Shown here: one piece after another, positions 1 to 64,000 of the stretch
Numbering within the stretch: position 1 is the first letter of the stretch
Layout of the letters: every line of letters begins with the position of its first letter
Assembly (NCBI GenBank): GCA_031416315.1
Contig: JANOTL010000223.1
Coordinates: 1-64,000 of the forward strand
DNA from: Pseudomonadota bacterium
GTDB lineage: Bacteria > Bdellovibrionota_B > Oligoflexia > Oligoflexales > CAIYRB01
Direction of reading: 5' to 3'
Length of the DNA: 64,000 nt
Program-made: the position numbers and the translations under genes
Notes under the pieces: model-generated
What the model was told of the DNA's origin: nothing
The model's input: the letters and a program-made list of their open reading frames with translations, nothing else
Databases searched by the model: none

Positions 1-160
1 CCCCACCCGCCTCCTTTTTTTTCATTTCCCCTTCCTCCTAATCTTATTTTTTTCCTTTTTTTTTTTCCCCCCCCCCCCGGCAGGGGCTCCCCCCAAACAA
101 AATCTCCCCCCGCCCCCCCCGCTTCCTGGTTTCCCGCTAAAAAAGCCCAACCAGCCCCAA
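1..160. other. Low-complexity homopolymer-rich stretch, probably low-quality contig end
   Basis: Long runs of C, T and A unlike the codon-structured sequence in the rest of the window. Confidence 0.6.
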
Positions 161-163
161 TCT

Positions 164-1078
164 CTAAATCGAATCCAACCCCCAAACAAAAGCCCTCTCC
201 AACTCCCGCACGTCGCCGCCCAAGGGCAATACCCAAGCCATCGCATGCTCCTCCACCGACTCCGCCACCCCTGCCAACGCGTCGCGCATTTCCCGCTCCA
301 CCGTTCCAGGCGCCAAAATCACCAGCTGCTCGTACCCCGCCGCCTCCCCCAAGGCCCGCGCCACGGCCAAAGCCGCCGCCGGCGTCTTCCCGCCCCACTC
401 GTGCACGACGCCCTGCATGTCGTGGCCGCGCCCCATGACGCCCCACCCCTCGGCGCTCGCGAGCCCGTGCATCCCCGGGATCGTCAACTGCTCGGCAAAT
501 TCCCGCGCGTTTCTCTTCAATGTCCACGGGATGCGCGGCCTTTGCGCCAGTAGCCTTTGCGCCTTCAGCTCGTCCAAGGCGCCGATCGCGGCGCAAGCCC
601 CGGCGCCGCGAGGCAGCCGCTCGACCTTCGCCGTCACCCGCAGCTCGCGCCCGGTCGCCTGAAACCCCAGCTTTTGATAAAATTCCTGGAGATCACTCCA
701 GAGCAAAAGCGCCCTTAGGCCCGCCCGACGCGCTTCCCCGCAAAGCTCTTCGAAGAGCGTAGACATCAACCCGCGACCGCGGAGACTGGCATCAGTGGCG
801 ACATTGCCTACCAGCGCGACCGGCAAGGTTACGCCCGTGCTCGACACGAAGGCGCGCGGCCAGAAGTTCGCGTGCGCGGCGACGCGCGTCTGGCCCAGCG
901 CGAGGCAGCGGCTGAACTCGCCGCCGCGGAGCACGAGCGGATACTCGGCGCCGATCGCGAAGCGTGCGCCCGGCAAGGCGATGTGGCTCGGCCCACGGAG
1001 TGACGCGGAGAGCAGCGCGTCGCGTGCCGCCAGGTCTGCCGCTGCCTCGGGCCTATAAATGACGGGACTCTTTTCCAC
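164..1078 (-). CDS. GNAT family N-acetyltransferase (Eis-like)
   Basis: Motifs VGNVATDASLRGRGLM and FYQKLGF; GTG start chosen at 1078 because the longer ORF overlaps fliD. Confidence 0.8.
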   Translation of the reverse strand: MEKSPVIYRPEAAADLAARDALLSASLRGPSHIALPGARFAIGAEYPLVLRGGEFSRCLALGQTRVAAHANFWPRAFVSSTGVTLPVALVGNVATDASLRGRGLMSTLFEELCGEARRAGLRALLLWSDLQEFYQKLGFQATGRELRVTAKVERLPRGAGACAAIGALDELKAQRLLAQRPRIPWTLKRNAREFAEQLTIPGMHGLASAEGWGVMGRGHDMQGVVHEWGGKTPAAALAVARALGEAAGYEQLVILAPGTVEREMRDALAGVAESVEEHAMAWVLPLGGDVRELERAFVWGLDSI

Positions 1079-1109
1079 CTCGAGATCATAGCATCGTCGG
1101 AGAGCACTT

Positions 1110-2453
1110 ATGGGCGGACGCATCGGCGGATTGGCGGGCTCGGGAGTCGATCCCAAGCTCGTGCAGAAGCTGATCGAGGCTGAGAAGGTCCCGGTCGAGG
1201 CAGCCAAGCAGCGCAAGGAGAAGACGGTCGAGGAGAAGAAGGAGGTCGATCGTCTCCATACGATGCTGAACGAGCTCGACACCGCCTCCAACGGCATTAA
1301 GGCCAAGGGCGACTTCTACAAGCTCAAGGTCGAGAGCTCGCATCCTGACATCATGGAAGGGATGATCGAGGGCTTCGCTTCGCTCGGCACCTACGAGTTC
1401 GAGGTGCGCGGCATGTCGCGGACGGAGAAGGAGCTCGCCTTCGGCTTTCCCGACAAGGACCAAACGCCCGTCGGCTTCGGCTACATGGAGATCTTCCGCG
1501 AGGACATGGAGCCGGCCGAGGTCACCATCGAGCCGGGCTCGACCCTGAACGACGTCGCCCAGCAGATCAACGACCTCGACGCCGGCGTGCGCGCGATGGT
1601 CATCAACACGAAGTACAACCCCGACTCCTTCCGCCTCCTCGTCGTCAGCGAGAAGTCCGGCGCCGAGGCGAAGATCTCGATCGACGAGGACACCACCTTC
1701 CTCGAGTTCAATGAGCAGGTCACCGGCCGGAACTTGGACGTCCTCTTCGAGGACGTGCCCGTCACCGACGACGACAACATCCTCGACGAGCTCGTGGAAG
1801 GCGTCCGCTTCATGGTGAAGCGCTCGGAGCCCGGGACGCGCGTGCAGGTGAACGTCACCTACGACATGGATAAGACCGTCGAGGGGATCAAGGCCTTCGT
1901 CGACAAGTACAACGAGATCGTCAAGTTCTCGCAGGAGCAGTCCAAGGATCCGGCGCAGGGCGAGATGGGCAAGCTCTCCGGCGACTCCTCGGTGAAGACC
2001 ATCATGCGCGGCCTACAGACCTCGCTTTTTCCGCAAGGTACGCAGTCGACCAAGTTCCACACCTTGGGCGAAGTTGGCATTACGACCAACCCTAAGACCG
2101 GCGAGCTCGTGATGGACGACGCTAAAGTCCGCGGCGCGCTCGCCGAAGATTATGACGCAGTCGCGCAACTCTTCATCCAATCCAGAAACGGTGCGGGAGT
2201 GGGGGAGCGCATCGCGGCCAAGCTCAAGGCTTTCCGCGACCCGGAATCGGGGGTGGTCAAGGCGAGGCTGCGCGGGCTCGATCAGGTGATCGCGAACCAG
2301 GACAAAGAGATCACGCGACGGGAAGGGCAGCTCGAGAACAAGGAAGAGCAGATCAAACGTCGATTCGCGGCGCTCGACTCCCAGCTCTCCGGCCTGCAGG
2401 CACAGGGCCAGTTCTTGAACCAGAAGTTTGGTGGCGGCGGCGACGGGTCCTAG
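1110..2453 (+). CDS. fliD: Flagellar filament cap protein FliD
   Basis: N-terminal GLAGSGVD..LVQKLIEAEK, C-terminal F.ALDSQLS.L..Q..FL; directly upstream of fliS. Confidence 0.92.
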   Translation: MGGRIGGLAGSGVDPKLVQKLIEAEKVPVEAAKQRKEKTVEEKKEVDRLHTMLNELDTASNGIKAKGDFYKLKVESSHPDIMEGMIEGFASLGTYEFEVRGMSRTEKELAFGFPDKDQTPVGFGYMEIFREDMEPAEVTIEPGSTLNDVAQQINDLDAGVRAMVINTKYNPDSFRLLVVSEKSGAEAKISIDEDTTFLEFNEQVTGRNLDVLFEDVPVTDDDNILDELVEGVRFMVKRSEPGTRVQVNVTYDMDKTVEGIKAFVDKYNEIVKFSQEQSKDPAQGEMGKLSGDSSVKTIMRGLQTSLFPQGTQSTKFHTLGEVGITTNPKTGELVMDDAKVRGALAEDYDAVAQLFIQSRNGAGVGERIAAKLKAFRDPESGVVKARLRGLDQVIANQDKEITRREGQLENKEEQIKRRFAALDSQLSGLQAQGQFLNQKFGGGGDGS

Positions 2454-2488
2454 GATGTGGGACCTGGCCTAGAAACAGGAGTATCTCG

Positions 2489-2992
2489 ATGAGCAATCCC
2501 TACAGCCAGTACCAAAAGACGCAGGTCATGACCGCGAGCCGGGAGAAGGTTCTCCTCATGCTCTACGAGGGCGCCATCCGCTTCACGAAGCAAGCGCACG
2601 CGGCCATGAAGCAGAAGAAGATCGCCGAGAAGGGCAAATTCATCTCGAAGGCCACGGCCATCCTCTCGGAGCTGATGGCGACGCTCGACTTCAAGCAAGG
2701 CGGCCAGCTCGCCGTCGACCTCGAGAACCTCTACGTCTTCATGATCGACAAGCTGATCGAAGGCAACATCAAGAACGACCCGGAGTGCCTCGAGCACGTC
2801 GAGCGCCTGCTCCTGACCCTCTACGATGCCTGGAAAGACGTGATCGAGAACCCGCGCCCGGACGGCGTTCCCTCGCAGAAGCTCCAGCCGGAGGAGTACA
2901 AGAAGTTCGTCGAGGCGCAAGGCGAGACCGCCACGAAAAAGCCGCAGGAGCCGCAGGTTCCGGGCACGCGCGCCTTCAAGCAAATGGCCTGA
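2489..2992 (+). CDS. fliS: Flagellin export chaperone FliS
   Basis: NPYSQY..TQVMTAS..LLMLYEGAIRF; L.ATLDFKQGGQLA.DLENLY.FM. Confidence 0.95.
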   Translation: MSNPYSQYQKTQVMTASREKVLLMLYEGAIRFTKQAHAAMKQKKIAEKGKFISKATAILSELMATLDFKQGGQLAVDLENLYVFMIDKLIEGNIKNDPECLEHVERLLLTLYDAWKDVIENPRPDGVPSQKLQPEEYKKFVEAQGETATKKPQEPQVPGTRAFKQMA

Positions 2993-3136
2993 TTCGGGCA
3001 AACCTTGCCGACTCCGATACCCCACAATTGATGTGTTTTCGCAACATTCGGGACGCCGTTCGCGCTCATGCTAGCTTAATTTGAGCGCGATACTTCGTTC
3101 GATTCGTCCGCGAAAACCCGATGGGATGGGGTTTCC

Positions 3137-4456
3137 ATGCCAATTAGTCAGTCATTGTACACCGGCGTCACCGGCTTGTCCGTCAACTCCGACGGCATGG
3201 CGGTCATCGCCAACAACATCGCCAACGCCAACGCCAAAGGCTTCAAGCGCGATCGAGCGGAGTTCGAAGACCTCCTCTCGATGGACTTGACCTCGGGCGC
3301 CGGCTCGGCCCAGATAGGCCGCGGCGCGCGCCTGAAAGACGTGCGCACCATGCACACGCAGGGCGGTATGGCGGTGACGGACAACCTCACCGACCTGGCG
3401 ATCCAGGGGATGGGCTTCTTCGTCCTCGCCAACGCGAACACCGAGGTCCAGGAGTCGGCCGGCAAGTTCTACACGCGCACCGGATCCTTCGTCTTCGACA
3501 AGGACGGCTACCTGTCGTCGAGCGACGGCGGTCGGCTCCAGGGTTACATGTCGAACGAGTTGGGCGTCCTCTCGTCGCGCCTCTCCGACGTGCGTATCGA
3601 GACGAACTCGATCGCGCCGCAGGGCACGCAGAAGCTGCAGTTGGACATCAACCTCGACGCCCGCGAGAAGGTGATGGAAGAGCCGTTCGACGTCAACAAG
3701 GGCGAGATCACCTCGAACTTCAACACGACGATCACGGTCTTCGACAGCTACGGCGGCTCCCACCAGACGACGGTTTTTTTCCGCCGCCTGGAAGACGAAG
3801 AGGGCCCGACCTGGCAATGGCACGCGGCGGTCGACGGTAAAGAAGTGGTCGACGCCGGCGGCGACAAGATGAAGGAGATCGGGTCGGGCAAAGTCCGCTT
3901 CGACGCCAAGGGCAACCTGGCCGAAGAGATCACCGATTTCTCCGAGGTGAACTTTGCCGGCGGCCCCCTCCAAGGGCAGATCGTCGATTTCGACTTCGGC
4001 AAGAACATCCTGACCGAGGGCGGTAACGGCGTCAGCGCCTCGACCTCGATCGCGGCGAAGTCGGTCACGAACTTCCACCAGCAGAACGGCTACGAGGCGG
4101 GTAACCTGAAGTCGATGCGCGTCGACCTCGACGGCTCGATCATCGGCGTCTACACGAACGGCCTGGTGAAGACGCTCGGCGCCTTGGCGCTGGCGACCTT
4201 CGAGAACCAAGACGGCCTGATGAAGGGCGGCAGGAACCTCTTCTACGGCTCGATCGAATCCGGCCCGGCCAAGATCGGCATGGCGCAGACCGGCACGCGC
4301 GGCTCGATCTTCGCATCGTCCTTGGAGGAATCGAACGTCGACCTCGCCCAGGAGTTCGTGCAGATGATCATGACGCAGCGTGGCTTCCAAGCCAACTCGC
4401 GCTCGATCACGACGACGGACACGATGTACGAGGAAGTGTTGAACCTGAAGCGCTGA
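3137..4456 (+). CDS. flgE: Flagellar hook protein FlgE
   Basis: IANNIANAN..GFK, DLAIQG.GFF, YTRTGSF, LEESNVDLAQEFVQMI..QRGFQANSR; 439 aa. Confidence 0.93.
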   Translation: MPISQSLYTGVTGLSVNSDGMAVIANNIANANAKGFKRDRAEFEDLLSMDLTSGAGSAQIGRGARLKDVRTMHTQGGMAVTDNLTDLAIQGMGFFVLANANTEVQESAGKFYTRTGSFVFDKDGYLSSSDGGRLQGYMSNELGVLSSRLSDVRIETNSIAPQGTQKLQLDINLDAREKVMEEPFDVNKGEITSNFNTTITVFDSYGGSHQTTVFFRRLEDEEGPTWQWHAAVDGKEVVDAGGDKMKEIGSGKVRFDAKGNLAEEITDFSEVNFAGGPLQGQIVDFDFGKNILTEGGNGVSASTSIAAKSVTNFHQQNGYEAGNLKSMRVDLDGSIIGVYTNGLVKTLGALALATFENQDGLMKGGRNLFYGSIESGPAKIGMAQTGTRGSIFASSLEESNVDLAQEFVQMIMTQRGFQANSRSITTTDTMYEEVLNLKR

Positions 4457-4480
4457 TCGAGATTTCTAGATAGCTGACGG

Positions 4481-4512
4481 AGCCCCGTAGATTTTGTCTG
4501 CGGGGCTTTTTC
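4481..4512 (+). terminator. Rho-independent terminator after flgE
   Basis: AGCCCCGTAGA-ttttg-TCTGCGGGGCT stem followed by T run. Confidence 0.8.
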
Positions 4513-4551
4513 TATGCGGGATTTTTGTCACGACTCCTGCCGACGCCGACC

Positions 4552-5283
4552 TTACTTGAGCTTCTTGATGCCCGAGGTCTTGCGCACCGCCTTAGGCTTC
4601 CCCTTAGAAACCAGGGCCACGAAAGCCCCCGCTACCGGCAACTTCAACTTCGCCGCCAACCCCGTCCCGATCGGCAGGTACTGCGCCTTCTCGCGCATGT
4701 GGTCGACCGTGAAACCAGTCTGCGCCTTCAGCAACGCCGCGAGCTCGTCCTTCCCGAGGAACTTGAGCGGCCGCTCCGGGTCCGATTTGCGGATCGAGCG
4801 CGCCACTCCGGGAATTCCCCAGGGGCTCATTTTGTTGAAGGTGACGATCACCGCCTTGCCGCCCGGCGCGAGGATGCGCGCGATCTCCGCGAGAACCGCC
4901 GCCGGGCGCGGCGAGAACTCGAGCATGTTCACGCAGACGATGGCGGTGAAGCTGGCGTCGGCGAACGGCAGCTTGTCCGGCTCGCACTGGTGGAACGCGC
5001 CCGTGAGCGACGCTTTTTTGAAACGCTCCTCGAGCTCGCCTAAGGCCGCGACCGAGGGATCCGTGAGCGTCACTTTCCAGCCGAGCTTCGCCAAAGACTC
5101 GCCGACGATGCCGAGGCCGTAGCCGATCTCCAGCGCGGCCTTCGACTTCACGTTCGAGAACCAGTTCTCGAGCGTGTACCAGATCTCGGGAAAATAGCGC
5201 GCTTGGACGGTCGCCAGGACCTGGTCCTTGGCCAAGGCCATCGGCTTGTCGAGGAGGCCGCCTTCCTTCTTACCGTCCGTCAT
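4552..5283 (-). CDS. Class I SAM-dependent methyltransferase
   Basis: ALEIGYGLG motif I, LPFADASF, LAEIARILAPGG. Confidence 0.85.
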   Translation of the reverse strand: MTDGKKEGGLLDKPMALAKDQVLATVQARYFPEIWYTLENWFSNVKSKAALEIGYGLGIVGESLAKLGWKVTLTDPSVAALGELEERFKKASLTGAFHQCEPDKLPFADASFTAIVCVNMLEFSPRPAAVLAEIARILAPGGKAVIVTFNKMSPWGIPGVARSIRKSDPERPLKFLGKDELAALLKAQTGFTVDHMREKAQYLPIGTGLAAKLKLPVAGAFVALVSKGKPKAVRKTSGIKKLK

Positions 5284-5355
5284 AAGCTCTAACCCCCGAT
5301 GGTTCCAAGGGTATCATGAGGGACGCGCTCACGCTCGCGAACGATTGGCGCCCAA

Positions 5356-6573
5356 TCATGACCGCTGCACACCCGCCGCCAAACGATCGGCAACGTGCGC
5401 CGCGATCGCCAAGGCGACCTCGGCCTTGCCGGAGACGGTGCGGACGGCGCCGTTCTCGACGAGCTGCGCCACGTGCTTGGCCGGGCCGACGTCGGCCAGG
5501 ACGTTCAGAACCATAAGGCTCAGGCCGTAGTCGCCGACGTATTTTTTCGCAAGCTCGGCGACGCGCGCCGCGTCCAAGGCCGGCTCCAGCTTGAAGCCGA
5601 CCTTGACGCCGCCGGTCGGCCGGACCGAGGCGATGATTTTGGCCGCGCGCGTGAGCTCGATCGTCAGGGTCTCATGCGCGGCGGAGCTGATCTTGCCGAC
5701 GGCGCGCGTCTTCGGCACGAAGTCCAACACGGAGGCCGCGAGCACGGCGGCGTCGACGCCACTCGCCTGCGCCTTCTGCACCGCCTCGGCCATCTCGTCG
5801 TTGGTCTCGACCGCGACGTGACGGGTGGCGACGCGAGGCTCGATCTTCGCCGGCCCGCAGACGATGAAAGTCGACAGGCCGCGGCGGTAGAGCTCTTCTG
5901 CGACGAGGGAGCCGAGCGCGCCGCTCGAATAGTTCGAGACGTAGCGCACGTCGTCCAGATAGCCGCGCGTCGTGCCCATGGTGATCAGGACGCGCTCGTC
6001 GCGGCGGCCCCCGTTCAGTTTGTGGGCGCAGAGGTCGGCCAAGGTCGCAGGCTCGGGGAACTTGCGCTTACCCTCTTCCTCGCGAGCGCCGAGGACGGCG
6101 ACGCCCATGCCTGGAAGGAGGTCGAAGTTGCGCCGGACGGCGGGCGCGGCCGCGAGGCTGTCGTGCATGTTCGGCAGGACCAGGACCGGCTTCCCCAGGC
6201 CGAGGTAGCTCTGGACCAAGGCCGCGGACGCCGTGTCGGTCAAGCCCTGCGCGATCCGGGCGATCATCGCCGCGGAGGCGGGGGCGACGACTACGGCGTC
6301 GCCCGTGGCGAGGTGTGAGGCGTCGCCGAGAAAGCCTTCACGCACCGGCCGGGCCGAGGCCCAGGCCAACGCGGTCGGCGTGACGAACTGAGCGCCGCCG
6401 GCGGTCAGCCAGACGGTGACCTCCGCGCCGAGCCGGCGCAGCGAGCGCACGAAGCGGACGCTCTCGACGGCTCCGATCGAGCCGCAAACGACGACGTCAA
6501 CGCGCCGCCCCGCCAGAGCTTCCGAGATCGGCACTACCTGTAGGTCGGCTAGTGGGTCATTCGACACGATCAT
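5356..6573 (-). CDS. coaBC: Bifunctional phosphopantothenoylcysteine decarboxylase/ligase CoaBC
   Basis: GSIGAV, VVAPASA..IARIAQG, PNMH (flavoprotein domain); ITMGTT..LDDVRYVSNYSSG, AASVLDF, KISS, VGFKLE (ligase domain). Confidence 0.88.
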   Translation of the reverse strand: MIVSNDPLADLQVVPISEALAGRRVDVVVCGSIGAVESVRFVRSLRRLGAEVTVWLTAGGAQFVTPTALAWASARPVREGFLGDASHLATGDAVVVAPASAAMIARIAQGLTDTASAALVQSYLGLGKPVLVLPNMHDSLAAAPAVRRNFDLLPGMGVAVLGAREEEGKRKFPEPATLADLCAHKLNGGRRDERVLITMGTTRGYLDDVRYVSNYSSGALGSLVAEELYRRGLSTFIVCGPAKIEPRVATRHVAVETNDEMAEAVQKAQASGVDAAVLAASVLDFVPKTRAVGKISSAAHETLTIELTRAAKIIASVRPTGGVKVGFKLEPALDAARVAELAKKYVGDYGLSLMVLNVLADVGPAKHVAQLVENGAVRTVSGKAEVALAIAAHVADRLAAGVQRS

Positions 6574-6711
6574 GGGCCTTTGGGTGGTGAGCCATAGTCG
6601 ATAGTCGCGACGAGCCGACGAGGCGTGGCGGGGTCACGGTGAGGAGGCGCGTCGCGGCTAGCGGCTATGGATCGCCGCCCAAAGGCCCATGATCGTGTCG
6701 AATGACCCACT
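6551..6711. repeat. Long inverted repeat (66-nt arms, outer 34 bp perfect) overlapping the coaBC start
   Basis: 6551-6616 pairs with 6646-6711 with 7 non-Watson-Crick positions. Confidence 0.9.
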
Positions 6712-6762
6712 CGATCTTGGTGCATGCGGGTGGGGGCGCTCCCAGTGACGCAGTCCGGAAGC

Positions 6763-6936
6763 TTACTTCTTCGCGGCGCGCGCTTGCTTCTGCTTCAGCT
6801 CGTTGGCGTTCGGCTTGTTGAGCGCCAGGTCGGGGGCGGTCGAGCCGGCGTTGGCGATCGCGTTCTTGCGGGCTTTGCCGGATGCGAGGCCTTTGAGAAT
6901 CTTGCGACGCTTGTGCACTTTTGTAGGGGAAGCCAT
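6763..6936 (-). CDS. Small basic protein, 57 aa (MASPTKVHKRRK...)
   Basis: GAGG SD before ATG, typical codon usage, upstream sigma70-like promoter. Confidence 0.7.
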   Translation of the reverse strand: MASPTKVHKRRKILKGLASGKARKNAIANAGSTAPDLALNKPNANELKQKQARAAKK

Positions 6937-6978
6937 GCGGTCCTCGAATGGTTCAAAACGGGAGTCGAAACGGGGGCG

Positions 6979-7007
6979 AACGTAGGCGAAACGGGGGTCG
7001 AAATCAA
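6979..7007 (-). promoter_or_regulatory. Sigma70-like promoter TTGATT-N17-TACGTT embedded in imperfect 10-12 nt tandem repeats
   Basis: Spacing of 17; repeated unit of the form AAACGGGGG(T)CG at 6956-7003. Confidence 0.45.
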
Positions 7008-7074
7008 GCCCCGAGTCTGGCATTCTCGGGCGGAGTCCCCGTCGTCCCCATTCTTTTAGGAAGGACGCCCCTCC

Positions 7075-7767
7075 ATGCAACGCACGCTCCTCTTCGGTTT
7101 CGCGCTTCTGCTCCCGCACTTCGCCGCAGCTCCCGCCCTGGCCGCCGGCGACATGCTCCAGCCGAACGAGGTCCAAACTACCGGGATCTCGGCTAATCCG
7201 GCCAACGAGTCCGGCTTCTTCCTCGGCGCAGGCTTGGGCTTCGGCCAAGCCCGCTCGACCGACAAGGACACCACCCCAGGGCTGGCAATGCTCGGCAAGA
7301 TCGAGCCCGGCTTCCAGGTCGGCCGCGGCAGCTGGTCGCGGCTCGAGTTCTCCGGCGAATTCCTCTTTGGAAACATCAGCTTCCGCACGAAAGAGACGAA
7401 CGCCGGCAAGGTCGAGATGCCGATCGGCTTCGGCCTTCTGGTGAAGGCAGGTTACGGCTACAGCCTGGGCGAGAAGGCGATCGCCATGGTGAAGCTCGGC
7501 GTCGGCCCGATGCTCGCCAAGTACAAGGCGAAGCCGCTCGGCCAGACCGCCGAGTCCGATGGCGCCGTGTCAGGCCTCGCCGCGATGGTCGGCTGGACCA
7601 TGGTCCTGCCGATGACCGACGTCTTGGACGGCGTCCTCGGCATCGACTGGCACCACTATCAGTTCAACGTCGACGACGTGAAGATCAACGGCGCCAAGGC
7701 CGACTACGATCGCAACGTCGCCGTCAACGTCCCGCAAGCGAACCTCGGCCTGCGCGTGCGTTTCTGA
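7075..7767 (+). CDS. Outer-membrane beta-barrel protein
   Basis: Signal peptide, alternating beta-strand pattern, C-terminal GLRVRF. Confidence 0.7.
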   Translation: MQRTLLFGFALLLPHFAAAPALAAGDMLQPNEVQTTGISANPANESGFFLGAGLGFGQARSTDKDTTPGLAMLGKIEPGFQVGRGSWSRLEFSGEFLFGNISFRTKETNAGKVEMPIGFGLLVKAGYGYSLGEKAIAMVKLGVGPMLAKYKAKPLGQTAESDGAVSGLAAMVGWTMVLPMTDVLDGVLGIDWHHYQFNVDDVKINGAKADYDRNVAVNVPQANLGLRVRF

Positions 7768-7768
7768 C

Positions 7769-10700
7769 GTGAAAGCGGCGCCGTTTAAGAAACTCCTCGT
7801 CGCCAACCGCGGCGAGATCGCGGTCCGCATCCTGCGCGCCGCCGCCGAGCTCGGCATCAAGACGGTGGCGGTCTACTCGCACGAGGACCGCTTCGCGCTC
7901 TTCCGTTACAAGGCCGACGAGGCCTACAAGATCGGGGAGCCCGGAAAGCCCATCGCGGCCTACCTCGACGCCGCCAACATCGTGCAGAAGGCCGTGGAGT
8001 GGGGCGTCGACGCCATTCACCCGGGCTACGGCTTCCTCTCCGAGTCGGGGGAGTTCGCGCGGCTTGCGGCCGAGGCCGGCATCAAGTTCATCGGCCCCTC
8101 GCCGAAGGTGCTGGACGCGTTCGGCGACAAGGTCACGGCGAAAACCATCGCGGTCAAGGCCGGCCTGCCGGTCATTCCCGGAATCCGGGAGTCGCTGCCG
8201 ACGCTCGAGTCGGCGCGCAAGGTCGCGCGCGAGCTCGGCTACCCGGTGACCTTGAAAGCGGTCTCCGGCGGCGGCGGCAAGGGCATCCGCATGATCATGG
8301 CGGAGTCCGAGTTGGACAACGCCTTCGTCCGCGCCCAGTCCGAGGCGATGACGAGCTTCGGCCGCCCCGACGTCTACCTCGAGAAGATGATCGTCGCGCC
8401 GAAGCACATCGAGGTGCAGATCGTCGGCGACGAGCACGGCCGCATCGTCCACCTCTACGAGCGCGACTGCTCGATCCAACGCCGCCATCAGAAGGTGGTC
8501 GAGGTCGCGCCCGCCCTGGGAATCAAGCAGGAAACGCGTGAAAAGCTCTACGGCTACGCGCTCGCCGTGGCGAAGGAGGTGGGCTACTACGGGCTCGGCA
8601 CCGTCGAGTTCCTGGTCGACGCCAAGGAAGAGATCTACTTCCTCGAGGTGAATCCGCGCATCCAAGTCGAGCACACCGTCACCGAGATGATCACGGCGGT
8701 CGACCTCGTTCACACCTCGATCCTGATCGCGGCCGGCCACCACCTGGCGAGCCCCGGGATCGGCATCCCGGAGTCGGGGCCTTCGGCGCCGCGCGGCGTC
8801 GCCATCCAATGCCGCGTCACCACCGAGGACCCGGCGAACGACTTCGCCGCCGACACGGGCGAGATCATCGCGTTCCGTCCCGGCTTGGGCTTCGGCATCC
8901 GCCTGGACGAGGGCCAGGCGACGGCCGGCGGCGTGATCACGCCGCACTACGATTCCCTGCTCGTGAAGGTTACGGCTTGGGCGACGACGCTCGAGGCCGC
9001 GGCCGCGAAGATGCAGCGGAGCCTAACGGAGTTCCGGATCCGCGGCGTCAAGCACAACATCGCGCTCCTCCGCAACGTCGTCGCCCATCCGGTCTTCCTC
9101 GACTCGTCGATGACGACCGCCTTCTTCGAGAAGCATCCGGAGATCTTCAATCTTCTGAAGGCGCGCGACCGCGCGACGCGCATGCTGCGCTACCTGGCGA
9201 ACGTCACCGTCAACAACCCGCACGACTTGCCGCAGAACGAGCCGCGCGGCGAGCGCGATGCGCCCGAAGTGTCGCTCTCCATCCCAGAGCACTCGGCTTT
9301 TGCCTACGACCCGGCGCAGCAGACGGCAAAGGAAGTCTACGCGAAGGGCGGCATGCGCGCCCTGAACGACTGGATCCGTCGCCAGGGCGCCCTCCTCGTC
9401 ACCGATACGACGATGCGCGACGCGCACCAGTCGCTCTTCGCCACGCGCCTCAGGACGAGAGACATCCTAAAGATCGCGCCCTTCTACCGTAAGTACGCGC
9501 ACCGGTTCTTCTCGCTGGAAGTGTGGGGCGGCGCGACCTTCGATACCTGTCTGCGTTTCCTAAAGGAAGACCCCTGGGAGCGCCTGGCGCTCGTGCGCGA
9601 GCAAGTGCCGAACGCCTTGCTGCAGATGCTGCTTCGCGGGGACAACGCGGTCGGCTACACGAACTACCCGGAGTGGGTGATCCGCGACTTCATCCGCCAC
9701 ACGGTGGACTCCGGCCTCGACGTCTTCCGCATCTTCGACTGCTTGAACCAGCCGGACAAGATGAAGGTGGCGATCGAGGAGGTGAAGAAGCGCGGCGCGA
9801 TCGCCGAAGTGTGCGTCTGCTACACGGGCAACGTCGTGTCGCCGGTCGAGACGAAGTACACGCTCGCGTACTATCTGAACGTCGCCAAAGAGCTCGTCTC
9901 GATGGGCGCCGACATCCTCTGCATCAAGGACATGGCCGGACTTCTCCGGCCGAAGGCGGCCTCCGTTTTGATCCGGGCCCTGCGCGAGACGGTCGACGTG
10001 CCGATCCATCTCCACATGCACGACACCGCCGGCGCCGGCGTCGCGACCCTCCTCGAAGCGGCGCAAGCGGGTTGCGAGATCGTCGACGGCGCCGTCAGCT
10101 CGATGGCCGGGCTCACCTCCCAGCCTTCGATCAACGCGCTCGTGGCCGCGATGGGCGGCGATCCGAAATGTCCCGAGGTGCCTTTGCCCGTCTTGGACGA
10201 GCTGGCGCGCTACTGGGAAGCCGTGCGCTCGATGTACCAGGACTTCGACCCGGGGATTCGCGCCACCTCGACCGACGTCTACGAGCACGAGATCCCGGGC
10301 GGCCAGTACTCCAACCTCTTCGAGCAGGCGCGCAAGGTCGGGGTCTCCGCGAAGGAGTTTCACGAGCTCACCAAGCGCTACAAAGAAGTGAACGAGCTCT
10401 TCGGCAACATCATCAAGGTGACGCCGTCGTCGAAGGTCGTGGGCGACATGGCGCTTCTCCTGCAGAAGCACGGCCTCACCGGGAAGGAGCTGCGCGCGAA
10501 GAAGCCGAAGCTCGACTATCCTGACTCCGTCGTCAGCTTCTTCAAGGGCCACATGGGCGTGCCCTACGGCGGCTTCCCGGCGGACGTGAGAGCGATCGTC
10601 CTCGGCGACAACGCGCCGCCGCCGGCGGCTCTGGCCGTCGAGGAGACGGACTCCTTCGACCAGGTGCGCGAGGCTTTGGCGAAGAAGCTGAAGCGCCCGA

Positions 10701-11233
10701 TCACCGACGGTGACGTCCTAAGCTACCGCCTCTATCCGAAGGTCTTTCTCGACTACGTGAAACATCGTCAGGTGAATGGCGAGGTCTCCGGCCTGACGAC
10801 ACCGATCTTTTTCTACGGCTTGGAGCAGGGCCAGGAGATCGAGACCGACCTCGAGCCGGGGAAGACGCTCGTCATCTCGCTGCAGGGCATCTCCGAGGCG
10901 GACGAGAGCGGCGTGCGCACCGTCTTCTTCGACCTGAACGGTTTTCCGCGCGCGATCGAGATCAAGGACGAGAAGGTGGGCGGCAAGGCGACGAGCCGGC
11001 CCGCCGCCGATCCGATGTCGGATCTTCACGTCGGCGCCGCCATGCCGGGGAAGGTGCTGGCGGTGAACGTCGTCTCCGGCCAGAAGGTGAAAGCCGGCGA
11101 CCCGCTCCTCGTCACCGAGTCGATGAAGATGGAGTACGTGATCACGGCGAAGGCCGAAGGCACCGTGAAGCGTGTGACCGTGACTCCGGGCGAGATGGTC
11201 GAGGGTGGCGACCTGCTCGTGGAGCTCGGCTAA
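7769..11233 (+). CDS. pyc: Pyruvate carboxylase
   Basis: LVANRGEIAVR, HPGYGFLSE, ERDCSIQRRHQK (BC); RDAHQSL, IKDMAG, HMHDT (CT); ESMKME biotinyl motif; 1154 aa. Confidence 0.97.
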   Translation: MKAAPFKKLLVANRGEIAVRILRAAAELGIKTVAVYSHEDRFALFRYKADEAYKIGEPGKPIAAYLDAANIVQKAVEWGVDAIHPGYGFLSESGEFARLAAEAGIKFIGPSPKVLDAFGDKVTAKTIAVKAGLPVIPGIRESLPTLESARKVARELGYPVTLKAVSGGGGKGIRMIMAESELDNAFVRAQSEAMTSFGRPDVYLEKMIVAPKHIEVQIVGDEHGRIVHLYERDCSIQRRHQKVVEVAPALGIKQETREKLYGYALAVAKEVGYYGLGTVEFLVDAKEEIYFLEVNPRIQVEHTVTEMITAVDLVHTSILIAAGHHLASPGIGIPESGPSAPRGVAIQCRVTTEDPANDFAADTGEIIAFRPGLGFGIRLDEGQATAGGVITPHYDSLLVKVTAWATTLEAAAAKMQRSLTEFRIRGVKHNIALLRNVVAHPVFLDSSMTTAFFEKHPEIFNLLKARDRATRMLRYLANVTVNNPHDLPQNEPRGERDAPEVSLSIPEHSAFAYDPAQQTAKEVYAKGGMRALNDWIRRQGALLVTDTTMRDAHQSLFATRLRTRDILKIAPFYRKYAHRFFSLEVWGGATFDTCLRFLKEDPWERLALVREQVPNALLQMLLRGDNAVGYTNYPEWVIRDFIRHTVDSGLDVFRIFDCLNQPDKMKVAIEEVKKRGAIAEVCVCYTGNVVSPVETKYTLAYYLNVAKELVSMGADILCIKDMAGLLRPKAASVLIRALRETVDVPIHLHMHDTAGAGVATLLEAAQAGCEIVDGAVSSMAGLTSQPSINALVAAMGGDPKCPEVPLPVLDELARYWEAVRSMYQDFDPGIRATSTDVYEHEIPGGQYSNLFEQARKVGVSAKEFHELTKRYKEVNELFGNIIKVTPSSKVVGDMALLLQKHGLTGKELRAKKPKLDYPDSVVSFFKGHMGVPYGGFPADVRAIVLGDNAPPPAALAVEETDSFDQVREALAKKLKRPITDGDVLSYRLYPKVFLDYVKHRQVNGEVSGLTTPIFFYGLEQGQEIETDLEPGKTLVISLQGISEADESGVRTVFFDLNGFPRAIEIKDEKVGGKATSRPAADPMSDLHVGAAMPGKVLAVNVVSGQKVKAGDPLLVTESMKMEYVITAKAEGTVKRVTVTPGEMVEGGDLLVELG

Positions 11234-11292
11234 GTTTCTGCGGATTTGGCCGTCAAGACGTGCCCTTGCGTCGTGACGGCCGGCGCCCCGCG

Positions 11293-11319
11293 TCAATTTT
11301 CCAAGGAAAAGTCCGATGT
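11293..11319 (+). promoter_or_regulatory. Sigma28 (FliA)-like promoter TCAA-N15-TCCGATGT
   Basis: Resembles the TAAA-N15-GCCGATAA consensus; ends 6 nt before the ATG at 11326. Confidence 0.4.
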
Positions 11320-11325
11320 TGGGGC

Positions 11326-12678
11326 ATGACCGAAGACGAACTGGAAAACCAACGCACCCTCGAGCGCGCCATCCGCGTGCAGCACGAGAACGCCGAGATC
11401 ATCGTCTCGTGGGTCTTGATCGGTTTCATCGCCTTTTTCGCCGGCGTCTATTTCCTTTGGCCCAAGGCCGCAACGACGACGAACGGCGCCTTCAACGCCT
11501 TCCCGTTCATCCTCGCGCTGTATACCCCTTTCCTGCTCCTTCGCCTCTTTCTCTCGTACAAGCGCAAGCTCGGGCGCGTGACGCTGACGCTGTCGATTTT
11601 CACCGACGTGTTCATGGTCGCCGCGATCATCTGGAGCTCGCACCTGCAGTATGGCGAAGCGCCGCCTTTCGCGCTGAAGTCGCCGACGTTCACCGCCTTC
11701 TACATGATGATTGCGCTGCGCGCGCTCGCCTTCAGCGTCCGCTATCTCGTGTTGACCGGCGTCTCGTCGATGCTTGCCTATGCTTTGGTGGTCGCGTACT
11801 CGTTCTACGCAGCGCCGACGCTCGTGACGCTCGACTATCCGGAGTCGGCGAACGGCAACAAGCTCCTCTTCGGCACCGAGGTCGAAAAGCTCCTCTCCCT
11901 CCTCACCGTCACGATGATCCTCGTCCTCGCCGTCTCACGCACGCGCAAGCTTCTCCTGAAGTCGATCTCCGAGACGCAGGCCAACCGCGCCATGTCGCGT
12001 TTCTTTAGCCCCGAGATCGCGGCGAAGATCAAATCTTCGGGCGTTGGCATCGAGCCGGGGAAGGGCGAGCATCGGAACGCCGCCATCCTGATGATGGACC
12101 TGCGTGGCTTCACCAAGCTGTCGACGGAGATGCCGGCCAACGCCGTGATGAAGCTTCTGGCCGACTACCAGTCGCGCATGGTCAGCCCGATCTTCCGCAA
12201 CGGCGGCACGATCGACAAGTTCATGGGCGACGGCATCATGGCCCACTTCGGCGCGGCGTCGCCGTCCACGACCTATGCCGGTGACTGCCTGCGCGCCGTC
12301 CTGGAGCTCGAGAGCGCCTGCCATCTATGGAACGCGGAGCGCCGCATCGCGAACCTGCCGGAGCTGCAGTTCGGCATCGCCTGCGCCGTCGGCGACGTGA
12401 TCTTCGGCGCCGTCGGCGACAAGGACCGTCTCGAGCTGACGACGATCGGCGAGGCGGTGAACCTCGCGGCAAAGCTCGAGAAACATACGAAAGCCGCCGC
12501 CGTCATGGCGGTCACGACCGAAACCATGTACTACCGGTCGCTCGATCAGGGCTTTAAGCCCGCCGTCGAATTCCGCCGCATCCCGCAAAGCCCCGTTGCG
12601 GGGGTTCCCCATGTCCTCAATCTCGTGGTCCTGGCCGAGCGTCCCGCGCAGCTCGAGGGCGTCAAGCCCGCCGCTTGA
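11326..12678 (+). CDS. Membrane-bound class III adenylate/guanylate cyclase
   Basis: About 6 TM segments, then MDLRGFT, DKFMGDGIMA, TIGEAVNLAAKLE. Confidence 0.9.
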   Translation: MTEDELENQRTLERAIRVQHENAEIIVSWVLIGFIAFFAGVYFLWPKAATTTNGAFNAFPFILALYTPFLLLRLFLSYKRKLGRVTLTLSIFTDVFMVAAIIWSSHLQYGEAPPFALKSPTFTAFYMMIALRALAFSVRYLVLTGVSSMLAYALVVAYSFYAAPTLVTLDYPESANGNKLLFGTEVEKLLSLLTVTMILVLAVSRTRKLLLKSISETQANRAMSRFFSPEIAAKIKSSGVGIEPGKGEHRNAAILMMDLRGFTKLSTEMPANAVMKLLADYQSRMVSPIFRNGGTIDKFMGDGIMAHFGAASPSTTYAGDCLRAVLELESACHLWNAERRIANLPELQFGIACAVGDVIFGAVGDKDRLELTTIGEAVNLAAKLEKHTKAAAVMAVTTETMYYRSLDQGFKPAVEFRRIPQSPVAGVPHVLNLVVLAERPAQLEGVKPAA

Positions 12679-12721
12679 GCCCATTTCCGCCCTAGGCTAT
12701 CCTCGGGCGAAGAGGTCCAAC

Positions 12722-13198
12722 ATGCGCGCACTCCTCGTTCTCCTCGCCCTCGTCTCGGCCGTGGGCTGTAAGCAACGTAATCCCGACGCGGCCGGGCTCC
12801 TCGACGCCCCCGACGCCGGCAGCGAAGAGGGCGACGTGGATGCGAGTGGACCTGTTCCTGGCGACTTCAGCATCACGTGCCGGCCGAGCGAGGGCGCCGC
12901 GGCGCGGGACGAATACAAGCTCGACGTCCGCGGCGCCGTGCGCGCCGAGGACGAGGCCCAGGCGATCAGCGTCACCGTCGACCGCAAGCGCGCCACGGCC
13001 TCGCGGCAAGTCGACCGGCTCGCGACAGCGCAGGGCGGACGCGGCTCGGTGCGCCTTCAAGGCACGATCTCGCTCGGCTTCGGCTCGGGCGCGCTCACGG
13101 CGGAGTATGTCGGCGGCACGCACGAGGGAATCCTGACCTTGGCGGAAGATGCCGAGGCCAAGGCTCTGGCCGTGAAATGCGGCGTCACGGCCCGGTGA
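12722..13198 (+). CDS. Hypothetical lipoprotein
   Basis: MRALLVLLALVSAVG-C lipobox. Confidence 0.65.
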   Translation: MRALLVLLALVSAVGCKQRNPDAAGLLDAPDAGSEEGDVDASGPVPGDFSITCRPSEGAAARDEYKLDVRGAVRAEDEAQAISVTVDRKRATASRQVDRLATAQGGRGSVRLQGTISLGFGSGALTAEYVGGTHEGILTLAEDAEAKALAVKCGVTAR

Positions 13199-13207
13199 CG
13201 GTCGCGG

Positions 13208-13819
13208 TCAGGATTCCTCGTTCGTCCGCTTTTTCGCGCCGGACGCCCCGAGCTCCTCGAGGATGAAGTAGCAGGGGACCTTCTCCGGCGCGCCGCCTTC
13301 GCTGGCCTGCGCTTGCGTCACCGGCCGGAAGCCGAAACGGAGGAAGAGCTTTTGCGCCTTCTCCATCTCCGGGGTCGTCTCGAGGTAGAGGCGCTTGTAG
13401 CCGAGCGCTCGCGCTTCTTCGACGCAGCGCTTGAGCAGGCGGCCGCCCAAGCCCTGGCCGCGCCAATCCTTGTCGAGCACGAGGTCACGGACCTCGCCGA
13501 GCCCCTCGAGGGGCGACAGGCCGTGGAGGGGCCCGATGCCGGCGCCGCCGACGATCTTGCCGTCCTGCCGCAAGTCGCGAAGGACGAAATACCGCGCGCC
13601 TTCGGCTTGGTAGACCGCGCTCACGCTCCTCAGACGACGGAAGGTGGAGGCCAGGACGGAGCCCGCCTCGGCATAGCCCGAAAGGTTGCGCTGGATCAGC
13701 CCGCGGACCTCGTCTTCGTCCGTCCCCGCGAGCGTCGCGATCAGTACGTCATCGTGAACCATGCGGCCGGCCTTTGTTCCCGAAGGGATGAGCGGCAATC
13801 CCGCACCGACGTTGACCAT
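13208..13819 (-). CDS. GNAT family N-acetyltransferase
   Basis: WRGQGLG, GYKRLYLET, AQKLF.RFGF. Confidence 0.88.
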   Translation of the reverse strand: MVNVGAGLPLIPSGTKAGRMVHDDVLIATLAGTDEDEVRGLIQRNLSGYAEAGSVLASTFRRLRSVSAVYQAEGARYFVLRDLRQDGKIVGGAGIGPLHGLSPLEGLGEVRDLVLDKDWRGQGLGGRLLKRCVEEARALGYKRLYLETTPEMEKAQKLFLRFGFRPVTQAQASEGGAPEKVPCYFILEELGASGAKKRTNEES

Positions 13820-13962
13820 ACCCGACTCCAGGCAAAAAGGTTCCTGCCCGCGAGGGGGGACGACATCGAACGTTAACCTCGGGGCTCAGGAAAATGAAAG
13901 CGGGAAATCCCCCGGTAGGAGATCGCGCTCGGTTCGCCGTCACCTCGCGCGCCCGGGAGCGC

Positions 13963-14337
13963 TCACTTTTTCTTGATGTCCGACACCGGCCGCGCTTCGC
14001 GCGTGGCGCCCATCTCTTGCATGTCGCGCGTGTTGATGTTGCTCGTCGCCATGCCGCTCGTGGCGTCGGTGTCGTCGAGGCGCATCGCGTCGTGCAGGTC
14101 TTTTTCCGTCTTTTTCTTGCGCACCATGTACACCACGGTGCCGATGAGAAGGACGACCGCGATGATGATGCCGGGCACGGCGCCGAAGAGGAAGATCGTC
14201 TCTTTCGGGTCCATCTTGGCGAAGTTGTCGACCTCGCCCTTGGTCTCGGTCGTCGGCGTTGTCGTCGGCTGCGCCTCGGTCGCGCTACTGCGACTCGCGT
14301 CGCCGGCTGGCGGCGTCGTTTGATTGTCTTCTTCCAT
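13963..14337 (-). CDS. Hypothetical single-pass membrane protein
   Basis: GGAGA SD; one hydrophobic helix followed by RKKK. Confidence 0.6.
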   Translation of the reverse strand: MEEDNQTTPPAGDASRSSATEAQPTTTPTTETKGEVDNFAKMDPKETIFLFGAVPGIIIAVVLLIGTVVYMVRKKKTEKDLHDAMRLDDTDATSGMATSNINTRDMQEMGATREARPVSDIKKK

Positions 14338-14515
14338 GGACAAATCTCCCCGGCGTTCGATGGCGGCGCGAGAGCGCGGCAGAATCTCTTGAACTTTGAA
14401 GACATTTTACGGGATTCGCCCTCGATCTTTCCAGTGGGGTCGATCGCGTGTAGACTCTTGACAGAACACACATCTTTCGATCTCACGATGAGAGCGAGCA
14501 GGGGGGGCCCGCACG

Positions 14516-15739
14516 ATGCGCTTTGTCGTTTTTGCGTCCACGATGTTATCGATTTCACTTTTAGCCGCTTGCGGGGCGCCAATGCCTGCGCCGGCCGCGC
14601 TCGAGAACCCGCTGTTCTCGGCGAAGCGGCAGGATCCTAAGGCCTACCGCGTGCCCCGGGAGGCTCTCGCGGCGCCGAAGTCCCTTTGCGGCGCCAACGA
14701 CATGGTCCCAGTGAACGACTACTTCGGAACCCTCGGCAAGCCGCAGGCCTTCGTCCGTCAGCACCAGTTCGCGGTCGGAGCGATCGAGGAGGCGGCGCTC
14801 GACTCGGCCTCGAAGTACTGCTCCGGCACCCTGATCGGGCCGGACCTCTTCATCACGGCGAGCCATTGCGTCGACGGGGCGACGACGACGCATTCCGTCG
14901 CGATGAGCTACGAATGGCAGGCCGGCAGCCGGAGCACGGTCTTGCCACAGCAGCATTTCCGCATCACCGAGGTGGTCGAGAACGGCTCCTCGATCGACTA
15001 TGCGGTCCTCCGGCTCGCCGGCGACCCGGGCACCATTTTCGGCTGGGCGAGCCTCCGCACGCGCGAGGTCAGCATCGGCGAGCAGGTCACCGTCATCCAG
15101 CACCCAGAGGGCCAGCCGAAGCAGGTCGAGATCGGCCCCGTCGCCTCGTTCGCGGGCAACTACATGGAGTACTCGGATCTGGACACGAACCCGGGGAGCT
15201 CGGGCTCGGGCGTCCTGGACGCGTCGGGTGCGCTGGTCGGCATCCACACGAACGGGGGCTGCTTCACCGGGGGCGGTACCAACTCGGGGGTCAGGCTGAA
15301 CGCCGCTCGAGCGTCTTCGGTTCTTTCGAGTCTCGCCAATCGGACTTTGCCCTTCTCGGGAGCCGACCGGGTCACCCTGGGCCGGGGCCGGGACGTCCTC
15401 GCCCTGGTGAGTGGCCAGGTCAAATTGGCGCGCTTGGGCGCGTCCTCGTGGACGGTCGAGGACTTAGGCGACGGTGCCTACGGTCTCACCATGACGGTCG
15501 GCGGACGCTCCTACGCTCTGGCGGCCACGGCTTCGGGCGTTCAGGCGGTCGACGCGACGCGCCCTGCCCCTGCCTCGGACTTCGGCCGCCGCTGGCGCGC
15601 CGTGATCGACATGAGCGGTCAGGTCTCTTTCCGAACCGTCGGCGGCGGGGACGCCGGCCGCTGGCTCGGGACCGACGCCCAGGGTCTGGCCAAGCTCGGC
15701 GCCAGAGCCTCGGCATGGACGATCCAAATTTCCGGTTGA
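14516..15739 (+). CDS. Trypsin-like (S1) serine protease lipoprotein with C-terminal beta-rich domain
   Basis: Lipobox LAAC; catalytic triad motifs TASHC, DYA, TNPGSSGS. Confidence 0.88.
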   Translation: MRFVVFASTMLSISLLAACGAPMPAPAALENPLFSAKRQDPKAYRVPREALAAPKSLCGANDMVPVNDYFGTLGKPQAFVRQHQFAVGAIEEAALDSASKYCSGTLIGPDLFITASHCVDGATTTHSVAMSYEWQAGSRSTVLPQQHFRITEVVENGSSIDYAVLRLAGDPGTIFGWASLRTREVSIGEQVTVIQHPEGQPKQVEIGPVASFAGNYMEYSDLDTNPGSSGSGVLDASGALVGIHTNGGCFTGGGTNSGVRLNAARASSVLSSLANRTLPFSGADRVTLGRGRDVLALVSGQVKLARLGASSWTVEDLGDGAYGLTMTVGGRSYALAATASGVQAVDATRPAPASDFGRRWRAVIDMSGQVSFRTVGGGDAGRWLGTDAQGLAKLGARASAWTIQISG

Positions 15740-15764
15740 TTTTTCGGCACTAAGGAATAAAAAA

Positions 15765-15791
15765 GGGGCTTCCGTCTGGAGGCCCCATTTT
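15765..15791 (+). terminator. Hairpin/terminator between protease and downstream barrel gene
   Basis: GGGGCTTCC-gtct-GGAGGCCCC followed by ATTTT, preceded by an A run; the 3' arm contains the GGAGG SD of the next gene. Confidence 0.5.
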
Positions 15792-16436
15792 ATGTCGAAG
15801 CGCTCTCTCATCGGTCTATCGATCCTCGGACTCGTCCTGTTGGCGGCTCCGGCTCGGGCCATGGAGCTCAGCTTCCTTTCCGGCCTCTACAAGTCGGAGA
15901 GCGACAAAGTGAACGGCGACGATGCCGGCGGCAAGGCGACGATCGAGCTCGGCGGCCGTCTGGGCGGCGAGATCGACCAGCGCTTTCACTGGTTCGGCGA
16001 GTCGAACCTCACCCTGCGCACCTACGACGAGGGCGACAGCGGCGACGCGCCGGACAACAGCACGAGCCTCGCGCTCGGCGGCGGCGTGCGCTACTATTTC
16101 TCCCGCTTCTCGGAGTTCTCGGTGCCGTTCACGGCGGCCTTCGCCCGCTTCAAGACCGACAAGAACGCCGAGCAGGACTTGACCGGCATCACCGAGACGG
16201 AGTCCACAGGGCTCTACTACGGCGGCCGCGTCGGCATCCGCTTCGGCCTCGACCAAGATTTCTTTCTCGACCTCGAGACGCCCTTGTTCGAAAGCGCGCT
16301 CTTCGCGCAAGAGAAGACGGAGCTCACGACTCCGGCCGGCGTGAAGACGAAATTCTCGAAATCCCGCACCGACATTTATCTGAACACGACGGGAGCTCTG
16401 AGCTCGATGGTCGTCGCCCTCGGACTCAAGCTCTAA
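15792..16436 (+). CDS. Outer-membrane beta-barrel protein
   Basis: Signal peptide (ARA), GGGVRYYF and GIRFG strands. Confidence 0.7.
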   Translation: MSKRSLIGLSILGLVLLAAPARAMELSFLSGLYKSESDKVNGDDAGGKATIELGGRLGGEIDQRFHWFGESNLTLRTYDEGDSGDAPDNSTSLALGGGVRYYFSRFSEFSVPFTAAFARFKTDKNAEQDLTGITETESTGLYYGGRVGIRFGLDQDFFLDLETPLFESALFAQEKTELTTPAGVKTKFSKSRTDIYLNTTGALSSMVVALGLKL

Positions 16437-16455
16437 CGCAACGGAGATCCTGGTC

Positions 16456-16575
16456 ATGAAAAAAGGCACCCGCCCCGCTCGCAAACGCAACAAGTCCGCG
16501 CGCTACCGCGCCAAGAAAAAGCTGCGCGTGCTCCGCAAGAAGCGCAAGAGCCCTTCGGGCCGCAAAAAAGTCTGA
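16456..16575 (+). CDS. 39-aa highly basic small protein MKKGTRPARKRNKSARYRAKKKLRVLRKKRKSPSGRKKV (not in ORF track)
   Basis: GGAGA SD at 16443-16447, ATG 16456, TGA 16573-16575; 21 of 39 residues are K/R. Confidence 0.65.
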   Translation: MKKGTRPARKRNKSARYRAKKKLRVLRKKRKSPSGRKKV

Positions 16576-16582
16576 GGCCGAC

Positions 16583-17053
16583 ATTCTCTTCACGCAGGCG
16601 AATGGTTTTTACCATGCGCCAGAGCGCATCGACGAGACGACCGAACTGCCGGTCGTGGCGGCATTGCCTCCGGACATGGTGATCAAGATCGACTTCACGG
16701 CCGTGCGGACCATCAACAGCTATGGCACGCGCCGGCTGATGGGCTTCATGCGCGAAGTGAAGCCGCGACCGATCGAGTTCCACAATTGCCCTTCGATCTT
16801 TGTCGACACCTTGAACATCGTCCGGGATGTCCTCGGCAATCCGCGTGACCCTTCGATCGTCAAGTCGTTCGCGATCCCGCTGTGCTGTCTCGACTGCCAA
16901 CACTTCTTCGACGCGATGATTCAGACGAAGGACGTGAAGGCCGACCAGGACGACATGGGGCTCGCGCCGCAGGTCTGTCCGAAGTGCGGCGGGACCGAGA
17001 CGGAGCGTGACGTCGATGCGGACGAGCACCTCGGCTTTCTGGCCACGGACTAG
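16583..17053 (+). CDS. STAS-like protein with C-terminal zinc-ribbon cysteines; probable ATT start
   Basis: RIDE...INSYGTR...NCP..FVD.LN.V...SF..P.C..C...CPKCG; first canonical start (16655) lies after the IDE motif. Confidence 0.65.
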   Translation: MLFTQANGFYHAPERIDETTELPVVAALPPDMVIKIDFTAVRTINSYGTRRLMGFMREVKPRPIEFHNCPSIFVDTLNIVRDVLGNPRDPSIVKSFAIPLCCLDCQHFFDAMIQTKDVKADQDDMGLAPQVCPKCGGTETERDVDADEHLGFLATD

Positions 17054-17101
17054 GACCGCAAAGCTCGAGCTTGCCCTGCTGGCTCTAGAACGGCGCTAAG
17101 A

Positions 17102-17144
17102 AAACCAAAATCCAGAGGCCAAAAACGCCTTTGGATTTTGGTTT
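17102..17144. terminator. 18-bp inverted repeat between convergent genes (bidirectional terminator-like)
   Basis: AAACCAAAATCCAGAGGC / GCCTTTGGATTTTGGTTT. Confidence 0.65.
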
Positions 17145-17216
17145 ACTCGGCCGGTGCGACCGTGAGCGACTCATTGCATCGCTCACACGCGCTGTAACAC
17201 TAGCAGGAGAAACGGG

Positions 17217-18302
17217 CTAAATCGAAGCCGCATACCTCGAATCGCGCCCCACCCAGATCCCCGACGCCTCCGCCGCATGCACGACATCTCCGTCCATGTC
17301 GACCAGGCGCCGCGCGTCCGCGATCTTCGCGTACGGGATCTCGATCAGCTCGTCCCTTCGCACGCCGACGACGCGGCCGAACTTCTTCTTCGCGATGAGC
17401 TCCACCGCATGCACGCCGAGCCGCGTCGCGAGGAGGCGATCGAAGGCGTTCGGGGTGCCGCCACGCTGCACGTGCCCCAGGGCCGTCGAGCGGGCATCGA
17501 CGCGGGTGCGCTTCATAACTTCCTGCGCGACCAGTTGGCCGATGCCGCCGAGCGTCGCCTCCTCCTTGTACAAGCGCTTGGCGCCCGTCGGATGGGCGCC
17601 CTCGGCGCAGACGATCAGGAACGACTCTCTGCCGAGCGCCTTTCGCGCCTCGATCTTGGCCGCTAGGCGCGCGAAGTCGAAGGGCTGCTCCGGCAGTAGC
17701 ACGGCATTCGCGCCTGCCGCGATGCCGGTCTCCAGGGCGATGTGCCCCGCGTCGCGCCCCATGACCTCGAGCACCATGCAGCGATTGTGGGCGGCCGCCG
17801 ACGTGCGCAGCCGTTCCGCTGCGTCAACGGCGGTGTCGACCGCCGTCCGAAAGCCGATGGTCAGATCGGAGCCGATGAGGTCGTTGTCGATCGTCTTCGG
17901 GATGCCGACGATGCCGAAGCCCGCCTCCGACAAGTGGCGCGCCATGAAATGGGTGCCGTCACCGCCGATCACCAGCAAGGCGTCCAAGCGTTGCGCCGCG
18001 AAGGAGGCGGAGAAGATTTTCAGGATCCGTGCCGCCTCGGCCTTCTTGCGGAAGGGGCTGCCTTTGTTCGAGGTCCCGAGGATGGTGCCGCCGAGCGCGT
18101 GCACGTCCTGAACGTCGAGGAGCCCGAGCGGCCAGACCTGATTCGGATCGGTCGTGAGACCGGTGAGGCCGTCGGCGATCCCCGTCACCTCCATGCCGTA
18201 AGAGCCGATCGCCGTCTTCACGATCGCGCGGATCGCCGCGTTGAGGCCGGGGCAATCGCCGCCGCCGGTGCACAGTCCAAGACGAACGGGTTTCCCTTTA
18301 AT
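17217..18302 (-). CDS. pfkA: ATP-dependent 6-phosphofructokinase; probable ATT start
   Basis: TGGGDCPGLN, GGTILGTS, IGGDGT, PKTIDNDL, EVMGR, LGHVQRGG; GAGGA SD 7 nt before ATT at 18302. Confidence 0.92.
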   Translation of the reverse strand: MKGKPVRLGLCTGGGDCPGLNAAIRAIVKTAIGSYGMEVTGIADGLTGLTTDPNQVWPLGLLDVQDVHALGGTILGTSNKGSPFRKKAEAARILKIFSASFAAQRLDALLVIGGDGTHFMARHLSEAGFGIVGIPKTIDNDLIGSDLTIGFRTAVDTAVDAAERLRTSAAAHNRCMVLEVMGRDAGHIALETGIAAGANAVLLPEQPFDFARLAAKIEARKALGRESFLIVCAEGAHPTGAKRLYKEEATLGGIGQLVAQEVMKRTRVDARSTALGHVQRGGTPNAFDRLLATRLGVHAVELIAKKKFGRVVGVRRDELIEIPYAKIADARRLVDMDGDVVHAAEASGIWVGRDSRYAASI

Positions 18303-18431
18303 TCTATGTTCCTCGGTGGTTACGTCCTGGGCCCGAGGCTCACCGCCTCAGGTTCTGCCGCCCGGGGCCGATAGGCCAAGTGGGTTACGCCTAGCCATTC
18401 TACACGACCCTGCGCAGGACCGGTTTACGGG

Positions 18432-19634
18432 ATGAGCCAACAACAGAACTTGCCCGCCAAGATTCTGATCGTCGATGACGACCCCTCCGTGGGCCAGTCG
18501 CTCGACGAGCCGCTCGTGCGTTACGGCGTGAAGATCGACAAAGCGCCGGCGCTCGAGACCGCGCTCTACATGTTCAACACGAACCGCTACGACGTCGTCC
18601 TGGTCGAGATCGAGTTCGCGCCGCTCGCCGGCCTCGCGTTGATCCAGAAGTGGCGGAGCCACGACACCCTCGAAAAGCGCTCGACCGCCTTCATCATGCT
18701 GAGCGGCAACAAGACCCTAGGCACCAACGAAGGCCTGATCCGCGAGCTCGGTGACCTCGAGGTGCTGGTGAAGCCCTTCGGCGCCATCCAGCTCCTCCCG
18801 TATCTAAGCCGCGCGCTCGCGACCAAGAAAAGAACGCAGGCGTACTTCGACCTCAAGACGAAGATCCTCGACTATTACGAGAAATCGAAGGACTTCGACA
18901 AGGCCGCCGAGCAGGTCCAGAAGCGGCTCGGAGACCTTGGTCCGAAGGGCTTTCACATGCTCTACGACCTCTACGAGAAGGCAGGCCGGTTCAACGACGC
19001 GCTCGCGGTGATTAACCCTTTGCTCGACCGCGACCCGAACAACATCGCCCTCCTGAACGCCAAGGCGCGCGTGCTCATGCGCCTCGGCAAGCTCCAGGAC
19101 GCGCGGACCTGCCTCGAGAAGGCCGACGAGCTCGCGCCGCAGAACATCGACCGTCTGAACAGCATGGCCGACGCTTACCTGAAGCTGAAAGATGCTTCCG
19201 GCACGGTGAAGACCTTCAAGAAGCTGCTGGACCTCTCGCCCGAGCAGCCGGATCTGAAGTTCGACATGTACTCGCGCCTCTACGAGAACGGCTTCGACAA
19301 CGAGGCGGCGGCGTTCGGCAAAGAGACGGCGAAGCCGATGGAGATCGTTCGCCACTACAACAACAAGGGCGTCATGCTGTCGAAAGACGGCAAAATCGAC
19401 GAGGCCCTCACCGAGTACCAGCGCGCCTTGCGCTTCTTCCCGAAGTTCAAAGAGAACTACCGCATCCACTTCAACATCGCGCTCGCCAACTTGGCGCTGA
19501 AGACGCGTGAAGGCCTGGATGCCGCGCACAAGAACCTCAAGACTTGCCTCGAGCTCGCGCCCGAGTTCGACAAAGCGCTCCGGACCTTGGAAACCATTGA
19601 GAAATCGCTGACGACCAAGAAAAAGGTGTCGTGA
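18432..19634 (+). CDS. Receiver-domain plus TPR-repeat protein
   Basis: KILIVDDD, MLSG, LVKPF; TPR helices (YNNKGV.LS.DG...EAL.EY.RAL). Confidence 0.85.
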   Translation: MSQQQNLPAKILIVDDDPSVGQSLDEPLVRYGVKIDKAPALETALYMFNTNRYDVVLVEIEFAPLAGLALIQKWRSHDTLEKRSTAFIMLSGNKTLGTNEGLIRELGDLEVLVKPFGAIQLLPYLSRALATKKRTQAYFDLKTKILDYYEKSKDFDKAAEQVQKRLGDLGPKGFHMLYDLYEKAGRFNDALAVINPLLDRDPNNIALLNAKARVLMRLGKLQDARTCLEKADELAPQNIDRLNSMADAYLKLKDASGTVKTFKKLLDLSPEQPDLKFDMYSRLYENGFDNEAAAFGKETAKPMEIVRHYNNKGVMLSKDGKIDEALTEYQRALRFFPKFKENYRIHFNIALANLALKTREGLDAAHKNLKTCLELAPEFDKALRTLETIEKSLTTKKKVS

Positions 19635-20332
19635 CCGCCATGCGCATGGACGACTCCTTCGCTGCGGTCGACTTCGCCTCCGATCCGGAAGGCGAGGACT
19701 TCGGCGAGGAGGCCGGCGGCGGCGGCGCGAGGGTCGGCCGCGGGCCGCTCGTGGCCGGCGCCCTCGCCGTCCTGGCGCTCGGCCTCTTCCTCGCGCGCGA
19801 CGCCTTCCGGCCGATGGCCGCGCGCATGGCGATCGCCGCGCCGCATGAATACCTCGAGGACGAGCAGCGCTTGAGCTTCGCGCCGTGCAAGGCGACGGAC
19901 CAGGATCTGGCGAAGATCGCGGCCTACTACCCGCACGCGAAAGAGGTGGTGCTCACCGGCTGCGCGGCGATCGGCCCTTCGGGCCTCAGGGGCTTGGCCC
20001 GGCTGAAGAAGCTCGAGACGCTCCGGTTCGACGGCACCAAAGGATTGGCCCCGAAGGGCTTGGCTTTCCTCGCCAAGAGCCCCGCGTTGAAGGACCTGTC
20101 GTTGCGGGGCGTGAAAATCGGAGACTCTGGCGCCCGCGCGCTCAAGGGCGCGCGCAAGCTCGAGCGCTTGGACATCTCCGGCACGAACATCACGGAGGCC
20201 GGAATGCTGAGCTTGGCCGGCCTCCCGAAGCTCAAGACCCTGGTCGTCGATCCCGCCTTCGCGAAGGCGAACGTTTTGGTCGAGATCAAAAAACAGCGCC
20301 CCGCCCTGGCGCTTTCGCTCCCCGGCCGCTGA
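19631..20332 (+). CDS. Membrane-anchored leucine-rich repeat protein
   Basis: TM helix, then LETLRFDGT / LKDLSLRGVKIGDSG / LERLDISGTNITEAG repeats. Confidence 0.75.
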   Translation: MTAMRMDDSFAAVDFASDPEGEDFGEEAGGGGARVGRGPLVAGALAVLALGLFLARDAFRPMAARMAIAAPHEYLEDEQRLSFAPCKATDQDLAKIAAYYPHAKEVVLTGCAAIGPSGLRGLARLKKLETLRFDGTKGLAPKGLAFLAKSPALKDLSLRGVKIGDSGARALKGARKLERLDISGTNITEAGMLSLAGLPKLKTLVVDPAFAKANVLVEIKKQRPALALSLPGR

Positions 20333-20398
20333 GGTCTTGACAGGCTCGCTCCCGAATATACTCTGAGCTTAAACACTCGAGTTTATGGGAGGCGGGCC

Positions 20399-21319
20399 GT
20401 GATCCACGTCCAGTCCCTGACCAAGGAATTTTCTGGTTTCCGCGCAGTCGATCAGCTGAGCTTCGAGGTCCCGCAAGGCCAGATTCTGGGCTTTCTCGGG
20501 CCGAACGGCGCCGGGAAGTCGACGACGATGAAGATGCTCACCGGCTTCGTCGAGCCGAGCTCCGGCACGGCGCTCGTCGGCGGCAAGGACATCCGCACCG
20601 CCTCGCTCGAGGTGCGGCGCCTCATCGGCTACCTGCCCGAGAGCGCGCCCTCGTACGGCGAGATGACCGTCGTCGAGTTCCTGCGCTTCATCGCCGAGAT
20701 GCGCGGCAAGCGCGGCGCCGCGCGCGAGTCCGCCGCCGCGGCGATGCGCGAGACCTGCGCTCTGGAAAGCGTCTGGACGCAGCCGATCGAGACCTTGTCG
20801 AAAGGCTATCGCCAGCGCGTCGGCTTCGCTCAGGCCTTGATCCACGACCCGGCCATCCTGATCCTCGACGAGCCCACCGACGGCTTGGACCCGAATCAAA
20901 AGCATCAGGTGCGCGAGCTCATCCGCCGGATGGGCGCGGCGAAGACCATCATCTTGTCGACGCACATCCTCGAAGAGGTCGAGGCGGTGTGCCAGCGCGC
21001 CATCATCATCGCCAAAGGCAGGATCGTCGCCGACGCGACGCCGGCCGATTTGATGCGCCAGTCGTCGAGCTACAACGCCGTCACCATGCGGGTCGCCACG
21101 CGCGACGTCGAAAGGGCGCGCGAGCTGCTCGGCCGCCTGAGCGCCGTCGAGCGCGTCGAGGAGCTCACGATTCCCGGGGCGATCCGCGTCTTCCCGCGCT
21201 CGGGGCAATCCATCGCCGCCAGCGTCTCGGAGCTGACCCGGGCGCAGAATCTTCCGGTGGAGCAGATCCAAGTCGAGCCCGGAAGGCTGGACGAAGTCTT
21301 CAGAAAGGTGACCCACTGA
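20399..21319 (+). CDS. ABC transporter ATPase, GldA-like
   Basis: GPNGAGKST, LSKGYRQRV, ILDEPT, STH. Confidence 0.9.
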   Translation: MIHVQSLTKEFSGFRAVDQLSFEVPQGQILGFLGPNGAGKSTTMKMLTGFVEPSSGTALVGGKDIRTASLEVRRLIGYLPESAPSYGEMTVVEFLRFIAEMRGKRGAARESAAAAMRETCALESVWTQPIETLSKGYRQRVGFAQALIHDPAILILDEPTDGLDPNQKHQVRELIRRMGAAKTIILSTHILEEVEAVCQRAIIIAKGRIVADATPADLMRQSSSYNAVTMRVATRDVERARELLGRLSAVERVEELTIPGAIRVFPRSGQSIAASVSELTRAQNLPVEQIQVEPGRLDEVFRKVTH

Positions 21320-22062
21320 TGGCTGCCATGTCGCAATTCACCCCCTTGTTCAAGCGCGAGTTCCTGGCATATTTCCGCTCGCCCGTGGCCTACGTCTTCA
21401 TCGTCATCTTCCTGCTCGCCGCGGTGGGCTCGACCTTTTTCCTCGGCCGACTCTACGAAGGCAACCAGGCGGACCTCGACTCCTTCTTCATGTATCTGCC
21501 GTGGCTCTACCTGATCTTCGTCCCGGCTGTCGGCATGCGGCTCTGGGCCGAGGAGCGGCGCTCGGGGACGATCGAGCTCCTCTTCACCCTGCCGGTGACG
21601 ATGGCCGAGGCGGTCCTCGCGAAGTTCGCGGCCGGCTGGGCCTTCCTCGTGACGGCCCTGGCCCTGACGTTTCCGCTCGCGATCACGGTCAACTATCTCG
21701 GCAGCCCCGACAACGGCGTGATCCTCGCCGGCTACCTCGGCAGCGCCTTGATGGCCGGCGCCTACCTCGCGATCTCGTGCTTCACCTCGGCCTTGACCAA
21801 GAATCAGGTCGTCGGCTTCATCCTCGGCGTCGTCATCTGCTTCGTCCTCGTCCTCGTCGGCTGGGGCGTCTTCACCAACGTCCTGGCGCAGTTCCTGCCG
21901 GCGGCGGCGATCGACGCGATCGCCTCGGTCGGCTTCATGAGCCACTGGAGCGGCATCAGCCGCGGCCTGATCGACACCCGGGATCTCATCTACTTCGCCT
22001 CGGCGATCTTCGTCGGCCTGGCCTTGAACACCTTGGTCCTCACCTTGAAGAAAGCGAGCTGA
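21319..22062 (+). CDS. ABC-2 permease, GldF-like
   Basis: YFRSPVAY, MRLWAEERRSGTIELL.TLP, RGLIDTRDLIYF. Confidence 0.88.
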   Translation: MAAMSQFTPLFKREFLAYFRSPVAYVFIVIFLLAAVGSTFFLGRLYEGNQADLDSFFMYLPWLYLIFVPAVGMRLWAEERRSGTIELLFTLPVTMAEAVLAKFAAGWAFLVTALALTFPLAITVNYLGSPDNGVILAGYLGSALMAGAYLAISCFTSALTKNQVVGFILGVVICFVLVLVGWGVFTNVLAQFLPAAAIDAIASVGFMSHWSGISRGLIDTRDLIYFASAIFVGLALNTLVLTLKKAS

Positions 22063-22065
22063 GGC

Positions 22066-23955
22066 ATGCTGAAAAAGCTCACCACCACCGGCTCCGGCCT
22101 GGCAATGCTGGCGCTCGTCGTCCTCGCCGTCAACATCATCGCCTCGCGGCTCTCGACGCGCGTCGACGTGACGAGCGAGAAAGTCTTCAGCCTGTCGGAA
22201 GGCACCGAGAAGATCCTGGAGAAGCTCGACTCGGAGGTCACCGCCAAGCTCTATTTTTCGCGCTCCCTGAAGGAGCTCCCAGTCGTCGTGAAGACGTACG
22301 CGACGCGCGTCGAGGAAGTGCTGACCGAGTATGCGGCCAGGAGCGGCGGCAAGCTCAAGCTCGAAACTCTCGATCCGAAGCCCGACACCGACGACGAGGA
22401 ATGGGCGCAGCGCTACGGCATCAACGCGGCGCGCCTGCCTTCGGGTGAGTCGATGTTCTTCGGCATCGTCTTTCAGCAAGGCGCGAAAGAGGTCGTGATC
22501 CCTTACCTCGACCCTAGGCGCGAGGAGCTCCTCGAGTACGATCTGTCGGAGGCTCTGGTCTCCGTCTTCCGGAAGGAGACGGCGAAGATCGCGATCGCGA
22601 GCTCGCTCCCCGTCATGGGCGGCGGCGGCGCGCAAGCCATGGGCGGCGGCGAGGGGCCGTGGGTCTTCGTCACCGACCTCAAGCGCAACTTCGACGTGCA
22701 GGAGCTTCTGCCCAGCACCCGGGAGATCGCCCCCGAGATTCAGGTCGTCGTGCTGATCCACCCCAAAAATCTGGATGAAACGACGCTCTATGCCGTCGAT
22801 CAGTTCGTCCTGCGCGGCGGCCGCCTGATCGCGATCGTCGATCCCTTGTCGCGCGTCGACCTGATGATGGCGAGTGCCATGCAGCGCGGGCAGATGCCGG
22901 ACGCCAGCTCAGACTTAGCGAAGCTCTTCGGCGCCTGGGGCCTCGAGTACGACAAGGCGAAGCTCGTCGGCGACGCCACGATGGCGACGCGCATCAACGC
23001 CGGCGGCGCCGAGCTCAGCTATCCGTTCTTCATGAGCGTCGGCGAGACGGCGTTCAACGCCCAGTCGGTGATCGCCGGCAAGCTCCGCCAAATGCTACTC
23101 GGTGAGCCGGGGTCGATCGCCCTCAAGGCCGGGACGACGGGCGTTACGCTCGAGCCCTTGATCACGACGACGAAAGAGAGCGGCACGGCGCAGGCCATGC
23201 TCGCCGGCATCATGGGCCCGCAAGACGTGATGCGGGAGATGAAGCTCGACGGTCAAGAGCGTGTGCTCGCCGGACTGCTGAAGGGCAAGTTGAAGGGCGC
23301 CTTCGCCGCAGCGCCTGCCGACGCGCCCCCGCCGGAAGGCGGAAGCGGCGCCCCGCCGCCGCGACAGCTGCCGCATCTCGCCGAATCCGCTGGTGAATCG
23401 ACCGTCCTGGTCATCGCCGACACCGATTTTCTCTTCGACGGCAACGCGGTCGAGAAGTTTCCGTTCGGGAACCAGATGATGGTGCGCATGCGGAACGACA
23501 ACTTGAGCTTCTTGTCGAACGCGGTCGACTTCCTCGGCGGCAGCCAAGACTTGATCTCGATCCGCTCGCGCGGCCGGATCGCCCGCCCCTTCACCCGGGT
23601 GGCGGCGCTGCAAGCGTCGGCGCAGAAGCGCTGGCAGGCGGAGGAAGAGCGCCTGACCAAGGAGCTCACCGATCTGCAAGGAAAGCTCAACGACCTGCAG
23701 AAGCAGCGTACCGACGGCAACCGCTTCGTCCTCACCGCGGAGCAGCAGAAGAAGATCGACGATTTCCGCGAGCAGGAGCGCGCGGTGAAGAAGGCGCGTC
23801 GCGACGTGCGCCGCAATTTGCGCGAGGACATCGAGCGCCTCGGCAATCGCCTCGTCGCCTTGAACATGCTGGTCGTCCCGTTCGCCTGCACCGTCTTCGG
23901 CGCCGTCGTCTTCGCGCGCCGCGGGCGGCGCCGGAAGGAGGTGTCCCGTGGCTAA
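22066..23955 (+). CDS. GldG-family ABC auxiliary protein
   Basis: RVD.T.EK.FSLSEGT..IL, LEYDLS, YAVDQFVLRGG, NAVD.L.G..DLISIRSR. Confidence 0.85.
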   Translation: MLKKLTTTGSGLAMLALVVLAVNIIASRLSTRVDVTSEKVFSLSEGTEKILEKLDSEVTAKLYFSRSLKELPVVVKTYATRVEEVLTEYAARSGGKLKLETLDPKPDTDDEEWAQRYGINAARLPSGESMFFGIVFQQGAKEVVIPYLDPRREELLEYDLSEALVSVFRKETAKIAIASSLPVMGGGGAQAMGGGEGPWVFVTDLKRNFDVQELLPSTREIAPEIQVVVLIHPKNLDETTLYAVDQFVLRGGRLIAIVDPLSRVDLMMASAMQRGQMPDASSDLAKLFGAWGLEYDKAKLVGDATMATRINAGGAELSYPFFMSVGETAFNAQSVIAGKLRQMLLGEPGSIALKAGTTGVTLEPLITTTKESGTAQAMLAGIMGPQDVMREMKLDGQERVLAGLLKGKLKGAFAAAPADAPPPEGGSGAPPPRQLPHLAESAGESTVLVIADTDFLFDGNAVEKFPFGNQMMVRMRNDNLSFLSNAVDFLGGSQDLISIRSRGRIARPFTRVAALQASAQKRWQAEEERLTKELTDLQGKLNDLQKQRTDGNRFVLTAEQQKKIDDFREQERAVKKARRDVRRNLREDIERLGNRLVALNMLVVPFACTVFGAVVFARRGRRRKEVSRG

Positions 23956-24910
23956 GCAGAAGCTCTGGCTCATCACCGCGGTCCTGGTCCTGGCCGCCGG
24001 CGCAACCCTCTTGTGGGACCGCAAGAATGCCGGCTCCGGGGGCGAGGCGCGCGTCGGCCGCTATCTGGTCGAGCCGGGCACCGATCTGGAGCGCATCGAC
24101 TTGAAGAAGGGCGACAAGACCTTAGCCCTCGTGCGCGACGCGCAAAAGACGTGGCGGCTGGGCGACGCGAACGGTTTCCCTGCGGACGCGACGCGGGTGG
24201 CGCAGCTCGTCGACGCGCTCATGCGGACGAAGATCGACACGGCCGTCGACGCCAAGCCCGAGGCGATGGCCGAGCTCGGCTTCGGCGACGGCGCCACCAC
24301 CGTGACCGCGACCGCCGCCGGCAAAGCGCTGCCGCTCGTCACGCTCGCGGGCCCGCGCAAAAACGGCGGCCAGTACGTCGGACTCGGCGCGACGGACCGC
24401 GCTTTCCTCGTTGCGCTGGCGGTCTCTGCCGAGCCGGATGCGGGGCCGTGGGAGCTCAAGACCCTGCTCGACCTCGCGAAGGACGAGGTGAAGTCGGTGA
24501 GCTTCGGTGGCACGACGCCCGTCACCCTGTCGCGGGAAAAGAAGGAGGACGCGCTCGCCGTCCAGGGACTCGCAGCGAACGAGAAGGAGAAGCCCGCGGC
24601 AAAGGCCGTGGAGACGACGCCGACGGGCTTGGCGTTCACCAAGCGCTACGACAAGTCGAACGAGGAGGCGAAGTCGGCGCTGGCGACGCCGACCACCGTG
24701 ACGGTCACGACGTTCGCGGGGAAGACCTATGTCTTCAAAGTCGGCAGCGTCGGCGATGCGACGAAGAAGTGGTTCCTAAGCATCGAGGGCGACGGCGTCG
24801 CGCCGGAGCTGAAGGGCTTGATGGACTCGTGGTGGTTCGAAATCCCCGAGTCGACCGCGCAGCGGTTCACCAAAGGGCGTCCCGACTTCATCGAGGCATC
24901 GGCGGGGTAG
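23948..24910 (+). CDS. DUF4340-like membrane-anchored protein
   Basis: N-terminal anchor; usual fourth gene of Gld-like ABC operons; FPAD..RV..L, ELGF. Confidence 0.7.
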   Translation: MAKQKLWLITAVLVLAAGATLLWDRKNAGSGGEARVGRYLVEPGTDLERIDLKKGDKTLALVRDAQKTWRLGDANGFPADATRVAQLVDALMRTKIDTAVDAKPEAMAELGFGDGATTVTATAAGKALPLVTLAGPRKNGGQYVGLGATDRAFLVALAVSAEPDAGPWELKTLLDLAKDEVKSVSFGGTTPVTLSREKKEDALAVQGLAANEKEKPAAKAVETTPTGLAFTKRYDKSNEEAKSALATPTTVTVTTFAGKTYVFKVGSVGDATKKWFLSIEGDGVAPELKGLMDSWWFEIPESTAQRFTKGRPDFIEASAG

Positions 24911-25091
24911 GGCCCCTTCACGGGCGCGAGGCGCGAGCGCGAAGTGCGTGCGGTGTCGCAGGCCCGCGGTTCTTTGCTGCCGTAGACCTCGTCGTGTGCA
25001 TTGGCTTATCGCTTGTGCGTGCGCTTGCGCCCCACCCTATGGGTAGCCCGTTTCCCTTCACGTATTCTTCGAGGTCCGCCTATGCGACAGC

Positions 25092-25553
25092 TCAGCCACG
25101 AGAAGGCGCCATCTCGCAGTCAACCACTTCCGCATCCCCTTCGCCTTCGCCCGCCATCGCCTTCGCCGTGAAGACGCCAGGACGGAGCTTCCCGTCCGTG
25201 GCTTGCGACGAGATCGAGAGGGTGTGCGAGCCAAAGTCCCAGGCTTTGCCGCCGTGGTCGGCCTTCACTTGCTCTCCGCGCAGGTACACCGTCGGCATGT
25301 CGTCGCCGTCGCCGTCCGGTCCCTTGTAGCGCTCGAACTCGAGCTCGGCGCCAGGACCGCCGCTCGGGGCGTTGCGCGCGACGAGACGGATGGCGCCGTA
25401 GTAGCCGCCGGCCGTGCAGTTGGCCGCGACGATGAAGCCTGCGGTCGGCCCTTGGGCGCCGCCGGCGTCAGTGTTTTGCACGCGCGAGACCGGCGAGGTC
25501 GTCCGGCATGCGGTCGCGAGGAGGACAAAGGTCACGAAGGCTACATGGCGCAT
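25092..25553 (-). CDS. Hypothetical lipoprotein
   Basis: MRHVAFVTFVLLATA-C. Confidence 0.65.
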   Translation of the reverse strand: MRHVAFVTFVLLATACRTTSPVSRVQNTDAGGAQGPTAGFIVAANCTAGGYYGAIRLVARNAPSGGPGAELEFERYKGPDGDGDDMPTVYLRGEQVKADHGGKAWDFGSHTLSISSQATDGKLRPGVFTAKAMAGEGEGDAEVVDCEMAPSRG

Positions 25554-25573
25554 GCTAAGGTCCTTCACTGGGA

Positions 25574-26863
25574 TCATGAAGCGATTCTATCCGCGACGCG
25601 GGGTCCGTGCAGCCAGAAAGTCCGAAGCCCGCCCCGGCCCTTGATCTCGATGATGCCCCGATCCTCCAGGACGAAGTCGTGGGGCGCCAAGTCCTCGAGC
25701 GCGAGAGCCGTCGCCTCCGCCACCTGCACAAGGCCGGCCTCGCCGTGCGATTCCATGCGGCTCGCGAGGTTCACCGTGTCGCCCCAGAGGTCGTAGATGA
25801 ACTTGCGCTGGCCGATGACGCCGGCGACCACCGGGCCGGTATTGACGCCGATGCGCAGGTCGAGCGTCGTCCCGTTCGAGGCGTTGAACGTGAGGACCAC
25901 GTCCTGCATCGCGAGCGCCATGCGCGCGATCCGCAGCGCGTGGTCGGTCGTCCGATCCGGCAGGCCGGCGCAGGCCATATAGGCGTCACCGATCGTCTTG
26001 ATCTTCTCGACCCCGAAATGCTCGGCCAGGGCGTCGAAGCGCGAGAAGATGCCGTTCAGGAGCTCGACGATTTGTTGCGGCCCCGTCGACAGGGCGAGCG
26101 GCGTGAAGTTCACCAGGTCGGCGAACATCACGGTGACGTTCTCGTAGTGGTCGGCGATCGTGCCCGGCGTCGCGCGCAACCGGTCCGCCACTTGGCGCGG
26201 CAGGATGTTGAGGAGAAGTTCTTCCGACTTCGCATGCGCCGCCGCCAGCTCGATCCCCCGTTGGAAGTCGATGCGGAACACGGCTTCGAGCCGGAAAGAC
26301 ACGATGCCGCCGACGATGTGGGAGATGATGAAGAAGTTCACCAAGGTCACGAGCGCGTGCGTGCCGATGAAGCCGGTGGCTGCAGACACCGTGACGACGA
26401 TCGCGGTGTAAGCCAAGGCGGCGCCGGCCGCGTAGACGTAGCGCAGGCGCAGGCACGTGTAGAAGACGATCGTGAACAGGACGGTGGCCTGGCGTTGGAA
26501 CACCGCGGCGACGCCCGGCGCATAGAGAACGAGGAGCACGTCGGTGATGCCGAAGTTCATCACCGTGAGGATCGCCGTCGACCACTGGTAGCGCTTCTCT
26601 GCGCGCGGAAAGTAGGTCTGGACGAAGGTAAAGGCGAGCATCGGGATCGTGAAGAAGAAGATGATCCGGCTGCGGATGGCGTCCATTTCGCCGAACGCGA
26701 TGAGGTCGGTGATCAGCAACAAGAGGTAGCCGCAGATGCCGATGACCGCGATCGCGCGCAGGAGTCCTAGGGAGCGGCGGTTGTGGCGCTCGCGGAAGCG
26801 GGCCTCGAGCTCCGGCGGGAAGGGCTCGATGAATTTCCAGGTGGTCTTGAGTCGCGAGAACAT
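25574..26863 (-). CDS. Membrane-bound class III adenylate/guanylate cyclase
   Basis: About 6 TM; LLLNILP, FADLVNFT, KIKTIGDAYM, YDLWGDTVNLASRMES; start uncertain. Confidence 0.92.
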   Translation of the reverse strand: MFSRLKTTWKFIEPFPPELEARFRERHNRRSLGLLRAIAVIGICGYLLLLITDLIAFGEMDAIRSRIIFFFTIPMLAFTFVQTYFPRAEKRYQWSTAILTVMNFGITDVLLVLYAPGVAAVFQRQATVLFTIVFYTCLRLRYVYAAGAALAYTAIVVTVSAATGFIGTHALVTLVNFFIISHIVGGIVSFRLEAVFRIDFQRGIELAAAHAKSEELLLNILPRQVADRLRATPGTIADHYENVTVMFADLVNFTPLALSTGPQQIVELLNGIFSRFDALAEHFGVEKIKTIGDAYMACAGLPDRTTDHALRIARMALAMQDVVLTFNASNGTTLDLRIGVNTGPVVAGVIGQRKFIYDLWGDTVNLASRMESHGEAGLVQVAEATALALEDLAPHDFVLEDRGIIEIKGRGGLRTFWLHGPRVADRIAS

Positions 26864-26948
26864 GCGGGCGGGAAGGCCTCCGCTCTGTTCATCGGTCCGC
26901 GCTCTGCGCTCTTGAGATGCGGGCGGCGATCCCGGCCGCACCATTGCG

Positions 26949-27509
26949 CTAGTTGGCGGGCTTTGCCGGTTTGCCAAGCGCCAGGAAGGCGCCGATCAAG
27001 TCTTCGTGCGCCGGTGATTTCACTTTCCCGGGGTTGGCGTAGTGGAAGCGGCGGTCGATTCCCTTGCCCTTGGTCGCGCGGACGAAGTCGAAGACGAGCT
27101 GGTCGAAAGCCAGCACGTTGATCGACGCGAGCTCAGCCCCCGCCAGGGCGAGCGGCCGGATCGTCTCCCATTCGCTCGCGGTGAGCGGCCGCTCGGGCTC
27201 GGCCTTCACCCGGCCGGCGGGAACGTGGACGAGGCGGGCGCCGCCGGCGTCGACGAAGATCATGAACTGTCCGGCGTCGGCCCAGCCGCCCTCGCTGAAA
27301 AGGCCGTAGCCGACCTCGGCTTTCGGGTCGGCGGCGAAGAGCTTCTCGAAGTCCTTCTGCCAGGCGGTCGCGACCTGTGCGGCGGGCACAGCTTCGGCGC
27401 TCCCGCCTTGGGCCGTGTCCTTCGCCGAGTCCTTCGTTTCAGGGCCTAAGCCCGTGATGCAGCCGCAGGCGGCGCAAAGCGCCATGAGGGCGAATAAAGC
27501 GCATCTCAT
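26949..27509 (-). CDS. Hypothetical lipoprotein
   Basis: MRCALFALMALCAACG-C; follows the upstream ORF by 1 nt. Confidence 0.6.
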   Translation of the reverse strand: MRCALFALMALCAACGCITGLGPETKDSAKDTAQGGSAEAVPAAQVATAWQKDFEKLFAADPKAEVGYGLFSEGGWADAGQFMIFVDAGGARLVHVPAGRVKAEPERPLTASEWETIRPLALAGAELASINVLAFDQLVFDFVRATKGKGIDRRFHYANPGKVKSPAHEDLIGAFLALGKPAKPAN

Positions 27510-27510
27510 T

Positions 27511-27834
27511 TCAGTTCCCGTCGCAGAATTTGATCGACTTGATCGTGCGCGGGAGGCCCGGGCTCTCGATCGCGAGGTCGGCGTAGCGGAATTTCTTGCC
27601 GTAGGCACCCTTCGCGTACTCCAAGGAGGTCTGCAGCCGGCAGTCCTCCTTCATCGTCTGGCGGTTGCGCGCGCAGACGGGGATCATCCCAGGGTCGACC
27701 TTCTCCATCATCCCGGGCTCGGCCTCGAGCACCCAGACGCAGTTCTTTCGGCCTTCCGGGTCGCAGCCCCCCATGAGGAGGCCGGCGCCGGCAAGGAGCG
27801 CTACCGAGGCGAGGTGCTGCAGAAACCTTGGCAA
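27511..27834 (-). CDS. Small cysteine-containing lipoprotein
   Basis: LMGG-C lipobox plus four further Cys. Confidence 0.65.
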   Translation of the reverse strand: MPRFLQHLASVALLAGAGLLMGGCDPEGRKNCVWVLEAEPGMMEKVDPGMIPVCARNRQTMKEDCRLQTSLEYAKGAYGKKFRYADLAIESPGLPRTIKSIKFCDGN

Positions 27835-27917
27835 GCTTGGACCCGTCCTGGTACGAATTGAGTTTCTTGCGGCTATTCTATTCTGGCGGCCCGCATCCGG
27901 TAAAGGACGGCTCTTCC

Positions 27918-28922
27918 ATGCGTTACGAGATCGGACGTGAGCTCTCGCGCTTCAAAGCCCTCGCCGAGCGCCTCGGCGGCGAGCCCCTGGCACCTGGCGC
28001 TTACGCTCTGCGGCCTAAGCGCATCGCCATGAGCCTGCCCGCAGGCAAGGACCTCGGACTGACCTTGATGGGGATCGTCCACGGCAACGAATGGGCCGGC
28101 TTAGCGACTCTGAACAATACGCTGTCGCTGATCGAGGCGGGCGTCGTCGAGCTCAAGATGCCCGTGGCCTTCGTGATCGGCAACCCCGACGCGGCTCGTG
28201 AGAACAAGCGCTTCCTGGGCAAAGACTTGAACCGCTCTTTCGCGGCCAAGCCGAACGGCGGCAATATCCCGGAGGAGGCGCGCGCGCGCGAGCTCGGAAG
28301 GATCCTCGAGCGCACGGCGTACCTGGTCGACTTCCACCAGACCTCACGCTCCGGCGACCGACCCTTCTTCATCTTTCCGTACAACCGACGCAGCTTCCTG
28401 TTCGCCCGCGGGATCGCGCCGCGGAAGACGATCGTGACGCATTGGGGACGACCCTTCTCCGCCGAAGGCATGTGCTCCGACGAGTTCACCAACTCCCACG
28501 GCGGCTGCGGCGTCTCGCTGGAGCTTGGGCAAAACGGCTTCGATCCGTATCAGATCGCGGTCGGGGTCGACTGCGCCTTGTGGGCGATCGCGACGACGCA
28601 GCGCTTCCTCGAACGCGGTGAGGCGCTCTCCGCTCACGGCGATCCGGAGAGCGAGGGCGAGCTCTACACCTGGGCCGAGATCATGGACTGGCCGGCCGAA
28701 GGCAGTCACGTCGAGCTGGTCGAGGGGCTCACCAACTTCCGCGAGATCGCGGCGGGGGAGCGGCTCGGAGCCGTCGACGGTCGACCGATTGTAGCCCGGG
28801 TCGCCGGGCGGATGCTCTTTCCGAAGTATCTGACGCGAGAGCAGCAAAACGCCTTGGAAACGCGGCCGACCGAGTTGTGCCGCTTGGTGCGGCGCATATC
28901 CGAATCGGACTTGCCGGGCTGA
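27918..28922 (+). CDS. Succinylglutamate desuccinylase/aspartoacylase family (M14 zinc hydrolase)
   Basis: VHGNE, GNP.A...KRF..DLNRSF, DFHQ, LELG. Confidence 0.85.
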   Translation: MRYEIGRELSRFKALAERLGGEPLAPGAYALRPKRIAMSLPAGKDLGLTLMGIVHGNEWAGLATLNNTLSLIEAGVVELKMPVAFVIGNPDAARENKRFLGKDLNRSFAAKPNGGNIPEEARARELGRILERTAYLVDFHQTSRSGDRPFFIFPYNRRSFLFARGIAPRKTIVTHWGRPFSAEGMCSDEFTNSHGGCGVSLELGQNGFDPYQIAVGVDCALWAIATTQRFLERGEALSAHGDPESEGELYTWAEIMDWPAEGSHVELVEGLTNFREIAAGERLGAVDGRPIVARVAGRMLFPKYLTREQQNALETRPTELCRLVRRISESDLPG

Positions 28923-28945
28923 CGCGTGAGCGTCAGCTCGTCACT

Positions 28946-29080
28946 TCAGTCGCCGCCCGGGCGACCGTCGTCTTCTTTGCGGCCGCAGGTCTCGACCTGG
29001 CCAGCCTTCTTACCGCCGCCGTGGCGCGTGTGCGCAGGCTTGTTCACGACTTTGACTTTTTTAGACGTGCTCGGTTTCAT
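28946..29080 (-). CDS. 44-aa putative ranthipeptide-type precursor MKPSTSKKVKVVNKPAHTRHGGGKKAGQVETCGRKEDDGRPGGD
   Basis: GAGGT SD 6 nt before ATG, own promoter; KKVKVVNK leader-like motif; C-X3-E-D-D core; downstream of rSAM operon. Confidence 0.6.
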   Translation of the reverse strand: MKPSTSKKVKVVNKPAHTRHGGGKKAGQVETCGRKEDDGRPGGD

Positions 29081-29100
29081 AAGTATACCTCGACCACCAG

Positions 29101-29141
29101 TTTGGTAACAAAATGATACCAAAAAATGAGAACCGCGTCCA
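29101..29141 (-). promoter_or_regulatory. Sigma70-like promoter TGGACG-N17-TATCAT with overlapping palindrome TTTGGTA-N9-TACCAAA
   Basis: -35 at 29136-29141, extended -10 at 29113-29118, inverted repeat 29101-29123. Confidence 0.55.
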
Positions 29142-29229
29142 GAGACATCGGCTCGACTCGCTGTCATTTCAGTAAGTTGCAGTTTCCGCGGGAGCGCGGC
29201 GCAGCCTCTGCCCCGTTGAAAAGCAAGTC

Positions 29230-31167
29230 TCATGCCGGCCTCGGCGTGAAGCTGACGCGGATCATTCCGGACTCGATCGACATCTCGCCGCCGTAGACCT
29301 CGCGCGTCAAACGCCCGAGCCCGGCGAGGAGGTCACGATAGAAATGGTCGCCACCGAGCGTGCGGATGGGCGGCGGCGTCGGCCGCGACAACAGCTCCAG
29401 GACGGCGGGGTCGGGGAGGGCCCCGGTCTCGGAGACGAAGGCGAGCTCGAGGCGCTCGGGGAAGTCGTCGCCGCCTCGGACGCGGTAGCGCAGGCTGATC
29501 TGTTGCTCCTCGATCGCGCCCTCGTCGTCGGCAGCGAAGAGCGCCGCATAGGCGGCGATCGCCGCGATCAAGGCCTTCACGTCGAAGGCAAGAGGCATCA
29601 TGACGAGGTCTTCTTCGCCCGGTTCGGGGCTCGCGACCATCGCAACACGGACGCCCATGCGGCGCAGGGCGGCGCCGTGCGTGCGGAGGAACTCGTCCAT
29701 CAGCGCTCGGGCGCTGCGCGCCGTGGGAGCGAGCGAGCCCTCCTCCAGGGCCGAGGCGATGAGAATGCTACGGATCGCGAACTCCAGGCGCGCGGCGTGG
29801 CGCTCGGCCTCGCGGACGGCGCCGGCGCCACCCGCGGTCGTGCCGAGGATCGCGAGCATGCCTTGCAGCTTGGCCACCGGCGTATTCAGATTGTGGCTCA
29901 GGAGCGAGATGAAGTTGCCCTTCAGATCGGCCGTGCGGGCGTGGACGCGCCCTTGCGCCGCGAGCCGCCACCTTTGGAAGGCGGTCAAGGAAAGGCGCGC
30001 GAAGCCGACGACGATGAAGGTCGAAAGGCCGAAGTAAGCGCAGTCGAAAAGCGGCATGTAAAGGCCGAGCTTTCTGATGGCCAAGGCGTTGACGAAGGGA
30101 CCGGCCAGCATGGCGACCAAGAACATCCCGGTCGCCGCGGTGCCGCCGAAGAGCGCCATCGCGCCGGTGATCACCAGGCAAAAAACAGCGACCGCGAGGA
30201 CGACGTAGGACTGGGTCGGCAGGCGCACGGTAGCGCCGTCGAGGAACATCGAGGCGATCTGCGCCCAGAAGACGTGGAGCGGCGTGCCGGAGATCTCGGG
30301 ATCGGCCTCGGCTCGGTCGTAGACGGTGCGCGTAAAACGCTTCACGTACTGGCCGCCGGCGGCGAGGGCGCCGGCCAGGTCGCTGCCGACGAAGGCGTAG
30401 CGCGCGGACGGCAGCGCGGGCAGCGCCAGGGCCTCGCGGAAGCTCAGGCGGCGGATCGTCTGCGGATCGGGGAGGTTCAGGACGTAGGCCGGCTGGATGC
30501 TCGGAAGGAGCTCGGTGAGCCAGGGTGCATCCTCTTTCTGCGGCGCGCCGCCCATCGTCTCGTTGGCGATGACGGGGAGCACCCAGTCGTCCCACTTGGC
30601 CGAGTAGGGACAGCTCGACTGCACTTTTTCGGGCAGGTCGTCGCACGGCGCGTCGTCGAGCGGCGTCGCGAGCTTGGTCAGCTCCTCCGGCAAGCGGTCG
30701 AGGTGCGCCGAGGGCGCCGCGATGTAGACCTTGGTCCTGCCGTTCTGCGCGAGCCGAGCGAGCGTCTCGACGAGCGGCAAGAGGTACACCTCGTCGAGAG
30801 GATGGGCCTCGGGATCGAGGCCTAGGAAGATCACCGGCACGTTGGCCGCCTCGAGCTTCTCGAGGATCCGCGCGTAGGAGGCGAGGGCCGCGTCGGGGAC
30901 GACGCCACCCGGCGCGCGGCCCAAGACGCGCGCGTCGACGGCGTCGGCGGAGACGGCGAGGAGGGCGTCGCCGCTTTGGTCCGGGCGGCCTTTGGCGAGC
31001 TTGACGCTGAACTCGAGGAGCTTTTGCTCGGCGAGCAAGGACAAGCGCGACGAGCGCTGTCCGGAATAGACGACGTAGGTCAGCGAGGCGAAGAGGATCA
31101 TCGCGACCGTGATCGGGTAAACGACGTCGAACCACCACAGCCGGTCGCGCCAGGAGCTGCGAAACAT
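29230..31167 (-). CDS. CHASE2-type sensor with intact H-box but degenerate HATPase domain
   Basis: TM + CHASE2-like region + 3 TM; NFISLLSHNLNTP; no N-box or DxGxG. Confidence 0.75.
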   Translation of the reverse strand: MFRSSWRDRLWWFDVVYPITVAMILFASLTYVVYSGQRSSRLSLLAEQKLLEFSVKLAKGRPDQSGDALLAVSADAVDARVLGRAPGGVVPDAALASYARILEKLEAANVPVIFLGLDPEAHPLDEVYLLPLVETLARLAQNGRTKVYIAAPSAHLDRLPEELTKLATPLDDAPCDDLPEKVQSSCPYSAKWDDWVLPVIANETMGGAPQKEDAPWLTELLPSIQPAYVLNLPDPQTIRRLSFREALALPALPSARYAFVGSDLAGALAAGGQYVKRFTRTVYDRAEADPEISGTPLHVFWAQIASMFLDGATVRLPTQSYVVLAVAVFCLVITGAMALFGGTAATGMFLVAMLAGPFVNALAIRKLGLYMPLFDCAYFGLSTFIVVGFARLSLTAFQRWRLAAQGRVHARTADLKGNFISLLSHNLNTPVAKLQGMLAILGTTAGGAGAVREAERHAARLEFAIRSILIASALEEGSLAPTARSARALMDEFLRTHGAALRRMGVRVAMVASPEPGEEDLVMMPLAFDVKALIAAIAAYAALFAADDEGAIEEQQISLRYRVRGGDDFPERLELAFVSETGALPDPAVLELLSRPTPPPIRTLGGDHFYRDLLAGLGRLTREVYGGEMSIESGMIRVSFTPRPA

Positions 31168-33095
31168 CAGGCCCCCTTCGCTTTCTGGAGGGCGAGCGTG
31201 AACTCGGCGCCTTTGCCGGGGGTCGAGCTGAGGTCGATCGCGGCGCCGATCTGGTCGGCGAAATACTTGCTCAGGTAAAGGCCCAGGCCGTGGCCTTTCA
31301 GCTTGTAAACCGAGTCGTCCTTCACGCGGTAGAACTTCTCGAAGATCCGCTCGTGGAACTCCGGCGAGATGCCGGGGCCCTGGTCCGCGACGCGGATGAG
31401 GAGACGACCGGGCGCGGGCTCGACGCGGATGGCGACGCGGCCGCCGACGGGCGAGTACTTCACCGCGTTGGAGACGAGGTTGTAGAGGATCTGCGAGAGA
31501 AGCGTGGGATCGGCGAGGGCGCTCGCGGTGTTAGCGACACCGTCGGCGACGTCGACCTCGATCGCGACCTTGCCCTCCGAGGCGCGCGACTCGAACTGGC
31601 GCACGACTTTCTGCACGACGGCCAAAGAGTCGATCCTGGCGAGGGGCAGGCGCTTCTTCTCCTGATAGGTGCCCCCAGCGGCGAATTTGGCGAACTGCTG
31701 GATGCCGTTCAGGTAGTCGTCGAGCTCCTCGCAGCTTCCCAAGGCGCGCACGAGCGCGTCTTTCGGCGTGCCTTCGAGGTCTTTCAAGGCCGAAGACGTC
31801 TCGAGCGCGGCGCGCGCGCGACGGTTGATCGCGGCGAGCTCCTCGGCGAAACGGTCGAGAAAGCGCTCTTGGATGGCGGCCAGCTCACCCTCCGATTTGG
31901 CGATGGCTTCGTGCTCGGCGCGCATGCGGGCCTCGAGACCGAGCCGCCGCAGGGCGCCGTAGGTCATCGCGAGGGACGAGAAGAGCGCCGCGTCGGCGAG
32001 CGGGAGGTAGCGGTTGAGCCAGGCGAAGGCGGCGGCGTGGAGGAGGAGGAGGAGGGACCACCCGCCGATGAAGAGGAAGGAGGCGAAGCCGACGCTGGAT
32101 TTCCAGATGAGCAAGGTCGCGACGGTGATGATGAAGGTCTGAAAGAGGTCGAAGGGGCGGGGAACGTCGCGTAGGAATTTGTTTTGCGTGAGGTTCGCCA
32201 GGGCGACGCCTTGGACGTGGACGACCGGGATGCCGTCGGCCAGGTCCTCGCCGTCCATCTGCCAAGGCGAGTTGACGAACGTGGCCTCGCGGTCGTGCGA
32301 GGTCCAGTTGCGCCAGGAGGTGTAACCGATGAGCAGCGTCTTGCCCTTAAGCTCGGCCAAGGTCGCGGGCTGTGCGACCGCGAGCGACTCCGCTTTCCAC
32401 GTGGCGAGCTGGCTCGGATGGAAGTAGTTGAGCTTCACCGCCGTACGGTCCTCGGGGAGGCGCCTCGCCTCGCCACGCTCGGGAGCGAGAAAGCTCAGGT
32501 CCACGCCTTTGCGCGCCGCCAGGAGATAGGGAAGGAAGGGGAGCTCGCCCTCTTCCTTGACGACGAAGTCGCGGACGATCTCGCGGCGGTAGTAGCGCGT
32601 GACGTCCGCCTTCGCGAGCTGGTCGGGAATCTTCTTGAAAGCCGCGGGGAGAAGCTCCGGCGATTGATTCTTCACCGAGAGGTCGAAGACCCCGATGACG
32701 AGGCGGCGGTCGCGGACCGCTAAGGCGGCGAGCTCTTCGGCCTGCGGGTCGCCGTACGGAAAGATCTGGTTCGGGACGAGGACGGCGATGTGCGCGGCGT
32801 CGGTTAAAAGAGCGGCGCGGACGACGCGCAGAAGCGAGCGCCACGACAGATTGCGGGGCTTCGTGCGGTTCTTCTCGAGGTCGGGGCCGTCGAGCTCGGT
32901 GGTGGTCCAGTCGTCGATGGCGATGACGCCTAAGTCCGAGGTGTCGATCGAGGTCGGGGCCAAGCGCGTACGGATGTCGAAGAGCTTGCTCTCGACGCGG
33001 TCGCGTAGGGGCGAGCTGTTGTAAACGTAAAGGAAGAGGGCGCCGACGACGGCGGCGAAGGCGAGAAGGAGCGCGTTGGCGATCTTGTCACGCAT
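31167..33095 (-). CDS. CHASE2-type sensor histidine kinase with intact HATPase but no phospho-His
   Basis: ESKLFD.R.RL, VIAIDD, LKGKTLLIG, P.VHVQ..ALANL; NLVSNAVKYS, DQGPGI, FEKFYR, GHGLGL; H-box reads RFAEEL. Confidence 0.82.
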   Translation of the reverse strand: MRDKIANALLLAFAAVVGALFLYVYNSSPLRDRVESKLFDIRTRLAPTSIDTSDLGVIAIDDWTTTELDGPDLEKNRTKPRNLSWRSLLRVVRAALLTDAAHIAVLVPNQIFPYGDPQAEELAALAVRDRRLVIGVFDLSVKNQSPELLPAAFKKIPDQLAKADVTRYYRREIVRDFVVKEEGELPFLPYLLAARKGVDLSFLAPERGEARRLPEDRTAVKLNYFHPSQLATWKAESLAVAQPATLAELKGKTLLIGYTSWRNWTSHDREATFVNSPWQMDGEDLADGIPVVHVQGVALANLTQNKFLRDVPRPFDLFQTFIITVATLLIWKSSVGFASFLFIGGWSLLLLLHAAAFAWLNRYLPLADAALFSSLAMTYGALRRLGLEARMRAEHEAIAKSEGELAAIQERFLDRFAEELAAINRRARAALETSSALKDLEGTPKDALVRALGSCEELDDYLNGIQQFAKFAAGGTYQEKKRLPLARIDSLAVVQKVVRQFESRASEGKVAIEVDVADGVANTASALADPTLLSQILYNLVSNAVKYSPVGGRVAIRVEPAPGRLLIRVADQGPGISPEFHERIFEKFYRVKDDSVYKLKGHGLGLYLSKYFADQIGAAIDLSSTPGKGAEFTLALQKAKGA

Positions 33096-34462
33096 CAGGC
33101 GGAGAGGAGCTCAGGGGCGCGCTCGAGGAGGATCGCGTAGACCCGCATCGCTTGCTCGATCTCGACCGCTTGCAGGCGGCAGAACATCGGGTCGACCGCG
33201 AACGTGTCGCCGGTGGCGGCCTTGTTCTCGTGCAGGCAGCCGCCGGCGCACCATTCGCGCATCCAGCAGGTGTCGCACGGGGCCTTTTTTGCCTCGCGAA
33301 AGGCGGAAACCGCGTCGAGCTTCTTCTGATCGAGGCCGTGCAAGACGTCGCCGAAGCGCTCGGACTCGTCCTCGTTGAAGCGGTGGCAGAGGTGGAAGGC
33401 GCCCTCGGCCGAGACGGTGAGGTAGTTGACGCCGGCGCCGCAGGCTTTGCCGCCGGTCTTGCCGTCGCGGATGTTCAGAAGGTGCTTCTTGACGTTGTCC
33501 AAGCGCAGGAGCGCCTTGAAGTCCCCCGCCTCGACCAGGCGGTCGATGACCTTGACGTAGACGGCGGCGAGCTTCGCCGCGTCGGCCTCGGTGAAATGGA
33601 AGACCTTGAGCGGCGAGGCCTGATGATAGACCGCGAGGCGGTAGTTGTGCGTCGTCAGCGTCTTCAGGATCGCCTCCTCGAGGAGGTTCACGTTGTCGCG
33701 CATGACGGTGGAGCGCAGGATGAAGCTGCGGAGGCTCGCGAGCTGCTCTTGGAAGGCGCGCAGCTTTTTCTCGACGACGGGCTCGGACGACTGCTGGCCC
33801 ACCATCGGGCGCTGCTTCGCCTGCAGGCCGTGGCCGTCGTAAGAGAGGGTGACCGAGACCTTCTTTGCCTTGAGCCACGCGAGCTTCTCGTCGTTCAAAA
33901 GAGTGCCGTTCGTGGTGACGGCATAGCTGAAGCGCGTGCCGGTGGCGGCTTCGCGCGCCTCGCACCAAGTGACGACGTCTTTCATGACGGGGTAGTTGAG
34001 GAAGGGCTCGCCGCCGAAAAAGATGACGTGAAAGTAGGCTTTGTCCTTGGTCAGGAGCTCGAGCGCGGCGACGGCCGTGTCCAGCTTCATCAAGCCCTTG
34101 TTGCCGTAGTCGCCTTCGCCGGCGAAACAGTAGAGACAGCGCAGATTGCAGCCTTGCGCCAGGTTGAGCGAGCAGGCGACGACGTCGGTCTTCACGTCCC
34201 GGGGCGGAGGCATCGGCAGGCCGCGCGCGATCTCGTCGAGCTCGGCGTCGGCCCCTTCCACGGACTCGCGGCCTTGGACGTGGCGGATGAGCTCATCGGG
34301 CGCTTCGAGGACGTGCGCCGAGGGAACGTGGAGGAGGAAGCCGGCGTCGAAGGCCTTCCAGACGCCCCGGAAAGCTCGCACTTCCGACGCGACGCGGGCT
34401 TCCAGCTCGAGGTCACGAGCGTCGGCGGCGAGCGAGGCGGTTGCGGGTGCGATCGGTGTCAT
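33095..34462 (-). CDS. Radical SAM/SPASM peptide maturase (PapB/CteB/QhpD-like)
   Basis: CNLRCLYC, FFGGEP, TTNGTLL; SPASM CGAG..CHRF..CDTCWMREWCAGGC..C; N-terminal RRE-like segment FLLHVPSAHVLE. Confidence 0.9.
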   Translation of the reverse strand: MTPIAPATASLAADARDLELEARVASEVRAFRGVWKAFDAGFLLHVPSAHVLEAPDELIRHVQGRESVEGADAELDEIARGLPMPPPRDVKTDVVACSLNLAQGCNLRCLYCFAGEGDYGNKGLMKLDTAVAALELLTKDKAYFHVIFFGGEPFLNYPVMKDVVTWCEAREAATGTRFSYAVTTNGTLLNDEKLAWLKAKKVSVTLSYDGHGLQAKQRPMVGQQSSEPVVEKKLRAFQEQLASLRSFILRSTVMRDNVNLLEEAILKTLTTHNYRLAVYHQASPLKVFHFTEADAAKLAAVYVKVIDRLVEAGDFKALLRLDNVKKHLLNIRDGKTGGKACGAGVNYLTVSAEGAFHLCHRFNEDESERFGDVLHGLDQKKLDAVSAFREAKKAPCDTCWMREWCAGGCLHENKAATGDTFAVDPMFCRLQAVEIEQAMRVYAILLERAPELLSA

Positions 34463-34607
34463 ATTGCTACCTTTTCGACAGGTGTCGAGGTGACGCGGCG
34501 ATCTAACTAGTTGTTATAACACGTAGATGCCAAACTCGGGGCGCGTCCCAGCAGCCATTGAGCAAGAACGATACCATATAAGGAAGCCTGTCCTGGGAGG
34601 AGCCTCG

Positions 34608-35807
34608 GTGCATCGTCTCGGCCTCATTTTTGGTCTCTTTTTGGCCGCGTCGCTGGCGCTGGCGCAGGGCGGCGCCTTGCCCAAGGGCGACCTCGGTACG
34701 GTCGACCAGGGGAAGGTGAAGGCGCCTTCGGCGCCGAAAGGCGAGGCGCGCCGCAACTGCCTTCTCGACTCGCTGCGCCCGACCGGAGGCAGCGGCGTGT
34801 GGAGCGCCACGGGCGACGCCTTCTATTTGCTCGCGAGCCGAGGGCCGACCGCGAAGATGCAGAAGAAGGGCGCCGAGTCGCTGAAAACGAAGTACACGCT
34901 CTACAAGCTCACGATGAAGGGGCGGAAGGTCGAGGCGCTGCTGTCGCTCGACCACAAGGGCGACGCGACGCTCGTCGCCTTCGGTAGCGGCGAGGAGCTC
35001 ACCGGCATCTCCGCGGTCTCGTTCATCGGCAAGAGCATGGGCTGCAACGAAGGCCCCGCCGGCATGGTGAGCATCTCGATGCAGGGCGGCAAAGCCGTGC
35101 AGGGGACGGGACAGTTCGCGCTCGCAGCGGGGCCGATGGGGCGCACGCTGATCGACGCAAAAAAGCTGAACGTGCTCGAGATGGACACGTCGAACTTCCA
35201 GACGCGCTCGGTGCGGGCGCTCAAGGACTTCGAGCGGCCCCTTTGGTTCGATGGCGGCGCGCGTCGGCTCGTCACGTTCCGCGACGACGGCAAGGTCCGC
35301 GGGCTCGTCGATTACAAGTCGGAAGACGACAAGAAGGCGCGGAAGCTCGCATTCAAGCCGGAGGAGCGCGCTCTGCAGCAGAAAGACCTCTTCGGCATGG
35401 CGCGGCTCGACGCGGCGAAGAACGCGATCGAGATCCAGGAGCTCCCCGAGTGGTCGGGACAGAAGGAGCCGCAGAGCTTCCGCGTCGTGCTGCCGGGGGC
35501 GTTCGCGGTGGCGACCGCGGGCGTCGACATCCACTTCGAGAAGCGCCTGGCGCTCGTTTCCGGCGGAACTTTCGTCGCGCGGCAGCAGTGGCAGAAGCTT
35601 TTCGTTTTCGCGTACCAGCGCCAGGATCCGCTCTTCGTGATCAGCGCGCCCGGCAAGCAATACGTGAGCTTTGCCGCGTTCGATCCGACGGGTGCTTACG
35701 CGGCGGTCGAGGCGCGCGACATCGAGTCGCGGGCGACGACGAGCTTCAAGATCTTCGACGTGGCGAAGAAGAAGATCGAGGAGATCAAGCTGCCGGCGCC
35801 GAAGTGA
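34608..35807 (+). CDS. Secreted hypothetical protein, probable beta-propeller
   Basis: GGAGG SD, signal peptide, WS..GD.FY and FDPTG propeller-like motifs. Confidence 0.65.
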   Translation: MHRLGLIFGLFLAASLALAQGGALPKGDLGTVDQGKVKAPSAPKGEARRNCLLDSLRPTGGSGVWSATGDAFYLLASRGPTAKMQKKGAESLKTKYTLYKLTMKGRKVEALLSLDHKGDATLVAFGSGEELTGISAVSFIGKSMGCNEGPAGMVSISMQGGKAVQGTGQFALAAGPMGRTLIDAKKLNVLEMDTSNFQTRSVRALKDFERPLWFDGGARRLVTFRDDGKVRGLVDYKSEDDKKARKLAFKPEERALQQKDLFGMARLDAAKNAIEIQELPEWSGQKEPQSFRVVLPGAFAVATAGVDIHFEKRLALVSGGTFVARQQWQKLFVFAYQRQDPLFVISAPGKQYVSFAAFDPTGAYAAVEARDIESRATTSFKIFDVAKKKIEEIKLPAPK

Positions 35808-35860
35808 GCTTTGAAGATGGCGAAGATAGCGAGGTTCAAAGCGTGGGCACAAAAAGCGGG

Positions 35861-36730
35861 ATGAGCGTGCGGGTCGGGATCGCGACCTCCGTGGACCATC
35901 CGCAGCTGATCGACGACGACCGGCTGTTCCTGCCTTACCTCGCGGCGCGCGGCATCGCCACGGAGCCGGCGATCTGGAACGATCCCGCCGTCGACTGGCG
36001 GCGCTTCGATGCGGTGGTGATCCGCTCGACCTGGGACTACTACGAGAGGATCGCCGAGTTCCGCCTCTGGCTCGACGGCCTGATCGCGGCCGGAGTGACG
36101 GTCTGGAACCCAGTGCCGACGGTCCTGCGCAACGCCGATAAGACGTATCTGCGCGAGCTCGAGAAAATGGGCGTGCTGACCCTGCCCACGGTCTGGATCG
36201 CGCCCGGCGAGGCGGAGACCATCGCCTCCGTGCTGAAGGCGGTGCCGTGGCAGGATTTGGTGGCGAAGCCGTCGATCTCCGCGGGCGCCTATCGCACGGT
36301 GCGCTGTTCGAAGCGAGAGCTCGAGGCGAATCCAGGCTTGATCGCGACGATCATCGCCGACTCGCACGCGATGATCCAGCCGTTCATGCAGGAGATCGTC
36401 GACGAGGGCGAGTGGTCCTTCCTCTTCTTCGGCGAGGAGCTTTCGCACGCGGTGGTGAAGAAGCCGAAGCCCGGAGACTTCCGGGTCCAGTACACGCACG
36501 GCGGCAAGCACGTGAAGGCCGAGCCGCCGGAGGCCTTGGCGGCGGCGGTCGCGAAAGTCTTCGCCCTGATCCCGGAGCCGCCGCGGCTCTTCACGCGGGT
36601 CGACGGCATCTGGACCAAAGGCCGGTTTCTCTGCATCGAGATCGAGATGATCGAGCCGGTGCTCTTCCTCGCGGAAGACAAGGAATCGCCGGTGCGCTTC
36701 GCGAAGGCCCTCGCGGACCTACTTCGATAG
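35861..36730 (+). CDS. ATP-grasp protein (RimK/glutathione synthase-like)
   Basis: IRSTWDY, NADKTYL, KPSISAGA, IQPF, DFRVQ..HGG, EIEMIEP. Confidence 0.82.
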   Translation: MSVRVGIATSVDHPQLIDDDRLFLPYLAARGIATEPAIWNDPAVDWRRFDAVVIRSTWDYYERIAEFRLWLDGLIAAGVTVWNPVPTVLRNADKTYLRELEKMGVLTLPTVWIAPGEAETIASVLKAVPWQDLVAKPSISAGAYRTVRCSKRELEANPGLIATIIADSHAMIQPFMQEIVDEGEWSFLFFGEELSHAVVKKPKPGDFRVQYTHGGKHVKAEPPEALAAAVAKVFALIPEPPRLFTRVDGIWTKGRFLCIEIEMIEPVLFLAEDKESPVRFAKALADLLR

Positions 36731-37822
36731 CTTCTCTTTTTCTTGCTTGTTGGCCTTCGCATCCATCTCTTTCTTGTGCTTGGCCTTCTCCTGCTTCTTG
36801 ACCTCGGCCGTCTGATCCTCGAGAAACCAGGTCTTTTGCAGGGCCTTGAGCGTGATGGTCAGCTCCTGCATCGTCTCGAGTGTCGTCTTGGCGAACACCG
36901 GATTCTTCTTCATCTCCGCCGAGACGGACTCGAGCGCGTCGAGAATGGAGATGACGAGCTTCTGGCGCTCTGCCACGGGGGCTAAGACGACGTTCGCATA
37001 TTGCATGGTCTTGTCCATGTTGCCGAAGGCCTTGGCCATCAGCTTCGTCTCCAGGAGGTCCTGGTCGATCTTCTCGAAGGTGTCGGTGCCGGCGACGACG
37101 AAGTTCTTCATCAAGCCGTTGGCGAAGAGATCTTTGTCGAGGCGGCCGAAGACCCTGGCGCCGGAGTCGACGAACTTCGGGATCTCCATGTTCTTTTTCT
37201 TGAGCTCCTGCGTCATGACGATGAGGTCGTCGGTGAGCTTGAGCACGTTGTTCAGGACCGGCGGGACCTTGGCGATCACTTCGTTCATCTCGCCGGACTT
37301 GTAGCGGGAGAAGATCTCGTTGGTGTCCTTTAGCGCGGTGGTGATCCCGGCCAGGAGGGTGTCGACCGAGTTCATCATCTCGGAGAGCTTACGGCCGGAG
37401 AGGAACTCCGACAGGTCGGTCGCTTCTTTGCCGCTGATCGTGCCGCGATGCGGGATCTCGGGGCCGTCGAGCGCGCCGGGGATGATGTCGATCTTCTTCT
37501 CGCCGATGATGAAGGCGCGGAAGACGTTGGCGACCGAGCCTTCGCGGATGCGCTCGGCGACGGTCTTCTGAACCTCGAGCGTCACGGTGATCCGGTTGTC
37601 GGGCTCGACCTCCAAGCCCGCGACCTCGCCGACGCGCAGACCCGAGATGGTGACAGCCGAGCCGATGCGCAGGCCGTCGGCGTCCGTCACCTTGGTGAAG
37701 TAGGTGTTCTTCGCCTCGAACCAGAAGTTGCGCTTGCCGATCTGCCAGATGGCAAAGCCGACGAACATGCTCACGCCGAGCATGCCGGCGAGCGCCTTCT
37801 TTTCTTGCGTTGAAAGGCTCAT
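36719..37822 (-). CDS. mlaD: MCE/MlaD family protein
   Basis: TM anchor, ADGL.IGSAVTISGLRVGEV, IIGEK.IDIIPG. Confidence 0.82.
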   Translation of the reverse strand: MSLSTQEKKALAGMLGVSMFVGFAIWQIGKRNFWFEAKNTYFTKVTDADGLRIGSAVTISGLRVGEVAGLEVEPDNRITVTLEVQKTVAERIREGSVANVFRAFIIGEKKIDIIPGALDGPEIPHRGTISGKEATDLSEFLSGRKLSEMMNSVDTLLAGITTALKDTNEIFSRYKSGEMNEVIAKVPPVLNNVLKLTDDLIVMTQELKKKNMEIPKFVDSGARVFGRLDKDLFANGLMKNFVVAGTDTFEKIDQDLLETKLMAKAFGNMDKTMQYANVVLAPVAERQKLVISILDALESVSAEMKKNPVFAKTTLETMQELTITLKALQKTWFLEDQTAEVKKQEKAKHKKEMDAKANKQEKEKLSK

Positions 37823-38604
37823 GCGCTTTTCCTTACGGCGCGAACGCCGAGAGCGCGCAGGATGTCCGCGCTCTTGATCCATTCGTCCGCGATGAAGTCT
37901 CGGTAGTCGGTGGTGATGCGGTTGGTCTCGGGATGGAGGACCCAGTCGGCCGCCGCGAGGCCGAAGGGATAATCGTTGGTGCCGATGAGGATGCCTCGAC
38001 CCTTCGCCTTCTGCTCGAAGAGCCAGTTGAGCATCGCCGGCATGGTCGGCGAGGCGATCAAGGCAGAGGGGTCGTCCAAGATCAAGACGCGCGGGTCGAG
38101 GACGATCGAGCGCGCGAGGAGGACGCGCTTCCTGATCTCCCAGTTGATGCGGTCCGGGCGCACGTGCCAAAGATTCTCGGGAATCCCGGCCTGGCGCAGG
38201 GCGCTGATCGCGATCTCGTTCTTCGTCATCCCCTCATGGTAGCGGTCGTGGTACTTCGCCGGCAGGTCGACGTTGTCCATGAGCGTCAAGTTCGAGAGGA
38301 GCCCCTTCTCGCGGAAGCCGAAGCCGATCCGCTGGCGCCAGGCGCTCAGCCCCTTGTCGTTCGATTTCGCGTCGCGGACGTGCGTGCCCTCCAAGACGAG
38401 CTCGCCCTGGTCGATCTTGCCGGTGCCCATGATGAGCCGGAAGAGGGACGAGGTCTCCTTGCCGCCGAAGACGACGCCGACCTGGCCGCCGAGGAGCGCG
38501 AAGTCGAGCGGATGCACGTTCCCCAACGGGCCGAGCGGCGACGAGCCGACGACTTGGCGTAGCTCCAATTGTGGCTTTCCGACACCGGTGGAGAGCTCGG
38601 TCAC
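37819..38604 (-). CDS. MlaF-like ABC ATPase with degenerate catalytic motifs
   Basis: LLSNLTL.DNV.LP, KRVLLARSIVLDP; Walker A reads FGGKETSS, Walker B reads ILDDP; GTGA and ATGA overlaps with neighbours. Confidence 0.75.
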   Translation of the reverse strand: MTELSTGVGKPQLELRQVVGSSPLGPLGNVHPLDFALLGGQVGVVFGGKETSSLFRLIMGTGKIDQGELVLEGTHVRDAKSNDKGLSAWRQRIGFGFREKGLLSNLTLMDNVDLPAKYHDRYHEGMTKNEIAISALRQAGIPENLWHVRPDRINWEIRKRVLLARSIVLDPRVLILDDPSALIASPTMPAMLNWLFEQKAKGRGILIGTNDYPFGLAAADWVLHPETNRITTDYRDFIADEWIKSADILRALGVRAVRKSA

Positions 38605-39344
38605 AAGTCGATCCCATACAGGACGTAGTAGATGACGCTTAGGGTGAAGTGGATGCCCATCGCGAAGGTGAGCGAGTCGACGACGGCACGGTTGGTGACG
38701 ATCGGCACCTCGAAGGGCGCCGCCTTCAAGGACAGCCCGCGTTGCAGGCAGGTGTTGGCAATGACGCCGCCGATGATCACCGTCTTCAGGGTGAAAAAGA
38801 GGAAATCCGCGGGGCGGATCGCCTGCGCCACGCTCGTCAGATACTGCGAAAGCGGGAAATACGAGCTGATGTTGGCGCCGATCCAGCCGCCGAGAAGGGC
38901 GAAGCCGAGGAAGGTGATCGACATGCAGGTGAGCGACACCATCAAAGCCACGATGCGCGGCGCGAGGATGTAGTGGTAGACGTTGATGCCCATGATGTTG
39001 AGCGCCTCGATCTCCTGCTGGAACTTGATCGTCGCCATTTCGGCAGCGATCGCGGTGCCGGAGCGCGCGATGATCAGCATGGCGGAGACGAGCGGCGTCA
39101 CCTCGCGGAAGACGATGAACACCAGCACTTTGCCGAGCTGATTGTTGTTGCCGAGCAGGGCGAGGCCGAAGTTTGCTTGCAGCGCGATGGCGACGCCGGA
39201 GCCGATGCCAAGCACGGCGATCATCATGGTCGACTGCACGAAGGTGAAATAGATCTGCATCAGAGTGTTCCGGAAGAACTCTCTGCGGTGTCCCCGTTCC
39301 CAGGGAAAGTAATTGGCTAAGCCGAGCCGGGCGATGAGGGCCAT
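38601..39344 (-). CDS. mlaE: MlaE family permease
   Basis: REVTPL, ARSGTAIAAEMAT.K.QQEIEAL..MGI...YILAPR. Confidence 0.88.
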   Translation of the reverse strand: MALIARLGLANYFPWERGHRREFFRNTLMQIYFTFVQSTMMIAVLGIGSGVAIALQANFGLALLGNNNQLGKVLVFIVFREVTPLVSAMLIIARSGTAIAAEMATIKFQQEIEALNIMGINVYHYILAPRIVALMVSLTCMSITFLGFALLGGWIGANISSYFPLSQYLTSVAQAIRPADFLFFTLKTVIIGGVIANTCLQRGLSLKAAPFEVPIVTNRAVVDSLTFAMGIHFTLSVIYYVLYGIDL

Positions 39345-39439
39345 GGTGCGTGCGGTCTTTGGCGGGGGATGGATTCAACGGTGGGATTTCTTTATAATAA
39401 TTGATTAGGGTCAGGGTCACAAGACTCGAGGGAGTTCGC

Positions 39440-40039
39440 ATGCGCCGCAAGATTTACGCCTCCTTGTTCACGCTGGGAATTTTCTGCGCGGTCGCGGTGC
39501 AAGCGCAGGAGCCGCCTTCGCCGGAGGCTGCGGCGCCCGAGGCCGCGGACGCAGAGGGCGAAGCCGCCGATGAGGGCGCCGAAGCCCCGGGCGAAGGCGG
39601 CGCCGAGGACGACGGCCACTACACCGCGATCGAGGCCTTTCTCAACGGCACGACCCCCACGAATCTCGTAGAGAAAGTCGGCGCGTTTTACGCCAAGGAC
39701 GCGCGCTACGAGGATCCCTTCGGCGAGGTCACCGGCCGGATCGAGATCGAACGGCGCTTCGAACGCTGGTTCGCGGACTTGGACAGCGTATCGTTTCAGA
39801 TCAAGGAAGTTTTTGCCTCAGGCGACGAGACGGTCGCGCTGTGGACGATGGAGCTGAAGCACAAGAAAGTCGGCGGCGGCGACCCCGTCTCGGTCGACGG
39901 CGCCTCGCAGTTCCGCTTCGCGGGCGAGCAGGTCGTCTATCACCGCAGCTACTACGACGCGGGGGCGCTCGTGTATGAGCACGTGACGTTCGTCGGATGG
40001 CTGGTGAAGTGGGTGAAGAAGAAGGTCGCGGGGACTTAG
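39440..40039 (+). CDS. Secreted SnoaL/NTF2-like protein
   Basis: Signal peptide; FYA.DARYEDPF, W.M, G.S, YHRSYYD, YEHV. Confidence 0.8.
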   Translation: MRRKIYASLFTLGIFCAVAVQAQEPPSPEAAAPEAADAEGEAADEGAEAPGEGGAEDDGHYTAIEAFLNGTTPTNLVEKVGAFYAKDARYEDPFGEVTGRIEIERRFERWFADLDSVSFQIKEVFASGDETVALWTMELKHKKVGGGDPVSVDGASQFRFAGEQVVYHRSYYDAGALVYEHVTFVGWLVKWVKKKVAGT

Positions 40040-40040
40040 T

Positions 40041-40223
40041 TCACCGGTTGTGGAGCTTGCCGCTTTTCGCCTGGAAGCAACTGGACGCGCGCGGCAGCAT
40101 CGGATCGCACGAGGGCGTGTCCCCAATCTCCGAGAGCGCGTTCCGCTTGCCGCCCGACTTAGTCGTCGAGATGCAGGCGGTGGTGCTCAGAGCGACCAGG
40201 AAGAGTGCGAGAAAAAAGCGCAT
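40041..40223 (-). CDS. Small putative lipoprotein, 60 aa
   Basis: GGAGG SD; MRFFLALFLVALSTTA-C. Confidence 0.5.
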   Translation of the reverse strand: MRFFLALFLVALSTTACISTTKSGGKRNALSEIGDTPSCDPMLPRASSCFQAKSGKLHNR

Positions 40224-40300
40224 GCGAGGCCTCCGACGGGGGGATAGCCTCATTATCCGGCGCGCGTCCCCGGCTGGATAGCCGGCAGAAACTGCCGCCC

Positions 40301-40765
40301 TCAGCGGCGCGACCGCATCGCGCGCTGGATCTCCTTGTTGGAGTCCCGCTCTTTCGAGGCCTCGCGCTTGTCGTGGAGCTTCTTGCCCTTGGCGACGCCG
40401 ATCTCAACCTTGACGAAGGAGCCGACGAAGTAGAGCTTCAAGGGCACGACCGTCAGGCCTTTTTCCGAGATCTTCTCTTCGAGCTTCGCGATCTCGTGCT
40501 TGTGCAGGAGGAGCTTTCGCGGACGCTTCTCGAAGTGGTTGGCGTAGGTGCCGTGGCTGTAGTGGCCGATGTGGACGTCGAGGAGCATCGCCTCCCCCTG
40601 GGCGGTGATGCTGACCCAGCCGTCCGTCAGGTTCACCTTCGCCTCGCGGACCGATTTCACCTCGGTGCCGGTCAAAGCGATCCCCGCCTCCAGCTTTTCC
40701 CCGATCGTATACTCGTGAAAGGCTTTGCGATTATCGGCGACGACCTTGACGGCCTTGTGGTCCAG
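40301..40765 (-). CDS. smpB: SsrA-binding protein SmpB; probable CTG start
   Basis: NRKAFHEY.I.EKLEAGI.LTGTEVKS, R.RKLLLHK.EI, KGKKLHDKR; GAGGA SD 7 nt before CTG at 40765. Confidence 0.95.
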   Translation of the reverse strand: MDHKAVKVVADNRKAFHEYTIGEKLEAGIALTGTEVKSVREAKVNLTDGWVSITAQGEAMLLDVHIGHYSHGTYANHFEKRPRKLLLHKHEIAKLEEKISEKGLTVVPLKLYFVGSFVKVEIGVAKGKKLHDKREASKERDSNKEIQRAMRSRR

Positions 40766-40826
40766 GGGGAATTCCTCGTACGAAGGGGGGGCGAAGCGCC
40801 ACGACCGGGGAGCCTAACATAGAGCC

Positions 40827-41798
40827 ATGACCGAGGCGACGGCCATCGACGGGGAGTATCGCAGCCTGGGAGGTCCGGTGACGGCCGGCTTCGCCGGCGT
40901 ACGGGTCGACGCCTTCCTAGCGCGCGAGTTCCCGTTCCTGTCGCGAGCCGGCTGGCAAAGGCGCATTGAGGAGGGCGGTCTTCACGTCAACGGCGGGCCC
41001 GTGCGCGCGGTTTCTGCGCGCCTTCGGACCGGCGACCGGCTCTCGCTCTTCTACCCGCAGCTCGTGGAGCCTGAGGTCGACCGCGGCGTGCGCGTCCTCT
41101 GGGAGGATCGCGGCGTCATGGCCGCGTTCAAGCCGGGGAACCTCCCGATGCACGAGAACGGGCCGTACAAGAAGAACACCTTCGCCGAGATCCTAGGCGA
41201 GTTGTGCGGGCGTGAGTGGTCGGCCGTGCATCGGCTGGACCGTGAGACGAGCGGCATCGTCATCTGCGGGGCGACGGCGGCGTTGCGCGCGCAGTTGAGC
41301 CGGGATCTGAATGGCCGGCGCATGCGCAAGGAGTACCTGGCGCTCGTGCGCGGCGCGCCGTCACGCGCCGCGTGGACGGAGGACGGGCCGATCGGCGACC
41401 TGGCCTCGAGCGAGATCCGCATCAAGAAGTGGGTGGTCGAGGGCGGGCTCTCGGCCCTCACGCATTTCAACGTCCTGGAGACGCGCGGCGAGATGTCTCT
41501 CTTGAGGGCGCGGCCGGTGACCGGACGGACGAATCAGATCCGCATCCACGCCGCGTACGCGGGCCACGTCTTGTTCGGGGACAAGCTCTATCATCCGGAC
41601 GAAGCCGTCTTCCTCGAGTACTTCGAGGAAGGGCAGACCGAGAACGTCACCGAGCGTACCGGTTTCCCGCGGCTCTGCCTGCACGCGACGTCGATGGAGC
41701 TGACGTCGCCGGTGACGCGGGGGTTGGTGCGGATCGAGTGTCCCTTGCCCGACGACATGGCCGCGTTCTGGGACTCAGCGGGACGGCGGGATTCCTAG
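40827..41798 (+). CDS. RluA/RluD family pseudouridine synthase
   Basis: S4-like N-terminus, HRLDRETSG, TGRTNQIRIH, GDKLY, LHA. Confidence 0.92.
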   Translation: MTEATAIDGEYRSLGGPVTAGFAGVRVDAFLAREFPFLSRAGWQRRIEEGGLHVNGGPVRAVSARLRTGDRLSLFYPQLVEPEVDRGVRVLWEDRGVMAAFKPGNLPMHENGPYKKNTFAEILGELCGREWSAVHRLDRETSGIVICGATAALRAQLSRDLNGRRMRKEYLALVRGAPSRAAWTEDGPIGDLASSEIRIKKWVVEGGLSALTHFNVLETRGEMSLLRARPVTGRTNQIRIHAAYAGHVLFGDKLYHPDEAVFLEYFEEGQTENVTERTGFPRLCLHATSMELTSPVTRGLVRIECPLPDDMAAFWDSAGRRDS

Positions 41799-43214
41799 GA
41801 CGGTGCGATTCGCCCACAGATAGGCGGCCTTCTTCTGCAGCTCGTCGAAGGTCGTGCCGAGCGGCTTCAGGATGCCGTCCGAAGAAGGCTCGCTGGTGGT
41901 CGAGATCGACTGGGCCAAGGTGCGGAGCGCGTCCTCGCCGTAAAGGCGCTCGATCGCGAAGATCAGGTAGAGGCTTTGACGGTAGGCCCGGCCGGCGCGC
42001 GCCGCGTCGAGGGAAATGTACGGCGCGAAGAAGGAGGGCGAGCCGAGAAAGCTCCCCGGCGTCGCGGGAAAAACGAAAGGACCGCAGCCGGGCGACGCGC
42101 AGGCGAGGCGCTGCGCCATGCCTTCGTCGAACCAGGGAGGCAATTGGCGGGCGTCGCTCGCGAGCGAAAAGAGCGCGTGCACGAGCTCGTGGCGCAAGAC
42201 CTCGCGCAGGAGCTTCGCGTCTGGATTTTGCAGCGTCGTCTCGCGAATCGGGATGCGCAAACGGCCGTCGAAGATGCCCTCGGCCCAGTCGGGGCCGCCG
42301 ACGACGATGCCCTTGAACTGCGCCGCGGGATAGAGGATCACCTCGATCGGCGCGGGCGGCGGCTTCAAGCCGTAGGTCTCGACGTATTCGTCGAGGGCGA
42401 TCTCGAGGTTCTCGAGCACGTTGTTGACGAGATCTTCGTGATCGCCCGAGCGGTAGAGGAGTCGAAAGTTGCGGGACGTCTCGTACTGCTGGAGCGGCGC
42501 CTCCTTGGCGCGAGCGCGCATGCTCTGTAGGCGCTGGCTCACGCCCTCGAGCTTCGCGTCTTGCGCTGCGGCCTGCTCGAGCATCTTCACGGCGTCGTCG
42601 TAGCGGCCTTCCGACTCGAGGACGTCGGCGTAGAGCACCTGCATCTCGAGGTCTCCGGACTCGCGCTCCAGGTACCAGCCGAATTGCTCCTGGGCGCCGA
42701 TGAAATTCTTTTGCTTGTAGTAGCAGACGGCCAGCCCCTTCGCCGTCTCCTTCGAGCGCTTCAAGGACTCGGCCCGGCGGAAGAGCGGCGTCGCGTCCTC
42801 GCAGTCGCCGAGACGCAGCTTGGACCAGCCGGCGGAGGCGAGGAGCACCGGGAGCTGCTGCATGAGCCATTCGTGGAACGCGGGGGAGAGGTCCTCGCGC
42901 GCCGCGTTCTGATCCGCCAAGGTCAGAGCGGATACGAAGTCGCCGGTGGCGAACTTCGCGTGGATCTTGCGCACGAGCTCGGTTTCGGCGGCGTTCATTT
43001 CCGGCGCGGCGGGGAGCGCCAGCTTCGGCGCGACTGGGACGGGGACGGTCGTCGCGGCGGCGGCGACGGTCGGCGACGCGGCGCGCGCCGCCGGTGCCGT
43101 CTCGGCGAGGACGACTTTCGGCGCCTCGAAGGACCAGCTGCGAAAGGCATGGCCCACGAGGGCTAAGGCCGCCACGGCCCCGATGAGGCCGAGCGTCGTG
43201 GTTTTCTTAGCCAT
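41775..43214 (-). CDS. TPR protein with zincin (peptidase MA-like) domain
   Basis: N-terminal anchor, TPR helices, LRHELVH, LPPWFDEGMA. Confidence 0.8.
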   Translation of the reverse strand: MAKKTTTLGLIGAVAALALVGHAFRSWSFEAPKVVLAETAPAARAASPTVAAAATTVPVPVAPKLALPAAPEMNAAETELVRKIHAKFATGDFVSALTLADQNAAREDLSPAFHEWLMQQLPVLLASAGWSKLRLGDCEDATPLFRRAESLKRSKETAKGLAVCYYKQKNFIGAQEQFGWYLERESGDLEMQVLYADVLESEGRYDDAVKMLEQAAAQDAKLEGVSQRLQSMRARAKEAPLQQYETSRNFRLLYRSGDHEDLVNNVLENLEIALDEYVETYGLKPPPAPIEVILYPAAQFKGIVVGGPDWAEGIFDGRLRIPIRETTLQNPDAKLLREVLRHELVHALFSLASDARQLPPWFDEGMAQRLACASPGCGPFVFPATPGSFLGSPSFFAPYISLDAARAGRAYRQSLYLIFAIERLYGEDALRTLAQSISTTSEPSSDGILKPLGTTFDELQKKAAYLWANRTVLGIPPSR

Positions 43215-43225
43215 GCCGCTCGATT

Positions 43226-43489
43226 CTAAGCACGCAGCTTCTCGTCCAGCTGACCATTACGGTCCAGGGTGGCCAGCTCGGTGTAGCCGCCGATGAACTC
43301 CTTGCCGATGAAGATCATCGGCACGGTGCGGTAGCCGGCGTTCTCCGCCGAAAGGCGCTGGCGCAGGGCGTGGTCGCGCGAGAGGTCGACCTCCTTGAAC
43401 AGGATGCCCTTTTCCTGCAGAAAACGCTTGGCAGCGGCGCAGTAGCCGCATACCTGCGTGGTGTAGATGACGACGTCCGAGGTCTGCAT
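43226..43489 (-). CDS. grxC: Glutaredoxin (Grx3-like)
   Basis: CGYC, TVPMIFI, IGGYTEL. Confidence 0.88.
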   Translation of the reverse strand: MQTSDVVIYTTQVCGYCAAAKRFLQEKGILFKEVDLSRDHALRQRLSAENAGYRTVPMIFIGKEFIGGYTELATLDRNGQLDEKLRA

Positions 43490-43525
43490 GGGATTCATCC
43501 TTGCAATATATACCGGGAGAGTGCT

Positions 43526-44644
43526 GTGAGCGAGCGCGACAACCCGCGAGAACTGTTGAATTCCTTATTGAGGAAAGCCGCCTCCGCCCTGAGGCTCGCC
43601 CGGACCCGGCCGGTGCTGGCGGACACGATTCTCGCCGACGAAGATGAAACGGAGCTGAGAGCCCGCATTCTCGACGCCTCGGGCGAGCTCGACGCCCCCC
43701 ACCTCACCATCGCCTCCGACGGCCTCGACCTCGGCGCGAAGCTCGAGCTCGAGCGCGCCTTGAAGGCCGAGCTGGAGCTGCCGGACCTCACGATCAACTT
43801 CAGGCGCCAAAAACCTCTCACCGGGCCTCAGACGCCCTTGCCAGCGCGGGGCGCGCAGGCGCCTTTCGGCCTGACCTTCGACCGCAAGGCCATCCCGGGC
43901 GTGCGGGAGGTGATCGTCGTGGCCTCGGGCAAAGGCGGCGTCGGTAAATCGACCGTTGCGGTGAACCTGGCGGCGGCCCTGGCGAAGCGCGGCAGCAAGG
44001 TCGGTCTCCTCGACGCGGACATCTACGGGCCCTCGGCGCCGATGATGCTCGGCGCGCGCGGGACGATGCCGGTTTTCGAAGGCAAGGTCGTGCCGATCCA
44101 AGCGCACGGCGTCGGCGTCGTCTCGTTCGGCTTCCTGACCGACACGACGCAGCCGGTGATCTGGCGCGGGCCGCTCGTCGCGAAGGCTTTGCGTCAGCTC
44201 TGCTTCGACGTCGTGTGGGGCGAGCTCGACTATCTCGTCGTCGACCTGCCGCCGGGGACGGGCGACGTGCAAATGACCTTGATCGAGAGCCTGCCGATCC
44301 ACGGCGCGGTGATCGTGACGACGCCACAGGACGTGGCGCTGCTCGACGCGCACAAGGCGCTCACGATGTTCGAGAAGCTCGAGGTGCCCGTGATCGGCCT
44401 CGTCGAAAACATGGCCCATTTCCACTGCCCGAGCTGCGGCCACGAGGAGGCGATCTTCGGCGAGGGCGGCGGCGACCGGATGGCGCTCGAGCGGAAGCTG
44501 AAAGTGATCGCGCGGCTCCCCTTGGGGCGGATCGTACGCGAGCGGGGTGACTCCGGGCAGCCTCTAGCGCTGGACGCGGACGGCCCGTTTGTCTTGGCGT
44601 TTCGGGAGCTTGCGGAGAAGGTGGCAAAGGCCGGGTGGCAGTGA
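43526..44644 (+). CDS. mrp: Mrp/ApbC/NBP35 Fe-S cluster carrier ATPase
   Basis: SGKGGVGKST, DADIYGPS, IWRGP, DLPPGTGD, VTTPQ, ENM..F.CP.C. Confidence 0.92.
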   Translation: MSERDNPRELLNSLLRKAASALRLARTRPVLADTILADEDETELRARILDASGELDAPHLTIASDGLDLGAKLELERALKAELELPDLTINFRRQKPLTGPQTPLPARGAQAPFGLTFDRKAIPGVREVIVVASGKGGVGKSTVAVNLAAALAKRGSKVGLLDADIYGPSAPMMLGARGTMPVFEGKVVPIQAHGVGVVSFGFLTDTTQPVIWRGPLVAKALRQLCFDVVWGELDYLVVDLPPGTGDVQMTLIESLPIHGAVIVTTPQDVALLDAHKALTMFEKLEVPVIGLVENMAHFHCPSCGHEEAIFGEGGGDRMALERKLKVIARLPLGRIVRERGDSGQPLALDADGPFVLAFRELAEKVAKAGWQ

Positions 44645-44724
44645 GCGTCAAATTTTTCGACAGTCGACCAGCCTCCGTCGCAGGCGTGACGGGGCGTGCG
44701 CCGCGTTTTGAATGATGAAATGCG

Positions 44725-44740
44725 TGGCACGACGAGTGCA
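44725..44740 (+). promoter_or_regulatory. Sigma54 promoter TGGCACGACGAGTGCA
   Basis: GG(-24) and GC(-12) at canonical spacing; imperfect palindrome GTCAAATTTTTCGAC at 44647-44661 could be an activator site. Confidence 0.7.
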
Positions 44741-44750
44741 ATGAGAACGG

Positions 44751-44935
44751 GGCGATCGGGCTCCCCGACTCGCAGGCCCCCTCGGTAAGATTGGTCGTTC
44801 CACTTTGGTCTACGCCCCGTAGGCCGTCCCCACTGCTGTTCTTGTTGCTTACCCGTTGCCCGCTCCCACACCCCCGCCGCCCACGACCAACTTACCACTC
44901 CATCCAAATGGCGCTCCTCCCCGGAGCGCCATTTC
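44751..44935 (+). ncRNA. Putative sigma54-dependent sRNA, copy A
   Basis: 5' hairpin 44752-44773; stem 44784-44798/44883-44896 enclosing a C/U-rich loop; terminal hairpin 44906-44934; motifs shared with copy B. Confidence 0.6.
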
Positions 44936-44966
44936 ACGTTGTGCGCATCTGCGGCTCGCTCATTTT

Positions 44967-47075
44967 TTAAGCGGACGACTTTTCCTCGTGCCGCGGCCGA
45001 AGCCAGTCCTCAGTCGTCGCGATCCAGACCAGGCTGACGTCGTCGTCTTGCACTGCGGCGGGAGCGCGGCGCTCCGCGTTCTCCGAGCCCCAATCCATCC
45101 GGCAAAGCATCGGCGCCGCCGTCTCCGGCCTGAGCAGCGTCAGCTCGCGCAGACGCTTCTCGATGCGGCGCGAGTTGCGCGGAAACTTGACGCCGTCGGT
45201 GAAGAGCAGCAAGTGATCACGCACGCCGAGGACGGTCTCGCCGAGGGCGACGTCTATGGAAGGCGAGATGCCCAGGATGTTGTGACTCGACATCAGAAGC
45301 TCGAGGGCGCCCTTGCGCTCGGGCGTGTTGGCGCGCAGGACGATCGGCGGCGGATGGCCGGCGCAAAGGAAGGTGCACTTGCCGGAGTCTCGGTCGATGG
45401 TCAGGCCGGCGAGAGTCGTGGTGTGGCCGCCGCGGCCATGCTTGTAGAGCGTGGCGTTCAAGAGCTCGACGTAGTAGCGGATGAAGGTCTCGCTCTCGAA
45501 GTCGGCAGCGCGGTCCCGCTGGAGGATGCTCAGGACCGTCTTGCAGGTCGACACGACGATCGCGGCCTGCACGCCGTGGCCGGAGATGTCGCACATGATC
45601 ACGTGGAGGTAGCGCCCCGACGTCGAGGTCTCGAAGGCGTACCAGTCCCCGCTCGCGCCGTCCAAAGACTGATGGAAGGCGCCGATGTCGATCCCCTCGA
45701 GCTCAGGCGGGCGGTGCGGGCGAAACGCGCTGGCGATCTGTCCGGCTTGCTCGAGCTCCGTCGCAAGGCGCTCGTTCTCGGTCTTCAAGAGGCGCATGAA
45801 TAGGACGAGCTTCTCGCGCATGCCGCTTCTTTGCGCCGAGGCGAAGCCGCCGGCCGTCAGGAAGGCGAGCGTCGGCGTCGTGAGGTCGGTCAGCACGTCG
45901 AAATAGGCGAAGAGCGCGATGCTGGTCGTAACCCAAAGGACGGGGACGAGGGTGAGCGGCGCCCATGCCGGCCAACGCACGAAGCCGACCAGGAAAAGCC
46001 CGAGGAAGACGGCGGCGACGAGGATGCCGCGCGCGGCCGGTAAGGGCGCCACCCACTGGCGGCGCAGGATGCTGTTGGCGAGCGCCGCGACGACGAAAGG
46101 TCCCGGCATCGGGCCGAGCGGCGTGACGGTGAAGTCGGTGTTGCCCGTGTACATCGCGGGGAGGATGAGGACCCAGTCGCCGGGTTCGACCTGAGTCATG
46201 GGCGCGCCCGTGGCTGCGGCCTCGATCAGCGGCAGGAGGCGCTTGGCGCCCTTGTAGAGCGTCAAGGGATGCGGAAAGTCGACGATCATGCGCCCGCGCT
46301 CGTCGAGCGGCACGATTTGCTCGGAGTCGACGGCGAGCTGGCGCGCGTGCACCTTCAGCTCGCGCGCGCCCATCAGCGCCATGTGCGGGAGAACGACGCC
46401 CGGTGCGAGGTCGAGGAGCGCCTGCGCTTTGCCGAAGCCGGCGTTCAGGGAGTGGCCGGGCGTGCGGAAGGCTCGAGCCAAGCGCTTGTCGGGTCCGTAG
46501 GGCTTTTGCATCCGGTAGTTGGCCGCGGGGACGAAACCGTCTTTCATCATCGGCTCGACGCCAGGCGCCACGAAATAGGTCGACAGGTGGTACGAGGCGC
46601 CGCTCGTGTCGAGCGGCTCCCTAAACTTGATCTCGCTCGGCGAGACGAAGGCAGTGGTGACGATCTTTTGGTCGAGCGCGGCGAGCTTCGCAATCGCGGC
46701 CTCTTCCTCAGGCGTCGCCTTCGGCGCGAGCGAGAAGAGCTTATCGATGAGGATGACTTGTGGCTTGCGGAGAGAGAGCCCGTCCAGGAGCCCAGCCCAG
46801 GTGGCGAGCGGCAGATCTGGCGAGCCGATTTTCGAGACGGTGGTGTCGTCGTAGGAAAAGAGCTTGAGCTTCGGGCTTAACGGCGGCGAGCGCCCCAGGG
46901 CTTCGCGCGCTTTGAAGTAGACGGTGAGCGAGAACTTCGTCTCCACCTCGTCGTGCGCATCGGTCGCGTGGTAGCCGATGAAGAGCGTCGTGATCAGCAG
47001 AAACGCCACGGCCATCGCGAGGTAAGAGACCCTCGCGTGCGGTGTTGCGATGCCGATCGATTTCATCACGCCCAT
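44967..47075 (-). CDS. CHASE2-domain SpoIIE/PP2C phosphatase
   Basis: TM + CHASE2-like + 3 TM; SGDWY, CDISGHGVQAA, AGHPPP, FTDG, DDVS. Confidence 0.85.
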   Translation of the reverse strand: MGVMKSIGIATPHARVSYLAMAVAFLLITTLFIGYHATDAHDEVETKFSLTVYFKAREALGRSPPLSPKLKLFSYDDTTVSKIGSPDLPLATWAGLLDGLSLRKPQVILIDKLFSLAPKATPEEEAAIAKLAALDQKIVTTAFVSPSEIKFREPLDTSGASYHLSTYFVAPGVEPMMKDGFVPAANYRMQKPYGPDKRLARAFRTPGHSLNAGFGKAQALLDLAPGVVLPHMALMGARELKVHARQLAVDSEQIVPLDERGRMIVDFPHPLTLYKGAKRLLPLIEAAATGAPMTQVEPGDWVLILPAMYTGNTDFTVTPLGPMPGPFVVAALANSILRRQWVAPLPAARGILVAAVFLGLFLVGFVRWPAWAPLTLVPVLWVTTSIALFAYFDVLTDLTTPTLAFLTAGGFASAQRSGMREKLVLFMRLLKTENERLATELEQAGQIASAFRPHRPPELEGIDIGAFHQSLDGASGDWYAFETSTSGRYLHVIMCDISGHGVQAAIVVSTCKTVLSILQRDRAADFESETFIRYYVELLNATLYKHGRGGHTTTLAGLTIDRDSGKCTFLCAGHPPPIVLRANTPERKGALELLMSSHNILGISPSIDVALGETVLGVRDHLLLFTDGVKFPRNSRRIEKRLRELTLLRPETAAPMLCRMDWGSENAERRAPAAVQDDDVSLVWIATTEDWLRPRHEEKSSA

Positions 47076-47091
47076 ATAGGACGTGATCGGC

Positions 47092-47946
47092 TCAGGCGAC
47101 GATAGGCTGGAACGAGACCTTGCTCTCGTCGTCGACGAGGAAGAAATGGTTCGCCGGGATCTTCTTCCAGTCCTCGCGCAATCCGGTCAGTTTTTCCGAA
47201 ACGACCAAGACGGCATGCTCTTTGGCATCGGCCGGCACCATCCGGCAAATGCCGTCCTCGCACTCGTAACGGCTGCCTTCGCTCACGTAGAGGGAGAGGG
47301 GCTCTTCCTCGGTCGTGACGAAGCGGGTGCCGATCATGTACTTGCCGTCGGTGACGACCATGTTGAGGTAGGTGCCGTCTTTGACGCCTTGCGCCTTCTT
47401 CAGGGCCTCGACCTCGGTGATCGTCTGCTGCATCGCGGAGACCATCGCCTGGATGCCGTAGAGACCGTTGTGCTTCAGCATCTTGTCGATGAAGAGCGCG
47501 AAGAAGTGCTCGGAGTCGGTGCCGCCGCGAAGCCACGCGTAGACCTCGTCGGAGAGGCCGCGGCGCATCTCGCGCTTGATCTGGTCGAAGCCCTCGATCG
47601 AGCCGTTGTGCATCATCAGAAAGCGGTCGTAGAAGAACGGGTGGCAGTTGGCCTCGGACGTCTCGCCGAAGCTGGCCGCGCGCACGTGCGCGAAGATCAC
47701 CGGCGCCTCGATCTTCGGCGCCATGGTGCGGAGGTTCCGGTTCGACCAAGCCGGGTGGACCGAGACGAAGACCGCCGGCGTGGTCGAGAGCTGCGGCTGG
47801 TACCAGCCGATGCCGAAGCCGTCGCCGTTCAGGGGCTCCTCCAGCTCCTTGGCGTCGTAGCTCTGGTGGATCAGCGAATTCTTGGGCTGATAAAGGAGCT
47901 TGTCCAGGATGATCGGCGCGCCCTTGTAGGCTAAGAGCCGGCACAT
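47092..47946 (-). CDS. Class II glutamine amidotransferase (EgtC/YafJ/Dug3-like)
   Basis: N-terminal MCR, NGDGFGIGWY, AHVRAA, NCHPF, MHNG, G.TDSE. Confidence 0.9.
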   Translation of the reverse strand: MCRLLAYKGAPIILDKLLYQPKNSLIHQSYDAKELEEPLNGDGFGIGWYQPQLSTTPAVFVSVHPAWSNRNLRTMAPKIEAPVIFAHVRAASFGETSEANCHPFFYDRFLMMHNGSIEGFDQIKREMRRGLSDEVYAWLRGGTDSEHFFALFIDKMLKHNGLYGIQAMVSAMQQTITEVEALKKAQGVKDGTYLNMVVTDGKYMIGTRFVTTEEEPLSLYVSEGSRYECEDGICRMVPADAKEHAVLVVSEKLTGLREDWKKIPANHFFLVDDESKVSFQPIVA

Positions 47947-48002
47947 GGTGTTGTCTCCTTACGACATATACGCCGATTCTATCATGGAATAGAATCGCTT
48001 CC

Positions 48003-48704
48003 ATGCCGAGCCGCGACAAATACTCCATCCACCGGCAGCCCGACGACGTGACTTGCGGGCCGACGTGCCTGCACTCGCTCTACGCGTATTACGCCGACGG
48101 GATCACGCTGGACGAGGTCATCGGGCAGGTGCCGATGCTGGAGGGTGGCGGCACGCTCGCCTGCGTCTTGGGGAGCCACGCCCTCCGACGCGGCTACAAG
48201 GTGTGGATCTATACGTTCAATCTCACCGTCTTCGACCCGACCTGGTTCTCGCTCCCGCGCGAGGCGCTGGCCGAGAAGCTCCGCCTCCAGATGAAAGAGA
48301 AGAAAAAGCCGAGGCTCCACGTCGCCTCGCAAGCCTACATCGACTTTCTGAACCTGGGCGGAGAGATCAAGTGCCACGACCTCTCGGAGGGCCTCCTCAG
48401 CGAGTATCTCCTGCAAGGCATTCCGATCCTCACCGGCCTGAGCGCCACTTATCTTTACAAGTCGATGCGCGAGTACGGCGACTATCCTATCTCCGACGAC
48501 CTCAAGGGCGAGCCGCAAGGCCATTTCGTCGTCATCACCAGCTACGATCCCGAAGAGCACGCCGTCACCATCGCCGATCCCTATCATCCCGAGTCGATGG
48601 TCAAAGGCCGCACGTACAAGGTGTCGATGGAGCATCTCGTCTGCTCCATCCTCCTCGGCGTCATGACCTACGACGGCAACCTGCTCATCGTGACCAAATC
48701 GTGA
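48003..48704 (+). CDS. C39-like papain-fold peptidase
   Basis: Q....TCGPTCL, GHFVV, IADP catalytic pattern. Confidence 0.8.
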   Translation: MPSRDKYSIHRQPDDVTCGPTCLHSLYAYYADGITLDEVIGQVPMLEGGGTLACVLGSHALRRGYKVWIYTFNLTVFDPTWFSLPREALAEKLRLQMKEKKKPRLHVASQAYIDFLNLGGEIKCHDLSEGLLSEYLLQGIPILTGLSATYLYKSMREYGDYPISDDLKGEPQGHFVVITSYDPEEHAVTIADPYHPESMVKGRTYKVSMEHLVCSILLGVMTYDGNLLIVTKS

Positions 48705-48726
48705 GCCCAAAGACAAAGGCATCCTG

Positions 48727-50195
<1,469 letters not shown>

Positions 50196-50199
<4 letters not shown>

Positions 50200-51458
50200 G
50201 TCGTACCGAGCACCTTCATCTCTGGGCAGGGTACGGCATCGAGATGGAGTACATGATCGTCGACCGAAAGACCCTGGCGGTGCGCCCGATCTCCGACGAG
50301 CTTTTGACCGCGGCCGCCGGCAAGCTCGAGAACGAGGTCGAGTTCGGCGACATGGCCTGGTCCAACGAGCTCGTGATGCACGTCATCGAGGTGAAGACCA
50401 ACGGCCCCTCCGACGAGGTGACGCGCTACGGCGAGAAGTTCATGGTCGAGGTGCGAAGGATCAACGCCTTGCTCGAGAAAAAGGGCGCGATGCTGATGCC
50501 GACGGCGATGCACCCTTTCTTCGAGCCGGACGAGGAAACGAAGCTCTGGCCGCACGACAGCCGAGACATCTACGACCGCTACAACGAGATCTTCGATTGC
50601 CGCGGGCACGGCTGGTCGAACCTGCAGTCGGTGCATATCAACTTCCCGTTCTTCGATCACGGCGCGGGGGGCGAGTTCGGGAGGCTGCACGCCGCGATCC
50701 GCATGGTTTTGCCGCTCCTGCCGGCCTTGGCCGCCTCGTCCCCGATCTACGGCGGACGCGCCAACGGCCTGAAGGACAACCGGCTCGAGTTTTACCGTAT
50801 GAACCAGCAGCGCCTGCCGGCGTTGACGGGCGGCGTCATCCCAGAGCGGGCGTTCACACGCGAAGAGTATGCGGCAGAAGTCTTCAAGAAGGTGATGGCC
50901 GAGGTCCTTCCTTACAACGAGGACGGTTTACTGGAGGAGGAGTGGCTCAACTCGCGCGGCGCGATCGCGCGCTTCGACCGCAACGCGATCGAGATCCGCG
51001 TGCTCGACATCCAAGAGACGCCGAAAGCCGATCAAGCCGTGATCACCGCCGTGATCGGCTTCGTCCAGGCTTTGGCGGCCGGTGAGTTTCTGGCGCCCGA
51101 TAGGCAGCGCGAGTGGGAGCAAGAGCCGTTGCGCCGCATTTTCGAGGCCTGTGTGAAGGGCGGAAGCGAGACGGAGATCGAGGATCGCGCCTATCTGGAT
51201 GCCCTGCATTATCCAGGAAAGTCTCCGGCACGGGCGCGAGACGTCTGGAAGCACGTGATCGAGCGCAGCGCGCGGCGGGACGTGGTGGCGCCGTGGTTCA
51301 AGGCGGTGGAGGCGGAGCTCGGCGTCTATCTCAGCCAGGGAACACTCGCGGAGCGCATCGTTTCCGCGGCCGGCTCGACGACGAAGCGGGAAGACGTCGT
51401 GGACATCTACCGCGAGCTTTGTCTCTGCCTCGCCGAAGGCCGGATGTTTCGGGCGTGA
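50196..51458 (+). CDS. Glutamate-cysteine ligase family 2 (GCS2) carboxylate-amine ligase
   Basis: YGIEMEYMIVD, NELV.HVIE.KT, HGWSNLQSVHIN, ASSP, NSRGAIARFDR.AIEIRVLD. Confidence 0.88.
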
Positions 51459-52174
51459 AGCCGGGAGCGCTCGTCGTAAGTTGTGAGCATGGCGGAAACC
51501 AAGTGCCGCGCGAGTATGCGCGGTTTTTTCGGGGCGCGGCGGCGCGGCAGGCTTTGGCGAGTCATCGGGGCTGGGATCCGGGGGCGCTGGCGGCGGCGCG
51601 GGCTTTGGCGCGGGCGTTGGGGCGGGAGATCGAGGTGAGCGCGTTGGTGACGGCGGAGGTCACGCGCTTGCTCTGCGACTTGAATCGCTCCGAGGGGCGC
51701 AGGGAGGCGTTCTCCGAGTTCTCACGGGTGATCGTGGGGGCTGAGCGCGAGGAGTTGCTGGCGCGCTTTCATCGGCCGTATCGAGACGAGCTGCGGGCGG
51801 CCCTGCGCGCGGCGATCGCGAAGAAGGGGAGGGTGCTTCACCTTTCGTCCCATTCTTTCACGCCGAAGCTCGACGGCGTGGCGCGCGAGGCGGAGATCGG
51901 GGTTTTGTACGATCCGCGGCGGAAGTGGGAAGCCGAGGTCGCGGCCGAGCTCGCGGCAGGCATTCGAGCGGCGGTCCGCGCGCGGGGCTTGGCGTGGCGG
52001 GTGCGGCGGAATTATCCGTACAAAGGGTGGACGGATGGCTTGACGACGCAGATGCGCAAGGAGTTCGCGGGGGGGAGGTACGCCGGGGTGGAGGTGGAAG
52101 TGAGGCAAGGAATGGAAGTTGGCGAGGTCGTCGGGGTCGTGGGGGATGGGATTCGGAGGGTTTTTGGGGGTTAG
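51455..52174 (+). CDS. N-formylglutamate amidohydrolase family protein
   Basis: SCEHGGN.VP, HRGWDPGA, RLLCDLNRS, HSFTP, RRNYPY.G, EVEV.Q. Confidence 0.85.
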   Translation: MKPGALVVSCEHGGNQVPREYARFFRGAAARQALASHRGWDPGALAAARALARALGREIEVSALVTAEVTRLLCDLNRSEGRREAFSEFSRVIVGAEREELLARFHRPYRDELRAALRAAIAKKGRVLHLSSHSFTPKLDGVAREAEIGVLYDPRRKWEAEVAAELAAGIRAAVRARGLAWRVRRNYPYKGWTDGLTTQMRKEFAGGRYAGVEVEVRQGMEVGEVVGVVGDGIRRVFGG

Positions 52175-52665
52175 AACCGCCAGCCTAAGCTCATCCGCAA
52201 CGCGATCGGCAAAAACCCGTACCCGAGCCAGGTTGCGCTCAACCAGTCGACGCCAAGCGTAAAGCCGCTTCGCCAGGCCCACTCGTTTCCGAGGCCGAAA
52301 GTCGCCCCGAAGTTGAGCGTCTCTCCGATGTTGCCGCCGCCAGCGTGCACGTTGAAACTGTTGCCGAAGAACTGGCGGACGCGCGCGAATTTGTATTGAT
52401 AGCCGAAGATGACCAACAACTCGAAGCCAGCCGCCAGCTCGACCCGCGTGTCGGGCAGTAAGGCGTAACCGACGCCGACGCCGGCACCGAGCGGGACGAC
52501 GTGCAGGAACGCGCTGACGTCGTTTCCGTCGCGGCGGATGGCGGCGCTCGTATCCGCGCTCTCGGCCTTCTTGGCGGCCGTCTTCCGGGGTTTTTCTTTT
52601 GCCGTCGCCGTGCCGGCGGCGCCCGTTAACGCTAGAAGAATGAGCAGCCGAAACATCAGGAGCAT
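52171..52665 (-). CDS. Hypothetical outer-membrane protein
   Basis: Signal peptide, GNEW.W.SGFTLGVDW, C-terminal GWRF. Confidence 0.6.
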   Translation of the reverse strand: MLLMFRLLILLALTGAAGTATAKEKPRKTAAKKAESADTSAAIRRDGNDVSAFLHVVPLGAGVGVGYALLPDTRVELAAGFELLVIFGYQYKFARVRQFFGNSFNVHAGGGNIGETLNFGATFGLGNEWAWRSGFTLGVDWLSATWLGYGFLPIALRMSLGWRF

Positions 52666-52707
52666 GGAACCGTCCGTGGAGATTTGGCGTGCGGGCCTTC
52701 GCAATCC

Positions 52708-53271
52708 TTAGCGGTTCACGCTCCGCCGCCCGATCCTCGCCTCGATCGCATCATCCAGCCGCGCCCGCAACATCCGATACTCCGCTTCCAAATTCTGAAA
52801 GTTCGGCGCCACGATTGAAGCGAACGACGGCCCCTGATAATCGGCATGCAAATACTTGAAGCCCGTCTTCGACGTCCCCGTATTCGCGAACACCATCCAC
52901 TTCACGCCCTTGTGCCGGAAAATGTCCGGAGTGCACGAGTCCTCGCCCGGGCGCATCACGCGCAGGAGCACCGTCGGCTCCATCTGCCCCTTGAGCCGCG
53001 ACAAGACTTTCAGCCCCGCGCAGTACCCCAAGCTGCAAGGCTTGGTCGGCACCACCACCTCGCCGAAAAACACGACGTCGTGATCTTTAAGGCTTTCAAG
53101 CGGTGAGCGCGGGAGCGCGGGATAAGGCTCTTGCAGCGTCTCGGGCTCGTCGGGCGCCTGCTTGCACGCGAAGGACAAGGCGCCGTCCGATCCGAGCGGG
53201 ATGGCGCAGACGACGACGAGGCCCAGGAGCCAGACCGGTCGGGGGATGCGGTGATAGAGGTGACGAAGCAT
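52708..53271 (-). CDS. Secreted hypothetical protein (possible TIMP/NTR-like OB fold)
   Basis: Signal peptide then AC; DVVFFGEVV, KV...KG, C...F...G.KW.VFA. Confidence 0.55.
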   Translation of the reverse strand: MLRHLYHRIPRPVWLLGLVVVCAIPLGSDGALSFACKQAPDEPETLQEPYPALPRSPLESLKDHDVVFFGEVVVPTKPCSLGYCAGLKVLSRLKGQMEPTVLLRVMRPGEDSCTPDIFRHKGVKWMVFANTGTSKTGFKYLHADYQGPSFASIVAPNFQNLEAEYRMLRARLDDAIEARIGRRSVNR

Positions 53272-53321
53272 GCTCTGATTTTAGCATCGCCTCGCCCGGT
53301 CGCGCCTCCGGCAGAACTTGC

Positions 53322-54050
53322 CTACCAGGGCAGCTCTTTGCCCTGGAAATCGAGAAAACGGCCGGAATCCGCGCGCGTAAGCCCTAGGATCACGTTCGCC
53401 AGGCCGAGGACCGAGTCGTCGACCGAGGTCGGCGCGCTCTTGCCGCCCATCTCGGTCTGCACCCAGCCAGGATGCAGGACGACGCAGGTGAGCTTTTTGC
53501 GGTCGAGAGAGAGCGTCTTGTTGAACATGTTAACGGCGGCCTTCGAGATGCGGTAGGCGTAGCTCCCGCCCGTGGTGTTGTCCTCGATCGAGCCCATCTT
53601 GCTCGAAAGCGTCGCGACCACCGGCTCAGGCGCGAGCTCGAGGTTGTCGAGAAAGGCCTGCGTCACGCGGATCGGGCCTAGCGCGTTGACGGTGAAGGCC
53701 TTCAAGATGCCGCCTTCGGTGAGGTCGCCCAAGGTCTCTTCGCGCTCCGGAAAAACTCCGGCGTTATTCACGAGAAGGTCGACCTTCTCGCCGGAAAGCG
53801 CCAGACGCGCGTCGCGGAGGTCGTCTTCGCGCGTCACGTCGAGGTTCAGGATGCGGACCCTGCCGGGATAGCCGTGCTCGTGCTCCCACAGGTCGCGGCA
53901 ACCTTCGGCGTTCCGCGCCGTGGCGATGACGTTGTAGCGCTTGCGGATGAGCTCTTGCACGAGTGCCAGGCCGATGCCGCGGCTCGCGCCGGTGATCAGC
54001 GCCGTCGGATAGTCGGGGAACTGCGGGAACGAGGTCTTTTGCGGGCTCAT
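53322..54050 (-). CDS. Short-chain dehydrogenase/reductase, CsgA (C-factor)-like
   Basis: TGASRGIG, NNAG, SSKMGSI, YRISKAA, HPGWVQT.MGG. Confidence 0.9.
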   Translation of the reverse strand: MSPQKTSFPQFPDYPTALITGASRGIGLALVQELIRKRYNVIATARNAEGCRDLWEHEHGYPGRVRILNLDVTREDDLRDARLALSGEKVDLLVNNAGVFPEREETLGDLTEGGILKAFTVNALGPIRVTQAFLDNLELAPEPVVATLSSKMGSIEDNTTGGSYAYRISKAAVNMFNKTLSLDRKKLTCVVLHPGWVQTEMGGKSAPTSVDDSVLGLANVILGLTRADSGRFLDFQGKELPW

Positions 54051-54277
54051 GCTGCTCACTCCGTGAGTTGCGTGGCGAAGGTGGCGGCGTCCTTCGCCGG
54101 CAGCTTGCAGGTGGCTCATGCTGTGGTTCTAGAACGGGCGCGCGGCGGAGGGAAGAGGCGTCGGAGCTGTTCAGAGATTAGACTACTGCGCGGCTTTTTC
54201 GGGCCGCCCGGGCGCCGCCGACCGCATTTTGCATCGTTTTGAACCGCTTCATCGAGACACGTCGCGTACATACGACC

Positions 54278-54293
54278 TGGCACGCGAGCTGCA
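54278..54293 (+). promoter_or_regulatory. Sigma54 promoter TGGCACGCGAGCTGCA
   Basis: GG(-24) and GC(-12) at canonical spacing with no plus-strand gene downstream. Confidence 0.7.
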
Positions 54294-54303
54294 CAAGGGC
54301 AAG

Positions 54304-54480
54304 CGTCCCGACGATCAAGCATCGGACGGACAAGGCTACATCAGATCTGTCGGTTGGACCCGTTGCCTGCTGTGCTCCCTGCTGATTCCCGCTCCCACTC
54401 CCCCGTCCCACTCCCGACAAAGCCCCTACCGGCCGACAGGTCAAAAACGAAGAAGAGAAGGCCCCAAGCGGGCCTTCTCG
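54304..54480 (+). ncRNA. Putative sigma54-dependent sRNA, copy B
   Basis: 5' hairpin 54304-54328; 14-bp stem 54344-54357/54429-54442 with G-U pairs enclosing a C-rich loop; terminal hairpin 54455-54479. Confidence 0.6.
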
Positions 54481-54506
54481 ACGTTCGTGAGGTTCTGCCA
54501 GAGGGT

Positions 54507-56462
54507 TCAGGCGTGAGCGGCGACGCGCCTCAGGACGGCGATCGCCGCGTCGAGGGTCGCGGCATCGGTGGCCTCGGGCCAGGCGCCGAAAACGATGAGA
54601 CGTTTGGCGTTTTTCCCGTCGAAAGCGCCGGCCATCAACCGGGCGCCCGGGCTTTGCCAAGCGGCCAACGGTTTGAAGTCGACGGCGCGAGCGGCGTCGT
54701 AGGCGGCTTGCCATCCGTCGGCGTAGCGCGAAAGGCCCGCGACTAGGCCTTGCGTGACGTAGCCGTACAGATTCTGCTCTTCGAGCAGCGGCGGCGTAGC
54801 GCCGTCGGCTTTCCAGACGCAGATGGGCTTTGCCTGCTTGCCGTCCTGGACGAGGATCAAAGCCTTCGTCAGGCCGGCGGCGGCGAGCGCCGGGGCGGCA
54901 CGGCGGAGGGCGCTCGAGAGGTCTTTGGCCATCGTCAGGCCGACGAGCGCGCGATTCAAAGCGGCGACGCGCGCCGCGGCGGCGGTGGTGAAGTCTTCGG
55001 CTTCGGACTGCAGCTCGTCGGGCTCCGGCTCCAGAGCAACGCCGGCGGCTCTGCGCGGCGCGGGCTGCGGCGTCGCGAGGAGGTCGGCCTCCTCGTCAGG
55101 AGATAGATCGTCAAAACCCGGAAACTCGCCGTCGAGTTCGAGCGCGTCTTCGTTTTCGTCCGTGGCCGGAGCCGGGAGCGAGTTGCCGCCGTCTTCGAGC
55201 GCGAGCTCGCCTTCGAGGTCGAACGCGCCCAGCGGGTCTTTTTCGGCCGCGGGAGGCGGCAGGTCGAGCGGGGCGTCGGCCTCCATCGACAGCTCGCCGA
55301 GGGGTTCGTCGAGAAAGCCGTCAGGCGCCGGGGGGAGGCCGTCGTCGTCCATCGCCAGGTCGGCCGCCGGCGCGCGCGGACCGTCCTCCGTCATTTCGAG
55401 CTCGTCGAGAAGGTCGGGCTCCGCCGGCGCGGCGTCCTCCGCCAGATCGAGCTCAGCGAGCAGGTCGGCATCATCGAGCGCTGACGGGGTGCGGGCGGCC
55501 GGCTTCGCCGCATTCTCGGCCTCGTCGAGCGCTTCGAAGAGGTCGGGCTCCGGCGGTGCGGCACTTTCGGCGACGTCGAGCTCGCCGAGCAGGTCGTCCT
55601 CATCGAGGAAGGCACCGGCCGAGTCTGGATCTTTCGTGGGTGCCTCGCTTATGTCGAGCTCGTCGCCGATCGAGTCGTCGTCGAGCAAGTCGTCACCGTC
55701 TTTTTCGTCGCTCTCGGCCGTCTTCGCGGTCGCCACTGGCGCAGCGTCGTCGTCCAGCCCAAGGCCGGCGAGGGGATCGGCGTCCGCGTCGCTCATGCCG
55801 AGATCGGCGAGGGGATCGCCGCCGCCTTCGAGGTCGAGATCGGCGAGAGGATCGCTTGCGGACGCATCCTCGGGGCCGAAGTCGAGCTGGTCGTCGAGCC
55901 CCAGGTCGGCGAGCGGATCCGGAGCTCTGGCGGCGACCGGCGCCGGCTTCGCCGCGGCTTTCGCCGGCGGCGGTGGCTCAGTCTCAAAGCCGAGCTCGTC
56001 GCCCGTATCCTCGACGCCGTCGCTGAAGTCGATCGTGGCGAGGTCGTCGTCCCCGTCGGCCTCGGCCGCGGGCGAGATGGCGCCGAAACCTTCGCTGAGG
56101 TCGAGGTCGTCGCCCGAGGCGAGATCGCCTTCGGCGTCGGGCGAGGCGCCAAGATCCTCGAACGGCGCCGTCGTCTTCTTCTTCGCCTGCGCCTTCGGTG
56201 CCGCGAACGGATCGTCGAGGTCGCCTAAGCCGTCGGGGCCTTCCAGCTCGTCGAGCCCCTCAAGACCGAGGAGCTCGTCGTCCGCGCCGCCCGCCGTGAC
56301 GCCTGCGGCGCCTTCGATGTCGTCCATGTCGCTCATGCCCGCTGGATCGGGCTGCGTGACGGCGCCCGAGAGGCCGGTGAGGCCGGAGTCCTCGGCGGCG
56401 TCCAGCGTGTCGACCGTGGGACCGGCGTCTTCGCCATCGGTTTGCGTCAGCTCGCCGAACAA
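54507..56462 (-). CDS. Very acidic low-complexity protein; probably the C-terminal part of the 57224 ORF
   Basis: D/E/L/A/P-rich repeats (DPLADL); same frame as upstream ORF across a single TAG. Confidence 0.6.
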   Translation of the reverse strand: MFGELTQTDGEDAGPTVDTLDAAEDSGLTGLSGAVTQPDPAGMSDMDDIEGAAGVTAGGADDELLGLEGLDELEGPDGLGDLDDPFAAPKAQAKKKTTAPFEDLGASPDAEGDLASGDDLDLSEGFGAISPAAEADGDDDLATIDFSDGVEDTGDELGFETEPPPPAKAAAKPAPVAARAPDPLADLGLDDQLDFGPEDASASDPLADLDLEGGGDPLADLGMSDADADPLAGLGLDDDAAPVATAKTAESDEKDGDDLLDDDSIGDELDISEAPTKDPDSAGAFLDEDDLLGELDVAESAAPPEPDLFEALDEAENAAKPAARTPSALDDADLLAELDLAEDAAPAEPDLLDELEMTEDGPRAPAADLAMDDDGLPPAPDGFLDEPLGELSMEADAPLDLPPPAAEKDPLGAFDLEGELALEDGGNSLPAPATDENEDALELDGEFPGFDDLSPDEEADLLATPQPAPRRAAGVALEPEPDELQSEAEDFTTAAAARVAALNRALVGLTMAKDLSSALRRAAPALAAAGLTKALILVQDGKQAKPICVWKADGATPPLLEEQNLYGYVTQGLVAGLSRYADGWQAAYDAARAVDFKPLAAWQSPGARLMAGAFDGKNAKRLIVFGAWPEATDAATLDAAIAVLRRVAAHA

Positions 56463-56570
56463 GTCGTCGGCGTCGAGGTCTTCGCTGATCGCGAGCGGAT
56501 CGCCGTCCCCGTCGGGCGCGCTGAAACCTAGCTTTTGGCTTTCCTCGGCCGCCTCGACCGAGTCCGGGTA

Positions 56571-57224
56571 CTAGAGCGCGGCGTCCGCGTCGACGTCCTC
56601 GACCTCTTCGATCGGCCCGGCGAAGTCCTCTTCCTCGCGCAAGGCGGTCGCCGCGCCCGCGTCGAATGCGGGCGCACGCGAGACGGCGCGGGGCGCCGTG
56701 GAGCCGCCGGCGCGGTCCAGCAGGCGCAGCCGGCGGTTCGCCGAGCTCGCGTGGTTGATGATCAGCTCCTCGAGGTGCGAGGTCTGCGGCCGGTAGTTTT
56801 TGATCAGCTTCTCGAGGCCCAGGCGCACTTGGGTGAACGTGGCGATGTGCGGCGTGACGCGGTAGCCGGTGAAGAACTCGACCTGCTTGATCGTGTCGTG
56901 ATCGAGGGGATCGACCATCGCGACGTGCAGAACCTGGCCCTCGACGCGCAGCGGCATGACCTCGAGGCGCTCGACGAGCGGAGGGTCTAGCGTGCCCCAA
57001 GCCTCGCGGCTCGATTCGCGCGCGAGGTCCTTGGCGCACATCTTCCAGCGCGTGCGCTCCGCGAGGAAGGCGGCGAGCTCGTCCTCGTCCAAGAGTCCCA
57101 AGGCGAGGACGGCCCGCGCGAAGGCGGAGCCGTGCGTGCCGCACGTGCGCCGGATGGTGCGGCGGTCCGCCTCGGTGAGGAGGCCTTCCTCGACCAATAG
57201 GGTTCCCAGACCGGAAGTTCCCAT
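56571..57224 (-). CDS. GspE/PilB N-terminal (MshEN/T2SSE_N-like) domain protein, ends at an in-frame TAG
   Basis: LGTLLVEEGLLT...LGLLDEDEL..FLA; VMPL...L.VAMVDPLD...I..VEF.TG. Confidence 0.75.
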   Translation of the reverse strand: MGTSGLGTLLVEEGLLTEADRRTIRRTCGTHGSAFARAVLALGLLDEDELAAFLAERTRWKMCAKDLARESSREAWGTLDPPLVERLEVMPLRVEGQVLHVAMVDPLDHDTIKQVEFFTGYRVTPHIATFTQVRLGLEKLIKNYRPQTSHLEELIINHASSANRRLRLLDRAGGSTAPRAVSRAPAFDAGAATALREEEDFAGPIEEVEDVDADAAL

Positions 57225-57356
57225 AAAGGCTTCTCAATCGCTCGGGTTAGTGCGGCGGGGGGAAGAGGGGCGGGGCTGTGAGAATGATCTTTCAATTATG
57301 TTATCACGGGTTTATTCTGGCTGCCTCAACGTCAGGCCCAGAGCGAAGGAGTGTCC

Positions 57357-58199
57357 GTGTCGAGCGAACGCAAGGAGCAATTGAAATCCCTCAAACAACC
57401 CGATCAATTGCAAGTGAAGCTCGTGTCTTTGATGGACTGGCTCCTCAAGAACACCCGCATCATCGTCGGGATCGTCGCGGTCGCAGCCATCGGCGTCGGC
57501 ATCGTCTACACGGTCCGATACGCCCAGAACAAGGCGCGTGACGGCCGTCTCGAGGAGCTGGGCAAGATCCAGATCACCTACGAGAACGAGCAGCGGAAGT
57601 CGCAGGACGAGCGCGAGAAGGTGCAGAAGCAGATCGACGAGATCGAGAAGAAGGCGCCCCCCGCGGCGACCGGCTCCAGCGCCGACCTCACCGCGACCGT
57701 CGCGGCGACGCCCTCCCCCGAGGTCGAGCCCCTGCGCAAGAAGATGGATGCGATCCGCCCGGATCATTCCGGCTCGGCGACGCAGTTCCAAGAGTTCTTC
57801 GCCAAGTACGAGAACGACCCCGAAGGCTGGATGGCCGGTCTTCAGGCCTCGCGCCTCTTCGTCGACCAACAGAAGGTCGCGGAGGCCTCGGCCCTGCTCG
57901 ACAAGGTGCTCGAGAAGTCGAAGAACGCGAACTTCTATCAAGTTCAGGCGCGCTTCGCGCTCATCAGCGTCCTCGAGGACCAGGGCAATCTGGATCGGGC
58001 GTTGACCGAGGTCGACCAGCTCGACAAGCTCGTCGAGAACAAAGAGATGAAGCCGCGCGTTCTCCTCGCCAAGGGCCGCCTCCAGCTCCAGAAGAATCAG
58101 AAGGACGAGGCCAAGGCTACCTTCAACAACTTGATCGAGAACCACGGCACCTCGCCGGAGGCGCAGAAGGCGCGCTCGATCCAGTCGCTCTTCAACTGA
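57357..58199 (+). CDS. YfgM-like membrane-anchored TPR protein
   Basis: LKQPD N-terminus, TM helix, TPR helices, directly upstream of a BamB-like gene. Confidence 0.75.
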   Translation: MSSERKEQLKSLKQPDQLQVKLVSLMDWLLKNTRIIVGIVAVAAIGVGIVYTVRYAQNKARDGRLEELGKIQITYENEQRKSQDEREKVQKQIDEIEKKAPPAATGSSADLTATVAATPSPEVEPLRKKMDAIRPDHSGSATQFQEFFAKYENDPEGWMAGLQASRLFVDQQKVAEASALLDKVLEKSKNANFYQVQARFALISVLEDQGNLDRALTEVDQLDKLVENKEMKPRVLLAKGRLQLQKNQKDEAKATFNNLIENHGTSPEAQKARSIQSLFN

Positions 58200-58215
58200 T
58201 CCAGCGCGAGGTCTC

Positions 58216-59391
58216 ATGCGCAGAATCCTTCTAGCCGCCGCTCTCGGCCTCGCCTCGCCGGCAGGGGCGGAGGAGGCGGTGGCCCCCGCGGCCTCGGCCG
58301 CCCAGGCGAAATCGGCGCTCCCCGAGGACGCGGCCTCGCTCACGGGCGACCTCGGCGATCGCGGGCGTCCTTACCGGCTTGGCTTCATGTCCTTGAATTC
58401 CGGCTTGGACCAGGTGAAGCCCTTGGCGCTCTTCGATCCCGCCGGCTTCGTCGTCAACTCCGGCATCCTCGTCGGCGGCTTCGACCAGCGCTGGATCGGC
58501 GGCCTGTCGATGCAGACGACGAAAGTGCTGTGGTGGTTCGACGGGACGACGGACCTGACGGCGCCACCGGGATCTTTCGGGAGCAACGTCGTCCTCGGCT
58601 TCCGCGACGGCAAGGTCGTGAAGCTGGACGCTTTGACCGGCAAGAAGATCTGGACGGCGTCGCTCGACTCCTTCGTCGAGAGGCCCCTCCTCCTCAGCGG
58701 TACGACGCTCTACGTCCTGACCGCGGCGCAAGTTCTCTACGCCCTCGATTTCCAGACTGGCAAGACGCAATGGCTCTACGACGGCGGCTTTCCCGAGGGA
58801 CTCACGATCCGCGGCGGAGCGCGGCCCATCATCCATGACGGCAAGGTGCTCTTCGGCATCGCCTCGGGCGAGATCCTGGCGGTGAACGCCGACACGGGCA
58901 AGCTCGTGTGGCGCTACAATCCGGCTTACAACGACGCGCGCTTCCACGGCGTCGTCGGCGAGATGCTGATCCGGGGCAACAAGCTGATCATCACGCGCTA
59001 CGACGGCCTCGTCGCCGCGATCGACATCGCCGGCAGCGTCCGCAGCGTCGCCTGGCAGGAGCAGCTCCCCGGCCTGACGACCTCGGCATTCCGCGGCAAC
59101 CGCATCTACGTCGGCGCCCTGAACGGCGACGTCTACGCCTTGGACGCGGACGGCGGGCGCAAGGTGTTCCACGCGCAAACCGGCGCGTCGGTCACCTCGA
59201 TCACGGCCGGCGAGACTTCGATCTTCGTCACCGGCACGCGCGGCCGCATCACGGCGATCGACGCTGGCGTCGGCAACGTTCTTTGGCACGACAGCATTGG
59301 CGGGTCGATTGCTAGCGCGCCGGTGCTTTACGAGAATGCGATCTTGTTCAATACCGGGTCGAAGAGCATCTACGCGTATAAGCTGCGGTAG
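58216..59391 (+). CDS. BamB-like PQQ-repeat beta-propeller
   Basis: Repeats LDA.TGK..W, ALD..TGK..W, AVNA.TGK..W. Confidence 0.8.
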   Translation: MRRILLAAALGLASPAGAEEAVAPAASAAQAKSALPEDAASLTGDLGDRGRPYRLGFMSLNSGLDQVKPLALFDPAGFVVNSGILVGGFDQRWIGGLSMQTTKVLWWFDGTTDLTAPPGSFGSNVVLGFRDGKVVKLDALTGKKIWTASLDSFVERPLLLSGTTLYVLTAAQVLYALDFQTGKTQWLYDGGFPEGLTIRGGARPIIHDGKVLFGIASGEILAVNADTGKLVWRYNPAYNDARFHGVVGEMLIRGNKLIITRYDGLVAAIDIAGSVRSVAWQEQLPGLTTSAFRGNRIYVGALNGDVYALDADGGRKVFHAQTGASVTSITAGETSIFVTGTRGRITAIDAGVGNVLWHDSIGGSIASAPVLYENAILFNTGSKSIYAYKLR

Positions 59392-59398
59392 AATTTTT

Positions 59399-59466
59399 AC
59401 CGCAAAGGGCGCAAAGAACGCAAAGACGGTTAGAAAAACCTTTGCGCCCTTTGCGCCCTTTGCGGT
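59399..59466. repeat. Hairpin element built from 9-nt periodic CGCAAAG units
   Basis: ACCGCAAAGGGCGCAAAGAACGCAAAG ... CTTTGCGCCCTTTGCGCCCTTTGCGGT. Confidence 0.85.
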
Positions 59467-59476
59467 TCAAAATGTC

Positions 59477-60577
59477 TTAGACGAGATCTGTTCGCCCCTG
59501 CGCCTTCAAAGCCTCGACGATCGCTTTCACGTCCTGCGCGCGCGACTTCGGGCACACCAGCACAGCGCCGCCCGAAACCACCACCACCAGATCCTCGACG
59601 CCGAGCAGGGCGACGAAGGGGCCGTCGGTGTCGACGGTCGTGCGCTTCGTGTCGAGGAGCATCGCAGGGCCGCTGACGAGGTTGCCTTGTGCGTCGGTAG
59701 GGAAGCAGCGCTCGAGCGCGTCCCAGCTGCCGACGTCCTGCCAGCCGATCGCGGCCGGGACGACGGCGACGTTTTTGCTCGTCTCGAGGACGGCGTGGTC
59801 GATCGAGATCTTGGGCAGGCCGCCATAAACCTCGCGCATCCGCTCGCGATCGACGCTCAGAAAACCGTCGGCGGGCTGCATCAGGTCGCGCAGCGAGCGC
59901 ACGGTCTCCGGCAGCTTTGCCTCGAGCTCGCTGAGGAGGGTGTCGGTGCGCCAGACGAAGATGCCGGCGTTCCAGAGGAACGTGCCGCGCGCGAGGAACT
60001 CCTCGGCCAAGGCCTTCGGCGGCTTCTCGCGGAAGCTCGCGACCGCGAACGCGCCCTCGGCGCCCGAGAGCGGCGCGCCGCGCTCGATGTAGCCGTAGCC
60101 GGTCTCGGGATACTCCGGCTCGATGCCGACCAGGGCCAGCCGTCCGGCGCGCGCCGCTTGCGCGGCGGTCGTCAGCGAGCGTAGGAAGGCGGGCAGATCC
60201 TTGATCAGCGCGTCCGCGTGCAGGGAGATCATCACAGGCTTGCCGCGACCGCCGCGCGCGGCGTGCATCGCCTCGATCTGCAAGGCCGCGAGCGCGAGCG
60301 CGTTCGCCGTGTTGCGCGCGTCCGGCTCTTCGAGGATGACGAGGCTCTCGCCGACGAGCGCGCGCGTGCCGGCCGCTTGGTCTTGATGCGTGACGATCAA
60401 GCGCCGCTCCGGCGGGACGAAGCCGTCCAAGCGCGCCAAGGTGAGCTCGATCATGGTGAGCGGCTCTCCGCCCAAGCGCGTCAGCTGCTTTGGGCGGAGG
60501 TGGCGGCTCTTCGGCCAGAAGCGGGTGCCGCTGCCGCCCGCGAGGACGGCGACGTAGCAGTCGTCGAGGGAGCTCAA
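59477..60577 (-). CDS. manC: Mannose-1-phosphate guanylyltransferase
   Basis: LAGGSGTRFWPKSR..PKQ, EP..RNTA, PETGYGYI, FREKP, WNAGIF, ISIDHAVLE, W.DVGSW; TTG start overlapping upstream stop. Confidence 0.92.
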   Translation of the reverse strand: MSSLDDCYVAVLAGGSGTRFWPKSRHLRPKQLTRLGGEPLTMIELTLARLDGFVPPERRLIVTHQDQAAGTRALVGESLVILEEPDARNTANALALAALQIEAMHAARGGRGKPVMISLHADALIKDLPAFLRSLTTAAQAARAGRLALVGIEPEYPETGYGYIERGAPLSGAEGAFAVASFREKPPKALAEEFLARGTFLWNAGIFVWRTDTLLSELEAKLPETVRSLRDLMQPADGFLSVDRERMREVYGGLPKISIDHAVLETSKNVAVVPAAIGWQDVGSWDALERCFPTDAQGNLVSGPAMLLDTKRTTVDTDGPFVALLGVEDLVVVVSGGAVLVCPKSRAQDVKAIVEALKAQGRTDLV

Positions 60578-62091
60578 GGTTTTGGGTCCTTTTTCGGCGT
60601 GGGCTCTGGCGCCTCGGGCGCCGGCGGGCCGGGCGGCGACACTTCGGCCGATTTCTCCGGCGGCGCGACCTCGAGCCGCGCCATCGTGTACGGCAGCGCG
60701 AGGCCGTCCATCAGCTGCTCGTGATTGAAGAGGCCCATGCTCTTGAGATAAGTGGGCGCCAGCTCGTTGTTGATCAGCGCGCGTGCGATTTCGATGCCGA
60801 AGGTGCGCAGGACGTCCGCGTCCTTCGTGCCGACCTTCGCCAGAAGCTCGAAGCCCTCGCCGTAAAGGGACGAGAGGAGCCAGAGCGCGTACGGAAAGAT
60901 CGGCGAGGCCGTGTGCTTCTCCGCGAAGTCGTGCCAGACGAGGAGCACCTTCTCCAGCTCGCCGGCGAACGAGAGGCGCAGCCAATCGTTTTGCGCGACG
61001 GAGCCATTGCGGGCTTCAAGGCCAGTGCCAAGCTCGAGCGGCCGGCGGTGCGGCGGATCCATGTTCTCCAAAAGCTTCGCCGCGGCGTTCGTGCCGTTCG
61101 GCAAGAGCTTCGCCTTCGTGCCGTCCGTCAGCTGAAAGGCGACGAGGCTCGAGGGATGGTAGAAGAGGCCAGGATCCAGCGTGCCGTCGTGCCGGAGCGC
61201 AGCGTAAGCATAGACTGTGGGCCCGCTGCTCGAGATGCCGGCCAAGGAGAGCCAGAGCTTGCCTTCGCCGCGCGAGCTGGGCGAGATCGGCAGGGAGCCG
61301 CGCGCCAGGTCGGTCAGATTCTCGACTTTGTCGGTGTCCAGATCCCAGAGATAGAGGCCGTCGCGGTGGCGGGAGCTCCCCGTCGCCGTGTAGACGATCT
61401 TGGTCGACGACGGCAGCCAGAGAAACTCCTCGATCCGGTCGTGCGGCGCGACCATGAAGAGCTCGCCGCGCTCTTTCAGGCGCGCGACGAGCGACCGCGT
61501 CTGCGCGACCGGATTCACGAAGAGGCGCGCGTGCGAGATGCCGTCCGGCGAGTCGGCGCCTTCGAGCAAAGGCGACGGATAGAGGCCCAGTCCGGGGCGC
61601 GCGGACAGGCGGTATCTGATCGGGCCGCGCGGGATCTGGCCCCACGAGACGAGGCCGAAGTCGGGCACGCCGCCGAGCGTGTTCTGCGCTTGGTCGCCGC
61701 CGAAGGAGCGTAAGAGGTAATGACGCTCGTCGAGGCGGAGGTAATCGAAGCGCTCGCCGTAGCCGTCGTGGGCCTGGAAGGCGAGCGCCTCGCCGTGGGC
61801 GAAGGCGCGCAGGACGTTCAAAGTCGACGGCGCCTTTTTGTGTTTCTCCAAAAAGCGGCGCAAAGTCTTCGAGAGCTGGGCGAGTCGCGTTTTCGTGAGC
61901 GCGGCGGGCTGGCCACCGGGGGCGCGCGGCAAAGTGAGCGCGACCCAGGTCGTCGGGGGGGCCCAGCTGATCACGAGGAGCGCGACGAGGACGGACCACC
62001 GGCGCCTAACACGCGGAGGCGACGGGTGAACCTGGGGGCTCTTGGCCTCCACGGCTTCCGCGACATTGAGAGTCGGCTTCAAGGGCTCCAC
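60574..62091 (-). CDS. Membrane-anchored protein with GspG-like domain, beta-rich domain and helical C-terminus
   Basis: TM helix; DGYGERFDY...YLLRSFGGD pseudopilin-G-like motif; WLPSS.KIVY; start uncertain. Confidence 0.65.
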   Translation of the reverse strand: MEPLKPTLNVAEAVEAKSPQVHPSPPRVRRRWSVLVALLVISWAPPTTWVALTLPRAPGGQPAALTKTRLAQLSKTLRRFLEKHKKAPSTLNVLRAFAHGEALAFQAHDGYGERFDYLRLDERHYLLRSFGGDQAQNTLGGVPDFGLVSWGQIPRGPIRYRLSARPGLGLYPSPLLEGADSPDGISHARLFVNPVAQTRSLVARLKERGELFMVAPHDRIEEFLWLPSSTKIVYTATGSSRHRDGLYLWDLDTDKVENLTDLARGSLPISPSSRGEGKLWLSLAGISSSGPTVYAYAALRHDGTLDPGLFYHPSSLVAFQLTDGTKAKLLPNGTNAAAKLLENMDPPHRRPLELGTGLEARNGSVAQNDWLRLSFAGELEKVLLVWHDFAEKHTASPIFPYALWLLSSLYGEGFELLAKVGTKDADVLRTFGIEIARALINNELAPTYLKSMGLFNHEQLMDGLALPYTMARLEVAPPEKSAEVSPPGPPAPEAPEPTPKKDPKP

Positions 62092-62164
62092 GATTCGCTT
62101 CCGATCTGCGCTATAATGGGGCAAGAGCCCTTCACACCGCCCCGACCTACCCGACAGGTAATCG

Positions 62165-62845
62165 ATGCTCGCACGTGCATTGGCGATCTTCCTTCCGATT
62201 TTAGCGGCGCTGCCCACAGTCCAGCAAGCCAGGGCCGAAGACGGCCCGTCGGCCTACGGCGACGCCCCTCCCGAGCACGCCGCCAAATGGCACGCGCCGC
62301 AACCGGCCGAGGCCAAGATCCTCAACAAGCAGGCGGCCGAGCCGGCACGGGTCCGCATCGGCCTGCGCTTGACGCCGTTCAAGAAGGTGACGACGCGGGG
62401 GCGTGACGGCAGCATCGAGTCCCGCTGGGTGCCGATGGAGCCCTTGCGGCACACGTTGCGAGCACGCCTCAACAAGAACAACCACTTCTTCGTCGGCGAC
62501 TATCACCTCGAGACGAAGCCGACGAAGTGGGTGCGCAAGTCGCGGCGCTACGAGGTCGCGATCGACGTGTACCGGCGTTACGGCGCTTTCGGCCAGCTGG
62601 AAGAGTTCCTTGGCACGACGACCTTGATCGGCGTGCTCGAAGAGCAGGAGAACAACCTCTTCGTCGTGTACGGCGTGGCCCGAAAGCGCTTGCGCGACAA
62701 GATGCAGAGCCCGGTGCTCGACATCGTCGCGGGCTTCCAGCCGGGGACGGCGCAAGGTCCGAACGTTTCGCAGAAAGAGAAGCCTGCCCGGACGCCGGCT
62801 GCGATGCCGGCGGGGCAGGGTGCATTGATCCGCGGCAGGTTCTAG
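62165..62845 (+). CDS. Secreted hypothetical protein
   Basis: Signal peptide ending ARA; TATAAT upstream at 62112. Confidence 0.65.
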   Translation: MLARALAIFLPILAALPTVQQARAEDGPSAYGDAPPEHAAKWHAPQPAEAKILNKQAAEPARVRIGLRLTPFKKVTTRGRDGSIESRWVPMEPLRHTLRARLNKNNHFFVGDYHLETKPTKWVRKSRRYEVAIDVYRRYGAFGQLEEFLGTTTLIGVLEEQENNLFVVYGVARKRLRDKMQSPVLDIVAGFQPGTAQGPNVSQKEKPARTPAAMPAGQGALIRGRF

Positions 62846-62855
62846 TGCCGTTAGT

Positions 62856-62936
62856 CATGGGTCTTGACGGGTGTCGCGTACCGGAGCGGCGCGTCCGACG
62901 CGACGCGCAGGGTAGCGGCATCCGTCATGACCCATG
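62856..62936. repeat. About 80-nt imperfect hairpin between convergent genes
   Basis: CATGGGTCTTGACGGGTGTCGC / GCGGCATCCGTCATGACCCATG plus inner GCGCGTC/GACGCGC stem. Confidence 0.75.
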
Positions 62937-62953
62937 CGAATATCACTGGTCCC

Positions 62954-63844
62954 TCACATGCAGCTCTGCGTCATGTCGATCGACGGCGACTTCTCGCAGG
63001 AGAGCGTAATCTTCGCGTCGTCGCCCGGGTCGACGCAGGTGCCGAAGAGGCAGCCGTCGATGTCGAACTCAACGCTTGGGCTCGAGACGATGAAGTTCTT
63101 CTGGTCGCTCCAGGTGTCGCCTGTGAAGTTGTCCTCGGTATTGACGAAACGAAGCTTGATACAGGTCGTCGCGGTCGTGCGGCAGCCGCCTGGGATGACC
63201 ACGGACTCGCCCGGTTTCGGGCAGGGGACGGTGGTATCGGTGGGGACGCCGTCTTTGTAGCTGGAGACGGTGATCATCACCTGACCGTCGCCTTTGCACT
63301 CGTTGTTCTTGTCGTAGTCGGTGCGCAGGGTGAGGGCGGAGGTGAGGACCTTCTCAGTGCCGCCTTCATCGCTCAGCTCGCCCGGATCTTCCGAGCCGGA
63401 GCCGTCGGTCGAGGTATCGCCGGTGTCGTCGACGTCGGTGCCTGCTTTGCCGGGAGTCCCGCCTTTGGTGCCGGCGCCCGTCGTGGCGTTGTCGGTATTC
63501 ACGCCTGGGCCGGCGGTCGATTTGTCGGTGCTGGTGCCGGCGCCGGTGGTGGCGTTGTCGGTGCCCTTGCCGGGGTTGCCGCTTCCGGTCCCTTTGCTGG
63601 GCGTGCCGCCGCTCGTGCCGTTGTCGGTCGCTTTGCTCGGCGTGCCGCCGCTGGTGCCCTTGCCAGGGTTCTTGTTCTCTTCGTCGCCAGGCGAGTCGTC
63701 GTTGTCGGCTTTGCCGGCACTTTCCTTCTTCTTGGTGGACGCCTTGGTGCTGCCAGCGAAGTCCGTGCCCGCGCAAGCCCAGATCATTCCGGACAAGGCG
63801 AACGCCCAGCCGATGCTGAAAAGAGTCGAGCCTTTGCGCTTCAT
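62954..63844 (-). CDS. Lipoprotein with Gly/Thr-rich repeat stalk and Cys-rich C-terminal domain
   Basis: IWA-C lipobox; repeats GTSGGTPSK x2 and TDNATTGAGT x2; 8 Cys in the C-terminal domain. Confidence 0.75.
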   Translation of the reverse strand: MKRKGSTLFSIGWAFALSGMIWACAGTDFAGSTKASTKKKESAGKADNDDSPGDEENKNPGKGTSGGTPSKATDNGTSGGTPSKGTGSGNPGKGTDNATTGAGTSTDKSTAGPGVNTDNATTGAGTKGGTPGKAGTDVDDTGDTSTDGSGSEDPGELSDEGGTEKVLTSALTLRTDYDKNNECKGDGQVMITVSSYKDGVPTDTTVPCPKPGESVVIPGGCRTTATTCIKLRFVNTEDNFTGDTWSDQKNFIVSSPSVEFDIDGCLFGTCVDPGDDAKITLSCEKSPSIDMTQSCM

Positions 63845-63932
63845 CGTGGCACCTTTCGCGGAGGGGAGGTCTCTTCGTCCTCTCTTCGGATCGGGCTGGC
63901 GGAAGCTTTAGGCTCGGCGGAAAAGTCAGTGA

Positions 63933-64000
63933 TTACTGGCAGGCTTGGGTCAGCTCAAGGCTCGGCGTGCTGGCGCAACTGAGCGTGATCTTGGCGTCGT
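63933..64000 (-). CDS. C-terminus of a paralogous Cys-rich protein (truncated by window edge)
   Basis: DAKITLSCASTPSLELTQACQ* versus DAKITLSCEKSPSIDMTQSCM* of the neighbouring gene. Confidence 0.75.
   Translation of the reverse strand, partial: DAKITLSCASTPSLELTQACQ

Follow-up and report, generated by a model that had tools for sequence, protein, structure and literature searches.

A putative split CHASE2-family sensor kinase co-encoded with a ranthipeptide-like module in an Oligoflexia-like bacterium

The window analysed here (64,000 nucleotides of contig JANOTL010000223.1) contains a real and conserved locus for a radical SAM (rSAM)/SPASM maturase, two CHASE2-family membrane sensors (HK1 and HK2) and a small peptide. 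The sequences of HK1 and HK2 argue strongly that they form a split kinase, an obligate heterodimer, and the peptide is very probably the substrate of the maturase. With its sigma-54 promoters and a candidate activator, the wiring of the locus resembles that of an autoinduced signalling unit. The whole may tentatively be read as a sigma-54 feedback circuit in which a split sensor kinase perceives the product of a ranthipeptide-like module. The original prediction knew of no system with this architecture; a literature search, from which most subscription journals were out of reach, likewise found no account of one, and nothing on CHASE2 together with radical SAM or on Oligoflexia together with ranthipeptides.

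Organisation of the locus

The four ORFs all lie on the minus strand (Table 1). The stop-to-start overlap described for the maturase, HK1 and HK2 genes is borne out, both junctions being one-base TGATG overlaps, and the peptide ORF does have its own Shine-Dalgarno-like site, a GAGG located 5' of its ATG. Among related genomes, whose counts are not independent of each other, the gene that comes after the maturase is HK1 in all 25 order-level loci, and HK2 is present in 27 of 28 genomes possessing a maturase; in G095 and G096, the maturase is located away from the kinases. The exporter, leader peptidase and response regulator noted as missing from the locus are indeed missing, and the genes common to 20 orthologous loci include none for processing or export: neither a linked exporter, nor a signal peptide, nor a dedicated protease was found; elsewhere in genome G000, Peptidase_C39 yields weak matches only. 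The neighbourhood is generally conserved, including smpB and other genes. The divergent gene at 34527-35804 was discarded as a possible component, since many genomes devoid of the kinases have it too. An Rfam search of positions 27000-36000 returned no match.

Table 1. Features of the locus (positions in the window)
Feature	Position	Strand	Description
Precursor peptide	28946..29080	-	44 aa; beta-strand-type leader (VKVVNKP), Cys32, short follower tail
7-3-7 palindrome, copy 2	29073..29089	.	31 bp from copy 1; overlaps peptide start codon
7-3-7 palindrome, copy 1	29104..29120	.	Consensus GGTATCA-N3-TGATACC; best-scoring site of the genome
Sigma-54 (-24/-12) promoter-like site, peptide gene	29223..29237	-	Overlaps HK2 stop codon
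HK2	29230..31167	-	645 aa; paralogous CHASE2-family membrane sensor, His425 H-box invariant, degenerate ATP-binding (CA) domain
HK1	31167..33095	-	642 aa; CHASE2-family membrane sensor, intact CA domain, Glu418 in place of the phospho-acceptor His
rSAM/SPASM maturase	33095..34462	-	455 aa; N-terminal RRE fold (CteB/PapB/QhpD group)
Maturase Cys motifs			CX3CX2C at 105-112; SPASM Cys 341, 359, 396, 399, 405, 409, 428
7-3-7 palindrome, maturase	34455..34471	.	Overlaps maturase start codon; excluded from matrix building
Sigma-54 promoter-like site, rSAM-HK1-HK2 operon	34562..34576	-	

A kinase split between two paralogues

HK1 and HK2 had been read as two kinases, and neither of them is complete. 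The N, G1, F and G2 boxes are present in 45 of 45 HK1 orthologues and the phospho-acceptor His is missing in 44 of them, the exception being locus L104, with a His at the equivalent position. Conversely, HK2 orthologues possess the His in 49 of 49 cases and G1 in none, while their N, F and G2 boxes are absent in 47 of 49, being kept only by two class-level outgroup genomes. These counts omit the HK1 fragments of L087, L090, L102 and L107 and the HK2 fragments of L091 and L109; the ORFs of L036 and L038 (HK1) and L031 (HK2) were dropped as contig-truncated or frameshifted, and alignments A1 and A2 comprise 20/23 sequences each. Neither chain thus holds the His together with the N, G1, F and G2 boxes, as a canonical homodimeric class I histidine kinase does. 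Instead, the two are adjacent paralogues with complementary catalytic parts, an arrangement similar to that of FasBC. Their profiles align to each other with a probability of 98.9% for the sensor and 94% for the cytoplasmic part, and the genes are adjacent and in constant order wherever both are visible.

Pfam CHASE2 (PF05226) does not match the window's own HK1 and HK2 at E<=1, but it matches 14 of 20 HK1 orthologues (best 1e-22) and 7 of 20 HK2 orthologues (best 8e-6); the Atlas assigns CHASE2 to the HK1 sensor part at 0.95, with 194 shared features, and the intact single-kinase relatives described below pass the PF05226 cut-off. In the sensor part of HK2, a Cys175/Cys186 pair is invariant. 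Leaving the peptide aside, HK1 and HK2 offer a clear-cut example from nature of a histidine kinase that was duplicated and whose copies lost complementary halves, with study material at three stages: intact (L144), half-degenerate (G095 and G096) and fully split.

The maturase and its precursor peptide

The AlphaFold2 model of the maturase (pLDDT 92) exhibits three strands followed by helices at residues 35-81, which, with its alignment to 5WGG, substantiates the RRE-like N-terminus proposed earlier. This structure, that of CteB, is the best PDB match by both structure (Z 39.0, rmsd 2.8, 401 aligned residues, TM 0.76, model residue 32 corresponding to chain residue 1) and sequence (E 4e-38). 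The seven-Cys SPASM domain also stands: the seven residues are conserved without exception in the 71 aligned rows and align to those of 5WGG. The top NCBIfam models are the PapB, QhpD, Nif11-type and SCIFF maturases, and the protein scores below every curated cut-off (222.5 bits vs 340 for the PapB equivalog NF047865, a threshold reached in 0 of 95 genomes). The locus has two features of a ranthipeptide system: an RRE-containing rSAM/SPASM enzyme of the CteB/PapB/QhpD group, and a linked precursor with a leader, a Cys donor and a downstream acceptor.

The ORF of the precursor indeed contains the KKVKVVNK leader motif (within KKVKVVNKP) and the single C-GRK-EDD segment, with Asp37 (CX4D) and Glu36 (CX3E) as candidate acceptors; it matches no NCBIfam or Pfam model. 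The gene was found in 21 of the 28 maturase-bearing genomes. Among 20 peptides, the Cys is invariant, 16 possess that one Cys only, and 18 have an Asp or Glu at CX3 or CX4, while the ring residues vary. Conservation beside orthologous maturases holds for the ORF and its Cys, but not for the Glu at CX3: in the window's family, the Asp at CX4 is kept in 9 of 9 peptides and an acid at CX3 in 2 of 9, so that the motif conserved there is CX4D and not CX3E. The acceptor spacing depends on the lineage, some having CX3 and others CX4. For PapB, CXnD motifs with n=0-6 are suitable substrates (PMC9413430), as is a C-terminal Gly carboxylate (PMC12373016), a tolerance that would cover one of the two peptides without an acid at CX3 or CX4. 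The peptide probably receives one Cys-to-acid thioether. Since its natural substrates differ in spacing and ring sequence, the maturase may prove useful as a one-ring macrocyclase.

In a leave-one-out HMM test, the peptide ranked first in its own locus for 16 of 20; those of L052, L053, L106 and L107 (ranks 39, 4, 2 and 8) were accepted because of their location, their start and their Cys motif. The peptide profile matches 19 of 131 genomes, all maturase-positive, 18 of these matches being training rows. The peptide was not found in seven of the 28 maturase genomes: searches in G002, G012, G027, G037 and G049 gave nothing convincing, G041 is 75% complete, and the contig of G011 breaks off within HK2. 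In G047 and G048, the gene lies away from the kinases, and G028 (81% complete, no maturase found) harbors, where the peptide gene would be expected, a remnant ORF with neither Cys nor leader. To note, the supplement of PMC10288494 contains 3,421 predicted precursors, which could include members of this peptide family.

Promoters and palindromes

The peptide gene was predicted to have its own promoter, and a conserved site does precede it, although of the sigma-54 type; a sigma-70 scan gave only two weak 9/12 sites, both overlapping palindromes. The sigma-54 site is located 5' of the peptide gene in 13 of 15 cases (0.7 on average and at most 3 in shuffles), as well as in 3 of 3 found later, and its counterpart upstream of the operon is present in 13 of 24 orthologous loci (0.87 on average in shuffles). 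A 7-3-7 palindrome accompanies both units. At the maturase start, it reaches at least 13 bits in 14 of 25 genes (shuffle mean 0.11), as compared to 1 of 17494 control SD-plus-ATG sites. Copy 1 is a probable regulator-binding site. A role as RNA hairpin was rejected, as the second copy pairs poorly and the half-sites vary independently.

Promoter and palindrome are conserved at the operon and the peptide gene, without genome-wide enrichment: the exact-pattern count across 131 genomes is not above that of a reversed control, and only 1 of 20 other palindrome sites has a sigma-54 site nearby, so that no wider regulon is shown. That single site belongs to the maturase-less genome G075, in which a sigma-54 site and tandem palindromes precede an unrelated 452-aa gene. 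Upstream of the activator described below, no palindrome of at least 13 bits is present in 29 of 30 scored loci.

A candidate activator and single-kinase relatives

The candidate cognate activator is encoded on another contig (G000:C203:26361-27815). It is a REC-AAA+-HTH protein of the NtrC type, with a receiver, a sigma-54 interaction domain and a Fis-type HTH; rpoN is present, and together with the -24/-12 promoters these are the elements of an NtrC-type system. Orthology and co-occurrence suggest that this activator partners HK1/HK2. Its orthologue, with a full receiver match, is found in 46 of 53 HK2-positive vs 3 of 78 HK2-negative genomes, and 18 HK2-negative genomes carry the gene with a diverged receiver (6 of the 18 inspected).

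The orthology comes from metagenomic loci. A scan with P0256 alone gave no matches, and the kinases recovered by a second scan were for the most part unrelated (76 of its 80 loci have no activator motif). In the other four (L144, L145, L147 and L148), an intact single kinase of the HK1/HK2 family precedes a sigma-54 activator, and the candidate activator gene of G000 is the best match there of all four activators (502 bits for that of L144, vs 305 for the next gene). L145 and L148 assemble a kinase and an activator without an upstream maturase, while the L144 operon encodes a maturase, a one-Cys peptide, a CHASE2 kinase and an activator. L144 resembles the window in its kinase, of the same family over its full length (hhalign 100%, 571 columns), its orthologous activator (50% identity), its PapB-like maturase and its one-Cys peptide. 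It differs in that its kinase is single and linked to the activator, whereas the window has a duplicated, split kinase and an unlinked activator, and a peptide gene placed after the kinases with its own promoter. The L144 maturase is 25% identical to that of the window and groups separately in a FastTree tree, its peptide does not match the window-family profile, and the locus lacks the palindrome.

These data also bear on the possibility that the wiring has been misread: HK2 would be a His-bearing phosphatase or inhibitor and HK1 would phosphorylate another protein, or the C203 protein would not be the partner and the palindrome would bind an unrelated repressor, the maturase-peptide pair being a passenger. 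A repressor would also fit the location of the palindromes, which are 3' of the promoters and overlap start codons. The boxes retained by the two outgroup HK2 proteins, the His of the L104 HK1, the general conservation of the neighbourhood and the 7 of 53 HK2-positive genomes without a full-length activator match point the same way. Such a misreading is nonetheless quite improbable, given the constant adjacency of HK1 and HK2 with exactly reciprocal losses, and an activator orthologous to a gene that shares one operon with an intact kinase. The receiver, moreover, has diverged in all 18 genomes retaining the activator without the kinase pair, of which six were inspected, and the neighbouring gene 34527-35804, used as a comparison, does not track the system.

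Proposed circuit and the role of the peptide

The sequences show HK1 and HK2 to be the duplicated copies of a single CHASE2 kinase, with losses of function that complement each other. In all likelihood, they would dimerise, the HK1 ATP-binding domain phosphorylating His425 of HK2. The phosphate would then probably, if less surely, pass to the unlinked C203 activator, which would switch on both sigma-54 promoters, possibly through the 7-3-7 palindromes, in a positive feedback. The maturase RRE would bind the leader and, with a high degree of likelihood, the enzyme would form one thioether from Cys32 to the carbon beside a carboxylate further downstream; Asp37 (beta carbon) is the likeliest acceptor, Glu36 the alternative. 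The last step is the least supported: the ring-closed peptide would leave the cytoplasm by an unlinked route and, granting the earlier steps, could perhaps be one, dispensable ligand of the CHASE2 sensor, closing a kin-specific, quorum-sensing-like loop.

Of the 53 genomes with the kinase pair, 26 have no maturase orthologue, among them the well-assembled G022 (94%) and G023 (97%), and the HK2 tree (FastTree only) indicates that the peptide module was lost on several separate occasions; the peptide cannot, therefore, be the sole input. It might even be a mere output of the regulon, with a target elsewhere, the heterodimer sensing another envelope or environmental cue. This reading, on balance rather doubtful but a serious one, draws on the same 26 genomes, which lack maturase or peptide, on the promoter arrangement of G075, on the kinase-activator loci L145 and L148 and on the many sensor positions conserved irrespective of the maturase. 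It accommodates less easily the translational coupling of the maturase to the kinases in the window, its position directly 5' of HK1 in all 25 loci, and the link, in the second and distant architecture of L144, between a maturase-peptide pair and the same kinase family. The ring sequence also varies between lineages, as pheromone types do.

Alternatively, the modified peptide might stay in the cytoplasm and act from within on the kinase pair or on the activator, being a feedback regulator and not an exported signal. Its short, highly charged sequence, the lack of a linked exporter, protease or signal peptide, and the promoter elements that co-regulate peptide and kinases would agree with this. 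However, the cytoplasmic parts of the kinases are well conserved and the peptide varies except for its Cys and one acid, which is hardly what a conserved target inside the cell would lead one to expect. It is the sensors that diverge more with a maturase than without (0.28 vs 0.40 for HK1 and 0.24 vs 0.37 for HK2, at matched cytoplasmic identity), the maturase-less set being dominated by one genus. An intracellular role is accordingly unlikely.

Returning to the exported ligand, it is conceivable, at a level of confidence lower than for the circuit of the window, that this is a class-wide, undescribed form of signalling, in which a single rSAM thioether ring acts as the autoinducer of a CHASE2 half-kinase heterodimer with sigma-54 self-induction. 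If so, it would provide the first ligand class for CHASE2 and the first receptor for ranthipeptides; lineage-specific ring sequences would be pherotypes, and maturase-less genomes listeners only. Extracellular CHASE2 sensor domains are common, and no ligand is named for them in the titles and opening parts of abstracts that the literature search covered. The locus supplies a candidate peptide, enzyme, receptor pair, activator and promoters; with all parts named, both the CHASE2-ligand and the ranthipeptide-receptor questions become testable with five cloned genes.

Comparison with known systems

The closest chemical parallels are PapA/PapB (freyrasin), SCIFF CteA/CteB and QhpD, which share the RRE-rSAM-SPASM enzyme. 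The window peptide has the arrangement that PapB requires (PMC12373016), a Cys donor followed on its C-terminal side by a carboxylate acceptor. It is not a SCIFF- or freyrasin-type precursor, with six Cys in ~45 residues or repeated CX3D: it has one conserved Cys, as compared to six in SCIFF-type precursors. In contrast to these systems, it belongs to Gram-negative, Oligoflexia-like hosts and is encoded together with sensor kinases. Knockout transcriptomics has tied SCIFF peptides to quorum sensing, according to the summaries in PMC8102284 and PMC8326336, whose accessible parts name no receptor.

Agr and ComCDE combine a small precursor, a modifying enzyme, a membrane histidine kinase, an activator, positive feedback and a variable peptide core. 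The window locus has a precursor, a probable modifying enzyme, a membrane kinase pair and, on another contig, a candidate activator, with apparent positive feedback and a variable core. It differs by its radical thioether chemistry, its split kinase, its unlinked sigma-54 activator and the putative status of the peptide as ligand, and it has no AgrB- or ComAB-like processor or exporter, no processing or export gene being among those shared by the 20 orthologous loci.

The split kinase has its counterpart in FasB/FasC of group A Streptococcus. As described in PMC12675982, these adjacent membrane kinase-like proteins heterodimerise, one giving the kinase domain and FasC the His (H246), and the activator is then phosphorylated; the division of labour was shown by deletions, and FasB may retain a usable His. 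HK1/HK2 resemble the FasB/FasC/FasA system as adjacent, complementary kinase-like membrane proteins. In contrast to Fas, their reciprocal loss is fixed in sequence across ~50 genomes, and the pair has a CHASE2-family sensor, a candidate sigma-54 activator as output and an attached RiPP module.

Locus architecture and conservation

The four ORFs of the original prediction, all on the minus strand, were borne out by the ORF coordinates: a radical SAM/SPASM maturase, two CHASE2-family sensors (HK1 and HK2) and a one-Cys, 44-residue precursor peptide that is the candidate maturase substrate. The one-base overlaps coupling maturase, HK1 and HK2 stop-to-start were confirmed.

Features of the locus and its surroundings in the window
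Feature	Position	Strand	Remark
Maturase	34462-33095	-	ORF
HK1	33095-31167	-	ORF
HK2	31167-29230	-	ORF
44-aa peptide	29080-28946	-	ORF
Small Cys-containing lipoprotein-like gene	27514-27834	-	no Pfam match
AstE/AspA-family hydrolase	27918-28922	+	converges on peptide gene, 23-base gap
Divergent secreted-looking protein	34527-35804	+	no Pfam family
Membrane adenylate/guanylate cyclase	25577-26977	-	near locus; no link to system shown
Protein resembling receiver-TPR proteins near three orthologous loci	18432-19631	+	no link to system shown

The maturase has orthologues in 28 genomes: 25 of the 95 in the order, two class-level relatives (G095 and G096) and one with a split copy. An 'Oligoflexales bacterium' relative displays an identical gene order, its maturase being 47% identical, which suggests a host of Oligoflexia type for the window. 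Synteny extends to all 25 order-level loci, where HK1 directly follows the maturase; HK2 comes next on the same contig in 24 of them and, in the remaining one, on the contig that continues the locus. The outgroup maturases of G095 and G096 are unlinked to the kinase loci (L106, L107). In genome G001, a short contig (L111, G001:C136) encodes another split HK1-HK2 pair.

The lipoprotein-like gene has an orthologue in 5/5 other genomes searched; the peptide gene of G047 and G048 lies away from the kinases, directly before this orthologue. The hydrolase is near the locus in 13/25 cases. Its family is related to zinc carboxypeptidases, and it could remove the peptide's follower residues, but it is also a neighbor of the kinases in G020 and G028, which have no maturase. 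For the secreted-looking protein, the Atlas lead is to PD40 beta-propeller clusters (0.91); its gene often adjoins the maturase but also occurs in many genomes that lack the system.

The maturase

The best NCBIfam models for the maturase are PapB (222 bits), QhpD (220), Nif11-type (203) and SCIFF (174), and it falls below the cut-off of each. PDB entry 5WGG is its best match both in sequence (E 4e-38) and, by Foldseek, for the AlphaFold2 model (TM 0.76; 71-row alignment, pLDDT 92, pTM 0.89). VIA-align, for which 5WGG is again the best match, places model residues 32-446 on residues 1-450 of its chain (Z 39.0), and therefore the N-terminal three-strand-plus-helix domain overlays the N-terminal domain of 5WGG, which is the RRE of CteB. 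The predicted structure thus favors the RRE-like N-terminus proposed originally, and the 7-Cys SPASM domain is upheld by seven Cys invariant in 71/71 aligned rows.

The precursor peptide and its putative ring

Fifteen peptides were read by eye in maturase loci, and the profile built from them found three more outside the training set (E 0.0009-0.015 among 10045 frames), two of these relocated beside the neighboring lipoprotein gene. With two further peptides read downstream of HK2 in the outgroup genomes, and one contig-truncated copy counted, the peptide gene is present in 21 of 28 maturase genomes. Only one leader Pro and the Cys are invariant (20/20); in leave-one-out profiles the peptide ranks first at 16/20 loci. 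Of the 77 codons that differ within three closely related pairs, 36 leave the amino acid unchanged, as a protein-coding gene should show. At the sequence level, the maturase-peptide pair is conserved. Peptides L034:1031-1192 and L035:6344-6505 contain 3-4 extra Cys in the leader/linker with acids nearby, and could carry more than one ring. Those of the outgroup loci L106/L107 (G095, G096) differ in the leader and end in a Pro-rich tail.

The CX3E motif first assigned to the peptide held for the Cys and the acid but not for the spacing. Ten peptides have an acid at CX3 from the Cys and ten have one at CX4, so that 18/20 are covered by one position or the other; in the window's own family, Asp occupies CX4 in 9/9 and an acid CX3 in 2/9, making a Cys32-Asp37 ring the better bet over Glu36. 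According to PMC9413430, PapB tolerates CXnD with n=0-6 and favors CX3D when offered a choice, which keeps Glu36 in play as acceptor. PapB also cross-links a C-terminal Gly (PMC12373016), which would account for the exception peptide ending in Gly at CX4. Formation of a thioether on the peptide by the maturase is very probable.

Two complementary half-kinases

The two sensors had been described as two kinases, a view that the survey of boxes and phosphoacceptor His contradicts: each lacks part of the catalytic set, and together they are complementary halves. HK1 retains intact N, G1, F and G2 boxes in 45/45 orthologues and lacks a His at the H-box position in 44/45. HK2 possesses the H-box His in 49/49 orthologues and G1 in none, with N, F and G2 confined to the two outgroup genomes. 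Accordingly, Pfam detects HATPase_c without HisKA in 20/20 HK1 orthologues and HisKA without HATPase_c in 20/20 HK2 orthologues. Profile alignment (98.9% and 94% probability) identifies HK1 and HK2 as paralogues, and intact CHASE2 kinases from metagenomes align with both. Reciprocal loss of catalytic parts is evident from these patterns. Its simplest reading is that one CHASE2 kinase was duplicated, that the copies decayed reciprocally, and that they would now form an obligate heterodimer in which HK1 would phosphorylate His425 of HK2; we regard this heterodimer as highly likely. The CHASE2 assignment is backed by Pfam matches in 14/20 HK1 and 7/20 HK2 orthologues and by the Atlas, but neither of the window's own sensors has a Pfam match. 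FasB/FasC, as described in PMC12675982, is the nearest published case of such a split.

The outgroup HK2 (L106/L107), with N, F and G2 kept and G1 absent, is by its box content an intermediate stage of the split. Cys175 and Cys186, in the sensor part of HK2, are invariant in order-level orthologues, and neither outgroup protein has them; they probably form a periplasmic disulfide.

Shared promoter elements and a candidate activator

A sigma-54 -24/-12 motif lies ahead of 13/15 peptide genes (against a mean of 0.7 and a maximum of 3 in shuffles, and 1 on the reverse strand), usually 115-160 bases from the ATG, and ahead of 3/3 peptides found later. The motif also lies upstream of the window's maturase and of 13/24 orthologous maturase genes (shuffle mean 0.87), and rpoN is present in the genome holding the window (G000). 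By these counts, the promoter elements are common to both units. Two 7-3-7 palindromes (GGTATCA-N3-TGATACC type), 31 bp apart, lead up to the peptide gene of the window, and the second of them covers its ATG. A matrix built from peptide sites alone yielded 9 matches of at least 13 bits, the threshold used, on the 6.4-Mb genome; three of the top five are in the locus, and one of these three covers the maturase ATG. The palindrome occurs at 14/25 maturase starts (shuffle mean 0.11), compared with 1/17494 control SD-plus-ATG sites. Maturase-less G075 has a sigma-54 site and a pair of palindromes with 41-bp spacing (L272:1420-1504) ahead of a 452-aa gene with no Pfam family; this gene is possibly another target of the same regulator.

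Locus L144 encodes, in order, a maturase, a one-Cys peptide, an intact single CHASE2 kinase and a sigma-54 activator. Kinase and activator are also present in L145, L147 and L148; no maturase lies upstream of the kinase in L145 and L148, and L147 begins inside the kinase gene. All four activators, whether compared over the full length, by receiver or by HTH, match best the REC-AAA+-HTH gene at G000 C203:26361-27815, on a contig other than that of the locus. With 12 candidates scored per genome among 131 of the phylum, an orthologue with full receiver match was found in 46/53 HK2-positive vs 3/78 HK2-negative genomes (the three being 75-85% complete), a co-occurrence that a Fisher test overstates because the genomes are kin. 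The C203 activator is thus a plausible, indeed probable, partner of HK1/HK2. In one family, eighteen HK2-negative genomes retain an orthologue that matches from residue 37-92 onward. The six inspected (L255-L260; G073, G065, G059, G056, G074, G068) have a diverged acidic pocket in a receiver that still carries the acceptor Asp, and the HTH is kept, possibly reflecting a switch to phosphorylation-independent activation.

The maturases of L144 and the window share 25% identity and do not cluster together; the two architectures may therefore have recruited maturases separately. Separate recruitment would strengthen the functional maturase-kinase link, and would not support homology of the two peptides.

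The peptide as a candidate ligand

The proposal that the peptide is the ligand of the CHASE2 receptors meets evidence on both sides. Against it, only 27 of the 53 HK2-bearing genomes have the maturase; the 26 others include complete-looking genomes, and they contain no PapB-like match at E<=1e-25. By profile, the family peptide is absent from 28 loci of maturase-less genomes (best E 0.8). In the HK2 tree (FastTree, long branches), maturase-less G022 is nested beside maturase-bearing G043, and the outgroup with both parts is placed apart, implying repeated loss. In favor of the ligand step, G028 (81% complete, no maturase found) has a remnant ORF at the peptide position (L084:2145-2246, +) with promoter and both palindromes kept, but neither Cys nor leader motif. 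Sensor domains also show faster divergence in genomes with a maturase; this comparison, which is confounded, would count on the same side. On balance, we hold the ligand role as tentative, somewhat short of even. As noted originally, the locus has no exporter or peptidase, none being common to 20 orthologous loci, which also counts against the ligand step.

Comparison with known systems

The literature searched, including the accessible parts of PMC8326336, PMC12189002 and PMC8102284, contains no description of this system, and in that of PMC10288494 the words kinase, Bdellovibrio, Oligoflex and quorum do not occur. The locus falls outside the PapB, SCIFF and Agr families as these are defined. 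It works like an NtrC-type two-component circuit and a ranthipeptide module combined, and its operation may resemble that of Agr-type quorum sensing.

Follow-up and report, generated by a model that had tools for sequence, protein, structure and literature searches.

We identified an RNA family of the order Oligoflexales that is almost certainly real and is uncatalogued. Two of its copies, A and B, lie in the stretch of DNA analysed here, 64,000 nt of contig JANOTL010000223.1 (hereafter the window). Each copy follows a sigma54-type promoter and folds into a long stem that encloses a pyrimidine-rich loop. On balance we lean slightly towards the RNA being a decoy for a dedicated RNA-binding regulator, acting by mimicry of mRNA leaders.

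Structure of copy A

An earlier note, made from the letters of the window, had proposed a structured RNA between mrp and a convergent PP2C gene. The −24/−12 promoter, 5′ hairpin, long-range stem and 12-bp terminal hairpin that it described were all recovered by sequence inspection and folding, and the promoter is close to the sigma54 consensus. The region is laid out as follows.

43370 to 44644, + strand: mrp/apbC gene, the conserved neighbour of A-type copies (context, outside the RNA)
44725 to 44740, + strand: sigma54-type −24/−12 promoter of copy A, TGGCAC-N6-TGCA, predicted start 44751 (sequence)
44751 to about 44937, + strand: structured RNA gene, copy A, predicted transcript of ~185 nt
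44751 to 44773, + strand: 5′ hairpin SL1 (fold)
44784 to 44798, + strand: long closing stem, 5′ strand (fold, covariation)
44800 to 44826, + strand: CCAC(A/U)UU linker and internal hairpin (44805 to 44826), conserved and typical of A-type copies
44827 to 44882, + strand: pyrimidine-rich single-stranded loop in which (C/U)G(C/U)UG units recur, a predicted protein-binding array
44883 to 44896, + strand: long closing stem, 3′ strand (fold)
44906 to 44934, + strand: 12-bp terminal hairpin with a TCCCC loop (fold)
44967 to 47075, − strand: CHASE2-PP2C gene, convergent, not a conserved neighbour

The long-range stem comprises 14 bp with one bulge. The internal hairpin inside it, overlooked by the earlier note, is kept in A-type copies and missing from B-type copies, and the open loop that follows is 56 nt long, with its motifs about 0.65–0.71 unpaired in the predicted fold. 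The folding z-score of copy A is −2.97. An SL1-like hairpin is present in most homologues and missing from five copies whose promoter lies 28 nt upstream. Judged from the modelled fold, the terminal hairpin is likely a terminator with a short U-tail, and it may also serve the convergent PP2C gene. U-tailed hairpins occupy this position in several homologues, and the TCCCC loop is not conserved among them.

Copy B is a paralogue of copy A

The element at 54304, which the earlier note had taken for a paralogue, proved to be one by its similar fold, its covariance-model match and its B-type orthologues. Its features are as follows.

54278 to 54293, + strand: sigma54-type promoter of paralogue B (sequence)
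54304 to 54480, + strand: paralogue B (fold, covariance-model match, B-type orthologues)
54313, + strand: GAUCAAGCAUC, within the 5′ hairpin (fold)
54344 to 54357 with 54429 to 54442, + strand: stem (fold)
54358 to 54428, + strand: loop (fold)
54452 to 54479, + strand: terminal hairpin (fold)
54507 to 57224, − strand: MshEN/PilB-N-like domain gene with a long acidic tail, a conserved convergent neighbour

The fold of copy B resembles that of copy A minus the internal hairpin (z-score −1.80), and when the window was searched with a covariance model built from other sequences, copy B came second among the matches (E 0.008 in 64 kb, weak alone). The loop words previously noticed as common to both copies were found, namely ACCCGTTGCC at 44851 in A and 54358 in B, CTGCTGT at 44833 and 54367, and CCCGCTCCCAC at 44859 and 54388. 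A and B contain the only two occurrences of the pattern GCTCCCAC[A/T]CCCC in the whole 6.36-Mb genome. B-type copies (54313–54323 in the window; loci L124, L125, L127, L129 and L130) have a common 5′ hairpin loop, C(A/U)AGC, which is not seen in A-type copies and could be a second binding or processing site.

Distribution, promoter and covariation of the family

BLAST of copy A against 60 relatives gave short chance matches only, and the first homologues came from pattern and synteny searches. We built a covariance model of just the long stem and loop from 12 sequences, leaving out the promoter and copy B. Among the 95 genomes of the order it matched 35, in 8 of the 16 families and with all 12 genomes of the window's own family included; the matches at E below 0.004 number 38. 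Two of the nearest named relatives of mrp bear the label uncultured Oligoflexales and the rest just Proteobacteria or Pseudomonadota, which makes Oligoflexales the probable order. Four further B-type copies beside an MshEN-domain gene were found by their promoter, and five other regions adjacent to such genes held no B-type copy. The family thus totals 44 loci, with one to three per genome, and these counts are a minimum, since a one-round model undercounts divergent and B-type copies. Genome G004 has three copies, a tandem pair behind mrp (L089:1094-1209 and 1501-1616) and one of B-type (L129:2104).

The sigma54-type promoter that the earlier note saw ahead of copy A recurs across the family. 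The element was found 28–74 nt upstream (mostly 45–48) at 39 of 40 loci, that is, the 38 model matches plus two B-type loci, compared with 2.5% of random windows. Since two or three seed sequences and both added B-type loci came from promoter-containing patterns or from the window itself, the independent promoter test consists of the 27 loci newly found by the model, 26 of which carry the element. The rpoN gene is present in all 12 genomes of the window's family.

The long stem covaries. The MAFFT alignment shows two-sided changes in 14 of 22 stem pairs, and sliding the partner strand lowers pairing from 84% to 24–44%. All 22 pairs show two-sided changes in the model-fitted alignment of 34 sequences, the fitting of which leans towards structure. 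The controls on both alignments ignore the tree.

A scan of the whole window with Rfam 15 gave no match at the gathering score, and copy A gave none at E ≤ 10. One snoRNA fragment near copy B was rejected as a chance match, and one weak match among 14 homologous loci (P9, E 0.21, 25 of 43 bits), over the downstream hairpin, was also discarded. There was no credible match in the 36 genomes outside the order, out of 131 in the class and phylum searches; the single out-of-order match (E 0.25, no promoter) is likely due to chance, and two further weak matches within the order were rejected. The phage collection gave no match to the RNA, and metagenome pattern searches returned 0 and 3 matches, all resembling known family members. 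The proposal of a new sRNA family, for which the earlier note had suggested a covariance model and an Rfam scan as checks, therefore stands: the model search of relatives produced homologues with covarying stems, and the scan produced no known family of substance.

Genomic neighbourhood

Among 19 flanking regions with mrp, the gene lies upstream on the same strand in 17 and is convergent in 2; a convergent MshEN-domain gene is present in 13 flanking regions. Four more genomes have an MshEN-domain gene within about 2.5 kb of a single copy, with mrp on the other side in two. The ancestral order was likely mrp, RNA, MshEN gene. About 9 kb of other genes now separate copy A, beside mrp, from copy B, beside the MshEN gene, in the window's genome, and the synteny suggests that the two copies are duplicates of one ancestral locus between these genes.

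Since its orientation is flipped in places and its neighbours change, the RNA looks like an independent gene. This bears on the possibility that the RNA does not act in trans, the locus being instead part of the 3′ end of mrp, a gene for a small peptide or a DNA repeat of the dispersed kind. Copy A does lie 80 nt behind mrp on the same strand, but the family has its own promoter at 39 of 40 loci, is inverted relative to mrp in two genomes and lies away from mrp in many. Moreover, each genome holds just one to three copies, the stems show compensatory changes, and no SD-like sequence precedes the reading frames that open in A or B. We regard this possibility as highly improbable.

The region between A and B (47092–51458) contains a cluster of genes for an EgtC-like amidotransferase, a RimK-like ATP-grasp ligase and a carboxylate-amine ligase. 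In six relatives the A-type RNA is immediately followed by the ATP-grasp gene together with a C39-like peptidase gene. The MshEN-domain gene (57224 to 54507) is split by an in-frame TAG at 56571–56573 on the − strand into 217 and 687 codons, and its orthologue in genome G001 is unbroken at 1078 codons. Contigs of run X1 end at this TAG, with one differing letter each. The TAG may be a strain variant, an assembly error or a true stop.

The loop conserves a repeated G-triplet

The loops of 34 sequences average 57 nt and are 71% pyrimidine. CUCCC, which the earlier note had singled out as the key loop motif, occurs in 15 of the 34 (CTCC in 22), compared with 33 for GTTG; TGCTG and CCGTT occur in 27 and 23, respectively. 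The conserved feature of the loop is a G-triplet repeat (GUUG), rather than CUCCC. (C/U)G(C/U)UG units number 2–6 per loop and are lacking in one loop of 34. One B-type copy, in G004, consists of five near-tandem UUCCCGUUG-like units, and another copy is a run of CUGUUG/CUGCUG. Since the number of units differs between copies, the loops resemble multivalent sponges.

Pairing with ribosome-binding sites

The earlier note had offered two interpretations, pairing of the exposed CUCCC motifs with SD sequences or titration of an RNA-binding protein. We calculated duplex energies of the loops with 900 start regions, using gene starts from our own simple gene caller (5335 genes). Copy A gave −20.6 compared with −21.1 ± 0.4 for eight shuffles, and copy B gave −22.1 compared with −22.2 ± 0.4 for another eight. 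Since loop pairing is at the shuffle level, the anti-SD idea is unsupported.

In a narrower form of pairing, the C/U-rich loop would block the G/A-rich ribosome-binding sites of a few specific mRNAs, and a genome-wide mean energy would not reveal a few true targets. C-rich seed loops occur in other sRNAs, CTCC is frequent in the loops as noted above, and GGAG is strongly enriched just before starts. However, starts are poor in the complement CA[AG]C[AG]G (0.54 vs about 1.0 per kb), the duplex energies stay at the shuffle level, and the loop sequence drifts and its repeat number varies, unlike a fixed seed. We therefore consider a base-pairing sRNA of this kind unlikely.

Loop-like tracts in mRNA leaders

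To find tracts resembling the loop, we trained a 4-mer score on 33 loops of other genomes and applied it with a cut-off of 30. In the window's genome, 27 of 2692 leaders exceed the cut-off on the sense strand and none on the antisense strand; the corresponding numbers for 1658 trailers are 3 and 1. C-richness of the sense strand is a general property of leaders in this genome and inflates the sense-over-antisense excess. Ten dinucleotide shuffles of the leaders left 2–10 above the cut-off vs the 27 real ones, block shuffles left 6–14, and reversed leaders 14, so the signal is partly general C-richness and partly motif order. When triplets alone were counted, 16 leaders had three or more copies vs 3–12 in controls and 5 had four or more vs 0–2, with no excess at two copies. 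A few of the 27 leaders are merely C/U-rich and unconvincing by eye.

Of 56 non-coding windows with high scores, 36 have a start on the same strand no more than 120 nt away; in the remaining 20, copies A and B take first and fourth place. The last motif begins 5–24 nt before the start in 19 of 24 motif-bearing leaders. The triplets are not in frame with the start (27/99), and short patterns of motif, SD and ATG gave no separation from controls. Sigma54-type promoters precede 10 of the 27 tract leaders vs 136 of 1939 others (p 1e-5), and signal-peptide-like N-termini, assigned by a crude rule, follow 16 of 27 vs 1028 of 2600 (p 0.047). A Pfam scan of 21 tract-leader genes found matches in 8, plus one weak match; the classes are phospholipase D (PLD), nuclease, GDSL lipase, metallopeptidase-like, two FtsK, sugar transferase and VWA protein. 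The window's genome contains 35 strict sigma54 promoters, many of them before short leaders of secreted or DUF4360-like proteins.

Of four genes tested, two have orthologues that retain the tract. A gene for a 115-aa protein has it upstream in 5 of 5 orthologues, including one from another family (scores 50–77). For a gene encoding a 117-aa protein, the score is over 25 in 11 of 28 orthologues and under 25 in the other 17, with the antisense score never above 2; its own genome and one miscalled start were left out of the 28. Sigma54-like promoters lie further upstream of the 117-aa gene in 19 of 29 cases. The sugar-transferase gene conserves the tract in none of 4 orthologues, and conservation for the PLD gene is weak (19.6), with one more row lacking a leader.

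The 115-aa protein (L139:1545-1889; G000:C142:8541-8888) has the best-conserved motif leader and belongs to no Pfam family; its atlas match is a Bdellovibrionota hypothetical protein (0.96). The 117-aa protein (L138:1718-2068; G000:C153:90217-90570) is conserved and helical, has no known family, and has the strongest motif leader, with a sigma54-like promoter. The protein was found in 66 of 95 genomes, and in several genomes of the family its gene precedes ftsK at a distance of about 12 kb from rpoN.

Two other genomes were sampled. A 1.2-Mb sample of the distant RNA-bearing genome G080 has 2 of 543 leaders above 30 (antisense 0, shuffles 0–1), one of which is a clear motif leader, and no leader excess at a score of 20. 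A 0.8-Mb sample of G030, in which no RNA was found, has 1 sense vs 2 antisense leaders above 30 and 1 vs 12 at 20. The two samples agree in direction and have little power.

The leader tracts bear on two further explanations. The RNA might be a decoy for a general pyrimidine-binding machine, Rho or ribosomal protein S1, with the leader tracts being attenuation sites or translation enhancers. The pyrimidine content and length of the loops, the broad C-richness of leaders on the sense strand and the presence of rho are consistent with the binding preferences of Rho and S1, and Rho loading sites are C-rich and G-poor. On the other hand, the tract is confined to about 1% of leaders, and the loops carry a regularly spaced conserved G (GUUG, UGCUG), which to our knowledge is not a need of Rho or S1. 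This explanation seems quite unlikely. Alternatively, the RNA might be a sponge for another small RNA with a CAACAG/CAGCAG-type seed that pairs with both leaders and loop. RNA-RNA sponges are known, and such a sponge would account for the same sense-strand likeness of loop and leaders, but no convincing free-standing tract of complementary repeats was found among the 20 high-scoring non-leader windows of this 93%-complete genome, a search that would miss a short seed. We consider a sponge of this type very unlikely.

A decoy model

The titration branch of the earlier interpretation is now favoured over SD pairing by the sense-strand leader tracts and their conservation in orthologues. In the decoy model, the predicted ~185-nt transcript from the sigma54-type promoter would sequester an RNA-binding protein. 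The loop, ~57 nt and G-poor, is clamped open by the covarying stem and presents 3–5 (C/U)G(C/U)UG units amid C/U tracts. Some 27 mRNA leaders carry tracts of this kind in the sense orientation, immediately 5′ of the ribosome-binding site, and the protein would bind these leaders and impede initiation. Activation of sigma54 by an enhancer-binding protein would raise the level of the decoy, which would draw the protein away and free translation. Since many tract mRNAs have sigma54-type promoters of their own, the arrangement would form a feed-forward loop. Transcription, sigma54 dependence, protein binding, leader repression and relief by the RNA are all predictions of this model.

Hfq, ProQ and SpoVG were not found in the window's genome, which is 93% complete. 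Present in it are four genes for RRM proteins, KhpA and a second, weaker KH match, a weak cold-shock domain, Rho, and one CsrA match over the cut-off. RRM proteins are present in 94 of the 95 genomes of the order and, being near-universal, do not track the RNA; the leaders of the RRM genes themselves are without the tract. Judging from presence only, RRM proteins or KhpA/B would be the best protein candidates. The 117-aa protein, as a candidate for a self-regulated partner, has no Pfam or PDB sequence match; its helical model has a pLDDT of 77, the best fold match a Z of 4.8, and the atlas matches are under 0.9.

Comparison with known systems

Few protein-sponge circuits are known in bacteria (Csr/Rsm, CrcZ, GlmY). 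CrcZ and CrcY of Pseudomonas, the Hfq/Crc sponges, carry a sigma54 promoter, as do, by sequence, 39 of 40 loci here. However, their A-rich AANAANAA motif is present in only 1 of 34 sequences here and (ARN)4 in none, the loop being instead close to the complement of AANAANAA, and their partner Hfq was not found in the window's 93%-complete genome. GlmY, the RapZ decoy, is also under sigma54 control, but GlmY mimics one sRNA, whereas many mRNA leaders would be mimicked here, and there is no sequence match. Cuckoo-type anti-SD sRNAs carry CCUCCUCCC in hairpin loops, unlike the present family (0 of 34). According to PMC8058203, sequestration of a protein by a non-coding RNA is the logic of CsrB and CrcZ, CrcZ/CrcY likewise occur as paralogous copies, and GlmY is a decoy acting by mimicry; the sequestration is proposed here. 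That source also describes CsrB/CsrC/RsmY/RsmZ, sponges of CsrA, as having a repeated motif also present in target leaders, as we propose for this family. Unlike CsrB/Rsm, the present RNA lacks GGA in all 34 loops (ANGGA is present in just 2 of the 34 complete stem-loops), has one large open loop rather than many small hairpins, and has no Rfam match. A repeated motif common to the RNA and putative target leaders in the same sense, a trait of protein-sequestering sRNAs, was found here, with modest results in the triplet-only and second-genome tests.

Pxr of Myxococcus is likewise an intergenic sRNA driven by sigma54, with paralogues, in a related predatory lineage, and PMC5568312 describes it as about 110 nt long, with three short stem-loops of which SL1 and SL2 are conserved, behind nla19. 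The RNA here differs in its long-range stem, large loop and neighbours, and has no Rfam match. Two systems offer analogies: the FopS family of Bacteroides, paralogous sRNAs bound by the RRM protein RbpB (PMC11697453), and Rli31 of Listeria, a SpoVG-binding RNA related to a 5′ UTR (PMC4959528). FopS, however, represses by pairing near the start codon, SpoVG was not found in the window's genome, and neither RNA has a sequence match here. Attack-phase sRNAs of Bdellovibrio are reported to have no homologues outside that species (PMC3627812). No description of the RNA was found in the literature searched; subscription papers and supplementary motif catalogues could hold one.

The family offers a test of another sponge circuit in a genome where Hfq, ProQ and SpoVG were not found, with the loop as bait, a defined motif and a set of leaders predicted to be targets. 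Its partner, if found, would be a new regulator acting after transcription, or else RRM or KH proteins of these bacteria would gain a motif and a decoy. Should the mechanism be wrong, an uncatalogued RNA family of 44 loci with covariation support would still be left. More tentatively, and with rather less than even confidence, Csr and Crc/Hfq may be joined, in the Oligoflexales, by a third global sponge circuit. It would comprise sigma54-driven decoys, a so far unrecognised translational regulator that reads (C/U)G(C/U)UG, a regulon of leaders rich in secreted proteins and in conserved, lineage-specific small proteins, and feed-forward wiring, and it could gate a lifestyle switch such as predation.

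An intergenic hairpin elsewhere in the genome (G000:C53, about 1290–1400, + strand) has UUGUUG and CUGUUGCUGU words in its loop and a second, U-tailed hairpin after it. No gene start lies downstream, and the element is possibly a third decoy of another shape.

Follow-up and report, generated by a model that had tools for sequence, protein, structure and literature searches.

Organization of the locus

The window analysed here is a stretch of 64,000 nucleotides from contig JANOTL010000223.1 (assembly GCA_031416315.1) of a bacterium in the order Oligoflexales, the genome of which measures 6.36 Mb at 65% GC and is referred to below as the host genome. Within the window lie two predicted small RNAs, copy A and copy B, each positioned behind a sigma54-type promoter box (Table 1). 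Their neighbours are an apbC gene, a gene for a short-chain dehydrogenase (SDR), and an MshEN-domain gene, and no cbrB-like activator gene adjoins the RNA.

Table 1. Predicted features surrounding the two RNA copies, by position in the window
Feature	Position	Strand	Evidence
apbC/Mrp ATPase gene, conserved 5' of the RNA locus	43526..44644	+	Pfam ParA/NUBPL; synteny
sigma54 box, copy A	44725..44740	+	sequence match
predicted small RNA, copy A	44751..44934	+	fold, model match, synteny
SDR gene, divergent from copy B	53322..54050	-	Pfam, gene calls
sigma54 -24/-12 promoter box, copy B (TGGCACGCGAGCTGCA)	54278..54293	+	sequence match
predicted small RNA, copy B, ~176 nt	54304..54479	+	fold, covariance-model match 54344-54442, orthologues
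5' hairpin, CAAGC pentaloop	54305..54331	+	fold; RNAalifold consensus of 8 B-type RNAs
long closing stem, 54344-54357 paired with 54429-54442	54344..54442	+	fold, covariation
open loop: three YGYUG (54361, 54368, 54380), then C-rich tract	54358..54428	+	motif scan
terminal hairpin, 10 bp, CAAGC loop	54455..54479	.	fold, covariation
hypothetical gene, convergent, ends at terminal hairpin	54507..56462	-	no Pfam match
MshEN-domain gene	56571..57224	-	Pfam; synteny

A sequence check found every feature that the initial annotation had described for copy B in the place given for it. The 5' end of the RNA was set from promoter spacing and is accurate to within 1-2 nt in either direction. The predicted fold (z = -2.2) includes a closing stem of 14 bp, three of which are G-U pairs, and the 71-nt loop that this stem holds is 51% C and 15% G, with YGYUG motifs whose predicted unpaired probability ranges from 0.57 to 0.74. 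Among the shorter sequence features, ACCCGTTGCC lies at 54358 and CCCGCTCCCACTCCCCCG at 54388, CTGCTG occurs at 54367 and 54379, and TCCC occurs six times within 54376-54412 and once more at 54306. A CAAGC pentaloop is found at the tip of the 5' hairpin (54316-54320) and again at that of the terminal hairpin (54465-54469), and CAAGC, CUAGC, and UAAGC loops recur in the B-type orthologues, in which the 5' hairpin carries CAAGC or CUAGC.

The terminal hairpin passes the terminator rule solely on the minus strand in the host genome, and plus-strand U tails follow it in the B orthologues; taken together, these observations make it probable that the hairpin terminates transcription in both directions, serving the convergent gene as well. 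The SDR gene serves as context only, and outside the host family it is not kept beside the RNA. In some relatives the MshEN match lies inside a far longer frame that ends at the RNA, and the MshEN gene and the hypothetical gene may there be one fused gene.

Copy A has the same stem and loop as copy B with an extra inner hairpin (fold z = -3.0), and its motifs lie at 44834, 44843, and 44854. An A-type RNA was found directly 3' of apbC in 5 of 11 relatives (one of the 11 being cut by a contig end) and a B-type RNA divergent from the SDR gene in 4 of 11, with further B-type copies nearby. In other families, single-copy RNA loci have apbC on their upstream side, a convergent MshEN gene on their downstream side, or both; since these landmarks bracket copies A and B in the host genome, the two copies are probably duplicates that arose from one ancestral site, as far as gene order can tell. 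One relative (G004) carries two tandem A-type copies plus one B, and some A-type copies are without a clear terminator and have same-strand genes downstream. Between copies A and B, positions 47092-52174 encode a class II glutamine amidotransferase, a C39-like peptidase, an RLAN/RimK ATP-grasp ligase, a GCS2 ligase, and an N-formylglutamate amidohydrolase, a cluster that directly follows the A-type RNA in several relatives.

A conserved family of structured RNAs

Copies A and B belong to one conserved structured RNA family. A BLAST-type DNA search of 41 genomes returned short chance matches and no real homologue, so synteny and covariance models were needed. The first model, which described the stem and loop, left the promoter out, and was built from 11 seeds, found a match in 20 of the 95 genomes searched from the order, with all 12 of the host family among them. 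The second, built from 31 members and run on 104 genomes of the phylum with a completeness of at least 85%, found a match in 35. By family, these were present in f1 (8/8), f7 (1/1), f11 (1/1), f13 (16/20), and f15 (8/16), with no match in f12 (13 genomes), f18 (27), f5 (4), f4 (3), or f2, f16, and f17 (2 each). The model searches scored 35-40 candidates per genome and missed members, and four genomes were added later, one by synteny and fold (G038) and three by model (G055, G057, and G025). Two loose promoter-plus-motif patterns gave many chance matches, and the count was restricted to members that a model, or fold together with synteny, had confirmed. The total stands at no fewer than 45 genomes from 8 families of Oligoflexales. 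One of the closest named relatives of the neighbouring SDR comes from Pseudobacteriovorax, a genus that NCBI assigns to Oligoflexia, Oligoflexales, and a B-type RNA is found there too. A syntenic RNA was not seen in G013 or G036.

Of 46 members, 45 carry a sigma54 box 30-77 nt 5' of the stem, versus 2 of 3513 control windows. Sixteen of these 46 had first been chosen with the promoter in view; among members found by the promoter-free model alone, the box was present in 29 of 30. The lone member without an intact box (G009:C255) retains a decayed one, and its GCTGTT tract is expanded. This locus (L171, positions 671-813, minus strand) is a copy B paralogue with a loop motif grown to 12 overlapping copies, and it is a possible pseudogene or repeat expansion. 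When the 55 strict sigma54 boxes of the host genome were compared, copies A and B tied with one mRNA leader for the most C-rich downstream window. The host genome has an rpoN gene, and a GAFTGA-like motif occurs in 12 of its proteins. CGTTTTGAA, which occurs at 54235 (copy B) and 44704 (copy A) and had drawn attention as an element shared by the two upstream regions, proved to lie upstream of only 2 of the 46 members, both in the host genome, and was rejected as an activator site. The upstream DNA of the two copies is otherwise unrelated, and it is plausible that different activators would feed a common output, as had been suggested.

The closing stem covaries: in the model-fitted alignment 94% of cells were paired and 13 of 13 pairs had two-sided changes. 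In an independent MAFFT alignment of 8 B-type RNAs, RNAalifold recovered all three helices, with a two-sided change in 22 of 29 pairs. The architecture of the family is a covarying stem of 13-20 bp around a G-poor loop of ~65-100 nt. The earlier proposal that selection acts on a family of structured RNAs with sigma54-type promoters, in which the stems vary and covary and the loop is conserved, is supported. Rfam 15 gave no match in the window, including at E<=10 over 54100-54600, and for 10 homologous loci it gave one unrelated chance match away from the RNA. The family is uncatalogued in Rfam, and it belongs to neither CrcZ nor CsrB.

Two further loci of the host genome were considered. A third sigma54-driven candidate small RNA (locus L213, G000:C198:24415, minus strand) has a stem around a C-rich loop (AUCCU/CCUCCC/AUCCCC) followed by a U-tailed hairpin; YUG repeats are absent, and the family model gives no match there. 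G000:C16:26119 was rejected as a third copy, being instead a motif-bearing mRNA leader.

The conserved loop signal

The pentamer YGYUG, often in tandem as (YUG)n, occurs 113 times in 31 loops versus 9.5 times in shuffles (maximum 23 in 1000). The initial annotation had singled out CCCGCTCCCAC as the key loop motif; this sequence was present in 2 of the 31 loops and was rejected as a family motif, the conserved signal being the YGYUG repeats. Spacing between motifs is variable (3, 9-10, or 13-15 nt), and C/U degeneracy affects three positions. Four loops hold 0-1 strict motifs, and these amount to three B-type loops when a near-identical pair is counted once.

The same repeats in mRNA leaders

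Leaders of the host genome were scanned on the basis of our own gene calls (5206 genes) with a Markov model of the loops and a chosen cut-off of 10. At this cut-off there were 11 sense versus 0 antisense leaders, both in a set of 3270 leaders and again in one of 3493, and the contrast fades at lower cut-offs (25 versus 7 at a score of 4). A plain motif count gave 11 sense versus 1 antisense leader with at least four motifs (among 3280 leaders) and 91 versus 63 with at least two, and single motifs were not enriched in leaders genome-wide or beside GGAG. The class of motif-bearing leaders is small and defined by clusters. These clusters sit just 5' of the ribosome-binding site, with the last motif 2-32 nt before the ATG, and they agree with the loops in the most enriched 5-mers. 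The motifs show no reading-frame phase, for which reason a leader-peptide reading was rejected.

The genes behind these leaders include those for a PLD-like protein, a nuclease, an M10-like peptidase, and a VWA protein. Nine of the 11 look exported against a background of 40% (p 0.009) by one crude rule, and by another rule there was no excess. A sigma54 link of the top 11 leaders was not significant (2/11, p 0.11); in one relative (G023), two lipoprotein leaders carry a sigma54 box and the motif together.

Two small genes provide conserved candidate targets. The product of one, a 108-aa protein (G000:C142:8541-8867, minus strand), was found in 68 of 104 genomes, and all 30 of its best-scoring orthologue leaders (host included) hold at least three motifs, with 189 motifs in sense versus 9 in antisense, a test, the best of those run, that is independent of gene calls and in which related genomes are not independent samples. 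Just 4 of 17 weaker orthologues have at least three motifs. In metagenomes, 80 loci less 5 that were too short and 7 duplicates left 68, some of which overlap the genome set; at 45 of these the leader holds at least three motifs, and the motif occurs 272 times in sense versus 8 in antisense and 38 in shuffles. The leader repeats are absent in distant homologues and in four distinct viral ones. Co-occurrence with the RNA is imperfect. In f2, f3, and f12, as in four of the five f18 genomes, the leader has 0-1 motifs and there is also no RNA match. G024, G018, G026, and G100 have motif-rich leaders and no detected RNA (the syntenic site falling at a contig end in two), and G025 has the RNA and a 108-aa gene leader free of the motif.

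A sigma54-type box precedes the 108-aa operon in 6 of 6 relatives viewed, and the Shine-Dalgarno site behind the repeats of the 108-aa gene is weak-looking. This locus (L196, G000:C142:9038-9250 and 8541-8867, minus strand) is a conserved two-gene operon for small basic proteins of 70 and 108 aa, both of which begin with a VV(S/D)L-like motif. Homologues of the 108-aa family on viral contigs are shorter and have no leader repeats. The predicted structure of the 108-aa protein (pLDDT 71, pTM 0.30) gave generic helix matches only (Z<=4), and an Atlas search with the 108-aa protein and the second candidate, a 117-aa protein, returned unnamed clusters only; these results neither favour nor oppose a role of the 108-aa protein as an RNA-binding protein that regulates itself. 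The gene for the 117-aa protein has 69 motifs in sense versus 16 in antisense, with at least three motifs in 11 of 30 leaders, and a loose sigma54 box was counted in 26 of 30 leaders without a control set. The 117-aa protein (locus L197, G000:C153:90217-90570, plus strand) is acidic and is found in 51 of 104 genomes, roughly tracking the RNA.

Candidate protein partners

Hfq (PF17209) was matched in none of the 104 genomes, while five control genomes gave a match, and the host genome has one csrA. Genes with an RRM domain are found in 104 of 104 genomes, so their presence does not discriminate; the host genome encodes four RRM proteins, and the leaders of these four genes carry no motif cluster of their own. 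Single-RRM proteins are the leading candidate partners, by elimination only. The sole clear KhpA-type KH protein of the genome (locus L300, G000:C142:10743-10976, plus strand) is encoded at a distance of 2 kb from the 108-aa operon, and none of the genes predicted around it is for a ribosomal protein.

Comparison with known regulatory RNAs

CrcZ and CrcY of Pseudomonas are described as paralogous RNAs that are transcribed by RpoN with an activator and antagonise a motif-binding translational regulator (PMC5113210, PMC13501541). The present family resembles them in its paralogous copies and its RpoN-type promoter (45 of 46 members, by sequence match only). It differs from them in having a (YUG)n motif rather than CA/AANAANAA (1 match in 31 loops), in a lineage where Hfq was matched in 0 of 104 genomes, in its one stem-closed loop, and in lacking an adjoining cbrB-like gene and an Rfam match. 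CsrB presents its sites in many small hairpin loops, whereas the sites of the present family lie in one large loop. Cuckoo RNAs carry CCUCCUCCC in each of several hairpin loops, and this motif had 0 matches in our 31 loops. CsrB, CsrC, and RsmZ carry many copies of a motif found in leaders, where the sites adjoin the Shine-Dalgarno sequence (PMC13443453, PMC13501541), and the CsrA homologues tested elsewhere still needed GGA according to the account in PMC13443453. A leader motif repeated in a small RNA and a single csrA in the host genome are points of likeness, whereas the repeated GGA of CsrB and RsmZ is absent here, with an average of 0.23 per loop.

Pxr of Myxococcus is reported as a lineage-restricted RNA of three stems with a predicted sigma54 promoter, which is located immediately after pxrR, the gene for an NtrC-like activator, and which exerts its action by way of the first stem's loop (PMC5684412). 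The family shares with Pxr the sigma54-type promoter, the three stems, and the lineage restriction, and differs in that it has no adjacent activator, carries its motifs in a large loop, and lacks an Rfam match. The FopS/RbpB system of Bacteroides comprises paralogous sRNAs from a lineage that has RRM proteins and no Hfq (PMC11697453, PMC13370968), and FopS is described as repressing by base pairing to translation-initiation regions, not as a sponge of RbpB, and as having housekeeping-type promoters (PMC11697453). Paralogy, the lack of a detected Hfq, and the presence of RRM proteins are common to both, but in the present case the match between leaders and RNA is in the sense orientation, not the antisense one, and the promoter is of the sigma54 type. 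Eight attack-phase sRNAs of Bdellovibrio are reported as without homologues elsewhere (PMC3627812). Among the abstracts covered by our literature searches, none concerned noncoding RNAs of Oligoflexales or a bacterial UGUUG-binding protein; RNA-motif tables in supplements or in unpublished work could include this family.

Alternative explanations

The repeats could be aimed at another RNA instead of a protein, with a CA-rich (CAA/CAG-repeat) small RNA pairing with the (YUG)n leaders and the family RNA acting as its sponge. Same-sense mimicry of the leaders fits such an RNA equally well, a seed complementary to the motif would be A/C-rich and accessible, and sponges of sRNAs are a known class (PMC13501541). 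We nevertheless think it unlikely, given that none of 104 genomes gave an Hfq match, that no obvious free-standing CAR-repeat RNA gene was recognised by eye in 37 intergenic clusters, and that the variable spacing and C/U degeneracy suit a protein site, even if G-U wobble could explain some of this. The C-rich tract raises the separate prospect of an Hfq-independent sRNA that pairs through UCCC/CUCC with Shine-Dalgarno sites, as RsaE-type and cuckoo-type RNAs do. The loops average 2.7 UCCC and 2.0 CUCC, and the multicopy FopS of Bacteroides works without Hfq (PMC11697453). Against this, the loop scored -26.0 kcal/mol over 700 sampled starts versus -26.1 to -27.0 kcal/mol for shuffles (a comparison in which a few true targets would not show), it pairs worse with the motif leaders, complements of its k-mers are not enriched in leaders, and the C tract is conserved in sequence in just 2 of 31 loops. 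Pairing of this kind would also leave the same-sense leader repeats unexplained, and there is only a small chance that it accounts for the family.

A long, C-rich, G-poor single strand might also serve as a decoy for a general machine with a liking for pyrimidines or GU, such as ribosomal protein S1, Rho, or a ribonuclease, in which case the leader repeats would be enhancers or decay signals, and the weak-looking Shine-Dalgarno site of the 108-aa gene would be in keeping with such a role. This seems quite improbable to us, as a specific degenerate triplet repeat is selected in the RNA and in the leaders and is restricted to some dozen genes; several families without the RNA have lost the repeat as well, and general machinery of this sort is expected to be intact in them. 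That there is no functional RNA at all, and that the locus consists of the terminator of the convergent gene with chance features, or of a cis-acting leader or short peptide, would agree with the host hairpin scoring as a terminator on the minus strand only and with those A-type copies that have no clear terminator and are followed by same-strand genes. It is very hard to reconcile with a plus-strand promoter that keeps a fixed position in 45 of 46 members, with the covariation of the long stem, and with the conservation of the loop motifs; moreover, an ATG of any kind is found in just 13 of 31 cores, and the downstream genes are convergent in many genomes, both host copies included, which argues that the RNA is not a cis leader. 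We give this last possibility scarcely any weight.

A putative sigma54-controlled sponge RNA

The same-sense, single-stranded motif copies, the poor fit of Hfq and CsrA as partners, and the want of support for antisense pairing lead us to favour a CrcZ/CsrB-like sponge that titrates a (YUG)n-binding translational regulator, a reading that we consider probable and in which both transcription of the RNA and the protein partner are inferred. As in RNAs of the protein-sequestering class, several single-stranded copies of a motif are present, and the motif occurs in sense in the candidate leaders. The strict strand bias and the placement of the motif inside a covarying loop further suggest that it is recognised at the level of RNA rather than DNA. 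Proteins that bind GU and CUG repeats exist in eukaryotes. The evidence that the RNA mimics leaders is new here; the initial annotation gave no mechanism.

Under the sponge mechanism, an enhancer-binding activator would switch on sigma54 transcription of the RNA, the long stem of which would protect it and hold 2-6 sites single-stranded. The RNA would then titrate the putative (YUG)n-binding protein that is otherwise bound to the same repeats in mRNA leaders, and translation of the (YUG)n-leader mRNAs would change as a result. Relief of repression is the default guess for the direction of this effect, because the clusters abut the Shine-Dalgarno site, with activation as the alternative. The regulon would consist mostly of exported proteins and lipoproteins together with two conserved small cytoplasmic proteins, several of these genes perhaps being sigma54-driven themselves, and the existence of paralogues A and B would allow one output to be driven by two activators.

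Known bacterial protein-sponge systems are few, those described in PMC13501541 being the ones for CsrA, Hfq/Crc, and RapZ. The present locus gives both halves of the evidence for another, a decoy RNA and a matching leader element, in a lineage that has no detectable Hfq and, in the literature covered, no described small RNAs. The RNA is a ready bait for the partner protein and the leader of the 108-aa gene a ready reporter, which makes the regulation of translation in this lineage directly testable. More tentatively, and with somewhat less than even confidence, we propose that the family may form part of an undescribed global post-transcriptional switch that is specific to Oligoflexales and parallel to Csr and Crc/Hfq, in which a sigma54 sponge RNA, a bacterial protein that reads (CUG/UUG)n repeats in the manner of those eukaryotic binders, and a regulon of exported enzymes and lipoproteins would time surface remodelling or the attack on prey or substrate.
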